Shown in pieces: positions 1 to 47,972 of a stretch of DNA of 47,972 nucleotides. The position numbers were made by a program, and so were the translations under genes. Origin of the DNA: Rhodobiaceae bacterium (GTDB lineage Bacteria; Pseudomonadota; Alphaproteobacteria; MED-G09); assembly GCA_002723035.1 (NCBI GenBank), contig PBNH01000010.1, forward strand, positions 4,720 through 52,691, in the 5' to 3' direction. A model generated the notes under the pieces. It saw nothing but the letters and a program-made list of their open reading frames with translations. It searched no databases and was not told where the DNA came from. Positions within the stretch are counted from its first letter, which is position 1. Each line of letters starts with the position of its first letter.

Positions 1-1221
1 GAAGATCCAGATGATGATGATCAAGATGAAGATCAAGAGGAAGATACTCAAGAGGAGACAATGGAGACAGAAGATAGCTCCTCCTCTGAGGATGAATCCC
101 AGTCTGAAGACATGGATATTGATGATGGCATTCCAGAGGAAGATGAGTCTATGGATGCTGATATGTCTGAAATGGGAGAAGAAACTGATATTGACGATGA
201 TACTATGGCTCAGGCTGCCAAAGGCAGAGGAAACGACAATGAAGCTAGAAGAGAATTACCATATAAAATATTTACAGAGAAAAATGATGAACAAATTAAG
301 GCTTTTGATTTATGCGAAATTGATGAATTAGATAAATTGAGAGAATATTTAGATCAACAATTAAATCATCTTCAAGGTGCAGTAACAAGACTTGCAAATA
401 AATTACAAAGAAAATTGTTAGCACAACAAAATCGTTCATGGGAATTTGATTTAGAAGAAGGGCTTTTGGATGTATCGAAATTAACCAGGGTTATTACAGA
501 CCCGACCTCACCATTATCTTTCAAAATGGAAAAAGATATTGAATTTCGAGATACAATTGTTTCACTGCTAATTGACAATTCTGGCTCTATGAGAGGAAGA
601 CCAATTACAATTGCTGCAATGTGCGCAGATATTCTTGCTAGAACACTTGAAAGATGCTCAGTTAAAACTGAAATACTAGGTTTTACTACAAAAGCTTGGA
701 AAGGTGGGAAATCAAGAGAAGAATGGATTGAAAGCGGTAAACAGCCTGCTCCAGGAAGATTAAATGACTTACGTCACATCATTTATAAAACAGCCGATGA
801 ACCCTGGCGACGATCAAAACGAAACTTAGGATTAATGCTTAGAGAAGGTTTGTTAAAAGAAAATATTGATGGTGAAGCACTTGAGTGGGCTTACAGTAGA
901 TTAATAACAAGATCTGAACAAAGAAAAATATTGATGGTTATTTCAGACGGAGCACCCGTAGATGACTCAACATTATCGGTAAATGCTGGAAACTATCTAG
1001 AAAGACATTTAAAACAGGTAATTCAAAAAATAGAAATAGACCCCTCAATAGAATTGACTGCAATTGGCATTGGTCATGATGTAAACAGATATTACAGAAG
1101 AGCGGTAACAATTGTTGATGCCGAACAACTTGGTGGTGCTATAACTGAGCAGCTGGCCGGACTATTCGATGAAGAGTTTAAGACTTCTAATGTTAGAAAA
1201 AGAATAAAAGTAAATAATTAA
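1..1221 (+). CDS. cobT: Cobaltochelatase subunit CobT (VWA domain), 5'-truncated by the window edge
   Basis: Frame is open from base 1. D/E-rich linker, then [25 protein letters not shown] motif [17 protein letters not shown] and ISDGAPVDD, typical of alphaproteobacterial CobT. Confidence 0.92.
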
Positions 1222-1493
1222 GCTCTTAAAATTTTCTTTTTAATTTTTCTTGCTTTGAGGGAAAGATCTGAATTTTTAGCTTTAATTAAGTAATTATCTA
1301 AACCACCAACATGCTCTACGGATCTTAATGCGTGAGCACTTATTTTGAAACGGATTGTTTGATTTAGTTTATCGCTTGCAAGACTAACATTACATAAATT
1401 AGGAAGAAATCTTCTTTTCGTCCTATTCTTTGCATGGCTAACGTTGTTACCGGTCATTACGCCTTTGCCGCTTAATTCACATTGTCTAGACAT
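1218..1493 (-). CDS. rpmB: 50S ribosomal protein L28
   Basis: [33 protein letters not shown]. Confidence 0.97.
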
Positions 1494-1569
1494 TTTTTAA
1501 TACCAATTATTAGTTAACTTTAATTGAGGTTTATATAGACTAAATGATTACGTCAAGATAGTTTTATTA

Positions 1570-2412
1570 TCAATAATTCAAAGCCTCTTTTATTCTATCA
1601 ATATCATCTTTTACATCAATTAAATCATTATTCTGTAATTTATTATAATAATCTAACGCAACCTTAAGATCTTTTTTTACATACCTACCTTGTTCATAAA
1701 TTTTTGCCATTTCAATTATGGCTTCGTGTACATTTCCATTGGCGGCATCCCTAACAAATCTTAATCCTTTTTTTTCATCCCTAGTAACGCCTAAACCTCT
1801 AAGATAGAGCTTACCAAGATAAAATGTTGAATTAAAATATGGCGAGTTATCCCTATAATCTTCATTCGCCCTTGCTCTTCTATATAACTTTACTGCTTCT
1901 CTATAATCTCTTCTGCCAGCAGTCCCATTTTCATAGCCTTTTGCTACCTCAATTGACGATCTATCAAAATTCTTGTTAGAAGATACTTTAAACCACTCCA
2001 TTGCTTCTACTGGTTTTGGATCTTCCACTCTTCCCTCTCTCAACCAAAGTGCATAATTATATTGAGCCTGAGGAAGTCCCCCAAAAGCTGCTCTTTTATA
2101 ATATTCAAAGGCCTTTTTCTCATCAATTTCAACTCCACGACCTTTTGCATAAATAATTCCTAAATTAAATGTTGCAGCTATATTTCCCCTTTCTGATGCC
2201 TCTTTAAATAAATCAATAGCTTTTGAATAATCCTGTTTTAATCCCTTACCAATATAGTAAATACTACCTAAATAGAATTTAGCATCAGGGTTTCCTTCAT
2301 CAGATTGGGCTATTAAAATTTTTACATCTGTATCAATTGATAGCTCAGATTTAGTCTCATCATTAAACAATATAATAATAACTAATAGGACTAATGATTG
2401 TAAAAATCGCAT
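1570..2412 (-). CDS. Exported Sel1-like repeat protein
   Basis: Hydrophobic N-terminal signal and repeated AxFxLGxxYxxGxGVxxDxxKA units. Confidence 0.88.
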   Translation of the reverse strand: MRFLQSLVLLVIIILFNDETKSELSIDTDVKILIAQSDEGNPDAKFYLGSIYYIGKGLKQDYSKAIDLFKEASERGNIAATFNLGIIYAKGRGVEIDEKKAFEYYKRAAFGGLPQAQYNYALWLREGRVEDPKPVEAMEWFKVSSNKNFDRSSIEVAKGYENGTAGRRDYREAVKLYRRARANEDYRDNSPYFNSTFYLGKLYLRGLGVTRDEKKGLRFVRDAANGNVHEAIIEMAKIYEQGRYVKKDLKVALDYYNKLQNNDLIDVKDDIDRIKEALNY

Positions 2413-2425
2413 TTTGATTAATTCC

Positions 2426-3700
2426 TTATTTTTGTCTTTTTAAGAAATCGAAAAGATATCCAGCAACTTTACGAATCTGAATTTCTTCTGATCCCTCGGT
2501 TATTCTATAGCGCCTATGATGTCTATAAATATGCTCAAAAGGTTTATGACGGGAATAACCAATACCGCCATGTACTTGAATTGCTTGGTCAGCTGCTTGG
2601 CAAACAAGTCTATTGGACCGATAATTACACATAGATACCTTATCAGATAAGTGAGTGGCTACCTCAGGTTTTGTCATTTGATCCATTTGCCAAGCGGTTT
2701 TATAAACCAGATTTCTAATCATTTCACACTCTGTATGAAGTTCAGTTAATGGAAACTGTATTGCTTGATTTGTTGACAAAGCTCTCCCAAAGGGTTTTCT
2801 CTCTTTAGCGTATTCAACACTCATATTTATACAATACTGGGCAGCGCCAACTCCGGAAGCTGCCTGTCTTATTCTATTTTCATGAACAAAATGTTGAGCA
2901 AGCTCCAATCCTCTATCAAGTTTTCCTAATACAGAAGTATTCGGCACCCAAACATCTCTAAGACTTATTAATGCATGGTCAGTTGGCATATTAAATGTCC
3001 ACATAAATTCATCAACTTCAAAGCCAAGTGCAGATGAAGGAACTAAAAAACATGTTATACCTAGCGCAGAACCATTGTCACCGCTTGTTCTTGCAAAAAT
3101 CATATCATAGTTAGCCTTATGAATTCCAGTATTCCACGTTTTTTGACCATTTATAAGCCACCCATCAACCCCATCTCTGGTCTCTGGTACTGCATTGGTT
3201 TCCATCCAAGTAGCGTCTGATCCATGGTCAGGTTCAGTTAAACCAAAAGAAATCCTATGTGATCCATTCAACATTCCATTAATAAATTCGTCTTTTTGCT
3301 CAACAGTACCGAAATCTCTTAACATTAAAACCTGGGGAAAATTTCCAACTATAGAGTTCTCATTTTGTAAGTCATTGTGTAAACCCAAACCCTTAGCTGC
3401 TAAATGTTCTCGAATAATTGCCATCGCTAAATTTGAGCCATTTTTTCCACCATATTCTTCGGGTAATCCAAATCTTAAATGACCAGCTTCATCAGCAAGC
3501 TTTCTCATTTTACCTAAAAGCTCTTCCCACTCTTCGGTAGGAAGACCCCCATTATCCCAATTGGTTCTTGAATGCTCTCTTCTGTGATCAAAGAAACGAA
3601 TATTATCATCTTCATTTTCTAATGGTTTTATTTTTTTCTCAATAAAATCATCTAGAGTATCAAGATATTCAGAAATTTCATTTGGAATTGAGAAATCCAT
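2426..3700 (-). CDS. Acyl-CoA dehydrogenase family protein
   Basis: FGLTEPDHGSD, WLINGQKTW, AIQVHGGIG, RITEGSEEIQ motifs. Confidence 0.92.
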   Translation of the reverse strand: MDFSIPNEISEYLDTLDDFIEKKIKPLENEDDNIRFFDHRREHSRTNWDNGGLPTEEWEELLGKMRKLADEAGHLRFGLPEEYGGKNGSNLAMAIIREHLAAKGLGLHNDLQNENSIVGNFPQVLMLRDFGTVEQKDEFINGMLNGSHRISFGLTEPDHGSDATWMETNAVPETRDGVDGWLINGQKTWNTGIHKANYDMIFARTSGDNGSALGITCFLVPSSALGFEVDEFMWTFNMPTDHALISLRDVWVPNTSVLGKLDRGLELAQHFVHENRIRQAASGVGAAQYCINMSVEYAKERKPFGRALSTNQAIQFPLTELHTECEMIRNLVYKTAWQMDQMTKPEVATHLSDKVSMCNYRSNRLVCQAADQAIQVHGGIGYSRHKPFEHIYRHHRRYRITEGSEEIQIRKVAGYLFDFLKRQK

Positions 3701-3790
3701 TTTAAATCCTCCGTATTCATAAAAAATTGAATATTTACATTATTTAATCATAAAATCTATTCTTTATGCATTGTGTATTGAGGATATTTT

Positions 3791-3819
3791 TTGCATATAT
3801 ATGGTATAGAACATAACGT
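3791..3819 (+). promoter_or_regulatory. Putative sigma70 promoter of the helicase operon
   Basis: TTGCAT (3791-3796), 17 nt spacer, TAACGT (3814-3819). Confidence 0.5.
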
Positions 3820-3868
3820 GAAATTAACCATGTAAGTGATTCGATCATGATATGTTCTTAAAGTGATC
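3809..3868. promoter_or_regulatory. Putative alphaproteobacterial LexA (SOS) boxes
   Basis: GAAC-N7-GAAA (3809-3823) over the -10 element, and GATC-N7-GTTC-N7-GATC (3843-3868). The alpha consensus is GAAC-N7-GAAC / GTTC-N7-GTTC; each box has one mismatch. Confidence 0.5.
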
Positions 3869-3888
3869 TAAACTATAAATTAATATAA

Positions 3889-3904
3889 ATACTATATGTA
3901 GTAT
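3889..3904. promoter_or_regulatory. Putative NrdR-box-like palindrome
   Basis: ATACTATATGTAGTAT, a near-perfect 16-bp palindrome resembling acaCwAtATaTwGtg. Confidence 0.45.
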
Positions 3905-3957
3905 AATTTATTTTTTTATTTAATTCAAATATTCAAAAAAACTTTGTAAAAGAATTT

Positions 3958-6540
3958 ATGACTGTAATTGCTGCTTTAGGGCCAACAAATACTGGTAAAA
4001 CTTATTATGCTATCGAGAGGCTTGCCGCGCATAAATCCGGAATGATTGGTTTACCATTAAGACTTCTCACAAGAGAAGTATATGACAAAATGGTATTAAA
4101 AGTTGGCCCTTCAAGAGTAGCTATGATTACAGGTGAAGAGAGAATTATTCCTGATAATCCAAAATATTGGGTGTGCACAGTAGAATCTATGCCAATAAAT
4201 ATACCCGTAGAATTCTTGGCTGTTGATGAAATACAATTGATAGATGACCCAGAGAGAGGTCATATATTTACAGATAGAATTTTAAATGCTCGTGGAATGA
4301 GTGAAACCCTTTTTATGGGTTCAAGTATCTCAAAGAAAGTAATTAAAAAGCTAATTAATAATGTAAAATTTTATGACAGAGAGAGATACTCAAAACTAAC
4401 CTATACTGGTTATAAAAAAATTAGTCACCTACCAAAAAGGTCTGCCGTAGTAGCTTTCTCAATTCAATCTGTATATGCAATAGCAGAAATTATTAAAAGA
4501 CAAAAAGGTGGTGTAGCTGTAGTTATGGGATCATTGAGTCCTCAAGCAAGGAATGCTCAAGTAAAAATGTACCAAAATGGTGATGTCGATTACATTGTTG
4601 CTACTGATGCAATTGGAATGGGCTTAAATCTAGACCTAAATCATATAGCTTTTGCTGAAACTGAAAAATATGACGGAGAGAATTTCAGAAAATTATATCC
4701 ACATGAATTAGCTCAGATTGCAGGCAGAGCAGGGAGATATCAAAGAGATGGAACATTTGGGGTTACAGGTCAAGCAATTGAAATTGATAATGCAGTTATT
4801 GCTAGAATAGAGGATCATAGATTTATACCTCTTAACTCTGCAAAATGGAGAAATAAAAATCTTAATTTTTCCTCTGTTAATAAATTAATAGAAAGTCTTA
4901 AAGCCATCCCAAATCAAACTGAGCTTGGGATCTCTAGGCAAGCCGATGACTTAAGAGCTTTAATAAGGTTAAGCCAAGACAAAGAAATCTTAGAAAATGC
5001 AAATAATAAAAAAACTATTCAAACATTATGGGAAACATCTCAAATCCCTGACTTTAGAAATATAAGTGAAGGCGAACATTCAAAGATTATTTCTTTAATT
5101 TTTAAAGAATTATGCCTAAACAATAAATTATCTGATGAATGGCTAAACTCGCATATTAAATCTTTTGATAAGTATTATGGTGATATTAATTCTCTAATGA
5201 TGAGGCTATCTGGCATAAGAACATGGACATATGTCTCTCAAAAAGAAAAATGGTTAGATAATCCAGCCTTATGGCAGAAAAAAACTCGTGAAATTGAAGA
5301 TAAACTATCTGACGCACTTCACAATTCACTCACTGAAAGGTTTGTTGAAAAAAATTCAAATAAATTAAGAATTAAGTACAAAGATAAAAAAGATATTTTA
5401 TCTGGAATCAATGATAATGGAGATATTACAGTTGAAGGCGAGTATTTTGGAAAAATACTCGGTTTCAAATTAATTACTGAGAAATCCTACTCTGAACAAT
5501 ATCTTAAACAAATCAGATCAGCGATATCTAAACCTGTAGAAATAGAAATGAAAAAAAAATCTCTTAAAATTTTATCGTCAGAGTTTGATATGTTCACTCT
5601 AAACTCAGATCTTTTTATTTATTTTAATGATGAAAAAATTGCTGGATTAAAACCTGGTAACAATCCCCTTAATCCAAGTATTAATATAATTTGTGATGAA
5701 TATTTAGACTCAAATATTAAAAAAAAGCTCGAGAATAAATTTCTTGAATGGATACAAAATTATATTAAATTTAACTTAAAAGAAATCCTTTCACTAAAAA
5801 ATACCGATAATTTGTCTCCAGGCACAAAAGGTATTGCCTTTAGATTACTTGAAGAACTTGGCCTTATAATAAGAAGCAAGATTAAAAATGAAATAAAAAT
5901 TTTAGATCAAAAATCGAGACAAGAATTAAGAAAAATGGGAGTAAAAATTGGAAAGTTCTCAATATTTTTTCCTGCAACTGTTAAGCCAAAAGCCACTGAG
6001 TTATTAATATCTTTGTGGATTAATTATTCAGAAAAAAACTATAGTCAAGACGATATTAGACTCATAAGAGAAAATTTACCGAAACCTGGTATTACTTCAT
6101 GTGCTTTAAATCAAAACATATCGCACGAGATATATAAAGTACTTGGTTATTTAGTTATTGGCAAAATGGTTATAAGAGCGGATATTATTGAGAGACTCGA
6201 CAAAATAATCTATAATCAAATTGATAAGGATTCAAAAGACAAAAGCTTTTTAGTTAACGACGAAATGATATCTTTATTAGGATGTTCTAGAGAAAATATG
6301 AAGCTAATTATAAAAAATCTTGGCTTCATTAAAAATAATAAAAAAATACACAAGCCTGATGACAATGGAATTATTTCTGAGGATCCTGAAATTTGGTACA
6401 AAAAGAAATATAATTATGGAGCAAATATTAAGAAAAAATCTAAAAAATTTAAAAAGAAATCAAAAAAAGAAACTACTTCAAATTTTTTTGCTGAAAACAA
6501 TGATCTCAAAAAGTTAAAAGAAAGATTAAAATTTGAATAG
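3958..6540 (+). CDS. SF2 Suv3/MgpS-like ATP-dependent helicase
   Basis: GPTNTGKT Walker A, PLRLL, DEIQ, ATDAIGMGLN, QIAGRAGR. Confidence 0.9.
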   Translation: MTVIAALGPTNTGKTYYAIERLAAHKSGMIGLPLRLLTREVYDKMVLKVGPSRVAMITGEERIIPDNPKYWVCTVESMPINIPVEFLAVDEIQLIDDPERGHIFTDRILNARGMSETLFMGSSISKKVIKKLINNVKFYDRERYSKLTYTGYKKISHLPKRSAVVAFSIQSVYAIAEIIKRQKGGVAVVMGSLSPQARNAQVKMYQNGDVDYIVATDAIGMGLNLDLNHIAFAETEKYDGENFRKLYPHELAQIAGRAGRYQRDGTFGVTGQAIEIDNAVIARIEDHRFIPLNSAKWRNKNLNFSSVNKLIESLKAIPNQTELGISRQADDLRALIRLSQDKEILENANNKKTIQTLWETSQIPDFRNISEGEHSKIISLIFKELCLNNKLSDEWLNSHIKSFDKYYGDINSLMMRLSGIRTWTYVSQKEKWLDNPALWQKKTREIEDKLSDALHNSLTERFVEKNSNKLRIKYKDKKDILSGINDNGDITVEGEYFGKILGFKLITEKSYSEQYLKQIRSAISKPVEIEMKKKSLKILSSEFDMFTLNSDLFIYFNDEKIAGLKPGNNPLNPSINIICDEYLDSNIKKKLENKFLEWIQNYIKFNLKEILSLKNTDNLSPGTKGIAFRLLEELGLIIRSKIKNEIKILDQKSRQELRKMGVKIGKFSIFFPATVKPKATELLISLWINYSEKNYSQDDIRLIRENLPKPGITSCALNQNISHEIYKVLGYLVIGKMVIRADIIERLDKIIYNQIDKDSKDKSFLVNDEMISLLGCSRENMKLIIKNLGFIKNNKKIHKPDDNGIISEDPEIWYKKKYNYGANIKKKSKKFKKKSKKETTSNFFAENNDLKKLKERLKFE

Positions 6541-6832
6541 AATTAATAAAAATGAAAAAAATCAAGTTGTTGATGAACAAAGAATAGATAATTGGCTTTT
6601 TAGGTCACGTTTGATCAAATCGAGGGCTAAAGCTCAAAAAATTATCCTTGATGGATATGTTAAAATTAATAAAATACGCACATCAAAGCCATCAGTTAAG
6701 ATTAAAATTGGAGATGTTATAACACTGACTAAATTTAATAGTGTCTTTGTATTATCAGTAGAAGATTTTGCAAAAAATAGACTTAATGCTAAAGAGGCTA
6801 TTAAATTGTATAAAGAAATTAAAATAATATAG
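6533..6832 (+). CDS. S4-domain RNA-binding protein (Hsp15/HslR-like)
   Basis: RIDNWLFRSRLIKSRAKAQ...G.VKIN...KPS.KIKIGD; TTG start overlapping the helicase stop. Confidence 0.85.
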   Translation: MNRINKNEKNQVVDEQRIDNWLFRSRLIKSRAKAQKIILDGYVKINKIRTSKPSVKIKIGDVITLTKFNSVFVLSVEDFAKNRLNAKEAIKLYKEIKII

Positions 6833-6838
6833 GAAAAT

Positions 6839-7306
6839 TTGTTAATGAAAAAATTTATAAAAAAGTTTTTTAGTGAGAAAACTTCAAATAAAGAAAATCA
6901 GGACGAGCCCAATAGTTCTGTTATTGAAGAGGCTGTGGTAGTATTATTACTCCGGGCGGCAAATATTGACGGTAATAAAGATGAGCAGGAAGTTGAGTCA
7001 ATTAAAAAATTAATTATTAAACAATTTAATTATGACGAAGAAAGGGCAGATACACTTATTACGTCAGCAAATGAGAAAGAGGAAAACTCTGCAGATCTGT
7101 TTGAGTGGTCTAAAATAATTAACGATCATTATGATCTAGATAGTAAAAAAATTGTTTTTAGCATGATGTGTGAAATAATTTGTGCAGATGGATTAGTTGA
7201 TCCTTTTGAGTCAAACCTAATTAGAAGACTATCTGGTTTACTTTACATTTCAGATAAAGATGCAGGTGCAATCAAAAAAGAAGTTATGAATAACAAAGGT
7301 ATGTAA
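6839..7306 (+). CDS. TerB-family protein
   Basis: [12 protein letters not shown] and [20 protein letters not shown]; the ATG at 6845 is the likelier start. Confidence 0.8.
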
Positions 7307-7644
7307 TGACTTACGTTGTCTCAGAGGAATGCATTAAGTGTAAATTTATGGATTGTGTTGATGTCTGTCCAGTCGATTGTTTTTATGAAGGCGAAAACAT
7401 GCTTGTAATACATCCTGAAGAATGCATTGATTGTGGTGTCTGCGAACCTGAGTGCCCAGCAGAAGCTATTCATCCTGACACAAAGGACGGTATGGAGAAA
7501 TGGTTAAAAATAAATACCGAATATGCTGATAAATGGCCAAATATAACTGTAATGAGAGATAGTCCTGAAGATGCTGAAGATTTTAATGGTGAAGAAAATA
7601 AATTTGAAAAATATTTTAGCGAAGAGCCTGGGGAAGGTGATTAA
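7306..7644 (+). CDS. fdxA: Ferredoxin FdxA
   Basis: [18 protein letters not shown] and [12 protein letters not shown]. Confidence 0.95.
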
Positions 7645-7719
7645 CCTTAAAATCTTGTAAAAGCTTGATTATTCTGCTAAAGGCTTTTTTCTAACTTCAT
7701 TGTACTAAGGATACCTCTG

Positions 7720-8601
7720 ATGAGTGTAAAAAAAAGGGCACAAAAAAATAAATCAAAAGCTGCAGAAAAAATAAGTAAAAAAAAAGTAGTAAAAAAAAAT
7801 ATGGTTAAGAAAGCTTCTACGAAAAAAGCTTCTCAAAAGAGAGCTGCACCTAAGAAAGCTGCACCTAAGAAAACTTCATCTAAGAAGGCTGTTCCTAAGA
7901 AAGCTGCACCTAGAAAAGCTGCACCCAAGAAAGCTGCACCTAAGAAAACTTCATCGAAGAAGGCTGTTCCTAAGAAAGCTGCACCCAAAAAAGCTACACC
8001 TAATAAAACTGCAACGAAAAAAATAATTAAAAAAAAGGAGTCCCCTAAAAATTCATCAGAAAAGAGAAATGTAGCTAAGAAAGAGGAATTTCTTCCGGAA
8101 CAATATGTTGTCTATCCATCTCATGGTATTGGTCAAATTTTATTAATAGAAAAAAAAGAGATAGCAGGACAAATGCTTACAATGTATGTGATAGAGTTTG
8201 AAAAAGAAAAGATGACATTAAGAGTACCTATAGAAAAGACCAAAGAAATTGGAGTTAGAAAAATTTCTACAAAAAATCAACTTAAAGATGTTTTTGAAAT
8301 ATTAACAGGAAAAGCAAAAATTAGAAGAACGATGTGGAGTAGAAGGGCTCAAGAGTATGAAACTAAAATAAATTCTGGTGATATAAAGCTTCTTACTGAA
8401 GTAGTAAGAGATTTATTTAGAAGTGACAGTCAGCCAGAACAATCTTACTCTGAAAGGCAGTTATATGAAGCTGCTAGAGAGAGATTATCAAGAGAAGTGG
8501 CTGTTATTGAAAAAACTGATGAACAAAAAGCTATTGAAAAGATGGAAACTATATTAAATAATTCAAATGTTAGAAACGAAGAACTAAGTACTGAAAACTA
8601 A
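7720..8601 (+). CDS. carD: CarD/CdnL-family transcription factor with a Lys/Ala/Pro-rich N-terminal extension
   Basis: VVYPSHGIG, LRVP, RTMWSRRAQEYETKINSGD, EQSYSERQLYEAA; follows fdxA. Confidence 0.93.
   Translation: MSVKKRAQKNKSKAAEKISKKKVVKKNMVKKASTKKASQKRAAPKKAAPKKTSSKKAVPKKAAPRKAAPKKAAPKKTSSKKAVPKKAAPKKATPNKTATKKIIKKKESPKNSSEKRNVAKKEEFLPEQYVVYPSHGIGQILLIEKKEIAGQMLTMYVIEFEKEKMTLRVPIEKTKEIGVRKISTKNQLKDVFEILTGKAKIRRTMWSRRAQEYETKINSGDIKLLTEVVRDLFRSDSQPEQSYSERQLYEAARERLSREVAVIEKTDEQKAIEKMETILNNSNVRNEELSTEN
7807..8016 (+). repeat. Coding tandem repeat, 14 x 15 bp (KKAAP-type)
   Basis: Unit consensus aagaaagctgcacct, with a higher-order 75-bp duplication (7837-7911 / 7912-7986). Confidence 0.9.
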
Positions 8602-8626
8602 GAATATTTTTAAGAGGGGAAACTTA

Positions 8627-9775
8627 TTGAGTCATCAGAGAAAAAAATTAGTAGATCTTGCCAAAAGATTGCTAAATCATAATTTAAATGGTTCTACGGA
8701 TCAAGCTGATGAAATTATGATTAAATCAGTTAATGATTATACTAATAATAATATTATTAGATCAGAAGTTAACAAAATTTTCTATGACCATCCCGTACCC
8801 ATAGCATTAAGTGCGGAACTTAAAAAAAATAATTCTTATAAAGCTTACACAGTAATTGATACGCCTTTACTAATAACAAGAGATGAAAATGGGGTTGTAA
8901 GAACTTTTATCAATATATGCAAGCATAGAGGTGCTCCTGTTTGCCCAGAAGGAAGTGGAAAAAAATCAAGATTTAACTGCACGTATCACGGATGGATGTA
9001 TGATAATAAGGGAAGTTTAGTTAATATTTTTAAATCAAATACTTTCGGTGATATTGATATAAAAAATATAAAATTAACCGAATTATTTTGTGAAGAAAAA
9101 TCCGGATTTATTTGGACATGCCTAAACCCGGATATTAATTATGATCTCTCTAAATGGATGAATGGATTTGACTCGGAACTGGATGATATAGACTTAAAAA
9201 ACTGGTATATTTTTAAAAGTACAACTCTAAATGGACCTAGATGGAAAATTTGTTGGGATGGTTATTTAGATGGTTACCATCATCATATGGTTCATCCTGA
9301 AACTGTCGGCAAAAACACAATTGTCAACCTTATTGCTCATGATACATATGGACCTCATCAAAGATTTGCCTTTGGCTTAAAAAACATTAACGAACTTGCT
9401 GAGATTGATGAGGAAGATTGGGAGCCTGAAAACCATATAAGGTTAATTCACTCAGTATTTCCAAATGGCTCAATTTCAGCAATTCAAAACCAACATTGTT
9501 TAGTGAGTATAGTTTTTCCAACTCCTGATTTACAAGGTACTACCACAACCCAATATATTTTATGTCTGAATGAACCTAAAACAAAAGAACAAATTAAAGA
9601 TGCAGAAGATTTTGCAGAATTAAGTAGAGCGGCTATAGTAGATGAAGATTATCCAATGAATTTCAAAATACAGGATTTTATAGACTCTAAGGCCAATAAA
9701 GAATTTTTATTTGGAAGAAATGAACCCATACAACAACATTATCATAAATGGGTAGATAAATTATCCTCAAAGTAA
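8627..9775 (+). CDS. Rieske non-heme iron aromatic ring-hydroxylating oxygenase, alpha subunit
   Basis: CKHRG...CTYHGW Rieske motif, DGYHHHMVH mononuclear Fe site, C-terminal EDY; TTG start after a GAGGGG RBS. Confidence 0.9.
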   Translation: MSHQRKKLVDLAKRLLNHNLNGSTDQADEIMIKSVNDYTNNNIIRSEVNKIFYDHPVPIALSAELKKNNSYKAYTVIDTPLLITRDENGVVRTFINICKHRGAPVCPEGSGKKSRFNCTYHGWMYDNKGSLVNIFKSNTFGDIDIKNIKLTELFCEEKSGFIWTCLNPDINYDLSKWMNGFDSELDDIDLKNWYIFKSTTLNGPRWKICWDGYLDGYHHHMVHPETVGKNTIVNLIAHDTYGPHQRFAFGLKNINELAEIDEEDWEPENHIRLIHSVFPNGSISAIQNQHCLVSIVFPTPDLQGTTTTQYILCLNEPKTKEQIKDAEDFAELSRAAIVDEDYPMNFKIQDFIDSKANKEFLFGRNEPIQQHYHKWVDKLSSK

Positions 9776-10044
9776 ATTATCTGCAACAACTAGATCCAGG
9801 TATTTGGTTTTATGAGTCAGCAGGCGCTAGACATGAAGCCACGCAAAGAGTAACTGATGAGGACTTAATTTATACTGCAAATATTTATGGCACATTAATT
9901 TTTAACTCTGGCCCAGGAACTCCTGTTGAGGCAGTTGTTTCTTGGTTAGATTACAAAACTATGGCTGAAAATTCCGCTGATGTTAAATTAGCTCCGAATA
10001 CTATTTTGAATGACACTAGTTTATTGGCTTGGGCGCCAATTTAA
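9772..10044 (+). pseudogene. 5'-truncated remnant of a cupin dioxygenase (Dke1 / 2,4'-dihydroxyacetophenone dioxygenase-like)
   Basis: Stop-free 90-codon frame missing from the ORF track: VNYLQQLDPGIWFYESAGARHEATQRVTDEDLIYTANIYGTLIFNSGPGTPVEAVVSW...AWAPI*. In-frame TAA at 9757 and no ATG near the 5' end. Confidence 0.6.
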
Positions 10045-10104
10045 GATTTAGAAATTTTATAAAAATACTTGATTTTATATGCTTAATTTATAGTTTTAAT
10101 TTGT

Positions 10105-10181
10105 GGTCCCGTAGCTCAGCAGGATAGAGCACCAGATTCCTAATCTGGGGGTCACAAGTTCGAATCTTGTCGGGATCACCA
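10105..10181 (+). tRNA. tRNA-Arg(CCT)
   Basis: Acceptor stem GGTCCCG/CGGGATC, anticodon arm CCAGA-TTCCTAA-TCTGG, T-loop TTCGAAT, encoded CCA. Confidence 0.97.
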
Positions 10182-10197
10182 AATTAATTATTTACGT

Positions 10198-10874
10198 ATG
10201 AACATCTTGATCACCAGAACTAAAAGAAAAAAAACAATTTCAATAATTATTAAAATGGAAATGTATAGGTAAAAGCAGCATTTAATTTAAGTCAAAATGA
10301 AAAAGACGCATTTATTTTAAAAAAAAAGGAAATGGATTAAAAATAAAATTTTTCTTCAAAGAAATATTAAATAACTCCCAAAAAAAAATTTATCAATGGA
10401 GAGACTTTTAAATTTCTTGGCAAAGACCTGAATTTTAAAATTTGCAAAGGTGATACAAACAAAGCGTATATAAAAAATGATTATATTTGTTTAGATATAA
10501 AAAATGGTACAAGAAATAATAAAGAAAAAATTAAAAAGGAGCTTTAACTTTTCTATGTAAGTTTATCAAAGATAATTTTAAAAGAAAAAACGCTTATTGA
10601 ATCTAAAAAAATGAAACTAAAAGTAAAAGAAGTTAAAGCTTGATCATACAAAAATAGATGTTGAAGTTGTTCATATAATGAAGTTATTTCTTATAATTGG
10701 AAACTAATAATGGCACCAGAAAAAATAATATAATATGTTATAATTCATGAATTGTGTCATTTAATTCACTTTAATCATTCCAGAAATTACTGGAGGGAGG
10801 TAAGCAAAAAACTTACAAATTATAAAGAGATTAAAGAATGATTAATATCAAACCAGCACTTATTTGACTGGTAA
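10198..10874 (+). pseudogene. Degraded YgjP/DUF45 (M48/SprT-like) metallohydrolase
   Basis: Fragments MNILITRTKRKKTISII, RC*SCS (for RWGSCS), YNWKLIMAP and IIHELCHLIHFNHSRNYWREV, broken by several stops and frameshifts. Confidence 0.85.
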
Positions 10875-10920
10875 TATTTTTAAAAATGAAATTATATTTC
10901 AAATTTAAGTAGAGGATAAT

Positions 10921-11964
10921 ATGAAAAAAAGGAAACTAGGGAAAACAGATATAAATGTTAGTGAAATTTGTTTAGGCACAATGACTTGGGGAGAACAAAA
11001 TACTGAAAAAGATGGCCATGAACAAATGGACTATGCATTGGATATGGGGGTAAATTTTTTTGATACAGCTGAAATGTATGCTGTTCCTCCAAGAAAAGAA
11101 ACTCAGGGTTCAACTGAAAAAATTATTGGATCCTGGTTTAAAGAGAGAAAATCAAGAGACAAGGTTATTCTTGCTTCAAAAGTTTCAGGTAGATCGCCAT
11201 TGAACTGGTTAAGAAATAAAGAACAGCCAACCGAACAATCAAGAGATCAAATTTTTGAAGCAATTGATAAGAGCCTATCTAGGCTAGGGATTGACTACAT
11301 AGATCTCTATCAGCTTCATTGGCCTGATAGACCAATGAATTTGTTTGGTGGAAGTATTAATTATGAACATATTGATCAACCCTCCAATGAAATTCATGAA
11401 ATTTTAGACTCATTAAATGATTTAGTTAAAATGGGTAAAATTAGATATATAGGGCTCTCAAATGAGACTCCATGGGGAACAATGAAATTTCTTCATCACT
11501 CAAATATTTCATCTACTCCAAGAGTTCAATCTATTCAAAATGCTTATAACCTTTTAAACAGAACCTTTGAAATAGGTGGTTCAGAAATTGCGCACAGAGA
11601 GGATGTTGGATTATTAGCATATTCTCCCCTCGCTCAAGGTTATTTAACTGGAAAATATCAAAATGGGAAACTTCCAAAGGGATCCAGGAAAGAGCTTTTT
11701 AATAGGTTACAAAGATATGAGGGCCCATATGCTGAGGAGGCAATAGAGGATTATCTCTTAATTGCAAAAAAATATAGCATCGATCCATCACAATTAGCCA
11801 ATCAATTTGTAACAACAAGGCCTTTTGTTACGTCAAATATTATTGGTGCTACTAGTTTAGAACAGTTAAAACTTGCTGTAACTTCAATAGAAGTTAATTT
11901 AACTGAAGAAATAGAAAATGAAATTGAAAAAGCCTTCCAAAAACATGGGAATGTTGCTTCTTAA
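10921..11964 (+). CDS. tas: NADP(H)-dependent aldo/keto reductase (Tas-like)
   Basis: ICLGTMTWGEQN, DTAEMY, IDLYQLHWP, GLSNETPWG, LLAYSPL. Confidence 0.9.
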   Translation: MKKRKLGKTDINVSEICLGTMTWGEQNTEKDGHEQMDYALDMGVNFFDTAEMYAVPPRKETQGSTEKIIGSWFKERKSRDKVILASKVSGRSPLNWLRNKEQPTEQSRDQIFEAIDKSLSRLGIDYIDLYQLHWPDRPMNLFGGSINYEHIDQPSNEIHEILDSLNDLVKMGKIRYIGLSNETPWGTMKFLHHSNISSTPRVQSIQNAYNLLNRTFEIGGSEIAHREDVGLLAYSPLAQGYLTGKYQNGKLPKGSRKELFNRLQRYEGPYAEEAIEDYLLIAKKYSIDPSQLANQFVTTRPFVTSNIIGATSLEQLKLAVTSIEVNLTEEIENEIEKAFQKHGNVAS

Positions 11965-11970
11965 ATAAAT

Positions 11971-13902
11971 CTATTCAACTGAAAATAATAATAATGCATT
12001 ACCGGGCATATGATTATAGAGTCCATATCCAGAGTTTATAGCCATGTAACCATTACGTATAGAAGGCCCTGAGCCACTAAAACTACCACCTGATGCAGGG
12101 GTTCCGGAAATACTCTCATAATTTCCTAAGGAGTTAAAGCTCCACAAAATTTCTCCATTTTCTTTATCATAAACCCTTATCATTCCATCAAGATGTCCTG
12201 CAATAACTGCTCCAGGAATAGCTGTAACAGCTGCTGAAATTCCTGGATCACAATTAATATCAATTTCTTTACATTCCTTATTAGTAATTGAAGACCACAA
12301 AATTTCTCCATTTTCTGAATTTAGTGAGTGCATACCTGGCTTTCTATTCAACCATACTTTTCCATCGTGCGTGTCTTTCATATCATTCAATGGTACGTAT
12401 ACAGTTTTTCCTTCAGAGGCCATTCCAAAATGAATTCCACCTTGTGTTCCTCCACCAGATACTTCTTGTGACCAAATAATTTCACCAGTGTCAGGATCTA
12501 TTCCATAAACAAAACCAGATTTCTGACCTGCAACTAATATATCTCTATCACCCAGATCAATTAAAATTGAACTTGCGGAATAATCCATATCTGGGCCATT
12601 CTCTTCTGGACAGTTCGGTAAGCCTTTACCCATACATGCAAGATTCCAAGCATCTCCAGCAAGAGTTTGTCTTCTCCAAACCTCTTCACCTGTATCAATA
12701 TTATAGGCAATTATTGCATCAGAAGAGTCATCAGCAGGTGTTGAATAATTCTCGCCAGTTCCAATATAAACGTATCTTCTTTTCTTATCTATATTTGGTG
12801 ATGTCCAAATTGGTGCCCCTGATGGGCCAAACATCCTTGTTCCAACTGATGTTTTACCTGAGTACTTTGCGGGAACAGGGATCGAGTATTTTTTCCACAA
12901 AACTTCTCCAGAGTCTGCATCTACTGCTAGAAGTCCACCTCTAAAAGTACAACATTCATAATCGTCATTAAAAGCAGGAATAACTTCTAAACCAGAAACT
13001 GGAATAATTAAAATATTTTCAAATTTTGCCGAAGTCGCTGTTCTGGTTGCATTAGGATGGGCATCAGATTTTATTTTCCATATTAGCTCACCGGTTTGGG
13101 CATCTACTGCGTATTCATTGGCAAGAATATCACCAAAATAAATATATGGACGTTTTTCTGGTTTTTTTCCACTTTCCCATTCATCCATAATAATTCCAGT
13201 TCGCACTTCAGCAGATGCAGCAAAATTCCATTTTACACAGCCCGTCTTCACATCCAATGCATATATATCACCAGACTGACTTCCTACAAAAATTGATCCT
13301 ATAGCAAAAAGAGGTTGAGATCTCGCTCTTTGTGAATAAGGAAAACCAAAGGCCCATTTGAGTTTCAAATTTTTAATATTTTTTGAATCAATTTTACCAG
13401 TTTCTTTTGGAATAAATCTTGATGTATTGTAACCCCAACCATAGGGCGCTGGAGGCTCAGTTAAATCAAATTTCATTCTACTTTTGTCACAATAATTTAG
13501 CTCTGCCTCCTTTGGGAAATCTTTTCTATCTTTTCTTACAATATATTCAACAATTTGGATTTTTTCTTCCTCAGTCAAATGTGAAGATTGTTCAGCCATA
13601 ATTCCATTATTAATAGTCCTTAATAAAGCTTGCGGTATTAACATCTCAAGCCAATTAGCTGCAGGGGCTTTCTCAATCGATCCATCGTGACAAACTGCAC
13701 AGTTATCCTGATAAAGTACGTTACCTGGATGTGTTTCAGGGTCAATTGTTATTTCCCTTACTATCAACTCATCAGTAGACTCTCTTACCTTTGCATTTTC
13801 GTCAATCACATAGTCTTGTTCATTTCTTATAGTTTCTGCACTTAAAAAAGTTGAAAAAGTTAGATAAAAAAATAAAATAATTAATCTCATAAATATCCTC
13901 AT
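11971..13902 (-). CDS. Periplasmic quinohemoprotein (cytochrome c + PQQ beta-propeller), polyvinyl-alcohol-dehydrogenase family
   Basis: Signal peptide, CAVCH heme motif, LKLKWAF, ECCTFRG, GPSGAPIW, TGENYS, C-terminal PGNALLLF. Confidence 0.88.
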   Translation of the reverse strand: MRIFMRLIILFFYLTFSTFLSAETIRNEQDYVIDENAKVRESTDELIVREITIDPETHPGNVLYQDNCAVCHDGSIEKAPAANWLEMLIPQALLRTINNGIMAEQSSHLTEEEKIQIVEYIVRKDRKDFPKEAELNYCDKSRMKFDLTEPPAPYGWGYNTSRFIPKETGKIDSKNIKNLKLKWAFGFPYSQRARSQPLFAIGSIFVGSQSGDIYALDVKTGCVKWNFAASAEVRTGIIMDEWESGKKPEKRPYIYFGDILANEYAVDAQTGELIWKIKSDAHPNATRTATSAKFENILIIPVSGLEVIPAFNDDYECCTFRGGLLAVDADSGEVLWKKYSIPVPAKYSGKTSVGTRMFGPSGAPIWTSPNIDKKRRYVYIGTGENYSTPADDSSDAIIAYNIDTGEEVWRRQTLAGDAWNLACMGKGLPNCPEENGPDMDYSASSILIDLGDRDILVAGQKSGFVYGIDPDTGEIIWSQEVSGGGTQGGIHFGMASEGKTVYVPLNDMKDTHDGKVWLNRKPGMHSLNSENGEILWSSITNKECKEIDINCDPGISAAVTAIPGAVIAGHLDGMIRVYDKENGEILWSFNSLGNYESISGTPASGGSFSGSGPSIRNGYMAINSGYGLYNHMPGNALLLFSVE

Positions 13903-13983
13903 ATTTTTCGAAATAATAAGACATAATAAAATAATAATCCATCATAAATTTTATGTTATTATTAAAAATATTTAGGAAAAAAA

Positions 13984-14739
13984 ATGAAGAATAAACTTCC
14001 AATTAGCTGCTTTATAATTGCACAAAATGAAGCAGATAGAATAACTAAAACAATTCAGTCTGTAGATGATCTTGTCGATGAAATTATTGTTATTGACTCA
14101 GGATCAACGGATGGTACACAAGATTTAGTAAAGAAACTTGGATGTAAACTCTATCATAATGAGTGGTATGGATTTGGTCCTCAAAAGCGCTTTGGTGAAG
14201 ATAAAGCAAGAAATAAATGGTTATTAAATCTAGATGCAGATGAATATTTATCAAATGAACTTAAAAATGAAATAAGAGATTTATTCGCAAAAAAATTAGA
14301 GTCAAATTTTTTTTCAATGAAGGTTATTCCAATATATCCAAATTGGAATAAACCAAGATTATTTTCTGCCCACCACTTATGCGTAAGATTGTATAATATT
14401 GAATTTGGAAGATTTTCAACTTCAGAAGTGCATGACTCTGTACAAACAAATTCAAATAAAATAATTAGGCTTAAAAATCCTGTACTCCATGAGTCAGTAA
14501 GATCTCTCTCACATTTAATTGAAAAAGAAGATAGTTATGTAAAGATGCAAATTAAGTCACTTAAAAAGAAAAACAAATTACTTCTATTTTTAAGATTGTT
14601 TTTTGAATTTCCACTAAGCTTTATAAAATATTATTTTATAAGAAGGCATTTTACAGGTGCATTTTCAGGTCTCATAACATCAATAATACTAGCTTTTTAT
14701 AGATGGAAAAGAATTTATCTTTTTTTAAGAAAATTCTAA
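13984..14739 (+). CDS. GT2 glycosyltransferase (KdtX/WaaE-like, LPS core)
   Basis: IIAQNEA, DSGSTDGT, GFGPQKRF, LDADE. Confidence 0.88.
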   Translation: MKNKLPISCFIIAQNEADRITKTIQSVDDLVDEIIVIDSGSTDGTQDLVKKLGCKLYHNEWYGFGPQKRFGEDKARNKWLLNLDADEYLSNELKNEIRDLFAKKLESNFFSMKVIPIYPNWNKPRLFSAHHLCVRLYNIEFGRFSTSEVHDSVQTNSNKIIRLKNPVLHESVRSLSHLIEKEDSYVKMQIKSLKKKNKLLLFLRLFFEFPLSFIKYYFIRRHFTGAFSGLITSIILAFYRWKRIYLFLRKF

Positions 14740-14742
14740 AAT

Positions 14743-15192
14743 TTATTTAAAGTTAACTATCATCATTCCAGAAATTACTAATGATAATCCGAATAGTTTC
14801 CACAAATTTACTGGTTTTATCTGAAAGGCCATCAAACCAAAGTGATCTAAAATAAGAGACATTATAATGGTGCCAGTAATAAATGTACTTACATATGTAG
14901 CTGCCCCAATTTTGGGAGCAATTAGTATAGCACCAAAAACAATACATGCTCCCATCAAACCACCTGAAAAAGACCAAAAAGGAGCCTTTTTTAAATCAAC
15001 AATATTAGGAATAGAGGGTTTTAAAAAAATTAATATTATTGAAAATATTACAACTCCACCTAAAAAACTAATAAATGCAGCTTGAGATGGATGCGAGAGG
15101 TAATTTGATAAGGTAGAATTAACGCCCGTTTGAATTGGCCCTAATGTCCCAAGCAAAATTACAATAAGAATTAAAATTATTTTATATTCCAT
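14743..15192 (-). CDS. DMT-family transporter (YdcZ/DUF606)
   Basis: QTGVNSTL, PFWSFSGGLMGA, PKIGA, LDHFG. Confidence 0.85.
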   Translation of the reverse strand: MEYKIILILIVILLGTLGPIQTGVNSTLSNYLSHPSQAAFISFLGGVVIFSIILIFLKPSIPNIVDLKKAPFWSFSGGLMGACIVFGAILIAPKIGAATYVSTFITGTIIMSLILDHFGLMAFQIKPVNLWKLFGLSLVISGMMIVNFK

Positions 15193-15213
15193 GATTATCT
15201 ATGATAAATTTCG

Positions 15214-16992
15214 TTAAAGTTTTAATTCTTTATTTTGTATTTTATCAAAAAGTTCTTGATCTAAAGGTAAATAAGTTTGTGTTTCATGATCACAAAAATA
15301 CATTGGTTCTTTAATTTCTTTTGGATTATATCCATCTTTAACTAACTCAACTTTACGATGTTTAAAAGTACCAGTAATTTCAATTTCTTTTTTTATTCTT
15401 AAAAAAAGTGGTTGAGCATACGAAGGTAAAGATGAAGATAGGGACTGATATAAATTTTCTAAATTTATGTCTTTATCAGTTGATAATGCAGCCATACCTG
15501 CTTTTCCATCACTACCAGGAATACTTACTCCATAAACATTTGTCTCTAAAATTCCATCAAAATCTGCAAATGCTTCAGCAACCTCTGAGGTTGCAACATT
15601 TTCACCTTTCCACCTAAAAGTATCACCAATTCGATCTATAAAATAAACATAACCTAATTCATCCTTGCTTAATAAATCACCTGAACGGAAATATTGATCG
15701 CCTTTAGTAAATACATCAACAAGTATTTTTTTATTAGTTGCAGTCTTATCAACATAACCTTCAAAACTTCCTGGTAAAATAATTTCACCAATCGCTTCGC
15801 CTACCTCATTAACACCACAAGGAATACAAAAACCATTCTCGTCTCTTATCGGTTCCTCTTTTTCAACATCGTACTTTATTATGTGAATATTTAGAATTTT
15901 TTGCATATATTTTGGAATTCTACCAATTGCCCCAGACTTTCCGTCATAATTCATTAAAGATACATTACCCTCGGTTGCACCATAAAATTCAAGAATGTTT
16001 TTAATATTAAAACGTTCTTTAAAATTATCCCAAATATCAGGTCGCAAACCATTTCCTGAAACCATCCTCAAGTTATGATCTTTTTCATGCTTATGATAAG
16101 GAGCATTTAATAAATATCTGCATAATTCACCTATATACTGAAAAATAGTAATTTTATATTTATGAACATCATCCCAAAATTCATTTACTGAAAATTTTCT
16201 TTTTAGGACTAACGAAGCCCCAGAAGTTAAGGCTAGACCAACAGCTATTACTCCTCCAGCAGAATGATAAAGAGGTAAAACATTATAAACTCTATCATTT
16301 TTATTTGGCTGAATAGCACCTTTAAAACCAAGCATCATTAATCTTAATCTTTTATGGGAAATCTTTGCTGCCTTGGGGTTACCAGTCGTACCTGAGGTAT
16401 AGATATACAAAGCATCATCGTCATTTGTTATTTTATAATCAAGTTCAGGTTTATCTGCTGAGAGATCATCTAGACACTTATCCAAATCTTCAAGGTAGTT
16501 TGAGTCATTATAGTCACCTTGAATCCATGTTTTAAAATTACTCTTTGTTTTATCACTGGCAGTTGAAAAACTCTCTAATAACTCACTTCCAAGAATTAAA
16601 TTACTTGCTTGAGATATACCAAGAGAATAATCGAGTGGTTGACCACTTAAATTGGTGTTGATTAAGGCTACGGTACCACCGGCTTGTGTTATTCCAATCC
16701 AGCAAGCAAGAAACTCGGGTCTATTTTCCATCATTAATGCAACAACATCACCTTTTGATAAATTATTATTCAAAAACCATTGAGTATATTTATTGGATCT
16801 ATCAATTAGCTCTTTATAACTGATCTCCTTATTTTCATAAAAAATTGCTATTGCATCAGGAGTTTTTTTTGAAAATTCAGCAATTTGTAAAGGAATAATT
16901 TGATCTGGTTTAGCCTCTATAGATCTTAGAGCTTTAAAAATTCTACCAAATGTAGAAATATAAATGTATTCATTTTTAATTCTCTGTAACAT
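15214..16992 (-). CDS. Long-chain acyl-CoA synthetase (FATP/FadD6-like)
   Basis: YIYTSGTTGNPK, QYIGELCRYL, GNGLRPDIW, DRIGDTFRWKGENV. Confidence 0.92.
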   Translation of the reverse strand: MLQRIKNEYIYISTFGRIFKALRSIEAKPDQIIPLQIAEFSKKTPDAIAIFYENKEISYKELIDRSNKYTQWFLNNNLSKGDVVALMMENRPEFLACWIGITQAGGTVALINTNLSGQPLDYSLGISQASNLILGSELLESFSTASDKTKSNFKTWIQGDYNDSNYLEDLDKCLDDLSADKPELDYKITNDDDALYIYTSGTTGNPKAAKISHKRLRLMMLGFKGAIQPNKNDRVYNVLPLYHSAGGVIAVGLALTSGASLVLKRKFSVNEFWDDVHKYKITIFQYIGELCRYLLNAPYHKHEKDHNLRMVSGNGLRPDIWDNFKERFNIKNILEFYGATEGNVSLMNYDGKSGAIGRIPKYMQKILNIHIIKYDVEKEEPIRDENGFCIPCGVNEVGEAIGEIILPGSFEGYVDKTATNKKILVDVFTKGDQYFRSGDLLSKDELGYVYFIDRIGDTFRWKGENVATSEVAEAFADFDGILETNVYGVSIPGSDGKAGMAALSTDKDINLENLYQSLSSSLPSYAQPLFLRIKKEIEITGTFKHRKVELVKDGYNPKEIKEPMYFCDHETQTYLPLDQELFDKIQNKELKL

Positions 16993-16999
16993 TTTTTAC

Positions 17000-17359
17000 C
17001 TATTTAATTTTCAACATAAAACTTTGATGAGCTTCGTCAAAACCAGGGGTTAATTCTCTTTCTGGTAAATTATTAAATTCCCAAATTGGTCTTTTAATGA
17101 GAGAATTATTTTTAATTATAATTTTAATATAATTTTTTTCAAAATTAATTTTTGAAATCTCATTTAGGTTTCGCCAAGTTGTACTTCTCTTATTTAATAT
17201 TTTTTCTAAAGAATGAATTTCAATCCATTTCAATAATAATGTGTCTGGTAAAGAAAAGTTTTTAAAGTCAAAGAAATTATAACTGTAACTATTATTATTT
17301 AGCCATTTGAATGCTTTTCGACAGCTATCACAGTTCTTTAATCCATAAATAGTGATCAT
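17000..17359 (-). CDS. ArsC/Spx family protein (YffB-like)
   Basis: YGLKNCDSCRKA, NKRSTTWR, LIKRP. Confidence 0.88.
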   Translation of the reverse strand: MITIYGLKNCDSCRKAFKWLNNNSYSYNFFDFKNFSLPDTLLLKWIEIHSLEKILNKRSTTWRNLNEISKINFEKNYIKIIIKNNSLIKRPIWEFNNLPERELTPGFDEAHQSFMLKIK

Positions 17360-17365
17360 AATAAG

Positions 17366-18142
17366 TTAATTAACCAAAACTTCATCATTGTTAAATTTTA
17401 TCTGCTTTGCCCCTATGTCATTTAATGCATTAAAATAAAGTTTTGGTTTTTTGGCATTAATTTTTTCTCGAACCTCATCTATAGGTAATTTAATAAGTTT
17501 CTCCCAATCTTCACATGACCACAAAGTTGCATTTTTTCCATTTTTATAACCCTCGCGGATAACTTTTCTGAGATTAAAATTTGGAAATTCTCTTCCAACC
17601 TTCCAATAACCATATAAAGCTATAGCTCCTACACCTCTATTTTGTTCCTGAGCATAAGTGAATGCTAAAAGTGATAACTCACCTAACGGATCACGACCGT
17701 AACCAGTTGTTACATGCCATAAATCATGCATGTCTCTTTTTCGAGTATTAAAAAATATTTCGTCGTCAGTTCTATTACCAAATTCTTTTTTACTGCTTTC
17801 GCTTGCTTCGATAAGCTCTTCAGGAGATAAATTTTCTTTATATATGAACTCGTAATACTTATAGCCAAGAGTATTTTTCGGTAATTTAGAGAGAGCCTCT
17901 TTATCTTTTAAAGTATTCACAAGATGAACTCTTTCTTTTAAAATTTTTTTACCGATTTTAGATTTAGAAAAGATTTTAAAATACTTTCTATCTGAGCTAC
18001 CTTTTAAAGCATCAATAACATGAAAGACTTGTGTCGTATCCTCGTTATCTTTGCTAAGGGCTATTATAGCTTTAATAGCTTTTATCGGCTTGACCCTATT
18101 ATCCCAAAGTCTATAAATGTAACTTACAAGAAAATTTTTCAT
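17366..18142 (-). CDS. Coq4-family ubiquinone biosynthesis protein
   Basis: LSKLPKNTLG and the metal motif HDLWHVTTGYGRDPLGE. Confidence 0.82.
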   Translation of the reverse strand: MKNFLVSYIYRLWDNRVKPIKAIKAIIALSKDNEDTTQVFHVIDALKGSSDRKYFKIFSKSKIGKKILKERVHLVNTLKDKEALSKLPKNTLGYKYYEFIYKENLSPEELIEASESSKKEFGNRTDDEIFFNTRKRDMHDLWHVTTGYGRDPLGELSLLAFTYAQEQNRGVGAIALYGYWKVGREFPNFNLRKVIREGYKNGKNATLWSCEDWEKLIKLPIDEVREKINAKKPKLYFNALNDIGAKQIKFNNDEVLVN

Positions 18143-18226
18143 GGTTTATCTTAAACAAAGTATATTTAGATTTCAAATATAATTAAATCCAAAGTACTAA
18201 TAATAGTTTTAGTAAATCAAAATTTT

Positions 18227-18313
18227 GCGGGTGTGGCGGAACCGGTAGACGCGCCAGACTCAAAATCTGGTTCAGGCAACTGAGTGGGAGTTCGAGTCTC
18301 CCCACCCGCACCA
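18227..18313 (+). tRNA. tRNA-Leu(CAA)
   Basis: GCGGGTG/CACCCGC acceptor stem, CCAGA-CTCAAAA-TCTGG anticodon arm, long variable arm TCAG-GCAA-CTGA, encoded CCA. Confidence 0.97.
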
Positions 18314-18324
18314 TTGGTAATTAT

Positions 18325-18900
18325 ATGAAGAAATTTAATAAAAATATTTTTGATTTTTATGAAAATAAAAAAAGTGATTTTTATTTATACTTAATATCTT
18401 TTCTTGAAAGTATCTTTTTTCCAATCCCAACTGATATTTTTTTAATATCAAAGGCTCTTATTAATAAAGAAAGAGCATTAAAATTGGCAATTTATACAAC
18501 TATTTTTTCTGTTTTAGGGGGGGTAGTTGGATATATGATCGGATATTTTTTTTATGATGAGATTGGAATTCAAATTGTTGAAAAATTTAATTTAATAGAT
18601 GAATTTAATTTATTCTCAAAATCAATTAATGAGTATGGATATTTATTTGTTTTTATAGCTGGGTTTACGCCTATTCCTTATAAAATAGCTGCAATAACCT
18701 CAGGATTAGTGAATTTATCGCTTGTGGGTTTTATTTTCTTTAGCTTTATTTCAAGAGGTCCTAGGTTTATCGCAGAAGCATTATTATGCAGGTTTTTTGG
18801 AAAAAAAGCTGAAAAATTTATAAAAGATTATTCCTTTTTGTTTACTATTTTGCTTTTAATATTGTCTATATTAATAATCGTTTATAAAGAGATTTTATAA
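18325..18900 (+). CDS. YqaA/DedA (VTT domain) membrane protein
   Basis: SFLESIFFPIP.D, SVLGGVVGYMIG, GFTPIPYK. Confidence 0.9.
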   Translation: MKKFNKNIFDFYENKKSDFYLYLISFLESIFFPIPTDIFLISKALINKERALKLAIYTTIFSVLGGVVGYMIGYFFYDEIGIQIVEKFNLIDEFNLFSKSINEYGYLFVFIAGFTPIPYKIAAITSGLVNLSLVGFIFFSFISRGPRFIAEALLCRFFGKKAEKFIKDYSFLFTILLLILSILIIVYKEIL

Positions 18901-19367
18901 TGACAAATAGAATAATTACTATTGTTTCACTGATAGTCTTAATATCTGTTCATATAATAGAATTTATAGGATTTGCAGCATGTGATCTTTGTTTAAAACA
19001 AAGATGGGCATGGTATTTAGTTTTAATTATTGCATTAATACCTTTTATTGTAACTATTAGTTTTAATAAAATCTTATTATTGATAATTTCAATTGTTTTG
19101 TTTTGTAATGCTATTTTTGCAGGTTGGCATGCTGGTATCGAATGGGATCTATGGAGTGGTTTAGCTACTTGCAATTCTAGTGCAATATTTGATAATAATA
19201 ATCTTGTTGAAACATTAAAAGAGGGTTCAGTTCCAGTTTGTGATGATGCATCTATAAGAATATTTGGAATTTCTCTAGCTGGTTATAATTTTATCATATC
19301 GTTATTAACCTCTATTTTTGTTCTAATAACATTAAGGAAAAAAAATGGATCAAAAGAGACTAAATGA
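18900..19367 (+). CDS. dsbB: Disulfide bond formation protein B family
   Basis: CDLCLKQR, HAGIEW, second Cys pair (ATC...VCD), GISLAGYN. Confidence 0.85.
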   Translation: MTNRIITIVSLIVLISVHIIEFIGFAACDLCLKQRWAWYLVLIIALIPFIVTISFNKILLLIISIVLFCNAIFAGWHAGIEWDLWSGLATCNSSAIFDNNNLVETLKEGSVPVCDDASIRIFGISLAGYNFIISLLTSIFVLITLRKKNGSKETK

Positions 19368-19872
19368 AATTATTAGAGTAGATCATGCAGGAGAGCATGG
19401 AGCTATAGCAATATATAGAGGTCAAATTAAAACCTTAGAACTAATAGGGGATAAAAAAACTCTACCCATTATATATGAGATGCTTGAAGGTGAAAAAGTA
19501 CACGCACAAAAATTTGATGAATTAGTTGATAAGAAAAAAACTAGAGCTACTGCTTTAATGCCACTATGGCATTTAAGTGGTTTTACATTGGGTGTAGTTT
19601 CTGCTCTAGGAGGAAGAAACTCATTAATGGCTTGTACTGAAGCCGTTGAAGAGGTCATAGACAAACACTACTCTGATCAAATCTCTGAACTTGAAAATTC
19701 AGGAAAAGAACCTGAAATATTGGAAGTAATTAAGAAATTTCATGCAGATGAACTTGAGCATGAAAAAATAGCAAAAAGTGAGATATCTGAAAATACGCCC
19801 TTATTAAATACTTTCAAAAAAGTCGTTAAAGTAGGGTGTAAAGTCGCAATTAATCTATCAGAAAAAATTTAA
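19345..19872 (+). CDS. coq7: Demethoxyubiquinone hydroxylase (di-iron)
   Basis: IRVDHAGEHGA..IY.GQ, E..H, ACTEAVEEVIDKHYSDQ, DELEH. Confidence 0.92.
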   Translation: MDQKRLNEIIRVDHAGEHGAIAIYRGQIKTLELIGDKKTLPIIYEMLEGEKVHAQKFDELVDKKKTRATALMPLWHLSGFTLGVVSALGGRNSLMACTEAVEEVIDKHYSDQISELENSGKEPEILEVIKKFHADELEHEKIAKSEISENTPLLNTFKKVVKVGCKVAINLSEKI

Positions 19873-20444
19873 GCCTCTAGTTCTGAGTCCCAATATAAAT
19901 AATCCATCCAACTCTCGTGAAGATAATTGGGGGGAAATAATTTACCATTCTTATGAAGCTCATGAACATTTGGTTTATATGGCCATTGAATAGGCTTCAT
20001 ATTTGCTACATGATATAGATGATTTGCTTTCTTTATATTACACTTTGAGCAAGCAGTGACAACATTCTCCCAGGTAGTTTCTCCTCCCTTTGAGCGCGGT
20101 AGTAAATGATCAAAAGTAAGATCTGACATTTCACCGCAATATTGACAACTAAACTTATCTCTTAGAAATAAATTAAATCTAGTAAAAGCAGGCCATTGCG
20201 GAGGCTTAACATAATTTTTTAGAGATACAACTGAAGGAAGTTTAATTTCATAACTTGGAGAATGTACTGCTCTATCATAGCTTGATACAATATTTACTCG
20301 ATCCAAAAAAACAGCTTTTATAGCATCCTGCCAAGACCAAAGTGACAATGGATAATATGATAGAGGCCTAAAATCAGCATTGAGAACTAATGCTGGACAA
20401 GAATCTGGATGTTTATTTGAAATTAAATTTATTGCATTACTCAT
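19869..20444 (-). CDS. HNH endonuclease family protein
   Basis: RDKFSCQYCG, TFDHLLPRSKGG, WENVVTACSKCN. Confidence 0.92.
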   Translation of the reverse strand: MSNAINLISNKHPDSCPALVLNADFRPLSYYPLSLWSWQDAIKAVFLDRVNIVSSYDRAVHSPSYEIKLPSVVSLKNYVKPPQWPAFTRFNLFLRDKFSCQYCGEMSDLTFDHLLPRSKGGETTWENVVTACSKCNIKKANHLYHVANMKPIQWPYKPNVHELHKNGKLFPPNYLHESWMDYLYWDSELEA

Positions 20445-20497
20445 ACTATTATTTAATTATAAATCGACACAAAACACAAATTTTTTTATGAAAAATA

Positions 20498-21418
20498 ATG
20501 ATTAAATATAATACCAGATTTGCTCCAAGTCCAAATGGATATTTACATTTAGGACATGCCTACTCTGCAATGATATCAAGTGCTTTAGCCAGAAAAAGTA
20601 ATGGAAAATTTTTCATTAGAATTGAGGATATTGACTTAGGTAGATGTAAAAAAGAATTTGAAGAGAATATCTATAAAGATTTAGATTGGTTAGAAATAAA
20701 ATATGAAAAAAATATAATTAGACAATCAGAATGTTTTGGAAAGTATGAAAGATATATTAAGAAGTTAAGAGATCTAAATCTAATTTATCCCTGCTGGGCT
20801 TCAAGATCAGAGATTAAAAAATTCATCTTAAAAAAATCAAAAAGAAAATCTTCATGGCCAATTGACCCTGACGGTCAATATATATATCCTCAAATTTACA
20901 AAAATATATCAAAAGCAGAAAAATCTAATTTAATGCTTAGTGGTTCAAACTTTTGTTGGAGATTAAATATTGAAAAAGCAATGAACTTTGCTCAAGAAAA
21001 ATTTGGAAATAAAATATTTTTTAATGAGCTCGGCTTAGAGCCAAAAGGAAATAGAGTTTTAGAGCCAAATTTATATGGAGATTTTATAATTGCTAGGAAA
21101 GAAATACCAACTTCATATCACTTATCAGTTGCTGTAGATGATGCTGAACAAGGTATTAATTTAGTAACCAGAGGACTTGATATTTATCCAGCAACATCGA
21201 TACATAAGTTATTACAAATTATTCTTAATCTTCCAGAAACTCAATGGTATCACCACAATCTTTTAAGAGAAAGCAATGGAGATAAGTTATCAAAAACTAA
21301 TCAATCAACTTCGATTAAATCTCTTAGAGAGAGAAAAATAAAAAAAGATGAAATTTTTTCTATAATTAAATCAATTGAAGCATTTCCTGATGAATTAAAG
21401 TGTGACAAAATGATCTAG
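20498..21418 (+). CDS. gluQ: Glutamyl-Q tRNA(Asp) synthetase
   Basis: RFAPSPNGYLHLGH, RIEDID, VDDAEQG, KLSK; no anticodon-binding domain. Confidence 0.88.
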   Translation: MIKYNTRFAPSPNGYLHLGHAYSAMISSALARKSNGKFFIRIEDIDLGRCKKEFEENIYKDLDWLEIKYEKNIIRQSECFGKYERYIKKLRDLNLIYPCWASRSEIKKFILKKSKRKSSWPIDPDGQYIYPQIYKNISKAEKSNLMLSGSNFCWRLNIEKAMNFAQEKFGNKIFFNELGLEPKGNRVLEPNLYGDFIIARKEIPTSYHLSVAVDDAEQGINLVTRGLDIYPATSIHKLLQIILNLPETQWYHHNLLRESNGDKLSKTNQSTSIKSLRERKIKKDEIFSIIKSIEAFPDELKCDKMI

Positions 21419-21458
21419 CCATAATTTATAAAAATGTGATAACAACATTCTAATAATC

Positions 21459-23105
21459 TTGGAGTTAAATATGATTAAAAATTCTTTAGTTACTGAACTT
21501 AAAGATGCATATAGTAAATCAAGAGAAATTTTTACACATGCTAGAAATAATAATAATAATTTAAGCGATATTAATTCTCTTAACCAAAATCAACATATCG
21601 CCCATGGTCTTGCATGGTATGCAACCTATGTTGAGTCTTTATTGCAATTATCTAAGTGGATAGAATATTTGGAAGCACACAACCGCTTGACAGATTTAGA
21701 AGAGGGTATTGCTGGTGTTGGCGCTGGTGAATACTGTCTTCAAATTATGCATGGAATACCTATGAGTCAGAATGAAACTATAAGACCTGAAGAGTTGGGA
21801 ATTCCAAGTGAAATAATAGAAGATTTTAAAAAAGTAACAGTATCACTTACCCAAAGATCAACAAGTTTTGAGAAAAATAGAGTTATGACTATTCTTCAAC
21901 AAAGTATTGAGTCAGGAATTCAACCTGATGATGGTTTAGACGAAACATATCAAGAAATTAAAAATCAATTTAAACGTTTTGTCGATGATGAAATTACCCC
22001 TCACGCTCATGAATGGCACATGAATGATGATTATATACCTCTTGAAATAATTAAGAAAATGTCAGAGCTGGGTGTTTTTGGTCTAACTATTCCTGAAGAA
22101 TATGGTGGTCTGGGTTTAGAAAAAAAAGCAATGTGTATCGTTTCAGAGGAACTATCTAGAGGTTGGGTTGGAGTTGGCTCGCTGGGTACAAGATCAGAGA
22201 TAGCCGCAGAACTTATTTTAATAGGTGGAACTGAAGAACAAAAACAAAAATACTTATCAAAAATTTCAAGTGGTGAAATTTTCCCAACTGCTGTTTTTTC
22301 AGAGCCTGACATAGGATCAGATTTAGCTCATTTAAAAACCAGAGGAAATGCAAAAGGAGATAAATATTTAATAAATGGAAATAAAACTTGGATAACACAT
22401 GGCGCTAGAGCTGATCTGATGACACTACTTGTTAGAACAAATTCTGAAAAATCTGATCATAGAGGCCTGTCAATGTTTTTAGCTGAAAAACCAAGAGAAA
22501 CAGAAGATGATTTCTTTCCAGCCGACGGAATGAGTGGAGGTGAAATAAATGTAATTGGTTATCGAGGAATGAAAGAATTTGATATAGCATTTGATAATTT
22601 TGAAGTTCCTAAAGAAAATCTTCTCGGTAATGAAGAAGGAAAAGGTTTTGTTCATTTAATGTCTACTTTTGAGTCTGCTAGAATTCAAACAGCAGCTAGG
22701 GCCATTGGAGTTTCTCAAAATGCTTGTGATTTAGCACTGCAATATGCAAACGATAGAGAACAATTCGGTCAAAAATTAATAAATTTTCCTAGAATTAGTG
22801 AAAAATTGATAATGATGTTTGCTGAAACAATGATTGTCAGACAATTAACATTCCACGCAGCAAATATAAAAGATTTAAAACAAAGATGCGATATGGAAGC
22901 AGGTATGGCTAAGCTCTTAGGAGCAAGAGTTGCTTGGTCGTCTGCAGATAATGCTTTACAAATTCATGGTGGAATTGGATTCGCAACTGAAACTCCAATA
23001 AGTAGAGTTTTGGCTGATGCTAGAATATTAAGTATTTTTGAGGGAACCGCTGAAATTCAAGCACAAGTAATAGCAAGAAGACTTATGGAAAGTGCTAACA
23101 GATAA
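21459..23105 (+). CDS. mcd: Acyl-CoA dehydrogenase, probably (2S)-methylsuccinyl-CoA dehydrogenase
   Basis: About 550 aa with an N-terminal extension (QHIAHGLAWYATYVESL, GIPMSQNE), VGSLGTRSEIAAELI, IGYRGMKE, FESARIQTAARA. Confidence 0.8.
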   Translation: MELNMIKNSLVTELKDAYSKSREIFTHARNNNNNLSDINSLNQNQHIAHGLAWYATYVESLLQLSKWIEYLEAHNRLTDLEEGIAGVGAGEYCLQIMHGIPMSQNETIRPEELGIPSEIIEDFKKVTVSLTQRSTSFEKNRVMTILQQSIESGIQPDDGLDETYQEIKNQFKRFVDDEITPHAHEWHMNDDYIPLEIIKKMSELGVFGLTIPEEYGGLGLEKKAMCIVSEELSRGWVGVGSLGTRSEIAAELILIGGTEEQKQKYLSKISSGEIFPTAVFSEPDIGSDLAHLKTRGNAKGDKYLINGNKTWITHGARADLMTLLVRTNSEKSDHRGLSMFLAEKPRETEDDFFPADGMSGGEINVIGYRGMKEFDIAFDNFEVPKENLLGNEEGKGFVHLMSTFESARIQTAARAIGVSQNACDLALQYANDREQFGQKLINFPRISEKLIMMFAETMIVRQLTFHAANIKDLKQRCDMEAGMAKLLGARVAWSSADNALQIHGGIGFATETPISRVLADARILSIFEGTAEIQAQVIARRLMESANR

Positions 23106-23185
23106 TTAAATTAATTTTTATATTTAATTAGATTGAATCCTATAAATAACTATAATTAAACTGTTTAACTTTATGGAGTTTCAAA

Positions 23186-23695
23186 TTGGTTAAAAGTAAA
23201 TTAATCTTAGTATTTATCTTTTGTATGGTCCCTGTATTAAGCATTAATGCGGCTGAATATAGATTGGGCCTTTTAATGCATGACGTAGAAAGAAGAATAG
23301 AGGGTGGAGCAGCTCTATCATTCGAAAAAATTTTTGAACGTCCAGAGTGGTGGCATTCTTATGCAGGAAGACCTCATCTAGGTACTCATATAAGTTTAGC
23401 TAATAATACCCACTTATTATACGCTGGCTCAACATGGAATCTATTCCAAAAAGGAAAATTTTCGGGTGAATTAGCTTTTGGTGCCGCACTTCATTCTGGT
23501 AAAAATGAAATAAAAAAAGATGAATTAGGTTTTGGTTGTAGCGTTAACTTTAGAGAAATGATTGCCTTTGGTTATCAAATCGCTGAAAATAGAGTTTTAC
23601 AAATTTCAGCGCAACATATGTCAAATGGAAGTCTTTGTGACCCTAATCAAGGTCTAACTAGTGTTGGATTAAGATTAGCTTGGAAAATAAACTAA
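23186..23695 (+). CDS. PagL-like lipid A 3-O-deacylase (acyloxyacyl hydrolase)
   Basis: Signal peptide, RPHLG, FGCSVNFRE, catalytic HMSNG, PNQGL. Confidence 0.78.
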   Translation: MVKSKLILVFIFCMVPVLSINAAEYRLGLLMHDVERRIEGGAALSFEKIFERPEWWHSYAGRPHLGTHISLANNTHLLYAGSTWNLFQKGKFSGELAFGAALHSGKNEIKKDELGFGCSVNFREMIAFGYQIAENRVLQISAQHMSNGSLCDPNQGLTSVGLRLAWKIN

Positions 23696-24285
23696 TGGTC
23701 ATATTAAATAAAATTTATACAAAAACTGGAGATGAGGGCTTAACAAGTCTTGGTGATGGATCAAGAATATCTAAAAATGATATTAGAGTTGAGGCATATG
23801 GAACCATAGATGAAGCAAATTCTATTATTGGAATAGTTAGATCATACACAAAAACGTCAGAATTAATTATATTGGATAATTTCTTAAGCTCTATTCAAAA
23901 TGAATTATTTGATTTAGGAGCTGAATTATCAACCCCAAGTCAAGATGAAAATAGAAAGTTATCAATTTCCAAATCACAAATTAATAGGCTAGAACAAGAG
24001 ATTGATCAACTAAATATAAATTTAAATCCTTTAAAATCATTTGTTTTGCCTGGTGGATCTGCAGCTTCCTCATTTCTTCACTTAGCAAGAACAACAATAA
24101 GAAGAGCAGAAAGATTAATGGTTCAGCTTTCAGTAAAAGAAAAAAATTCTGTTTCAAAAGAGTCACTTGCTTATGTAAATAGATTATCAGATTTATGCTT
24201 TGTTGCTGCACGATATGCAAACCAAACTGAGCGTGGAGGTCAAGGTGATGTATTATGGAGACCAGGAAAAACAAAGAAAGAGTAA
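23695..24285 (+). CDS. PduO-type cob(I)alamin adenosyltransferase
   Basis: KIYTKTGDEG, YGTIDEAN, QNELFDLGA, RRAER, NRLSD; ATG overlaps the upstream TAA (TAATG). Confidence 0.92.
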   Translation: MVILNKIYTKTGDEGLTSLGDGSRISKNDIRVEAYGTIDEANSIIGIVRSYTKTSELIILDNFLSSIQNELFDLGAELSTPSQDENRKLSISKSQINRLEQEIDQLNINLNPLKSFVLPGGSAASSFLHLARTTIRRAERLMVQLSVKEKNSVSKESLAYVNRLSDLCFVAARYANQTERGGQGDVLWRPGKTKKE

Positions 24286-24336
24286 TAGAAGATAAACTAA
24301 TTCATGAAATTAATATTATCTATTTAAATTGTAATA

Positions 24337-24365
24337 TTGACACAAATAATTAGTGGTTTTAATTT
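24337..24365 (+). promoter_or_regulatory. sigma70 promoter of etfBA
   Basis: TTGACA, 17 nt spacer, TAATTT; GGAG RBS downstream. Confidence 0.65.
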
Positions 24366-24402
24366 CTTCAACCTGATACATTGAATTTATTGGAGATTAA
24401 AA

Positions 24403-25152
24403 ATGAAGGTTTTAGTACCTATAAAAAGAGTAGTTGACTATAATGTAAAAATTCGTGTCAAATCTGACAATTCGGGTGTTGAATTATCTAATGTTAAAAT
24501 GTCAATGAATCCATTTGATGAGATAGCTGTTGAAGAAGCAATAAAGCTTAAAGAGGCAGGTACTGTCTCTGAAATTGTTGTTTTATCAATAGGCCCTCAA
24601 CAATCACAAGAAACAATAAGAACAGCTTTAGCTATGGGTGCTGATCGAGGTATATTAGTAAAAACTGATGAATTAGTTGAACCACTAAATGTTGCAAAAA
24701 TAATAAAAGCAGTTAGTGAGGAGGAAAACCCTGACTTAATAATTTTAGGTAAACAAGCTATTGACGACGATAGCAATCAAACTGGTCAAATGCTTGCAGC
24801 ATTATTAGGCTGGTCGCAAGGTACATTTGCATCTGAATTAAAAATTAATGATGGTAAAGCAAATGTTGTGAGAGAAATTGATGGAGGACTTCAAACTTTA
24901 GAAATTAAATTACCATCGATTATTACTACAGATCTGAGATTAAATGAACCTAGATATGCTTCATTACCGAATATTATGAAAGCAAAGAAAAAACCAATAG
25001 ATGAAAAACTTCCAGAAGATTATAATATAGAAATCTCACCTATGCTTGAGATCGTCAAAGTTTCTGAACCAGCACAAAGAGAAGCTGGTATTAAAGTAGA
25101 AACAGTTGAAGAACTAGTTGATAAATTAAAAAATGAAGCAGGAGTTATATAA
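24403..25152 (+). CDS. etfB: Electron transfer flavoprotein beta subunit
   Basis: [29 protein letters not shown]. Confidence 0.96.
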
Positions 25153-26082
25153 ATGACAACACTTTTAATCGCAGAACATAATAATAATACACTTGCTGAT
25201 GCAAATAAAAAAGCCATGGATGCTGCAACAAAAATTGGTGAGGATATTCATATACTAGTTGCCGGAAAAGATTGCAAAGATATTGCTGATGATGCGTCTA
25301 AAATTGAAGGTGTATCAAAAGTTCTGTTATGTGATGATGAATTGTATCAGAATCATTTAGCTGAAACATATGCTGATTTAATTGTTTCAATGGCTGCTGA
25401 TTATAATACTATCATGGCAATTGCCTCAACAACTGGAAAAAACTTTATGCCAAGAGTTGCTGCATTATTAGATGTTCCGCAAATTTCAGAAATTATTAAT
25501 GTTATTGACTCAGTGACTTTTGAACGCCCTATTTATGCCGGTAATGCAATTCAAACAGTAAAGTCCAAGAATAATAAAAAAATTATTACGGTTAGAGCTC
25601 CATCTTTCCAGGCAGTAGGAGATCAAGATCCATCCAATATTGAAAATATTAACAGTGGCGAAAATAAAAGTTTATCCGAACACGTAATGGATGAACTTAC
25701 TAAATCAGATAGACCTGAACTTACCTCAGCTAAGGTAATAGTTTCTGGTGGTAGAGGTATGCAATCAGGAGATAATTTTGTAATTCTTGAGGGAGTTGCT
25801 GACAAACTTGGAGCCGCACTAGGCGCTTCAAGAGCTGCTGTGGATGCAGGTTTTGTTCCTAATGATTATCAAGTTGGGCAAACGGGGAAAGTTGTTGCAC
25901 CAGAACTTTATATTGCTGTAGGAATTTCGGGAGCAATTCAACATCTGGCAGGAATGAAAGACTCAAAAATTATTGTTGCAATTAATAAAGATGAAGAAGC
26001 GCCTATTTTCCAAGTAGCAGATTATGGATTAGTAGCAGACTTATTTACTGCTATACCTGATTTAAATGCAGCTTTAGATTAA
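25153..26082 (+). CDS. etfA: Electron transfer flavoprotein alpha subunit
   Basis: RPIYAGN, GASRAAVD, QVGQTGK, GISGAIQH. Confidence 0.96.
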   Translation: MTTLLIAEHNNNTLADANKKAMDAATKIGEDIHILVAGKDCKDIADDASKIEGVSKVLLCDDELYQNHLAETYADLIVSMAADYNTIMAIASTTGKNFMPRVAALLDVPQISEIINVIDSVTFERPIYAGNAIQTVKSKNNKKIITVRAPSFQAVGDQDPSNIENINSGENKSLSEHVMDELTKSDRPELTSAKVIVSGGRGMQSGDNFVILEGVADKLGAALGASRAAVDAGFVPNDYQVGQTGKVVAPELYIAVGISGAIQHLAGMKDSKIIVAINKDEEAPIFQVADYGLVADLFTAIPDLNAALD

Positions 26083-26645
26083 TTAATTAATAGTTTTTTG
26101 TAACTTTTAATTATTTCTATTACTTCATCATCATCCCACTCCCAAGGTCCATCTCTTCTACCTACCTCATTACCTTTATGATCAACTAAAAATGTTAATG
26201 GAAGACCTTTTGCTTTTGAAAAAAGTCCTGATTTAGTAGAGTTATCATGGTATATTTTTAAATTATTTAGTCCTATCTCTTGATAAAATTCTTGAATTTT
26301 AAGGATATTAGTTTTCTCAACCGCAATTGCTATAACCTCAAAATTATCATCTCCAATAGACGCTTGTAAACGATCCAGAGCTGGCATTTCAATTTTGCAA
26401 GGCAAACACCATGTTGCCCATAAATTAATCAATAAAACTTTTCCCTTAAAGTCTTTTAGAAAAAACTGATTATTTTCTATATTATAAAAATTAATTTCAT
26501 TCAGACTTGCTTCTTTATTAGGCTCAAGAAATACTTTATCATAATCAGTATTATTTTTTTTGATGCCAAAAGGAATAAAAAATAAGAAAACAAAAGAAGA
26601 TATAAAGATTAGACCTATTAAGAGTGATTTTTTTGATATATTCAT
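26079..26645 (-). CDS. tlpA: TlpA-family thiol:disulfide oxidoreductase
   Basis: N-terminal TM anchor, NLWATWCLPC..EMP; divergent from argH. Confidence 0.88.
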   Translation of the reverse strand: MNISKKSLLIGLIFISSFVFLFFIPFGIKKNNTDYDKVFLEPNKEASLNEINFYNIENNQFFLKDFKGKVLLINLWATWCLPCKIEMPALDRLQASIGDDNFEVIAIAVEKTNILKIQEFYQEIGLNNLKIYHDNSTKSGLFSKAKGLPLTFLVDHKGNEVGRRDGPWEWDDDEVIEIIKSYKKLLIN

Positions 26646-26681
26646 ATGGTATTACCTTAGATTGTTAACAGGTTCGGAAAA

Positions 26682-28085
26682 ATGAAAAAAAAACCGTCAA
26701 AGAATAAGATGTGGGGAGGAAGATTTACCTCAAAGCCATCAAATCTTTTACAAAAAGTTAATTCATCAATTCATTTTGATTATAAACTATTTGAAGAAGA
26801 TATTGAAGGATCAATTGCACATGCTATAATGCTTGCAGAGTGTAAAATAATTTCTAAAAAAGACTCTTCATCAATCATTACAGGTCTAAAAAAAATAAAT
26901 AATAAATTTAAAAAAGGAAATTTTAAATTAAATCCAGAGTTGGAAGATATTCATATGAATATTGAGGCTCAATTGCAAAAGGAAATAGGAGATCCTGCAA
27001 AAAGGTTACATACTGCCAGATCCAGAAATGATCAAGTTGCTACTGATTTAAAACTTTATGTAAGAAAAAAAAATGACAAATTAATAAAAGAAATATCAAA
27101 CTTACAATACGCATTATCAAAAAAAGCCAAATCTGGATATAATATTTTAATACCCGGATTTACACATATGCAAACCGCCCAGCCAATTACTTTTGGTCAT
27201 CATCTTCTTGCATATGTCGAGATGTTATCAAGGGATAAAAGTAGACTTATTGATTGCAATAAAAGATTAAATGAAAATCCTCTCGGATCAGGAGCATTAT
27301 CTGGTACTTCTTTTCCAATAAATAGAAAAATCACTACAAAATCACTTGGATTTATCAAACCGATGCAAAACTCACTAGATGCAGTTTCATCAAGAGATTT
27401 TGTTTTAGAAACGATCTCATCAATAACTATTTGTTCAATAAACCTTTCAAGGTTGGCTGAAGAAATAGTGATGTGGATGTCTAGTGGTTTTAATTTTATC
27501 GATCTACCCGATAATTTAACCACGGGGTCATCAATAATGCCTCAAAAAAAGAATCCTGATCTTGCTGAACTTATAAGAGGTAAAACTGGAAGACTAATTA
27601 GTTCGTTTATTAATATGTCTATTGTAATGAAAGGATTACCTCTCGCTTACTCAAAAGATCTTCAGGAGGATAAAGAGCCAACTTTCGATGCCATAGAAAA
27701 TATTGAGTTATGTCTTCAATCAATGACGGCAATGATTACCTCCCTCAAGGCTAATAAAGAAAATATGGAATTGGCTGCAGCCTCTCAATTTTCAACTGCT
27801 ACTGATTTAGCAGATTGGCTTGTCCAAAATTTAAATATTCCGTTTAGAACTGCCCATGAAATAGTGGGTAAAATCATAAAAATATGTGTTGATGAAAACA
27901 TTACTTTAGAGCAAATAGATTTAGAAAAACTGAGAAAAATAGACAAAAGAATCGATAAAAAAATATACAAAGCCTTAAATGTGAGAGACTCTGTTGAAAG
28001 AAAAATTTCTGAAGGTGGCACATCACCAAAAAACGTTTTAAAACAGGCTAATCAGTGGATTAAGAGGCTTGAAAATGATAAATAA
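26682..28085 (+). CDS. argH: Argininosuccinate lyase
   Basis: MWGGRF, HTARSRNDQVATD, GSSIMPQKKNPD. Confidence 0.97.
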   Translation: MKKKPSKNKMWGGRFTSKPSNLLQKVNSSIHFDYKLFEEDIEGSIAHAIMLAECKIISKKDSSSIITGLKKINNKFKKGNFKLNPELEDIHMNIEAQLQKEIGDPAKRLHTARSRNDQVATDLKLYVRKKNDKLIKEISNLQYALSKKAKSGYNILIPGFTHMQTAQPITFGHHLLAYVEMLSRDKSRLIDCNKRLNENPLGSGALSGTSFPINRKITTKSLGFIKPMQNSLDAVSSRDFVLETISSITICSINLSRLAEEIVMWMSSGFNFIDLPDNLTTGSSIMPQKKNPDLAELIRGKTGRLISSFINMSIVMKGLPLAYSKDLQEDKEPTFDAIENIELCLQSMTAMITSLKANKENMELAAASQFSTATDLADWLVQNLNIPFRTAHEIVGKIIKICVDENITLEQIDLEKLRKIDKRIDKKIYKALNVRDSVERKISEGGTSPKNVLKQANQWIKRLENDK

Positions 28086-28212
28086 AGAAAAACTTTTTAT
28101 TATTTTTATCATTATAATAACTTTAGGAGGTTGCGGAAGAAAAGGGGATTTATTACCACCCCCAAATCTTACTTCAATGTTATCTTTTAATTCTGTCACG
28201 GACAGTAAATAA
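28075..28212 (+). CDS. Small lipoprotein, LptM/YifL/LppL-like (45 aa, not in ORF track)
   Basis: MINKEKLFIIFIIIITLGG-CGRKGDLLPPP...: lipobox LGGC plus CGxKGxL motif, overlapping the argH stop and the lysA start. Confidence 0.85.
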   Translation: MINKEKLFIIFIIIITLGGCGRKGDLLPPPNLTSMLSFNSVTDSK

Positions 28213-29471
28213 TGATTGATTATAATTATATAGAAGGTAATCTTTTTTTTGATGATCTAAACATTAAAAATATTGCAAAAGAAATTGAGACCCCTTTTTA
28301 TTGTTACTCTTTGAGTTATTTAAAAAATCAATATTCATCATTAGATAACTCTATTAATCTTAGAGATTATGAAATTTGTTACGCTATAAAATCAAATTCA
28401 AATCAGTCAATAATAAAAAATTTTGCAAATATGGGTGCAGGGGCGGATGTTGTATCAATTGGTGAAATGAAACGTGCTCTTAAAGCCAATATACCACCAA
28501 ATAAAATTGTTTTTTCGGGAGTTGGTAAAAATCCCAACGAAATTAAATTTGCGTTAAATAATGATATTTTAATGTTTAATGTAGAGTCAGCAAGTGAATT
28601 AAAAAAAATTTCAGATGAGGCTTTAATCCAATCAAAGAGAGCTCCGATTGCAATTAGAATAAATCCAGATATTACTGCAGGTGGAAATGAAAAAATATCA
28701 ACTGGTAAAGCTCAAGACAAATTTGGAATAAGCTGGAAAGATGCTTATGAAATTTACGAATATGCATCTAATCTTCCTGGAATAGAAATTAAAGGAGTTG
28801 ATGCTCATATTGGCAGTCAAATAAATCGACTCGAACCTTTTAGTCATTCATTTGATAAATTAAAAGAGATTACATCTATGTTAAAAGATAAAGGTCATAA
28901 AATAGATATTATAGATGTTGGTGGTGGTCTAGGAGTAAAATACAAAGAAAATGAAGAACCAATTGATGTAAAAAAATATGGAAAATTATTATCAGAAAAA
29001 TTTGAGGATTTAGATTGTAAAGTAATTATTGAGCCAGGAAGATTTTTAACTGCTAATGCAGGAATATTAGTGACAAAGATTCTTCATATAAAAAAATCTG
29101 ATATTAAAAATTTTGTTATTGTTGATGCGGGGATGAATGATTTTATTAGACCAACCTTATATAACGCACATCACAATATAATACCCCTGAAAGAGCCAAA
29201 AAAATTAGAAAATCTAAAATGTGATATTGTTGGACCAGTATGCGAAACTGGTGACTTTTTCGCTAAAGATATGTACCTAAAAGATATAAATGAAGATGAT
29301 TTTCTTGCAATATGCTCTACGGGGGCATACGGATCAGTTCAATCCTCAAATTATAATACAAGGCCGACTATAGGTGAGTTATTGATAAATAAGGGTGAAT
29401 ATGAAATTATTAGAAAAAGAATAAATGAAGATATTATTATTGATAAAGATATAATTTCAAAATGGGTATAA
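28212..29471 (+). CDS. lysA: Diaminopimelate decarboxylase
   Basis: YAIKSN, HIGSQ, EPGR, GPVCETGD, SNYN. Confidence 0.96.
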   Translation: MIDYNYIEGNLFFDDLNIKNIAKEIETPFYCYSLSYLKNQYSSLDNSINLRDYEICYAIKSNSNQSIIKNFANMGAGADVVSIGEMKRALKANIPPNKIVFSGVGKNPNEIKFALNNDILMFNVESASELKKISDEALIQSKRAPIAIRINPDITAGGNEKISTGKAQDKFGISWKDAYEIYEYASNLPGIEIKGVDAHIGSQINRLEPFSHSFDKLKEITSMLKDKGHKIDIIDVGGGLGVKYKENEEPIDVKKYGKLLSEKFEDLDCKVIIEPGRFLTANAGILVTKILHIKKSDIKNFVIVDAGMNDFIRPTLYNAHHNIIPLKEPKKLENLKCDIVGPVCETGDFFAKDMYLKDINEDDFLAICSTGAYGSVQSSNYNTRPTIGELLINKGEYEIIRKRINEDIIIDKDIISKWV

Positions 29472-30155
29472 TTACTCAATAATTTCAACAAAAATATTAG
29501 TAGCGTCTTCTGGAAAATTATTAAATTTAACTTCAAAATCTTTAATTTCTAGGTAATCAAAAAATTCATTATTAAATTTTATAGTTTCTTTCATTAAAAC
29601 TGTTCTATCAATGCTTTCTATAATGATCATTATAGATGGCACTTTTCTTATATAATTTTCTTGATTTATAAGAGAGCCAGAAACAATTAACGGAGAGCCA
29701 TTCTCATTAGAGGATATTCTGCTAGATAGATTATTAATTTCTATTCCTCTAAACTTTATTGATGAGTCAAAAATTTCTATTACGGGTGATAAGCTTGGGA
29801 ATTTATTTACAATTATAACCCTCTTATTCCAACCAATAATCAAAGAGGTAAAAAGTAAAAGTAAAAAAATCCAAAAAATAAAATCTAATTTTTTTGTCTG
29901 TGGTTTATTAAATACAACTGGTAACGGATGATCAGGTTTCTTATTTTTATCAACTTTTTCTTGATTTTTTTCATTTGTCGCTAAGCCTTGTGTAGAAGAT
30001 GGTTCAAATAATTTAGGAACATCAATTGGCTCTCCTTTTGAAGACGAGGTCCAAATTAGTGAACATCTTGAGCATTTTAATTTTTTTGGTAGGCCATTGA
30101 ATTTTTTTTCATCTAAGAAAAAATTTGTTCTACAAGAAGGACATTGAATGATCAT
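29472..30155 (-). CDS. Zinc-ribbon (MJ0042-type) / DUF3426 bitopic membrane protein, ZitP-like
   Basis: CPSC...CSRC...W at the N-terminus, single TM segment, periplasmic beta-rich domain. Confidence 0.8.
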   Translation of the reverse strand: MIIQCPSCRTNFFLDEKKFNGLPKKLKCSRCSLIWTSSSKGEPIDVPKLFEPSSTQGLATNEKNQEKVDKNKKPDHPLPVVFNKPQTKKLDFIFWIFLLLLFTSLIIGWNKRVIIVNKFPSLSPVIEIFDSSIKFRGIEINNLSSRISSNENGSPLIVSGSLINQENYIRKVPSIMIIIESIDRTVLMKETIKFNNEFFDYLEIKDFEVKFNNFPEDATNIFVEIIE

Positions 30156-30171
30156 TAGTTGCTTTTGCTAC

Positions 30172-31293
30172 CTATAAATTATTTGGTGAAACTTTAATAA
30201 TTTTACCAGAATTTTTCTTTCCTCTACCATCTGTCAGAATGATTAAATTACCATCCTTAGATGATTTTATACTTCGAATTCTAGAACCAATTTCTTCAAA
30301 CATAATTTCCTCAGAAACGACCATTTTATCTTTAATTACTAGTCTTCTTACGTCAGCGGATGACAAAGCTGAAATAAATAAATTCCCATACCATTCAGGA
30401 AACAAATTACTGTAATAAAAAGTCATATCGGATAAGGCAATTGAAGGTGTCCAATATTTTATAGGTTGTTCCATTCCCTTTTTTTTCTTAAATGGTGAAA
30501 TTATAGAACCATTATAATCAATACCATATGTTATTGCTGGCCAGCCATAATTTAAACCTGGATAAATAATGTTTAATTCATCACCGCCTTTTGGGCCATG
30601 CTCATGACTGTAAATAATCCCGTTAATATCCTTTGTGAGACCCTGTTGATTTCTGTGACCATAAGTAAAAATATCTTTAAGAGCATTATCTTTTTTAAAA
30701 ATTGGATTATCGTTTGGAATTGAGCCATCATCATTAATTCTTAATATTTTACCAAAATGATTATCTAATTCCTGTGCTTTTTCTCTATGATTAAAACCAT
30801 CCCCTGATGAAATTAACAAAGTATTATCATTTAAAAATAATAGTCTTGCACCATAATGGGCTGATGTTTTTCTGAAAGCTTGCGCAGTATGAATTGTCTC
30901 TATGTCAATTAAAGTATTTTTATGAAGCTTAGCCCTTGAAACCTGTAAAGTATTTCCTTCTCTGGTTTTAATGGAGTAAGATAAGTAAATAAGGTTATTT
31001 AATTCAAAATCAGGATGAAGTTCAATATCGGATAGACCTCCTTGACTTCTAGCTAATACTGAAGGAACATTTGAAACTGTTATTAATGTTTTAAAACTGG
31101 GATTGTAGATTTTTAATTTTCCAGTCAGTTCGGAAACTAAAAAATCTCCATTTGGAAGAAAATCAATATCCCAAGGCATATCAAGACCGTCATATAAAGT
31201 TTCTAGCTTATAAATTTTATCTTTAGCATCCACTGAATAAGTTAGAGAGAAAAAGATTATAAAAATTAATAAATATTTAATTATTTTTTTCAT
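30172..31293 (-). CDS. PQQ-dependent sugar dehydrogenase (YliI/GdhB family)
   Basis: Signal peptide, PWDIDFLP, QGGL.D, HYGARL, YGHRNQQG, EHGPKGGDELN, NYGWP. Confidence 0.92.
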   Translation of the reverse strand: MKKIIKYLLIFIIFFSLTYSVDAKDKIYKLETLYDGLDMPWDIDFLPNGDFLVSELTGKLKIYNPSFKTLITVSNVPSVLARSQGGLSDIELHPDFELNNLIYLSYSIKTREGNTLQVSRAKLHKNTLIDIETIHTAQAFRKTSAHYGARLLFLNDNTLLISSGDGFNHREKAQELDNHFGKILRINDDGSIPNDNPIFKKDNALKDIFTYGHRNQQGLTKDINGIIYSHEHGPKGGDELNIIYPGLNYGWPAITYGIDYNGSIISPFKKKKGMEQPIKYWTPSIALSDMTFYYSNLFPEWYGNLFISALSSADVRRLVIKDKMVVSEEIMFEEIGSRIRSIKSSKDGNLIILTDGRGKKNSGKIIKVSPNNL

Positions 31294-31786
31294 ATGTTAG
31301 TACCTTTAAAAAAAATTCTTTGAACTGACTAAAAATTATTCCGCCAAGGAGACCAATAAAACAAAAGATTAATAGACCCATTAATTCTCGTGTGCTAGAA
31401 ATCAATACAATTTCATCAAAAGTTATCTTTGTAAAAAAAATAATTCCATAAACGCTTGCAAAGCCAGCAAAGCCATATAAAAAAATAGAATTAATAGGTA
31501 TAATTAGTCTAACTATAGCCGCTAAAAGATAACCTGAAGATAATGCGATAAAAATTATGCCATACATGTTTATAGGAATGCCCCATTGAATCAACATTGG
31601 TGATAGACCGCCACGAAGATCATGAAGTAGTGATTGAAATAAAATAACAAATGAGATGTTAAATCCTTGAGTTTTTAACCAAAGAATATTCCATATGGTA
31701 TTCTGAAAAAGTATAAAAAAACTAGTTAAAATGGCAGAAAGTATTTGAGCCATCAACAAACTTGAGAAAAGCTTTATTAAATACAT
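31277..31786 (-). CDS. Hypothetical membrane protein (about 4 TM)
   Basis: Four hydrophobic segments; overlaps the start of the PQQ dehydrogenase. Confidence 0.7.
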   Translation of the reverse strand: MYLIKLFSSLLMAQILSAILTSFFILFQNTIWNILWLKTQGFNISFVILFQSLLHDLRGGLSPMLIQWGIPINMYGIIFIALSSGYLLAAIVRLIIPINSIFLYGFAGFASVYGIIFFTKITFDEIVLISSTRELMGLLIFCFIGLLGGIIFSQFKEFFLKVLTYEKNN

Positions 31787-31953
31787 ATTAATATTACCTC
31801 TTCTCTATTGACCATATTCCTATTGTAATAAAAATTAAACCAAAGCCAATTACAAAATTAATTTTTTCGTTTAGTAAAAAAATTAAAAAAAGTTTTTTTC
31901 ATAGAATTCTTCCTAAAAGTTTAGTCGAGTAATATTCTTTAAATAGACTAAGA

Positions 31954-32613
31954 ATGATTATTAAGGTAGAAAAAATAAATATATATATCTTTAATTATTG
32001 TTTAATGAGAAAAAAAATTTTTATTTCAACAAAAATCAAAATCACCAACTTACTTATACTCGTATCTCTTTTAAGTTTTGATATTTTCAATTTTCTAAAT
32101 CTAGGTAATCAAAAAAAAATAATCAATGAAAATAAAAAAGCCATTGTAGTTTTAACAGGAGGGTCTAGAAGATTAGAAGAGGGTTTTCAGTTACTGGAAA
32201 GGGAAATGGGAAGTGTTCTTTTTATTTCAGGAGTAAATCCAATAGTTACAAAAAAAGACTTAAAAAAAATCTTACATACAAATACTTCTGAAAAAAAAAA
32301 TATTTTATTTGATTGCTGTGTTTATTATGAAAAAAAATCAAAAGATACCCAATCAAATTCCATCGAAGCAAATAAGTGGTTAACTGAAAATAAATATAAT
32401 GAAATTTTTTTAGTTACATCATCATCTCATATGCCAAGAAGTATTTACGAATTTAAAAAAAATGCTCCAAAAATTATAATATACCCTTGGAATATAGCCG
32501 AAAAAGAAAAAACAACTTTTAATAATTTAAAAAAATTAACTATCGAATATTTGAAATTTAATTTTATAAGATTACAATATTTGTTTAAAACAAATGGCAA
32601 TTATGAATATTAA
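31954..32613 (+). CDS. YdcF/DUF218 (ElyC/SanA) family protein
   Basis: AIVVLTGG..RL, LFISGV, LVTSSSHMPRS, EYLK; the true start may be the downstream ATG near 32005. Confidence 0.85.
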   Translation: MIIKVEKINIYIFNYCLMRKKIFISTKIKITNLLILVSLLSFDIFNFLNLGNQKKIINENKKAIVVLTGGSRRLEEGFQLLEREMGSVLFISGVNPIVTKKDLKKILHTNTSEKKNILFDCCVYYEKKSKDTQSNSIEANKWLTENKYNEIFLVTSSSHMPRSIYEFKKNAPKIIIYPWNIAEKEKTTFNNLKKLTIEYLKFNFIRLQYLFKTNGNYEY

Positions 32614-33328
32614 AAATAAAATTTTTTCAATTATTTCAATTAGTTTGCTAATTTTAATTACTGCAGCTATTGCAATTTTAGGTTTACCCTGTTTAGCATT
32701 GCCAAGACAGTATACTGCTAAGCTAATTAATTTCTGGTCTAGAACAATGTTATTATTTTTTAGAAGCTATGATGGTCTGGATTGGGATGTCCAAGGGATC
32801 AATAATATTCCTAGTGGCCCATTTGTGGTAGCGTCAAAACATCAGTCTGTTTGGGATACAATTTTTTTTACTGCTTTTTTCTCTGATGCAGCAATGGTTT
32901 TAAAGAGAATAATTATATTAATACCCTTTTATGGGCTACATGCCATTAAGGCAAAAATGATATGGCTTGATAGAAAAGGACATAGTAAGTCTATTAAAAA
33001 GTTGATTAATCAAGGAGAAAAATGCAAAAAAGAAAAAAGACCAATTGTTATTTTCCCTGAGGGTACAAGAAATCGAGTTGGAAAAAAAACTAAATATAAG
33101 CCTGGAGTTACAGCTTTATACAAATTTTTAAATATACCATGTATTCCTGTTGCGCTTAATTCCGGTGTATATTGGGAAACTAAAGGCTTAAAAAGAAATA
33201 AGGGAAAAATCATTGTAAAATTTATAGAGCCTATTGAACCTGGCTTAAGTAGAGACGAATTTGAAAAAAAATTAGAAACGGTTATTGAAGCTGAAACGAA
33301 GATTCTAATCGAAAGCGCTGTTAACTAG
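32594..33328 (+). CDS. plsC: 1-acyl-sn-glycerol-3-phosphate acyltransferase
   Basis: KHQSVWD (HX4D), FPEGTR, PVALNSG. Confidence 0.9.
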   Translation: MAIMNIKNKIFSIISISLLILITAAIAILGLPCLALPRQYTAKLINFWSRTMLLFFRSYDGLDWDVQGINNIPSGPFVVASKHQSVWDTIFFTAFFSDAAMVLKRIIILIPFYGLHAIKAKMIWLDRKGHSKSIKKLINQGEKCKKEKRPIVIFPEGTRNRVGKKTKYKPGVTALYKFLNIPCIPVALNSGVYWETKGLKRNKGKIIVKFIEPIEPGLSRDEFEKKLETVIEAETKILIESAVN

Positions 33329-33332
33329 ATAA

Positions 33333-34247
33333 TTATTTATTTTTTCTACCGAAATCAATTTTATCCTCATCCTGGCCTGCATCAATAATTTTCTTCCTCA
33401 CATTTCTTGTTTTTTCAAAGCTAGAAAAAAGCATATTCGTATCTTTTTCTAAAATAGAGTTTTTTAATTTTACTAAATCATTTGAGAATAAATCCAACAT
33501 TTCCAAAACTGCCTCACTATTGTATGTAAAAATATCACTCCACATTTTCGGATCAGATGCTGCAATTCTTGTAAAATCTCTAAATCCACCAGCTGAATAT
33601 TTTACAACTTCAGAGTCAGTTACGTTAGCTAGATCATTTGCTGTTCCAACAATATTATAAGCAATTAAGTGAGGTATATGACTTGTAATTGCTAGCACTT
33701 TGTCATGGTGCAAAGCATCCATGATTTCAACCTTTGAGCCAAGTGACTCCCAAAAATACTTAATACTATCAATACTTTCTTTTGAATTATCTTCAGTTGG
33801 TGTTAAAATACACCATCTATTTTCAAATAATTCAGAGAAACCAGCATCAGGTCCAGATTCCTCTGTACCTGCTATAGGATGACCTGGAATAAATTCCACA
33901 TCATTAGGGATTAAATCTTTTAGCTCCTCTAAAACAGTAAACTTTGCTGATCCAGTATCAGTTACAATACTGCCTTTTTTTAAAAAAGGAGCTATTTCTT
34001 CAATTATTGGTTTAAATGTTGATAAAGGTGTTGCTAATATTATCAAGTCAGCCTCATCAACGGCCTTAACTAGATTTTTTTCAGCATCATCAATAAGGCC
34101 TCTTTCAATCGCTCTAAGAAGAGTTTTTTCTGTTTTTGCATAACCAATAATTTTCGACTTAAAGTTATTTTTCTTCATGCCCAGGCCGATTGAACCTCCT
34201 ATTAATCCGAGTCCAATAATGCAAACATTATCAAAATTATTTTTCAT
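33333..34247 (-). CDS. tyrC: Prephenate/arogenate (cyclohexadienyl) dehydrogenase
   Basis: GLGLIGGS, DTGSAK, HPIAGTE, SHIPH, GFRDFTRIAASDP. Confidence 0.92.
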   Translation of the reverse strand: MKNNFDNVCIIGLGLIGGSIGLGMKKNNFKSKIIGYAKTEKTLLRAIERGLIDDAEKNLVKAVDEADLIILATPLSTFKPIIEEIAPFLKKGSIVTDTGSAKFTVLEELKDLIPNDVEFIPGHPIAGTEESGPDAGFSELFENRWCILTPTEDNSKESIDSIKYFWESLGSKVEIMDALHHDKVLAITSHIPHLIAYNIVGTANDLANVTDSEVVKYSAGGFRDFTRIAASDPKMWSDIFTYNSEAVLEMLDLFSNDLVKLKNSILEKDTNMLFSSFEKTRNVRKKIIDAGQDEDKIDFGRKNK

Positions 34248-34248
34248 A

Positions 34249-35334
34249 TTACTGTGAGAGCTCCTTTAAGCATTTAATTAAAAAATTATTTGCCTCATCA
34301 TTTCCAATGCTTACTCTCAAAAAATCTGGTAAATTATATTCATGCATTTGTCTAAGAATTATACCTTTAGAGCATAAATAATTAAAAACATAATTTGCAT
34401 CAAAACTCAGATTATCTGAAACCTGAAATAAAATAAAATTACAATGACTTGGGATTGTTAAATAACCTAGGCTATCAAGTTCTTTCTTAATTTTTGGTAG
34501 CCATAAATTGTTATGTTCGATTGATTTTAATATATGATTTTGATCATCAACAGCAGCTGCTGCAACTTTTTGAGCCGTGGAATTTACTGAAAAAGGTATT
34601 CTTAATCGGCCTAAAACATCAATTACCTCATCAGGGCAATAAGCCCATCCTACTCTCAAGCCGGCAAGACCATAAGCTTTTGAAAAAGTTCTTGTGACAA
34701 CAATATTATTATTATCTTCAACCAAGGAAATAAAAGAGGAATAATCGTCATTTACATACTCTATATATGCTTCATCAATAATTAATAGTATTTTAGGTGG
34801 AAGATTTTTATGAAGAACTGTTAAATCTTGATACGAAACCAAAGTTCCGGTGGGATTATTTGGATTAGCTATAAAAATCATTTTTGTAGAATTATTTACT
34901 AAATCTAAAATTGAATTTACCTGCGTTTGAAAGTTTACCTCTTTGGCTCTAACAATTCTTGCGCCTGATGCCTGAATAGCCAAAGGATAGACTGCAAAAG
35001 AATTCTCTGAAACAATTGCTTCGTCATTTCCAGATAAATAAGCTCTAGCAAGCAAATGAAGTATTTCATCTGAACCACATCCGCAAATTATATTATTTGC
35101 GTTTATAGAATAGAATTGAGATAACTTTTTTATTAATAATGAGTTTGATGGATCAGGGTATAAGGTAATATCCTTAGCGGCTTCATTATATGCATTTATT
35201 ACACTTTCACTTGGCCCAAATGGGTTTTCATTTGAAGATAATTTAAATATTTTATCAACGCCATTAATATTACTAGCGCCACCCTTATAGGATTTTAAAT
35301 CATTTAAAAAATTATTTGGTATCGGTTTATCCAT
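34249..35334 (-). CDS. hisC: Histidinol-phosphate aminotransferase
   Basis: LSSNENP, NPNNPTG, DEAY, RTFSKAYGLAGLRVG. Confidence 0.94.
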   Translation of the reverse strand: MDKPIPNNFLNDLKSYKGGASNINGVDKIFKLSSNENPFGPSESVINAYNEAAKDITLYPDPSNSLLIKKLSQFYSINANNIICGCGSDEILHLLARAYLSGNDEAIVSENSFAVYPLAIQASGARIVRAKEVNFQTQVNSILDLVNNSTKMIFIANPNNPTGTLVSYQDLTVLHKNLPPKILLIIDEAYIEYVNDDYSSFISLVEDNNNIVVTRTFSKAYGLAGLRVGWAYCPDEVIDVLGRLRIPFSVNSTAQKVAAAAVDDQNHILKSIEHNNLWLPKIKKELDSLGYLTIPSHCNFILFQVSDNLSFDANYVFNYLCSKGIILRQMHEYNLPDFLRVSIGNDEANNFLIKCLKELSQ

Positions 35335-35496
35335 ATTTAAACAACATTATTCTGATTAATAGTTATATTATTAAAATCTCAAAAAAAGAAATCTTAGTTT
35401 TTTATATAACTTATAAAATTCTTATAACAAAACTTTAAAATTCAGTAATAAGCATATTTTATTTGCAATTTATAAAAATTAGTCTTATGTATCAAA

Positions 35497-35587
35497 CTAC
35501 ATTTTGAGAGGGAGTAATCCCTGCCAACCTGCAATAACCTGCGAAGGTGGTAACTTTAATGTGGCTTATTAGGCAAAAAAAGGTTTT
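35497..35587 (+). ncRNA. SAM-I/IV-type riboswitch aptamer
   Basis: P1 ACAUU/AAUGU (35499-503/35558-62); J1/2 UUGAG; P2 AGGGA-GUAA-UCCCU; P3 GCC-AA-CCU/AGG-U-GGU with the AA/U internal loop; no P4; P5 GCUU-AUU-AGGC; pseudoknot between L3 AACCU (35536-40) and AGGUU (35581-85). Confidence 0.82.
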
Positions 35588-35632
35588 TTCTCTCATTTGT
35601 AAATATAGTTAAGTTTAGCTTCCTAAAGAAGC

Positions 35633-35690
35633 TGGGTATTTGATTTTCAGATTGTGCACCCTAGATTTCCTTAAAGCACTAAAGAGAGGA
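35633..35690 (+). ncRNA. SAM-V riboswitch overlapping the ompW RBS
   Basis: GGGU-A-UUUGA...UUGUGC-ACCC...UAAAGCACUAAA-GAGAGG; P1 GGGU/ACCC, pseudoknot GUGC (35654-57)/GCAC (35676-79); SD 5 nt before the ATG. Confidence 0.88.
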
Positions 35691-35694
35691 AAAA

Positions 35695-36366
35695 ATGAAA
35701 AAACAATTTTTTAAAAAAACCCTATCACTATTATCATCTTTGGTATTAGTTTTATTTATTTCTTTAACTCCGCTAAGCGTAATATCTCAAGAAGTAACTG
35801 CATTTAAAAGTGCTGGAAAATGGCTAGTCGGTCTTAAAGTTTTAAATTTAGATCCTGATGAAAAATCAGTAACTTCAATTGGCGGCGAAGCAAAAGTTGA
35901 TGATGATACTGTGCCAGAACTAGATATTAGATATTTTTTAACTGACAATATTGCTATCGAAGCAATTTTTGGGACCACTGAACATAGTGTAAAGGCTATT
36001 GGAACAGCTCTTGGGGATGTTAATTTAGGTACAGTAAAAGTTTTACCGCCTACATTTACTCTTCAATATCATTTCAATAGTGAAAGTAGATTCTTACCAT
36101 ATATTGGTGCTGGAATAAATTATACCTTTTTCTACGATGATAACCCTGGTGACGCGGTAGGTATTAGCTACAAGGATGAGGTTGGTTTTGCACTAAATGT
36201 AGGTTTTGACTATATTATTAATGAAAATAACTATTTTAATATAGATATCAAAAAATATAAGCTTTCAACTGACACAGTAATTGATGCTGGGCCAGCTGGT
36301 ATTGCTACTGCATCAGTAGACCTAGACCCAATAGCAGTAAGTATTGGCTATGGGTGGAGATTTTAA
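35695..36366 (+). CDS. ompW: OmpW-family outer membrane beta-barrel
   Basis: Signal peptide, PELDIRYFLTDNIAIE, VLPPTFTLQYHF, PYIGAGINYTFF, C-terminal GYGWRF. Confidence 0.92.
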   Translation: MKKQFFKKTLSLLSSLVLVLFISLTPLSVISQEVTAFKSAGKWLVGLKVLNLDPDEKSVTSIGGEAKVDDDTVPELDIRYFLTDNIAIEAIFGTTEHSVKAIGTALGDVNLGTVKVLPPTFTLQYHFNSESRFLPYIGAGINYTFFYDDNPGDAVGISYKDEVGFALNVGFDYIINENNYFNIDIKKYKLSTDTVIDAGPAGIATASVDLDPIAVSIGYGWRF

Positions 36367-36420
36367 AGAATTAATTAAATATTAATTCTAATATTTCTAA
36401 TAAGAGGTTATCTTATTGCT

Positions 36421-37554
36421 ATGAATACTGATCAAAATAAGCTTCCATGTTCATACTTTAGAGATACTAAACCTCTTTTACTAGAGAATGGAACAACTAT
36501 AGATGAGCTTACTGTAGCCTATGAAAGCTATGGTAAGCTCAATCAAGATAAATCAAATGCAATAATAATTTGTCATGCCCTTTCTGGCGATCAGTTTTTA
36601 GCGAGTAAAAATCCTTTAACTAATAAAGATGGTTGGTGGAATAGGATGGTTGGTAGTGGAAAACCAATCGACACTGATAAATATTTTGTGATTTGTGCAA
36701 ATGTTCTTGGTGGCTGCCTAGGATCTACCGGACCTACCTCGATAAATCCATCTACCGGCGAAGAGTACGGACTAAATTTTCCAGTTATAACTATTTCCGA
36801 CATGGTTAATGCACAAATGAGACTAATTCAGTACTTAGAAATTGATAAACTCTTATCAGTTATTGGAGGGTCAATGGGTGGAATGCAAGTTCTTGAGTGG
36901 GCGGCTTCTTATCCATCTAGTATTCTCTCTGCGATTCCAATTGCCACCTCTTCTAGGCATACAGCGCAAAATATTGCATTTCATGAACTTGGGAGACAAG
37001 CTATAATGGCTGATCCAGATTGGAGCGGTGGTAACTATATAAAAGTTGGCACTAATCCTAACAAAGGATTGTCAATTGCAAGAATGACAGCTCATGTTAC
37101 TTATTTATCAGAGGCTTCTCTTACGAAAAAATTTGGAAGAAGACTTCAAGATAAAGAAGAAATAAGCTTTGGATTTGATGCTGATTTTCAAATCGAAAGT
37201 TATTTAAGGCATCAAGGGCTAACATTTGTGGATAGATTTGATGCCAACTCTTATCTTTATATTACAAGAGCTATGGATTATTTTGATTTAGAAAAAACTC
37301 ATAAAAAAAGTTTAACAGAAATTTTTGAAAATACTGATATTAAGTTCCTAATAGCATCATTTACTGGAGATTGGCTGTATCCACCATCTGAAAATTTAAT
37401 GATTGTTAGGGCATTAAGTGCAGGAGGAGCTGATGTTAGTTTTGTTAATATTGAGTCTGACAAAGGTCATGATGCTTTTCTTTTAGAAGAGCCAGAATTT
37501 GACGATGCAATGAGAGGGTTTATTAATTCAATTTCTATAGAGGCGAAAATATAA
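36421..37554 (+). CDS. metX: Homoserine O-acetyltransferase
   Basis: CHALSGD, NVLGGCLGS, GGSMGGM, RFDAN, GHDAFL. Confidence 0.95.
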   Translation: MNTDQNKLPCSYFRDTKPLLLENGTTIDELTVAYESYGKLNQDKSNAIIICHALSGDQFLASKNPLTNKDGWWNRMVGSGKPIDTDKYFVICANVLGGCLGSTGPTSINPSTGEEYGLNFPVITISDMVNAQMRLIQYLEIDKLLSVIGGSMGGMQVLEWAASYPSSILSAIPIATSSRHTAQNIAFHELGRQAIMADPDWSGGNYIKVGTNPNKGLSIARMTAHVTYLSEASLTKKFGRRLQDKEEISFGFDADFQIESYLRHQGLTFVDRFDANSYLYITRAMDYFDLEKTHKKSLTEIFENTDIKFLIASFTGDWLYPPSENLMIVRALSAGGADVSFVNIESDKGHDAFLLEEPEFDDAMRGFINSISIEAKI

Positions 37555-38159
37555 TGAATAACAATAGAGCTGATCTTGAATTAATAACATCTCTCGTAGA
37601 CGAAAGGACAAGAATCCTTGATGTTGGTTGTGGAAATGGAGAGTTATTACAATCCTTAAAAGATAAAAAAAGTATCAAAGGTCAAGGTCTTGAGCTTAAA
37701 CAAGAAAGAGTTAATCAATGCGTTTCAAGAGGTTTATCAGCAATTCAAGGAAATGCTGATAGCGACCTCAGCCTCTATCCAAATCAATCATTTGATTGCG
37801 TAATTTTAAGCCAAACAATTCAAGCAACTAGTAACCCAAAAAATATTTTAATCGAATTAGTTAGAATTGGTAAAAAAGCAATTGTCTCAATACCAAATTT
37901 TGGCTTTTGGAAAGTAAGATTTGGCTTTGCTGCTCATGGCAAAATGCCTATTACAAAGAAACTTTCAAATAATTGGTATGATACTCCAAATATTCACTTG
38001 TGTAGTATACTAGATTTTGTTGATTTATGTAAGATCCTGAATATTAAAATTGAAAAAACAATTGTTCTTTCATCAAATAAAACCAAATCATTTAATGGTT
38101 ATCCTAATAATTGGTCAAATCTTTTTGGAGAAGAAGCAATTTTTTTGATAAAAAGTTAA
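37554..38159 (+). CDS. metW: Methionine biosynthesis protein MetW
   Basis: LDVGCGNG, ILSQTIQ, SIPNFGFW, WYDTPNIHLC. Confidence 0.94.
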   Translation: MNNNRADLELITSLVDERTRILDVGCGNGELLQSLKDKKSIKGQGLELKQERVNQCVSRGLSAIQGNADSDLSLYPNQSFDCVILSQTIQATSNPKNILIELVRIGKKAIVSIPNFGFWKVRFGFAAHGKMPITKKLSNNWYDTPNIHLCSILDFVDLCKILNIKIEKTIVLSSNKTKSFNGYPNNWSNLFGEEAIFLIKS

Positions 38160-38869
38160 GCTTTTATATCACTTTTCATTTTTTGATTAATTAACTTTTT
38201 ATCATTTGCAACTGGAACTAAATAGTTTTTTTTACCCTTTATAATTATCACTCCAGAGAAATACTTTGTTAGTGCATTATTTAGAAATTCAAATAATTTT
38301 AATTTATCAATTAAAAACTTACTTTTTGGTGGTGGCAGAAATAAAGAGTATTCAATATCTACAATAGTAAAAAAATTATTTAGTAATAATAAACTTAATT
38401 CATAAGAACTGAATGTTCTTAAAGAGTTTAATTTTTTTTTGTAAAAGAAACGCCAAAAGCCAAAAATATTTGGAACTATAATTATAATCTCACCGTCTTT
38501 TTCTAAAATCCTCCAAGACTCCCTTAAAAATTTTTTATGGTCATATAGATATTCAATGCAATTTACAACAAGTAACCGATCAACTGATAAATCGTCTAAA
38601 GGAAGAGAGTATTCGTTAACTGATACTGTTAAATTTTTTTTATCTAATGGAAAATTAATTAATCCAAATTTTCTAGGAACAAGAAAAAATAACCTTTGAA
38701 AATTAGACCTAAAGATTTCCAAAAAAGGAAATCCATAGCCTATCACAGCATTTTTTGAATTATTAAAATCTGGCCACAATAAAAAAATTTTTTTTGAAAT
38801 AATTTGAACTACAGATTTACCTAAAAAACTAGAATAAAAAATTTTAAAATTTTCAATATTTATCTTCAT
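38156..38869 (-). CDS. Class I SAM-dependent methyltransferase-like protein (YafS-like)
   Basis: GYGFP, LPLDDLSVDR, LRESWRIL...G.IIIIVPN; divergent from gloB. Confidence 0.78.
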   Translation of the reverse strand: MKINIENFKIFYSSFLGKSVVQIISKKIFLLWPDFNNSKNAVIGYGFPFLEIFRSNFQRLFFLVPRKFGLINFPLDKKNLTVSVNEYSLPLDDLSVDRLLVVNCIEYLYDHKKFLRESWRILEKDGEIIIIVPNIFGFWRFFYKKKLNSLRTFSSYELSLLLLNNFFTIVDIEYSLFLPPPKSKFLIDKLKLFEFLNNALTKYFSGVIIIKGKKNYLVPVANDKKLINQKMKSDIKA

Positions 38870-38912
38870 ATTATATACTTTAATTTAATTCATAATTTTG
38901 CTGGAGTTATAA

Positions 38913-39704
38913 TTGATTGTAGAACAAATATGGACAGGTAATCAATTTCGTAATTTTAATTATTTAATTGTATGCCCTGAAACTGGCGAAACTATGGCAA
39001 TTGATCCCCTTGATCATGAAAAATGCCTAGCAATTTGCAAAAAAAATGGTTGGGAAATTACAAAAGTACTAAATACTCATGAACATTGGGATCATATTGG
39101 TGGTAATCAAATCATCATAGAGTCCACTAATGCAAAACTTTTAGCTCACAAAAATGCAAAAGACGCAATAGATGGTATAGATATAGGTTTGTCGGCTGGT
39201 GATAATATTAAGATAGGCTCTTCAATCATTTTAAATGTTTTAGATACACCGGGTCATACCATGAGCCATATATGTTTATTTGCAAATAACGATAACCCCT
39301 CTTTATTTTGCGGCGACACACTGTTTAATGCTGGTGTAGGACATTGTAAAGGCGGCGGTAACCCTGAGGAATTATACGATACATTTATAAATCAGCTATT
39401 TAAGCTTCCAAATGATACAAAAATCTATCCTGGTCATGATTATTGGGAGAATAATTTAAAATTTACCTTAGACCGAGAACCAGAAAATATTAAGGCTAAA
39501 GAGATGATGGAAGGAACACTCGTAAAAAATCCTGATAACGCATTAGTATCAACAATTAAAATTGAAAAAGAGATAAATTCCTTTTTTAGATTAAAAAATG
39601 AAGAAATTATAAATAAACTAAGAGATGATTTTCCAGATCTACCAAAAAATCCAAGTACAAAGGAAGTTTTTTTAAAATTAAGAGAACTTAGAAATGAATG
39701 GTGA
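38913..39704 (+). CDS. gloB: Hydroxyacylglutathione hydrolase (glyoxalase II) family
   Basis: THEHWDHIGG, TPGHT, GDTLF, PGHDY, C-terminal LRELRNEW. Confidence 0.88.
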   Translation: MIVEQIWTGNQFRNFNYLIVCPETGETMAIDPLDHEKCLAICKKNGWEITKVLNTHEHWDHIGGNQIIIESTNAKLLAHKNAKDAIDGIDIGLSAGDNIKIGSSIILNVLDTPGHTMSHICLFANNDNPSLFCGDTLFNAGVGHCKGGGNPEELYDTFINQLFKLPNDTKIYPGHDYWENNLKFTLDREPENIKAKEMMEGTLVKNPDNALVSTIKIEKEINSFFRLKNEEIINKLRDDFPDLPKNPSTKEVFLKLRELRNEW

Positions 39705-39709
39705 AATAT

Positions 39710-39735
39710 TTTAACCTTTAGAGCTAAAAGTTAAA
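39710..39735. terminator. Possible bidirectional hairpin between convergent gloB and rpmF
   Basis: TTTAAC-C-TTTAG / CTAAA-A-GTTAAA imperfect AT-rich inverted repeat. Confidence 0.3.
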
Positions 39736-39766
39736 TTTTATTTGATAAAGCAATCAAAATAAAAGT

Positions 39767-39952
39767 TTATTTTGATTCTTTAGTCTCTATTACCTTACGA
39801 CCATTATACATACCTGTTTTTAGGTCAATATGGTGTGGTCTGTGAAGTTCTCCAGAGTCTTTGTTCTCTACATAAGAAGGATTTTCTAATCGATGACCAC
39901 CTCTCCTCTTTCCTCTTCGAGAAGGGCTCACTTTTCTTTTTGGAACTGCCAT
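39767..39952 (-). CDS. rpmF: 50S ribosomal protein L32
   Basis: [17 protein letters not shown]...[15 protein letters not shown]. Confidence 0.96.
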
Positions 39953-40027
39953 TTTATACTCCGCTCAGTATATTAATTTCTTTGAAGGACTTATAACCCT
40001 ATAGATGCTTTGGGGCAAGTAATTAGA

Positions 40028-41863
40028 TTAATACTTAACTATACATTCATCACAAAGAAAGTATAAATTATCAGGATCATTTAAGTTTTCATGCCATTTC
40101 ATAGTTTTTAAAAAATCATTTTTTAAATTATAAAATAAATTCTTATTGTAGTTATCTCTTTTCTGAATATCCATTAGTCCAAAAAAATTTTTTAAAAATG
40201 TATAATCATTCTTTTTTTGGTCAAATCTTTTAATTTTATAATTTTTAATATTTGCTAAATTTTTTGCTTTATTTACTGCATCTTCAAAAGATCCTATTGC
40301 ATCAATAAGGCCTTTATCTAAGGCATCGCTGCCTGACCATACTCTACCTCTTGCTATCTCATTAACCTGATCAATTGATAAATTTCTTCCTCTAGATACA
40401 ATACCAGTAAAGTTATCATAAAGCCTATCTACAGAACCCTGGATTAGATTAACTAATCTATCAGAGGGGGTCTTTAGGAATACACCATTATTAAGACCAT
40501 TTGAAAAGGGTGTTTTTTCAATCCCATCCTCATTTAGTCCTATTTTTGCGGCTGTTTCTTGGGCATTGAATAAAATAGCTGCGACACCAATTGAGCCTGT
40601 CACAGTAGTTTCATGAGCGAATATAAAATCTGTCTCAGCTGCAATCCAATATCCACCAGAAGCTGCAACACCCCCCATTGAAACAATAATTGGTATCTCG
40701 AGATTCTTAACCTCCATAAGCTCCTCTCTAATAAGCTCTGATGCAAAAGCGCTACCCCCAGGTGTATTTACTCTCAAAATAAGGGCTTTAAGATTTTTTT
40801 CTTTTCTCGCATTTTTAATTAATAAAGAAATATTGTCCCCACCTGCAATACCCCTAGGTTGATTCCCATCCATAATGGCACCAGCAACAGAAATTACTCC
40901 GATTATATTTTCACTATTAGTTGTTTCAGGTTTTAAATACTCATCGAAATTAATATATCGCCAATCTTCTTTTGGATGTGGAAATTTTTCACTTAAATAT
41001 TGCTCAGTTTCAGATCTAGTTTTTAAACTATCTACCAATCCATAATTTAGCGCTAAACTAGCAAAATCAAAATTATTGTCTTTAGCAAGTATATCAGTAT
41101 TTTCAATATAAAAATTAATTTTACCTGTCTCAAGGTTTCTGTTTTCCTCAATTAGATTCGAAGTAAATTCCCAAATCGAACTTTGTAATTGTAAATTTGC
41201 TTCCTTTGACTCGTCACTCATTGACTCCTCAGTAAAAATTTCAGTTGCACTTTTATATTCACCTTTTGAAAACTGAATAACTTCAATATCGAGTTTATCT
41301 AGTAAATTTTTTACAAATACTCTTTTGGAGGACCATCCATAAAGAGAAACCCCACCATTTTTATGAGCAATAATTTCATCTGCAGTGGATGCTAAAATAT
41401 ATGATGGCTGAGAATAATAGTCTGCTATTGCAATAATACTTTTGTTTGTATTTTTTTTGAATTTTAATAAAGTCTCCGAGATGTAAATTATATCCCCTGG
41501 ATATCCGCCAATAAAATTACTTAAATCAATAACAATACTTTCTATATTTTTATCCTCTTCAGCTAAATTAATGGCTTTAGCAATTTTATTTATTTCAATT
41601 TCCTTAGGATCACTGCTCTTGATAAATAAGTCTAAACTACTTTTACTTTTTGCCTGCTCAACAAGGATACCATCCATTTGTATAAGTAATGCAGTTCCAT
41701 CCTTAATATTTGAAGTAAATTTTGAAAAATAGTTAAATATAATCAAAAAAATAATTAATAGAGTCAGTGTTCTGATAAAAAAAGTTGGAATATAAGAAAT
41801 TAAAGTCCATATCCACCTCAAAGCCCTAAAAAGGTTACGAATAATATTTTTTAAAATATTCAA
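40028..41863 (-). CDS. sppA: Signal peptide peptidase SppA (67K two-domain type)
   Basis: GEYKSA, RVNTPGGS, SMGGVAASGGYW, TGSIGV, ARGRVWSG. Confidence 0.92.
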   Translation of the reverse strand: MNILKNIIRNLFRALRWIWTLISYIPTFFIRTLTLLIIFLIIFNYFSKFTSNIKDGTALLIQMDGILVEQAKSKSSLDLFIKSSDPKEIEINKIAKAINLAEEDKNIESIVIDLSNFIGGYPGDIIYISETLLKFKKNTNKSIIAIADYYSQPSYILASTADEIIAHKNGGVSLYGWSSKRVFVKNLLDKLDIEVIQFSKGEYKSATEIFTEESMSDESKEANLQLQSSIWEFTSNLIEENRNLETGKINFYIENTDILAKDNNFDFASLALNYGLVDSLKTRSETEQYLSEKFPHPKEDWRYINFDEYLKPETTNSENIIGVISVAGAIMDGNQPRGIAGGDNISLLIKNARKEKNLKALILRVNTPGGSAFASELIREELMEVKNLEIPIIVSMGGVAASGGYWIAAETDFIFAHETTVTGSIGVAAILFNAQETAAKIGLNEDGIEKTPFSNGLNNGVFLKTPSDRLVNLIQGSVDRLYDNFTGIVSRGRNLSIDQVNEIARGRVWSGSDALDKGLIDAIGSFEDAVNKAKNLANIKNYKIKRFDQKKNDYTFLKNFFGLMDIQKRDNYNKNLFYNLKNDFLKTMKWHENLNDPDNLYFLCDECIVKY

Positions 41864-41874
41864 AATCTTAATCC

Positions 41875-42231
41875 TTAATTTGGTTTACCATAAGCATTAT
41901 TATTGTCATCGCCTCTAATGCAATAAAAATAAACCAGGGGAATAATGCCTATAATAGTAAAAGTTAATAGTATCCACCAACCAGATTTATTTATATCATG
42001 CAATCTTCTAATAGAAACTGCAATTTCAGGAATTATAAATATAAAATTAGATATAAAAAGTAATCCATTTAAACCAAGACTCTCAATATAGTTAATAGAC
42101 AAAAACATTAAAATTCTGAATAGCTGCCAATACCAAAATTCCTTTCTTGATGACCTGGTCTCAAAATCAAAATATTTATTAAAGCAATTTATTACTGAAT
42201 TAATTAAGTCGTCAAAAAAAGTTGAAATCAT
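41875..42231 (-). CDS. DUF805 membrane protein
   Basis: RSSRKEFW, IRRLHDINKSGWW, NAYG; start placed at ATG 42231 to avoid overlapping lptB. Confidence 0.88.
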   Translation of the reverse strand: MISTFFDDLINSVINCFNKYFDFETRSSRKEFWYWQLFRILMFLSINYIESLGLNGLLFISNFIFIIPEIAVSIRRLHDINKSGWWILLTFTIIGIIPLVYFYCIRGDDNNNAYGKPN

Positions 42232-42235
42232 AATC

Positions 42236-43003
42236 TTAAATCGAAAAACGCTCTCCAAGGTAAACACGCCTTACATCGTCATTTTTAATAATATCTCCTG
42301 GTTTACCCTCAATTAAAACGGAGCCTTCATGAATTAATACTGCTCTATCTATTAAGCCCATAGTCTCTCTAACATTATGATCAGTAATTAAAACTCCAAC
42401 TCCTTTATTCTTTAAATGAGAGACCAATTCTTTAATTTCGTTAAGTGCAATTGGGTCAATACCTGCGAAAGGCTCATCTAACAAAATATAATTTGGTTTT
42501 CCTGCAAGGCACCGAGCAATTTCAACTCTTCTTCTCTCTCCACCCGATAAAGCTAATGAAGGAGTTCTTCTTAAATGGCTAATATCAAATTCTGTCAATA
42601 ATTGATCTAAATTACTTTCAATAACCTGCTTATCAGTTTCAACAATTTCAAGGATAGATTTTATATTATCCTCTACATTCATTCCTCTAAAAATTGAAGC
42701 TTCTTGAGGTAAATATCCAATGCCATTTTTAGAACGCTTATATATGGGTAAATCTGTTACATCAAAACCATTTAAAAAAATAGATCCTGTGTTTGGTTTT
42801 ATCAGACCAATAATAGTATAAAAGATAGTAGTTTTACCTGAACCATTTGGTCCAAGTAGACCAACAGCCTCCCCTTTATTTATATTAAAGCTAACCTCTC
42901 TTACAACAGGACGATTATTGTAAGACTTGCTAATACGCTTTATTTCAAGACCTTTGTCATTACTTGTTATTACTGAAGGCTTAGTTATTATATCACTATT
43001 CAT
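42236..43003 (-). CDS. lptB: LPS export ABC transporter ATPase
   Basis: GPNGSGKT, GYLPQEASIF, LSGGERRR, LLDEPFAG, TDHNVRE, YLGERF. Confidence 0.96.
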   Translation of the reverse strand: MNSDIITKPSVITSNDKGLEIKRISKSYNNRPVVREVSFNINKGEAVGLLGPNGSGKTTIFYTIIGLIKPNTGSIFLNGFDVTDLPIYKRSKNGIGYLPQEASIFRGMNVEDNIKSILEIVETDKQVIESNLDQLLTEFDISHLRRTPSLALSGGERRRVEIARCLAGKPNYILLDEPFAGIDPIALNEIKELVSHLKNKGVGVLITDHNVRETMGLIDRAVLIHEGSVLIEGKPGDIIKNDDVRRVYLGERFSI

Positions 43004-43514
43004 CTTTTTTTTCACTCTGCATTAAAACACCTTTAACTCTTTTATTTTGATTATCATCAGCAATAAAATTAATTGCACCAGTCTCTAAATCAATTAAAAG
43101 CTTGTCACCCCTCAGGGTTGTATAATTATTTACAACGGTAACACTTCCTAATAAAATAATTTCATTATTATTTACACTATAGGAAGCGTTATTTCCAGTT
43201 GCGGTCATATCTTGATTTGAAATCACTACGCCATTAGAAGCATATAAATTTTTTATTAGAGGCATTGAGGCATTATTCGTAAAAGTAAACTCCATTTGAT
43301 CTGCTCTAAAATTTAAAGGGCCTTGATTTATACTTACAGATCCTGAAAGCCCACCCTGTAAAGCAATTTTATCAATAAACATTTTATCAGCATCTACCTC
43401 TAGTGGTGCATTAATATTTGTATCAAAAGAAATAGATTCATTAGCTAATAATTGATCATTAAAATATATGAAAATAGAGGTAAAAATTAAAAAATTTCTT
43501 AATAAACTTTCCAT
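42996..43514 (-). CDS. lptA: LPS transport periplasmic protein (OstA domain)
   Basis: Signal peptide, PLEVDAD, G.V.INQG, LRGDKLLIDLETG, RVKGV; position upstream of lptB. Confidence 0.85.
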   Translation of the reverse strand: MESLLRNFLIFTSIFIYFNDQLLANESISFDTNINAPLEVDADKMFIDKIALQGGLSGSVSINQGPLNFRADQMEFTFTNNASMPLIKNLYASNGVVISNQDMTATGNNASYSVNNNEIILLGSVTVVNNYTTLRGDKLLIDLETGAINFIADDNQNKRVKGVLMQSEKKDE

Positions 43515-43516
43515 CT

Positions 43517-44125
43517 CTATTCCTCATTAATTTGTTTTATAAAGCTAGCGGGTATAATTAACTTAACCCCCGAGGATATAAAAATCTTATTACCTCTTTC
43601 ATGTATCTCTACATGACCAGCATCAAATTCAATTTCGCCTTTCCTCCCTTGAACAGGTCCATTTAAGAAAGTAAAACCAGTTTCTAAATTTACATTAACA
43701 ACTTGGGCAATAAAGTCATAACCATCTGATGTCTTAGAAACAATATCATCAAAGAAAATGGCAATATTATTTTTGGCAAAATATTTTGCATTTCTTGAAT
43801 TTACGCTTATCGTTTGAATTCCCTCTTGACCAAGTGTGATACTTACATTTTCTAGTTCTATATCTCTAAGATCTGGACCTAAAGGACTTGCCCTGAGAGC
43901 ATTTAAAACAAAAGGTTGACCTGAAGAAGTTTCACCAATCATTGAGGGCTTAAGAACGCCATCATTAGATTGATCTGATAAAATAAAATTTAAATTTTTA
44001 TCTTTTGTTGTCGTAATATTTACAGACTGAAAAAATATCATTGAAACTATTACTATTGCGATCAAGGGGAAGATGAATCTTAATCTTTTAATTCGGATAT
44101 TTTGAACTTGGTCTTTATTTATCAT
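43517..44125 (-). CDS. lptC: LPS export protein LptC
   Basis: N-terminal TM helix followed by a beta-jellyroll-like region (TSDGY, GPVQG); position upstream of lptA. Confidence 0.75.
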   Translation of the reverse strand: MINKDQVQNIRIKRLRFIFPLIAIVIVSMIFFQSVNITTTKDKNLNFILSDQSNDGVLKPSMIGETSSGQPFVLNALRASPLGPDLRDIELENVSITLGQEGIQTISVNSRNAKYFAKNNIAIFFDDIVSKTSDGYDFIAQVVNVNLETGFTFLNGPVQGRKGEIEFDAGHVEIHERGNKIFISSGVKLIIPASFIKQINEE

Positions 44126-44129
44126 TCAA

Positions 44130-44744
44130 TTAATGACTAAATATATCAATATCTGGCCATCCCTTTAAATCTAAATCCACTCTAGTCTTTATGAACGAAA
44201 AACATTGATCAGCTATATCCTGCCTATCCATTTTTATTAATTGTTGGTCAAGTTTTGATTTAATTTCGTGTAAATAAATAACATCAGAAGCTGCATACTT
44301 TTTTTGATCATCAGTTAACTCTTCAGCACCCCAATTAGAACTTTGTTGTTGTTTAGATAAATCGATATTTAAAGTCTCCTTACATAAATCTTTTAACCCA
44401 TGCTTATCCGTATAAGTTCTAACAAGTTTAGAAGCAATTTTAGTACAATAAATTGGCTCACAATCGATATTAAGATACTTCTTAAAAACAGCAACATCAA
44501 ACCTTGCGAAATGAAAAATTTTTAAACAGCTTTTGTCCTTTAATATTTTTTTTAAATTTGGAGCATCGTAGTTATCTCTATTAAGCTGAACAAGGTGAGC
44601 ATTTCCATCTCCTGATGAGAGTTGGACTAGACAAAGTGGATCTCTTTCTGGTCTTAACCCAAGTGTTTCAGAATCAACAGCAACTGATTCTCTAAATTTA
44701 ATTTCTACTGGTAAATCATGTTTATGAAAATAGATTTTAGTCAT
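44130..44744 (-). CDS. rnd: Ribonuclease D (short DEDDy exonuclease)
   Basis: AVDSETLGL, LCLVQL, FHFARFD, CTKIASKL, YAASDV. Confidence 0.9.
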   Translation of the reverse strand: MTKIYFHKHDLPVEIKFRESVAVDSETLGLRPERDPLCLVQLSSGDGNAHLVQLNRDNYDAPNLKKILKDKSCLKIFHFARFDVAVFKKYLNIDCEPIYCTKIASKLVRTYTDKHGLKDLCKETLNIDLSKQQQSSNWGAEELTDDQKKYAASDVIYLHEIKSKLDQQLIKMDRQDIADQCFSFIKTRVDLDLKGWPDIDIFSH

Positions 44745-44790
44745 TTAAACTCTTTTGATAATAAATTATTAAGAATATAAGAATTTTTTA

Positions 44791-45351
44791 TTAAAGAGAA
44801 GTAATCTTATCAATTAAATTCTTCATTTCTGGTTTATTATTTCTAATCTCTTCAATACTTAATCCATCTAGCTCATGAGGAAAGACCAACCAATTATCAG
44901 ATTTATGAATATAGTAATCTGGTTTTATTTTAGTCTTGTTATTCGAAGGCTTAAAATAAGGTGTAGCAATTTTAATTTGTGGAGTATTTTTTTTACAGGC
45001 TTTTTTTAGATTTATAATAATCTGATTAATTGAAAGTCCAGTATCAAATACATCGTCAACAATTAAAAGCGAATCCTCAGACTCAATTCTATTAATTATA
45101 TAGTTTAAACCGAACACTTTTACCTCTTTGGATCTCTTTCCCAATGAAATATATGAGGAAGTTCTAATTGCTATATGATCTGATGAAACTCCTAAAAAGT
45201 CCAATAATTCTTGAACAGCAATTCCAACTGGTGCTCCTCCTCTCCATACACCAACTATATAATCTGGTTTGAAACCACTTTTATAAATATTCCATGCAAG
45301 CTGAAAAGAGTCTTCCAACAATTTATTTGTATCTATAAACAATTTTTTCAT
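44791..45351 (-). CDS. Type I phosphoribosyltransferase (purine salvage-like)
   Basis: GVWRGG, PRPP loop LIVDDVFDTGLS, WLVFPHE; alternative start at 45363. Confidence 0.88.
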   Translation of the reverse strand: MKKLFIDTNKLLEDSFQLAWNIYKSGFKPDYIVGVWRGGAPVGIAVQELLDFLGVSSDHIAIRTSSYISLGKRSKEVKVFGLNYIINRIESEDSLLIVDDVFDTGLSINQIIINLKKACKKNTPQIKIATPYFKPSNNKTKIKPDYYIHKSDNWLVFPHELDGLSIEEIRNNKPEMKNLIDKITSL

Positions 45352-45434
45352 GACTCTAACCATTATATTCTAAATCTAAAGTCAAGAATATATCTACAAA
45401 CCAAAGTTTAAAAAATTATTATTATATAAAATTA

Positions 45435-47840
45435 TTAAAAGTTGTAACTAAGTCTACCCATAATTTGTCTTGGAGGAATTAGCTCAATTCCTGTACCAGC
45501 AACTCCAAAGACATCTGTCATACTTGAATTCATTCCGTCCTCGTCGGAAATATTTAATGCAATTATATTTAGACCAATTTGTTCAGAAAGTTCATAGCTA
45601 AAACTTAAATTATAAATAGTATAATCTTCAACGTTATCAACAAAAGGATTATTAAATACTCTCTGTTGAAAATCACCGCGATGAACCACTTCAGCAGTTG
45701 CAGTTAGTAATTTTCCAGAAGAAAGAATTTTTTCATACATCAAACCAAAATTTGCATTGAATTCAGGACTTTTTGCAAGTTTATTTCCCTTAATATTTTC
45801 TCTCAGACTGTATCTAATTGGTTCTTCACCAAAGAAATATAATTCTGCTCTAATATTATCCAGCGCTTCATAATCAGAAGTAATTTCTGTATCTAAGAAA
45901 GATAACCTCAAATCAAAAGAGAATTCATTAGATAAAATTCCTAAAAACTCAACTTCTAAACCACTCATTTCTGACTCAGGTATATTAGCAACTCCGCCTC
46001 TATAAACATCTGGATCAGTTGATTGGAATTGAAGATTCTCGTACTTGTAAAAGAATGCTGATATATTTGCTCTTAATCTGCTATCTAATAAATCAGTTTT
46101 AAGTCCTACTTCATAAGCATCAATTGTTTCACTTTCAAATAGAGGGAAAACTAATTGAGGAGCAGGATTTGCACCGAAATTCTGTTCATTATCAACAGGC
46201 CATCCAAAAGTTAAATTACTACCTCCAGGTTTGAATCCTTTTGTAAATGATAAATAAGTCATAGTATCGTCATCTACATCATATTCAATAGCTATTCTTC
46301 CAGTGGTTTTTTCAAGATCATCTTCTATTAAATAAGATTGCAAACCAAAGAAGTTTGTTACATCACTGGAAAAGGAGTCCTCTGTATAACGAAAACCACT
46401 TACAAATCGTGTTTTTTCATTAATATTAATAGTTGCTTGTCCATATATAGATTGAGACTCTCTTGTTGGAAATGCATCAGATACAAATCCAAGTTCAGCT
46501 CCAAAAGCTGCAAAACAGATTCCTTCAAATGGACTTGTAGCACATATTGGAGCATGAGTGTATGGAGTAAATTTACCATCCATAAGATCAACAAGCTTTA
46601 CATTATTTACATCTTTTACTTCATAGATATGGTTTTCAATTTCATGATCAAAATAAAATGCCCCTAATATCCAATCAATAGATCCAAAAAGGGGTTCGTT
46701 AGAAATTAAATTTATTTCAAAAGTTTTTGTTTCAACAAGCGAAGTTTCGGGTCTAAATTCAGCAGCAATATATGGTAATCCAGCAAGGGGGCCTTCAGCA
46801 TGGACATCACCAAAGTTATGTCTATCATTATCCCTTACAACGTAAATATCATCTTCTTGAGAACTAGCTAAAATTTTAAGACTTGCAGCTCCCAAATCAA
46901 CTTCGTAAATAGCCCCAAAAACTTCAGATGTTAACTGATAATCCGATAATGAGTCTTGAGCTAATTTTCTGGGATCAGGTGTCTTATCATCTAACCCTTT
47001 CATTGCTGCACCATTATTATCAGCATCGAAGTATTGAAAGAATAATCTTAAACTAGAATTACTTGTTAAATCAAATAACCAATCTGACCTAAAACTTATA
47101 TGATTAGCATCATCTAAATCCTGCCCATTTACTACATTATCGGTAAAACCATCTCTATCAGTTATGACAAAAGAATTTCTAGTAGCTACATTTTCAGACA
47201 ATGGTGTATTAAAAGAACCCCTTACTTTTGATAAATTATAATTACCTAGCGTAATATCAGCTTTGCCTTCAAAACCATTGAAACTTGGAAGTTTACTAAC
47301 GACATTTACAGTACCGCCTGTAGAATTTTGCCCAAAGAGAGTTCCTTGTGGACCCCTCAAGACTTCTATTCTCTCCAAATCGATGAAATCGGTTCTTAAA
47401 GAAAACTTAGAAGCAATGAATATTCCGTCCATATGAAGTGCAACAGAAGGTGCAGCAATTGCATTTTGGTTTGTTTCATCACCGACACCACGAATTGAAA
47501 TGACAGTTTTATAACCTTCGTTTTTAGCAACAGTAACACCAGGCGCAATTGCGCTTAATCCAACAAAGTCAACTATATTTTTTGTTTCTAGCTCATCAGC
47601 CTCTAGAGCTGTGACAGCCTTTGAGACATCTTGAAGGCTTTCTGTTCGTTTCTCAGCAGTAACAATTATTTCATCTATTGTAAGAGAATTTTCATTATTA
47701 GAAATAATAGATGAACTAGTTTCATCTGACTGAGCTTGAGTATTGATAGCTTCATCAGCTGATAATAATTGAGAGTTTAATAAAAAGAATAAAGAAAAAA
47801 TAATAGTAATTTTTAATGTTTTAAATGAAATCATAACCAA
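45435..47840 (-). CDS. TonB-dependent receptor
   Basis: Signal peptide, TonB box DEIIVTAEKR, IEVLRGPQGTLFGQN, GFKPGG, C-terminal YNF. Confidence 0.95.
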   Translation of the reverse strand: MVMISFKTLKITIIFSLFFLLNSQLLSADEAINTQAQSDETSSSIISNNENSLTIDEIIVTAEKRTESLQDVSKAVTALEADELETKNIVDFVGLSAIAPGVTVAKNEGYKTVISIRGVGDETNQNAIAAPSVALHMDGIFIASKFSLRTDFIDLERIEVLRGPQGTLFGQNSTGGTVNVVSKLPSFNGFEGKADITLGNYNLSKVRGSFNTPLSENVATRNSFVITDRDGFTDNVVNGQDLDDANHISFRSDWLFDLTSNSSLRLFFQYFDADNNGAAMKGLDDKTPDPRKLAQDSLSDYQLTSEVFGAIYEVDLGAASLKILASSQEDDIYVVRDNDRHNFGDVHAEGPLAGLPYIAAEFRPETSLVETKTFEINLISNEPLFGSIDWILGAFYFDHEIENHIYEVKDVNNVKLVDLMDGKFTPYTHAPICATSPFEGICFAAFGAELGFVSDAFPTRESQSIYGQATININEKTRFVSGFRYTEDSFSSDVTNFFGLQSYLIEDDLEKTTGRIAIEYDVDDDTMTYLSFTKGFKPGGSNLTFGWPVDNEQNFGANPAPQLVFPLFESETIDAYEVGLKTDLLDSRLRANISAFFYKYENLQFQSTDPDVYRGGVANIPESEMSGLEVEFLGILSNEFSFDLRLSFLDTEITSDYEALDNIRAELYFFGEEPIRYSLRENIKGNKLAKSPEFNANFGLMYEKILSSGKLLTATAEVVHRGDFQQRVFNNPFVDNVEDYTIYNLSFSYELSEQIGLNIIALNISDEDGMNSSMTDVFGVAGTGIELIPPRQIMGRLSYNF

Positions 47841-47972
47841 CCCCGAAATTTATAAAAAATATTATACATATAACTAAGCAAGAACTATGCCTATTGTCTA
47901 AATAAACATTAATAATTTAAAATGATTCCATACTTTTTAATAAATTGATATTTTTATTTTACATAATTTAAA

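Follow-up and report, generated by a model that had tools for sequence, protein, structure and literature searches.

A SAM-I/IV aptamer followed by a SAM-V aptamer in the leader of a putative ompW-metX-metW operon from a marine alphaproteobacterium

The window, the whole 47,972-nucleotide stretch of contig PBNH01000010.1 that was analysed, comes from an alphaproteobacterium of the marine PS1/OCS116 clade. A cmscan search of its full length at gathering thresholds returned four matches, namely two tRNAs, SAM-I-IV and SAM_V. The two riboswitch matches were found in a single + strand leader ahead of an ompW-like gene, metX and metW, a putative operon for a porin and for methionine synthesis, and both covariance models passed their gathering cut-offs. 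The original prediction had proposed two unrelated SAM-sensing folds in one leader, and this was borne out: one is of the SAM-I clan and the other of the SAM-II/V type. The features of the locus are as follows.

35463..35491, + strand: inferred promoter read from the sequence, with a -35-like TTGCAA (35463-35468), a 17-nt spacer and a weak -10-like TATGTA (35486-35491)
35494..35590, + strand: SAM-I/IV aptamer (RF01725, 59.0 bits against a gathering cut-off of 41.1, E 2.7e-07)
35584..35601, + strand: pyrimidine-rich linker strand UUUUUUCUCUCAUUUGUA, with dual complementarity
35613..35637, + strand: hairpin GUUUAGCUUCC-UAAAG-AAGCUGGGU abutting SAM-V, flagged as terminator-like by a scan
35625..35692, + strand: SAM-V aptamer, core 35634-35689 (RF01826, 44.1 bits against a gathering cut-off of 41, E 5.9e-04)
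35684..35697, + strand: Shine-Dalgarno (SD) sequence GAGAGG (35684-35689) and ATG start codon (35695-35697) of the first gene
35695..36366, + strand: OmpW-family outer-membrane protein, 223 aa (PF03922 OmpW, E 8.1e-47)
36421..37554, + strand: MetX-like homoserine O-acetyltransferase, 377 aa (PF00561, E 3.1e-21)
37554..38159, + strand: MetW, 201 aa (PF07021 MetW, E 1.6e-74)

The OmpW-family protein, encoded by the first gene of the putative regulated operon, has a signal-peptide-like N-terminus. The GAGAGG motif sits 5 nt ahead of the ATG at 35695 and was unchanged in 26/26 PS1-family leaders (alignment A3). By Pfam the second product has an alpha/beta-hydrolase fold and nothing narrower; we take it to be MetX-like from its pairing with MetW. 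The metW start overlaps the metX stop; metX was syntenic in all 19 of the 19 PS1-family loci having enough downstream DNA, and metW was syntenic as well. As read from the sequence, the putative promoter would put the start of transcription near 35498, by the base of SAM-I/IV P1. A TTGC[AT][AT] hexamer was present at an equal distance upstream of P1 in related leaders, and a consensus promoter scan did not flag 35463..35491.

The SAM-I-IV match spans model positions 1-99 of 99 and survives clan competition (clan CL00012). The complete pairing pattern that had been read from the letters, comprising a P1 with A-U pairs, a GNRA-capped P2, a P3 with an AA/U internal loop and GCC/GGU, a P5 and a pseudoknot, could be located element by element.

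35499-35503 with 35558-35562, + strand: P1, ACAUU with AAUGU, A-U pairs included
35508-35522, + strand: P2, GGGA/UCCC with a GUAA (GNRA) loop
35523-35551, + strand: P3, with the AA/U internal loop and GCC/GGU at its base
35564-35574, + strand: P5
35536-35539 with 35582-35585, + strand: pseudoknot, AACC of the P3 loop with GGUU

P2 consists of a G.U pair and a one-base bulge followed by GGGA/UCCC and has no internal loop; SAM-I/IV is known to lack in P2 the internal loop (kink-turn) of SAM-I and SAM-IV (PMC2864571). P1, P3, P5 and the pseudoknot that joins the P3 loop to the 3' tail are likewise shared with single SAM-I/IV riboswitches (RF01725; PMC2864571). When the fold was imposed on 26 related leaders, 94.2% of cells were paired, against 35-40% with slid partners; seven pairs had changed on both sides, and 0/500 shuffles reached the covariation score. 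These compensatory changes were located in P1, P2, P5 and the pseudoknot, and the binding core was invariant. Pairing was observed in 99.2% of P1 cells (closing pair AU 13, GC 9, GU 3), 98.2% of P2 cells, 99.1% of P3 cells, which were mostly invariant, and 96.6% of P5 cells (UA 15, CG 9). The pseudoknot was paired in 75% of cells overall, because its outermost pair mostly fails, and contains two compensatory pairs (CG 16/AU 6/UG 3 and GC 10/CG 6/UA 3).

The second Rfam match begins after a gap of 34 nt. A SAM-V pseudoknot running into GAGAGG had been expected about 45 nt downstream of the first aptamer, and its P1 strand GGGU was found at 35634, 48 nt past the SAM-I/IV pseudoknot strand. The SAM_V match covers model positions 1-66 of 66 and is marginal, at 3 bits above the cut-off. 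Its elements were assigned following the crystal structure described in PMC6061858.

35634-35637 with 35658-35661, + strand: P1, GGGU with ACCC
35638-35644, + strand: U-rich triplex third strand, AUUUGAU
35652-35657 with 35676-35682, + strand: P2, UUGUGC with GCAC(U)AA
35662-35672, + strand: P3
35646-35648 with 35684-35686, + strand: P2a, UUC with GAG

On 29 sequences 97.0% of cells in this fold were paired. P2 was fully paired (100%) and invariant across 21 distinct sequences; P1 GGGU/ACCC was likewise 100% paired, with compensatory CG and AU variants in outgroups, and P3 showed compensatory changes at two pairs (AU 16/GC 5 and GC 20/CG 1). P2a UUC/GAG was also 100% paired, and GAGAGG begins 1 nt past P2. 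AUUUGA (35638-35643) was invariant in 29/29 sequences of alignment A3, the triplex itself being predicted. In the solved SAM-V structure the single bulged U of P2 (UUGUGC/GCAC(U)AA) pairs with the adenine of SAM (PMC6061858), and the SAM-contacting nucleotides of PDB 6FZ0 (UUGUGC, GCACUAA with its bulged U, and AUUUGA) are all invariant here. The element shares with metY SAM-V (PDB 6FZ0, PMC6061858) an H-type pseudoknot with a 4-bp P1, a U-rich third strand, a P3 hairpin, the P2 just described and an AAA stretch followed by an SD with a short P2a. It differs in that its P1 is GGGU/ACCC rather than the AGGU/ACCU of the Pelagibacter-like example, its P2a can be 3 bp and a 5' hairpin overlaps P1; unlike in metY SAM-V, a turn UUUCAGA and an SD GAGAGG are present, both common to SAM-II/V-like elements of other Alphaproteobacteria. 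Neither SAM_alpha nor SAM-II matched the PS1 leaders in Rfam searches at E up to 0.1, so that neither model overlaps SAM-V.

As had been suggested, the same tandem was sought in marine genomes. The pair was found in 22/24 related genomes, from three genera of the marine PS1/OCS116 family (f1), and in 40/48 metagenome loci carrying this SAM-V subtype. The order and spacing of the two matches were constant in the related genomes and, taken together with the compensatory changes in both folds, indicate that the tandem is more than chance. It precedes two different operons, one being ompW-metXW and the other a desaturase-family gene. SAM_V was over its cut-off in 17/61 related genomes and matched in 22/61 at E up to 0.01, and six leaders (L004, L007, L008, L024, L025 and L028) fell below the cut-off at 33.6-40.6 bits. 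Across Alphaproteobacteria, with just 31 candidates scored per genome, too few to show absence elsewhere, the SAM_V model matched 2/151 genomes, both in family f1; a pattern search matched six of 401 genomes, three of them outside f1 (G388, G192 and G410). A hairpin + SAM-V + OmpW cassette lacking SAM-I/IV was found in SAR92-like gammaproteobacteria, and the cassette appears to be modular. Twenty loci of OmpW homologues from bacteria other than the PS1 family and the SAR92-like group (among them Thalassospira and Nisaea) were scanned, and none had a SAM riboswitch at gathering thresholds.

Since the SAR92-like unit works without SAM-I/IV, transcription in that lineage can begin shortly before the hairpin, and a linker promoter at the present locus would likewise start the ompW mRNA at SAM-V and leave SAM-I/IV as a separate short RNA. 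We consider this very improbable. A sigma-70-like promoter scan of the + strand from 35494 to 35694 gave no promoter-like site, and the conserved -35-like hexamer is found upstream of aptamer 1 instead. Contigs from RNA libraries (Logan) bridge both aptamers, one (35520-35798) running from inside aptamer 1 into ompW and the other covering 35574-37466; such contigs cannot prove a single transcript and are silent on starts, ends and levels, and parts of the stretch left uncovered in a run are uninformative. The listing of open reading frames between the aptamers held no real gene, just spurious frames of 21-34 aa. One of these, a 21-aa frame starting in the P1 3' strand, was considered as a leader peptide and rejected, as it is not conserved and stops after 7 codons in L010.

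Same-ligand tandem riboswitches are models for RNA-only sharpening or staging of a genetic response, and SAM-II/SAM-V is, to our knowledge, the only well-studied pair of different classes for one ligand. The present tandem shares with it two classes for one ligand in one 5' UTR, SAM-V in second place and ending in the SD, hosts among marine streamlined Alphaproteobacteria, sulfur or methionine genes downstream and a linker structure able to out-compete the first aptamer. It differs in that the first aptamer is a SAM-I/IV multi-helix junction of the SAM-I clan, not a SAM-II pseudoknot, in that the first aptamer is not followed by a canonical terminator plus overlapping antiterminator, and in that the operon begins with an OmpW-family gene. 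The accessible text of Sherlock et al. 2022 (PMC9481103) counts 149 SAM-II/SAM-V tandems and also reports cross-clan SAM tandems, seven with SAM-II then SAM-I/IV and two with SAM-I/IV then SAM-II, given there without organisms or sequences. The suggestion that a cross-clan tandem had yet to be described thus held in part: such tandems are in print, and the order SAM-I/IV then SAM-V is absent from the main-text list of that paper and from the literature searched. Cases of both orders likewise combine a SAM-I-clan aptamer with a SAM-II-type pseudoknot in one leader, the partner being called SAM-II in that text and SAM-V here, and the two with SAM-I/IV then SAM-II may be relatives of this locus scored by another model. 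SAM-I/IV followed by SAM-V is thus genuine and conserved, joins two sensor types already known, and does not appear in published tandem lists as far as these are accessible.

The linker strand UUUUUUCUCUCAUUUGUA is complementary to two purine-rich segments. The first is the aptamer 5' strand at 35498-35515 (P1 5' strand, J1/2 and P2 5' strand), whose sequence GAGAGGGA is SD-like; the second is the SD region GAGAGGAAAAAA (35684-35695). The duplex with the aptamer 5' strand was calculated at -13.5 to -15.9 kcal/mol and is present in the minimum free energy (MFE) structure of the leader. This alternative helix was in the MFE of 14/23 leaders and had z <= -2 in 25/50 distinct leaders; it was very strong in many (z down to -5.3, the observed energy being reached by 0/300 shuffles) and indistinguishable from shuffles in most leaders of genus g2. 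The duplex with the SD had an energy of -13.1 kcal/mol in the window (z -5.6 or -3.4 in two computations). Across 50 distinct leaders this anti-SD pairing had z <= -2 in 23 and > -2 in 27, with z near 0 in the ompW leaders L007 and L024 of genus g3 and about -1.2 to -1.8 in L026-L028 and L030, which make up 4/6 distinct desaturase leaders (the sixth, L145, reaches -2.23). When aptamer 1 was blocked, the MFE joined the linker strand to the SD/start region in 10/11 folded leaders, the present one included. The linker must match the GAGAGG-like J1/2-P2 segment in any case, and its complementarity to the SD may simply follow from this.

Comparison with single SAM-I/IV riboswitches places this arrangement in context. 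These share, by sequence reading, a strand 3' of the aptamer that is complementary to the aptamer 5' part, and the further partner of that strand lies directly downstream as an SD-like GGAGGG (L006 and L095) or a terminator 3' strand (L029 and L031); in folds of these single leaders the 3' strand pairs with that downstream segment only. At the tandem locus, in contrast, the sole complementary purine segment is the SD, which lies about 100 nt further on, beyond a second aptamer.

Our preferred reading is that two functional SAM aptamers in series on one transcript both act on one ribosome-binding site and would repress ompW-metX-metW when SAM is plentiful, a reading held tentatively and at somewhat less than even probability. 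For SAM-V, the solved structure suggests that SAM binding would close the P2 triplex and the short P2a (UUC/GAG), whereby GAGAGG would be hidden from the ribosome. The part of SAM-I/IV is less certain. In the absence of SAM its 5' strand would pair with the pyrimidine-rich strand that immediately follows the aptamer; once SAM is bound, the 5' strand would be locked in the aptamer, and the freed pyrimidine strand could then pair with the SD region about 100 nt downstream in a long-range helix enclosing the hairpin and SAM-V. Two unrelated sensors would thus converge on one ribosome-binding site and not divide control between two levels. The first GAG of the SD is contested between P2a and the long-range helix. 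That the strand released by SAM-I/IV pairs with the very SD occluded by SAM-V, in a helix closing a domain of hairpin plus SAM-V, is a rather doubtful proposition taken by itself. Repression of ompW translation alone would also not obviously control metX and metW. It is reasonable to suppose that the tandem may sharpen SAM control.

Alternatively, SAM-V could be the sole regulator, with SAM-I/IV folding without an expression platform as a relic, a SAM buffer or a stabilising 5' structure, and the linker pairings arising by chance in an AU-rich leader. In 17/50 distinct leaders the alternative helix and the anti-SD pairing both fail to outperform shuffles, and the first aptamer of the Pelagibacter SAM-II/SAM-V tandem, in the full-length RNA, was unresponsive to SAM in vitro (PMC11508383). 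We nevertheless judge this explanation improbable, given that three genera retain aptamer 1 with an unchanged binding core and compensatory substitutions in its pairs, that it is retained before both operons and that the alternative helix is very strong against shuffles in many leaders; persistence of a relic would also be unexpected in genomes of about 1.3 Mb.

The hairpin at 35613-35637 was then considered as a possible site of regulation. Its 3' strand ends in GGGU, the SAM-V P1 5' strand, and the U-rich third strand of SAM-V comes next; the hairpin followed by UAUUUGAUUUU passes the terminator-like scan, with two sites in the region against 0.4 expected. The stem varies on both strands in relatives (AGCUUC/GAAGCU, GGCUCUC/GAGCU, GGCUUA/UAAGCC and CUGGCC/GGCUGG), its energy ranging from -4.8 to -11.6 kcal/mol. 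Two-tier control, as raised in the original prediction, would have SAM-I/IV direct premature termination at this hairpin and UAUUUGAUUUU while SAM-V governs translation of the read-through RNA. The covarying stem and the scan agree with such a role, as do the standalone SAM-V leaders of the same genus, which are without the hairpin, making a termination role possible. A precedent exists in SAM-II/SAM-V tandems, which carry a terminator after the first aptamer according to the accessible text of PMC9481103 and PMC11508383, as does a SAM-II/SAM-V-like leader in G192. The locus resembles these bi-mechanism tandems in having two aptamers in one 5' UTR with a gene-free gap and an SD that, as read from the sequence, appears to lie within or directly after SAM-V P2/P2a, and attenuation would reach metX and metW besides ompW.

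Termination controlled by SAM-I/IV is nonetheless unlikely in our view. The hairpin 5' strand is neither overlapped nor complemented by aptamer 1 or the linker, the alternative helix ends 8-20 nt ahead of the hairpin, and no antiterminator overlapping the hairpin was found in 23 leaders. The candidate tried, a relay antiterminator in which the P1 3' strand or P5 would pair with the hairpin 5' strand, was not supported: z lay between +0.7 and -1.6 in 20/23 leaders and was about -2 or lower in 3/23. The stem is weak, and what would serve as its U-tract is broken up and coincides with the invariant triplex strand of SAM-V. In the same genus, the terminators of single SAM-I/IV riboswitches are strong and canonical, with U7 tails. 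A near-identical hairpin precedes SAM-V in the SAR92-like loci, where, lacking an upstream aptamer, it cannot be a SAM-I/IV-regulated terminator. MFE folding was uninformative on regulation of the hairpin, since bona fide terminators of single SAM-I/IV riboswitches formed both with the aptamer blocked and with it free. Two-tier control in the sense of transcription plus translation was accordingly not upheld, and the one-site reading is favoured over it because of the missing antiterminator, the dual-complementary linker strand and the occurrence of the hairpin without SAM-I/IV in SAR92-like loci.

The locus adds to the known tandems a pair without a common fold, conserved over an abundant marine clade and placed before two operons, and the natural variation among 50 distinct leaders should help in dissecting its mechanism. 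If both sensors do act on one ribosome-binding site, the architecture would be new, with dissimilar aptamers sharing one platform, and would offer an example from nature of one ligand being read by two structurally unrelated aptamers through one expression platform; folding of one aptamer could then promote that of the other, and the cooperativity would be true and not pseudo-cooperativity. The locus also connects SAM sensing with an OmpW-family outer-membrane channel, a connection seen in two unrelated lineages of marine bacteria, and suggests that the channel may contribute to the acquisition of methionine or reduced sulfur.

An Rfam scan of the whole 47,972-base window at gathering thresholds returned four elements: two tRNAs, SAM-I-IV and SAM_V. 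The original prediction had placed a SAM-I/IV and a SAM-V aptamer in one leader at 35497–35694. As both covariance models, and not just one, were matched there above their cut-offs (each over its full length by cmscan), and all the SAM-I/IV helices it had named could be traced in the sequence and the cmscan alignment, the observation was confirmed at these coordinates. The layout of SAM-V was mapped by reference to the published crystal structure of the metY riboswitch (PMC6061858).

Features of the tandem leader and the genes that follow it (window positions; SAM-I/IV helices from the sequence and cmscan alignment, SAM-V helices mapped from PMC6061858)
35494–35590, + strand, SAM-I-IV (RF01725), 59.0 bits (cut-off 41.1), E 2.7e-07
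35499–35503 (ACAUU) with 35558–35562 (AAUGU), + strand, SAM-I/IV P1
35508–35522, + strand, SAM-I/IV P2, loop GUAA
35523–35551, + strand, SAM-I/IV P3 with AA internal loop
35564–35574, + strand, SAM-I/IV P5
35536–35539 (AACC) with 35582–35585 (GGUU), + strand, SAM-I/IV pseudoknot
35625–35692, + strand, SAM_V (RF01826), 44.1 bits (cut-off 41), E 5.9e-04
35634–35637 (GGGU) with 35658–35661 (ACCC), + strand, SAM-V P1
35638–35644 (AUUUGAU), + strand, SAM-V third strand
35652–35657 (UUGUGC) with 35676–35682 (GCAC(U)AA), + strand, SAM-V P2
35662–35672, + strand, SAM-V P3
35646–35648 (UUC) with 35684–35686 (GAG), + strand, SAM-V P2a
35684–35689, + strand, SD GAGAGG, with the start codon ATG at 35695
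35695–36366, + strand, OmpW-family gene, first after the leader (PF03922, E 8.1e-47)
36421–37554, + strand, MetX-like alpha/beta hydrolase gene, second
37554–38159, + strand, MetW gene, third (PF07021, E 1.6e-74)

Covariation of SAM-I/IV was examined in 26 leaders (25 distinct). With the pseudoknot included, 94.2% of cells were paired, compared with 35–40% when partners were slid by 1–3 columns. Both sides had changed at seven pairs (41 cells), including the P1 closing pair (AU in 13, GC in 9), a P5 pair (UA in 15, CG in 9) and two pseudoknot pairs; the covariation score was reached by 0 of 500 shuffles, a count that overstates significance because the sequences in the covariation sets are related to one another. 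For SAM-V (29 sequences, 21 distinct, three outgroups among them), 97.0% of cells were paired, against 36–62% when slid. P2 was invariant, as expected of a ligand-binding triplex, and compensatory changes were located in P3 and P1.

Conservation of the tandem was assessed in the window's own genome and 60 relatives, 61 in all. SAM-I/IV was matched in 25 (22 of the 24 from the window's family, PS1, and one each in two other families), and SAM-V in 22 at E up to 0.01 (17 above the cut-off), all from the PS1 family. When 29 loci around SAM-I/IV matches were scanned, SAM-V lay on the same strand in 21, with 28–56 nt between the Rfam matches; it was also present at 33.6 bits in L004, and as a plain sequence missed by Rfam in L026, L027 and L030, bringing the tandem to 25 of the 29 loci. 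The other four are L006 and L022, from other families, and L029 and L031, single SAM-I/IV riboswitches of genus g1 of the PS1 family. At least one tandem was found in 22 of the 24 family genomes, the remaining two being 67–68% complete, and the ompW–metX–metW order was kept at all 19 PS1-family loci having enough downstream DNA. In metagenomes, an exact 24-base pattern of the SAM-V core gave 48 loci, 40 of which carried both SAM-I/IV core motifs no more than 260 nt upstream.

The tandem is real and conserved; both of its riboswitch classes are known, and the literature searched yielded no such combination. The tandems given in the text of Sherlock et al. 2022 (PMC9481103) from RefSeq 80 and environmental sequences are SAM-II/SAM-V (149), SAM-II then SAM-I/IV (7) and SAM-I/IV then SAM-II (2). 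The claim of a first cross-clan tandem was therefore too strong, although SAM-I/IV followed by SAM-V is not among the tandems given there. SAM-I/IV variants were described by Weinberg et al. 2010 (PMC2864571), whose main text makes no mention of tandems. A full-text literature search on tandem arrangements of SAM-V, judged largely by title and abstract, found no paper on the SAM-I/IV–SAM-V pair. Within the scope of these searches, this particular pairing, the way it is kept across the PS1 family and its probable platform are all new.

No promoter-like site was found by scan on the + strand at 35494–35694. In leaders of each of the three genera (g1, g2 and g3), a hexamer, TTGC[AT][AT], precedes P1 at a constant spacing and, with a weak −10-like TATGTA, would put the transcription start near 35498; as the promoter scan left this candidate unflagged, we treat it as putative. 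Contigs from marine RNA libraries cover 35520–35798 (X4), 35574–37466 (X3) and 35575–35703 (X1), bridging linker, SAM-V and ompW. They derive from related strains (90–99% identity) and give weak support to both aptamers being on one transcript, because they may include DNA and cannot prove a single transcript. The leader holds no ORFs beyond spurious frames of 21–34 amino acids, a class I/II aminotransferase gene lies divergently upstream, and no terminator-like site was found by scan between ompW and metW on the + strand.

For SAM-V the published model was adopted, in which SAM would close the P2 triplex and P2a and so hide the SD; all nucleotides of this model are present and invariant here. 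The platform of SAM-I/IV is less certain. In aptamer 1, the 5′ strand (P1 5′ strand, J1/2 and P2 5′ strand; ...ACAUUUUGAGAGGGAGU) is complementary to UUUUUUCUCUCAUUUGUA (35584–35601), a linker strand adjoining the pseudoknot on its 3′ side. By our own reading of the folds, 14 of 23 leaders have this alternative helix in their MFE; in g1 and g3 it has energies of −10 to −18 kcal/mol, and both strands change across lineages (GAGAG/CUCUC, UUGAG/CUCAA, AAGAAA/UUUCUU). Relative to shuffled linkers, z was ≤ −2 in 25 of 50 distinct leaders, most g2 leaders failing to beat the shuffles. A second complement of the linker strand is GAGAGGAAAAAA at the SD; this duplex has −13.1 kcal/mol in the window, and z was ≤ −2 in 23 of the 50. 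Of the same leaders, 33 passed one test or both, 15 of them both. When the aptamer-1 region was made unavailable, 10 of the 11 leaders that were folded had the linker strand paired with the SD/start region in the MFE. In single SAM-I/IV riboswitches we read the same three-strand logic with the partner directly downstream, either an SD-like GGAGGG (L006, L095) or a terminator (L029, L031), and pairing with this partner was the only pairing shown by their folds. We tentatively propose, at somewhat less than even chances, that SAM-I/IV and SAM-V act on one ribosome-binding site; interest in the tandem would rise if two unlike aptamers prove to use one expression platform.

Alternatively, SAM-I/IV would regulate a terminator hairpin at 35613–35637 and SAM-V translation. 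This hairpin plus UAUUUGAUUUU was flagged as terminator-like by scan, its stem covaries, and it is missing where SAM-V leaders of the same genus stand alone, all of which favours a tandem-linked role like that in SAM-II/SAM-V. However, no overlap with or complement to its 5′ strand was found in aptamer 1 or the linker, the stem is weak (−4.8 to −11.6 kcal/mol), and what looks like a U-tract is the third strand of SAM-V, which is invariant. A near-identical hairpin/SAM-V/OmpW cassette also occurs in HTCC2207 and Pseudomonadales loci with neither SAM-I/IV upstream nor metX/metW downstream. Control of a single SD by both sensors is therefore preferred, and termination combined with translational control is ranked below it as unlikely.

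A second tandem leader, in genus g3 and genome G018 (L026 222–1600, L027, L028 and L030; metagenome L143 and L145), has an additional linker hairpin and an alternative helix of 13–14 bp. It precedes a gene for a 382-aa FA_desaturase-family membrane protein, AlkB-like with a histidine box, an unexpected target for SAM control. The single g1 riboswitches L029 1501–1660 (G004:C5) and L031 (G008:C2) are longer variants (121–122 nt, 49–51 bits), each with a strong canonical terminator downstream (GGCUCUUACGA...UCGUAGGGGC plus U7) and ahead of a small ORF starting MNKKN..., so classical intrinsic terminators are in use in this clade. Standalone SAM-V was seen in g1 at L101–L106 (G001, G004, G005, G007, G008), directly 3′ of a promoter-like region, with P1 AGGU/ACCU and without the 5′ hairpin. 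In five of these six (L101 differs) the downstream protein starts MTTLNLTANDD... and has GGxGxD-like repeats, its frame, at least 238–274 aa long, still being open where the fetched DNA stops.

The hairpin and SAM-V before an OmpW-family gene were located at L051 2380–2510 and L052 2320–2450 and in metagenome L113, L118, L124, L131, L137, L144, L151 and L153 (gamma proteobacterium HTCC2207, SAR92; Pseudomonadales). In these loci OmpW is 63–73% identical to the window's, and SAM-V is missed by Rfam at gathering thresholds. This suggests a mobile or ancient SAM-V–OmpW cassette common to different classes, and a SAM-related role for the OmpW porin.

Both riboswitch classes share one operon, with a gene in between, in a GC-rich alphaproteobacterium (L095, G388, 1480–2220, minus strand). 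There SAM-I/IV scores 76 bits and has a CCCUCC/GGAGGG hairpin; after it come a ~150-aa ORF, a SAM-V-like element and an SNF2-like helicase gene. The SAM-V-like element has P1 CGGC/GCCG and the same UUCAG turn and GAGAGG SD as the window's, and gave no Rfam match at E up to 0.05. A tandem of the SAM-II/SAM-V type was also seen outside Pelagibacter, in L099 (G192, 1340–1535, minus strand). Its first aptamer is SAM-II-like (28.5 bits) and its second SAM-V-like (34.9 bits), each scoring below the Rfam cut-off; between them lie a clear terminator (GUCGCC...GGCGGC plus U6) and then a small hairpin. Elsewhere in the window's own genome (assembly of 971,642 bases, 61% complete), a SAM-II stands alone (SAM_alpha, 56.2 bits; G000:C25:10918–10998, L032 1501–1581) before a gene for a 430-aa Cys/Met-metabolism PLP enzyme, MetY/MetZ-like; with SAM-I/IV and SAM-V, three SAM riboswitch classes are therefore used by this small genome.

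Follow-up and report, generated by a model that had tools for sequence, protein, structure and literature searches.

An OmpW-family gene behind a predicted tandem SAM-I/IV and SAM-V leader heads a conserved ompW-metX-metW unit in marine Alphaproteobacteria

Introduction

Why should the gene for an outer-membrane barrel stand first in a unit of met genes, directly behind a SAM riboswitch? The question is raised by a window of 47 972 nt (the whole stretch of DNA analysed here; contig PBNH01000010.1, positions 4720–52 691, GenBank assembly GCA_002723035.1) from a Rhodobiaceae bacterium of the alphaproteobacterial lineage MED-G09. Its relatives (PS1 clade, OCS116 cluster) are free-living marine Alphaproteobacteria with genomes of 0.9–1.6 Mb, and the literature that we found on PS1 and OCS116 consists of community surveys only. 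A sequence-only reading of the window had proposed that OmpW is made when SAM is low and may import a reduced-sulfur or methyl compound. We have followed up this proposal in the leader RNA, the protein, the related loci of the same order and the sulfur metabolism of the clade.

Gene content of the unit

Three genes and one spacer, all on the forward strand, make up the unit:

35695–36366, + strand: ompW, 223 aa
36367–36420, + strand: spacer of 54 nt between ompW and metX, containing two A+U-rich hairpins (36367–36389 and 36398–36418)
36421–37554, + strand: metX, homoserine O-acetyltransferase
37554–38159, + strand: metW

The ompW product matches Pfam PF03922 over residues 57–223 (160.1 bits against 24, E 8.1e-47). 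The metX product passes the NCBIfam MetX equivalog NF001209 (527.9 bits, cut-off 331) and falls below the cut-offs of TIGR01392 (466 against 500) and NF047916 (470 against 560); its assignment as an acetyl- rather than a succinyltransferase follows NF001209 and is tentative. The metW product matches TIGR02081 (247.6 bits against 189.5) and Pfam MetW (1.6e-74). The coordinates confirm the 54-nt distance from ompW to metX that had been noted earlier, and the 1-nt overlap (TAATG) confirms the coupling of metX to metW.

A tandem SAM riboswitch leader

Upstream of ompW we annotated five elements, with two aptamers among them:

35462–35491, + strand: candidate promoter, with TTTGCA/TTGCAA as −35 and TATGTA ∼17 nt downstream (conservation only)
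35494–35590, + strand: SAM-I/IV aptamer (RF01725), first in the tandem leader, 59.0 bits (gathering score 41.1)
35587–35601, + strand: linker segment UUUCUCUCAUUUGUA, candidate switching sequence (MFE folds, duplex energies)
35613–35637, + strand: inter-aptamer hairpin, followed by AUUUGAUUUU (35638–35647), candidate intrinsic terminator (terminator scan, folds)
35625–35692, + strand: SAM-V aptamer (RF01826), 44.1 bits (gathering score 41)

With SAM-I/IV upstream and SAM-V downstream in one leader, the leader is a tandem riboswitch by annotation. Our covariance-model scan of the window's order places SAM-I/IV above threshold at 20 of 20 related loci (57.3–66.0 bits) and SAM-V at or above threshold at 15 of the 20, with three others at 33.6–39.6 bits and two (L003 and L022) unscored. 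The SAM-V score in the window barely exceeds the threshold (E 5.9e-4 over the whole window, 1.4e-5 over a 1.1-kb stretch), yet the aptamer core and the Shine-Dalgarno sequence are invariant in all 20 aligned leaders, from three genera, while the linker varies; the match is therefore not due to chance. A search of 149 further genomes of the class, one per family and under stricter filters, gave no SAM-V, a negative of little weight.

Compared with the Rfam consensus line, GGGU (35635–35638) is complementary to ACCC (35658–35661), and UUGUGC pairs with GCAC-U-AA; as read from the sequence, the strands of an H-type pseudoknot are thus present. The 3' end of the aptamer covers the Shine-Dalgarno sequence GAGAGG (35683–35688), and the aptamer stops 2 nt before the ompW ATG (35695). 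For SAM-V, the pseudoknot, the Shine-Dalgarno sequence immediately 3' of the aptamer and the occlusion mechanism are described in the available part of Huang and Lilley (2018). The sequence-only reading was thus right to put SAM-V on the ompW RBS rather than on metX; its account of SAM control left out the second aptamer. On its own, SAM-V would act on the ompW RBS; for metXW to be controlled, SAM-I/IV is required as well, since of the two aptamers it alone could bring metX and metW under transcriptional control by SAM. Of the three genes, ompW appears to be under the tightest SAM control, since SAM-V lies on its RBS and not on that of metX and does not vary among the 20 leaders.

The inter-aptamer hairpin is present in every MFE fold and folds in 20/20 leaders (−4.1 to −11.6 kcal/mol). 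In the alignment 83.3% of its cells are paired, three of its nine pairs show compensatory changes, and its covariation score is 0.298 compared with 0.186 in shuffles (0/500 as high). The 5' portion of SAM-V shares sequence with its 3' arm and U-run. Hairpin and U-run are a candidate expression platform of SAM-I/IV, weak as a terminator and with an interrupted U-run; inspection by eye and MFE folding yielded no antiterminator helix that sequesters an arm of the hairpin. The segment UUUCUCUCAUUUGUA could base-pair with J1/2 and the 5' P1 strand of SAM-I/IV. MFE folds and duplex energies give such a linker-P1-type alternative helix in 20/20 leaders, distinguishable from shuffles only in the window's genus (g1): there, at most 3 of 300 shuffles reach the observed energy in eight of nine leaders (22 of 300 in L008), as against 10–105 of 300 in the 11 leaders of the other two genera (g2 and g3). 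We also considered an anti-Shine-Dalgarno role for the linker UUUUUUCUCUC, found it plausible in g1 and not clearly so in g2, and dropped it. The candidate promoter lies just upstream of SAM-I/IV, and across the 20 aligned leaders its TTTGC shows little or no variation; the site is absent from the output of a consensus promoter scan, and we assign a promoter there with low certainty.

Conservation and origin of the arrangement

Throughout the window's order, sampled here with 25 genomes from the three genera, the unit is conserved. OmpW is found in 22 of the 25, including all eight high-quality genomes, and the three genomes that miss it are 67–82% complete. A divergent hisC followed by ompW, metX and metW (hisC<-|->ompW-metX-metW) is the order in 19/19 full loci and again in 19/19 contigs titled PS1 clade or OCS116, so that ompW is indeed the first gene of a SAM-riboswitch-led unit, as the sequence-only reading had it. 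OmpW is conserved about as well as MetX (65–97% and 73–98% identity, respectively), and its lowest identity, 65%, occurs where hisC drops to 52–59%. The anatomy of the unit and its conservation are direct observations.

Co-occurrence of this OmpW clade with SAM riboswitches and met genes, to which the sequence-only reading had looked for support, holds inside the order (SAM-I/IV 20/20, SAM-V 15/20) but not outside it: among the nearest OmpW homologues from elsewhere, a SAM switch is present in 0/20 and metX or metW lies within the flanks in 0/60. Conservation within the clade and absence outside it make the linkage one old, retained event, and the at least 20 linked loci, all being kin, count as a single observation. 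The one-off insertion that had been weighed against the proposal is therefore borne out as to its single origin, whereas the insertion was not discarded and has been kept across three genera. Elsewhere in the class, SAM-I/IV precedes metA (two loci) and an S-methyl_trans gene (one locus) among sampled members; of seven SAM-I/IV loci found in other families, four lack an interpretable downstream ORF.

A single origin is also what would be expected if ompW had been inserted once between the SAM leader and metX and encoded a general outer-membrane protein whose substrates have no link to methionine or sulfur. The genomes are very compact and operon fusions in them save promoters, and many unrelated roles have been proposed for OmpW-family proteins. 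A precedent exists in osmC, which has no direct role in methionine synthesis and is among the genes downstream of Pelagibacter SAM riboswitches in the part of PMC5069961 available to us. Against such passive linkage stand the SAM-V aptamer on the ompW RBS, unchanged across the three genera next to a drifting linker, and the status of ompW as the sole OmpW-family gene in each of five genomes, conserved much like metX; a housekeeping envelope protein shut off at high SAM would, moreover, be odd. We regard this explanation as unlikely.

The OmpW protein

The product of ompW is predicted to be an eight-stranded outer-membrane barrel of the OmpW/OprG/AlkL family. Its profile matches OprG (1.3e-24), OmpW (2.5e-20) and AlkL (1.5e-19) in the PDB, and its AF2 model (pLDDT 86.5, pTM 0.74) matches in Foldseek 2x27 (OprG; E 1.1e-16, TM 0.79/0.84), 2f1t (OmpW; TM 0.71/0.86) and 8qxp (TM 0.70/0.87). 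The N-terminus, read by eye, is basic and then hydrophobic in the manner of a signal peptide, with a helix at residues 3–21 in the model, and the C-terminus, ...GYGWRF, is the aromatic end of an outer-membrane protein. The score against the enterobacterial OmpW equivalog NF008202 (105.2 bits) is below the cut-off of 287, which makes the protein a family member rather than an orthologue of E. coli OmpW. Its LPPT prolines align with the OprG motif, P118 being invariant and P119 conserved in at least 90% of 35 sequences. Each of five near-complete genomes has a single OmpW-family gene. Porin_2 (PF02530), taken as a marker of a general porin, was found in 0/25 genomes by a search whose control matched only E. 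coli and Bacteroides and missed Caulobacter, so that this count is uninformative. In the text of the papers that we searched, no OmpW-family member was found that is controlled by a riboswitch or encoded in a met operon.

Sulfur metabolism of the clade

The clade seems unable to reduce sulfate, like SAR11: the sulfite-reductase and PAPS-reductase families (PF01077 and PF01507) were found in none of five relatives that are 93–97% complete, with controls positive in 11/14 and 14/14 cases, respectively. DmdA (NF009133) exceeds its cut-off in 0/25 genomes, which makes DMSP, one of the substrates suggested by the sequence-only reading, less likely as an internal source of methanethiol. MetE was found in 0/25 genomes. 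MetH was found in none of the 10 genomes of the window's genus, compared with 9/12 genomes of g2 and 3/3 of g3; S-methyl_trans proteins were found in none of the three g1 genomes that are at least 93% complete, and in 8/10 g1 genomes no BhmT-, MmuM- or MetH-type enzyme was found. A metY gene stands behind a SAM-II aptamer. The available parts of Smith et al. (2016) and Hennig et al. (2020) describe condensation of methanethiol with O-acetylhomoserine by MetY. The earlier suggestion that O-acetylhomoserine accepts a thiol through MetY has thereby gained context, from the SAM-II-metY arrangement, the lack of sulfate-assimilation families in 5/5 relatives and the lack of MetH and MetE in the window's genus.

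As a separate observation, a gene for an AlkB-like oxygenase (best match 8sbb, 2.6e-29) occurs in 10/25 genomes, at a locus apart from ompW; the 61%-complete genome of the window yielded no copy. A SAM aptamer match lies upstream of it at 10/10 loci and a 2Fe-2S ferredoxin gene downstream at 9/10. SAM-aptamer control is the only feature that it shares with ompW, and a gene pairing of the AlkB-AlkL type was not encountered. AlkL is the partner of AlkB and, by homology, an OmpW-family protein, so that a SAM-controlled AlkB-like oxygenase may be taken as a hint of a hydrophobic substrate. Our literature search found nothing linking a riboswitch, an alkane hydroxylase and methanethiol.

Proposed role of OmpW

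The reading that we favour, while giving it somewhat less than an even chance, is that ompW-metX-metW forms one SAM-repressed operon in which OmpW raises outer-membrane permeability for the sulfur compound that MetY uses. From the context above we infer SAM switching, co-transcription and, above all, the substrate. At high SAM, the SAM-I/IV aptamer would cause premature termination, with the conserved hairpin and its U-run as the most likely site, and the 3' strand of SAM-V would cover the ompW Shine-Dalgarno sequence and block translation of ompW, as is known for SAM-V. At low SAM, the OmpW-type channel, MetX and MetW would be made together; MetX and MetW would supply O-acetylhomoserine, and OmpW would most likely admit an external reduced-sulfur compound that MetY joins to it. 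Our best guess for this compound is methanethiol, possibly DMS or sulfide. A role as a reduced-sulfur route is most likely given the lack of sulfate reduction and of DmdA, the SAM-II-metY arrangement and the lack of any known homocysteine methyltransferase in the window's genus. Two points qualify this. Genera g2 and g3 keep MetH along with the same operon, so the role of OmpW cannot depend on the loss of MetH; and methanethiol, DMS and H2S pass readily through lipid bilayers, which makes the need for a channel arguable.

That a SAM-regulated OmpW instead admits a polar or zwitterionic nutrient related to methionine (methionine, other small amino acids, or onium compounds, for instance glycine betaine or DMSP, used as a source of sulfur or methyl groups) appears to us improbable, slightly more so than the passive insertion discussed above. 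OprG, the best match in both structure and sequence, reportedly passes small amino acids, Vibrio cholerae OmpW has been linked to carnitine uptake, the LPPT prolines shared with OprG are conserved, and the clade must import reduced sulfur in some form. Yet with no DmdA over cut-off DMSP would give no methanethiol by the known route, and the lack of BhmT-, MmuM- and MetH-type enzymes in most g1 genomes would leave a betaine methyl group without an acceptor step. Direct import of methionine would make co-expression of O-acetylhomoserine synthesis pointless, and the solved channels of the OmpW family are narrow and hydrophobic, which argues against a polar cargo.

A more ambitious version of the favoured reading, which we hold improbable, is that the clade runs a SAM-controlled scavenging of volatile organosulfur compounds, with OmpW passing methanethiol and DMS, and with this route replacing methionine synthase altogether in the window's genus. 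The AlkB-like di-iron oxygenase and its ferredoxin, where present, would hydroxylate DMS to give methanethiol and formaldehyde, and MetY would join methanethiol to O-acetylhomoserine to give methionine in one step.

Transcription of the unit

The favoured reading supposes a single ompW-metX-metW transcript. The spacer is 46–56 nt long in the 11 loci folded, a terminator scan found no G+C-rich terminator in it, and its second hairpin holds part of the metX Shine-Dalgarno sequence AAGAGG (36402–36407). Aptamer searches of five genomes found no separate SAM aptamer before metX; in each genome, except G013, SAM-I/IV and SAM-V occur together at a single site, and there is a single SAM-II site besides. 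Among metatranscriptome contigs from RNA libraries, one bridges ompW and metX (X2 record 9; 35779–36572, 794 nt), one runs from metX into metW (X1 record 6; 36622–37608) and one bridges the leader and ompW (X7). These contigs are 90–99% identical to the window, mostly 90–95%, so they come from relatives and cannot prove a single transcript; 20 sequencing runs match, each with at most 0.11 of sampled words. Depths were taken per contig, ignoring uncovered parts, and were not used to rank genes.

That the leader controls ompW only, with metXW transcribed from a promoter in the spacer or within ompW, is very unlikely: the first spacer hairpin followed by AAUAUUU is a possible weak terminator, a promoter-like match lies inside ompW (36187–36216) and the bridging contigs leave room for separate transcripts, but promoter-like matches in the region are at chance level (13 compared with 15.0 ± 4.3 in shuffles), the spacer sequence is unconserved between genera although gene order is kept, no other SAM aptamer was found before metX even though MetX is a usual SAM-regulated step, and the 794-nt contig runs from ompW into metX.

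Significance

In a clade without apparent sulfate reduction, the entry of reduced sulfur bears on the marine sulfur cycle. If the proposal is true, this is the first case that we have found in which a SAM riboswitch controls entry through the outer membrane, and it would give an OmpW-family protein a directly testable physiological context. If the side observations also stand, namely that one genus has lost MetH and MetE and that an AlkB-like oxygenase is under SAM control, they would point to methionine synthesis based on methanethiol or DMS in abundant ocean bacteria.

Comparison with known systems

The nearest known leader is the SAM-II/SAM-V tandem of Pelagibacter bhmT (PMC5069961, PMC11508383), compared here as far as the available text of these papers goes. 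Like ours, it has two SAM aptamers in one leader, the first, with a hairpin and U-run, interpreted as acting on transcription and the second, a SAM-V over the RBS, as acting on translation, and its host is likewise a marine small-genome alphaproteobacterium without sulfate assimilation. It differs in its first aptamer, a SAM-II pseudoknot where ours is a SAM-I/IV junction fold; in its U-run, which in our leader doubles as the third strand of SAM-V; and in its controlled gene, bhmT rather than an outer-membrane channel with metXW. Our literature search found no other tandem of SAM-I/IV with SAM-V.

Pelagibacter also offers, with osmC, a non-methionine gene first in a SAM-controlled unit, without a transport meaning. 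In the available part of Smith et al. (2016, PMC5069961), organosulfur import in Pelagibacter is not raised under sulfur limitation, and SAM riboswitches of SAR11 control enzymes, not uptake; in our clade, by contrast, a putative uptake component would belong to the SAM regulon. Alphaproteobacterial SAM riboswitches (SAM-II/SAM_alpha regulons) stand directly before metX, metA, metY and metH (Leyn et al. 2014, PMC4239095), and SAM-II precedes metX in Pelagibacter in the available part of PMC5069961. Our unit shares with these SAM feedback on the homoserine-acylation step and differs in its extra, non-enzymatic first cistron, ompW, beside a translational aptamer. With the solved OmpW/OprG/AlkL proteins (2f1t, 2x27, 6qam), the ompW product shares the Pfam match, the fold (target-normalised TM 0.84–0.87) and the LPPT prolines; unlike alkL, ompW here has no adjacent alkB.

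A regulatory parallel is the cobalamin riboswitch before btuB, whose product is a TonB-dependent active transporter for the ligand's own molecule family. In both cases a sensor of the end product would repress the outer-membrane entry route of a nutrient or precursor. Unlike BtuB, the OmpW of our unit would be a passive small barrel, and its presumed cargo is a precursor, the sulfur donor, rather than SAM itself.

A tandem SAM riboswitch ahead of ompW, metX and metW

The porin gene ompW stands first in a putatively SAM-controlled unit, behind a leader that carries two aptamers and separates it from a divergent hisC gene.

Features of the ompW locus
34249-35334, minus strand: hisC, divergent from the ompW leader
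Between hisC and ompW, plus strand: 360-nt leader of ompW-metX-metW, holding two SAM aptamers
35494-35590, plus strand: SAM-I/IV aptamer (RF01725), Rfam 59.0 bits against a gathering score of 41.1
35625-35692, plus strand: SAM-V aptamer (RF01826), Rfam 44.1 bits against a gathering score of 41
35695-36366, plus strand: ompW, OmpW family (PF03922), Pfam 160 bits
36421-37554, plus strand: metX, above the equivalog cut-off
37554-38159, plus strand: metW, above the equivalog cut-off, overlapping metX by 1 base
38156-38869, minus strand: methyltransferase-like gene, 237 aa, Methyltransf_11 3.9e-6, without an NCBIfam match

The SAM-V match ends 2 bases ahead of the ompW ATG (35695) and contains the ompW Shine-Dalgarno (SD) sequence, GAGAGG (35683-35688). 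The Rfam, Pfam and equivalog matches confirm the sequence-only reading of this DNA, which had ompW as the first gene behind a SAM-V element on its ribosome-binding site, followed by metX and metW. The upstream SAM-I/IV aptamer was absent from that reading, and its presence makes the leader a tandem riboswitch. A profile of 10 clade OmpW sequences matches OprG (1.3e-24), E. coli OmpW (2.5e-20), and AlkL (1.5e-19), and the AlphaFold model (pLDDT 86.5) gives target-normalised TM scores of 0.84-0.87 on OprG and OmpW. Assignment as the enterobacterial OmpW orthologue was rejected (equivalog model score 105, cut-off 287). The methyltransferase-like gene is convergent with metW, their ends overlapping by 4 nt, and is kept beside metW only in the window's genus, g1 (52-92% identity).

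Conservation and origin of the linkage

The window's genome (G000; 0.97 Mb, 61% complete) belongs to an order of 25 genomes that form one family and three genera (g1, g2, and g3), with named relatives labelled, for example, PS1 clade, OCS116 cluster, or 'Rhodobiaceae' MAG. An OmpW orthologue is present in 22 of the 25, the three misses being 67-82% complete, and in all eight high-quality genomes. SAM-I/IV scored above threshold in every one of the 20 loci scanned and SAM-V in 15, with three of the five sub-threshold loci at 33.6-39.6 bits; in an alignment of the 20 leaders, the SAM-V core, SD, and start codon are invariant and the linker is variable. The order ompW-metX-metW, divergent from hisC, holds at all loci of sufficient length (19/19) and likewise in 19/19 named clade contigs. 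OmpW identity within the order falls no lower than 65%, where hisC is at 52-59%. In five genomes, the OmpW-family genes number exactly one, the SAM-controlled one.

For comparison beyond the clade, we took the best 80 genome-contig relatives of OmpW, 60 of them non-clade. Among these best 80, identity is at least 65% within the clade; outside it, one locus reaches 58% and the others 52% or less. Neither metX nor metW lies in the flanks of any of the 60 non-clade relatives, and an Rfam scan found no SAM aptamer on the ompW strand at the 20 nearest outside loci; the linkage of ompW, SAM riboswitches, and met genes is therefore a single event. The co-occurrence by which the sequence-only reading proposed to judge this OmpW is found in the order and not at the outside loci compared. 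The linkage predates the three genera and is kept in all three, and all the conserved cases, being kin, count as one observation.

Some outside loci have features of their own. The closest outside homologue among the best 80 (L043, 1276-3663; 58% identity; from a MAG titled Gammaproteobacteria) is preceded by genes for a Rieske ring-hydroxylating oxygenase alpha subunit and a DoxX membrane protein and is without a SAM aptamer. Two alphaproteobacterial MAGs (L049 and L051) carry tandem adjacent OmpW-family paralogues at about 3001-4455. At L058, from a Rhodospirillales MAG, a SAM_alpha aptamer (2492-2571, minus strand, 64.2 bits) lies ∼430 nt upstream of an OmpW homologue, points away from it, and is separated from it by a tRNA; the proximity is probably coincidental.

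How the leader may work

SAM binding to SAM-V stabilises a triplex in the major groove together with a short helix, and this helix covers the SD directly 3' of the aptamer (Huang and Lilley 2018). Both the strands and the SD position of this mechanism are present in the window leader. Direct translational control by SAM-V would be confined to ompW, since metX has an SD of its own (36402-36407).

Between the aptamers, our scan flagged a terminator-like hairpin (35613-35637) with AUUUGAUUUU after it. It folds in all 20 leaders (-4.1 to -11.6 kcal/mol), with compensatory changes in 3 of 9 pairs and 83.3% of cells paired; its covariation score is 0.298 as against 0.186 for shuffled alignments (0/500 as high) and 0.015-0.119 for slid controls. 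The hairpin reaches into SAM-V, its 3' arm and U-run overlapping that aptamer's 5' and third strands. The linker at 35587-35601 can pair with 35496-35510 (the SAM-I/IV 5' P1 strand and J1/2) instead of the 3' P1 strand, a helix available in 20/20 leaders with differing letters. Against 300 shuffled linkers, no more than 3 reach the observed energy in 8 of 9 g1 leaders, whereas 10-105 do so in the 11 g2 and g3 leaders, none of which is distinguishable from shuffles. No antiterminator helix for the SAM-I/IV platform was found in the leader. The layout is like that of the Pelagibacter SAM-II/SAM-V tandem before bhmT, which likewise has a hairpin and poly(U) after its first aptamer (Feng et al. 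2024, PMC11508383; Smith et al. 2016, PMC5069961). Given the conserved hairpin, its U-run, and this Pelagibacter-like layout, the best reading is that SAM-I/IV would attenuate transcription of the whole operon.

A probable single operon

We consider ompW-metX-metW very probably a SAM-regulated operon. The rival arrangement, in which metXW is transcribed separately from ompW, has against it an ompW-metX spacer of only 46-56 nt without a G+C-rich terminator (11 loci folded) and the lack of any other SAM aptamer before metX (five genomes, three aptamer classes). RNA-library contigs from close relatives (four studies) run from the leader into ompW (X7 record 17), across ompW-metX (X2 record 9, 794 nt), and across metX-metW (X1 record 6), though contigs cannot prove a single transcript.

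The spacer itself holds an A+U-rich hairpin directly after the ompW stop (36367-36389) and, in g1, a small hairpin (36398-36418) whose 5' arm and loop include the metX SD, AAGAGG (36402-36407). Neither hairpin is conserved in g2.

Sulfur and methionine metabolism of the clade

A second SAM-aptamer-led unit of the window's genome lies on another contig, C25 (locus L117):

L117 1501-1581: SAM-II/SAM_alpha aptamer before metY, 56.2 bits
L117 1629-2921: metY, O-acetylhomoserine sulfhydrylase, TIGR01326 7e-183

The same aptamer occurs in three other genomes of the order (G024, G021, and G004) at 59.7-66.5 bits, the downstream gene having been read in the window's genome only. Members of NIR_SIR (PF01077) and PAPS_reduct (PF01507) are missing from all five relatives searched that are 93-97% complete (G004, G013, G021, G023, and G024; controls positive in 11 and 14 of 14 genomes), and the clade appears to lack assimilatory sulfate reduction, as does SAR11. 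DmdA did not exceed its cut-off in any of the 25 genomes, in a search where the control genomes were also without DmdA; the sole strong GcvT-family gene of G024 is gcvT itself, within gcvTHP. Clade members must obtain their sulfur in reduced form from the environment. They resemble SAR11 in depending on external reduced sulfur, but appear to lack the DMSP demethylation route.

MetE was found in none of the 25 genomes, and MetH (1232-1248 aa) occurs in 9/12 g2 and 3/3 g3 genomes and in none of the ten of g1 (G000 and G016-G024). A short S-methyl_trans protein is found in only two of these ten, and in none of the three g1 genomes at least 93% complete. Genus g1 thus seems to be without every known homocysteine methyltransferase, yet keeps metX, metW, and metY. 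MetY condenses methanethiol with O-acetylhomoserine (Smith et al. 2016, PMC5069961; Hennig et al. 2020), and in g1 this direct condensation is the sole known route by which MetX and MetY lead into the SAM pool.

An AlkB-like oxygenase gene behind SAM aptamer matches

Ten of the 25 genomes carry, and the search of the window's own did not find, a gene for an AlkB-like membrane di-iron oxygenase of 380-386 aa (Pfam FA_desaturase PF00487, 1e-24; alkane 1-monooxygenase 8sbb, 2.6e-29).

L120-L129: AlkB-like loci
L119:1582-2739 and 2758-3066; L109:222-1370: examples

Directly upstream, on the same strand, all ten loci have a SAM aptamer match: SAM-I/IV above threshold in four, one of these with a SAM-V-like match (40.6 bits), and SAM_alpha-like in six (31-34.5 bits, under their threshold of 36). 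In nine loci the next gene encodes a 2Fe-2S ferredoxin, and the tenth ends at the contig edge. At two g2 loci (L124 and L125, from G006 and G011), the AlkB-like gene adjoins metH in divergent orientation. Pseudomonas AlkB works with AlkL, an importer of the OmpW family. Our literature searches retrieved no paper that places a hydrocarbon-type hydroxylase under SAM control. The clade SAM regulon has metXW (O-acetylhomoserine synthesis), metY (the enzyme that accepts the thiol), and the OmpW channel as three units, with the hydrocarbon-type hydroxylase as a fourth where a genome carries it.

What OmpW may carry

The OmpW family is associated with small hydrophobic solutes. The most economical reading is that low SAM would induce OmpW and so admit the sulfur donor for MetY through the outer membrane; methanethiol would be the best candidate, with DMS or sulfide possible. 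We lean towards OmpW acting in the entry of a sulfur or methionine nutrient, and hold only tentatively that its cargo is specifically a small hydrophobic sulfur compound. The sequence-only interpretation is thus upheld in part: the regulatory unit and its retention across the clade stand, and the sulfur context is consistent with that interpretation.

Several points count against OmpW as the entry route of a sulfur donor. Small thiols pass bilayers unaided. The same operon is found in g2 and g3 despite their MetH, and the AlkB-like gene is an accessory one that lies apart from ompW. The linkage is a single evolutionary event, and osmC is among the genes downstream of Pelagibacter SAM riboswitches (Smith et al. 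2016, PMC5069961), so a first cistron need not belong to the pathway. Rival readings give the channel a polar cargo, which might be methionine, a small amino acid, or an onium compound, or make OmpW a hitch-hiking envelope protein.

Comparison with known systems

Alphaproteobacterial SAM riboswitches normally lie directly upstream of met genes (Leyn et al. 2014, PMC4239095), and in our class sample the aptamer preceded metA at two loci and an S-methyl_trans gene at one. Our literature searches turned up no published link between OmpW and a SAM riboswitch. Nearest to the window leader among known systems is the Pelagibacter SAM-II/SAM-V tandem, which has the same two-level logic but a first aptamer of another class and other genes under its control. 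In principle, a riboswitch acting on an outer-membrane uptake protein has a precedent in btuB.
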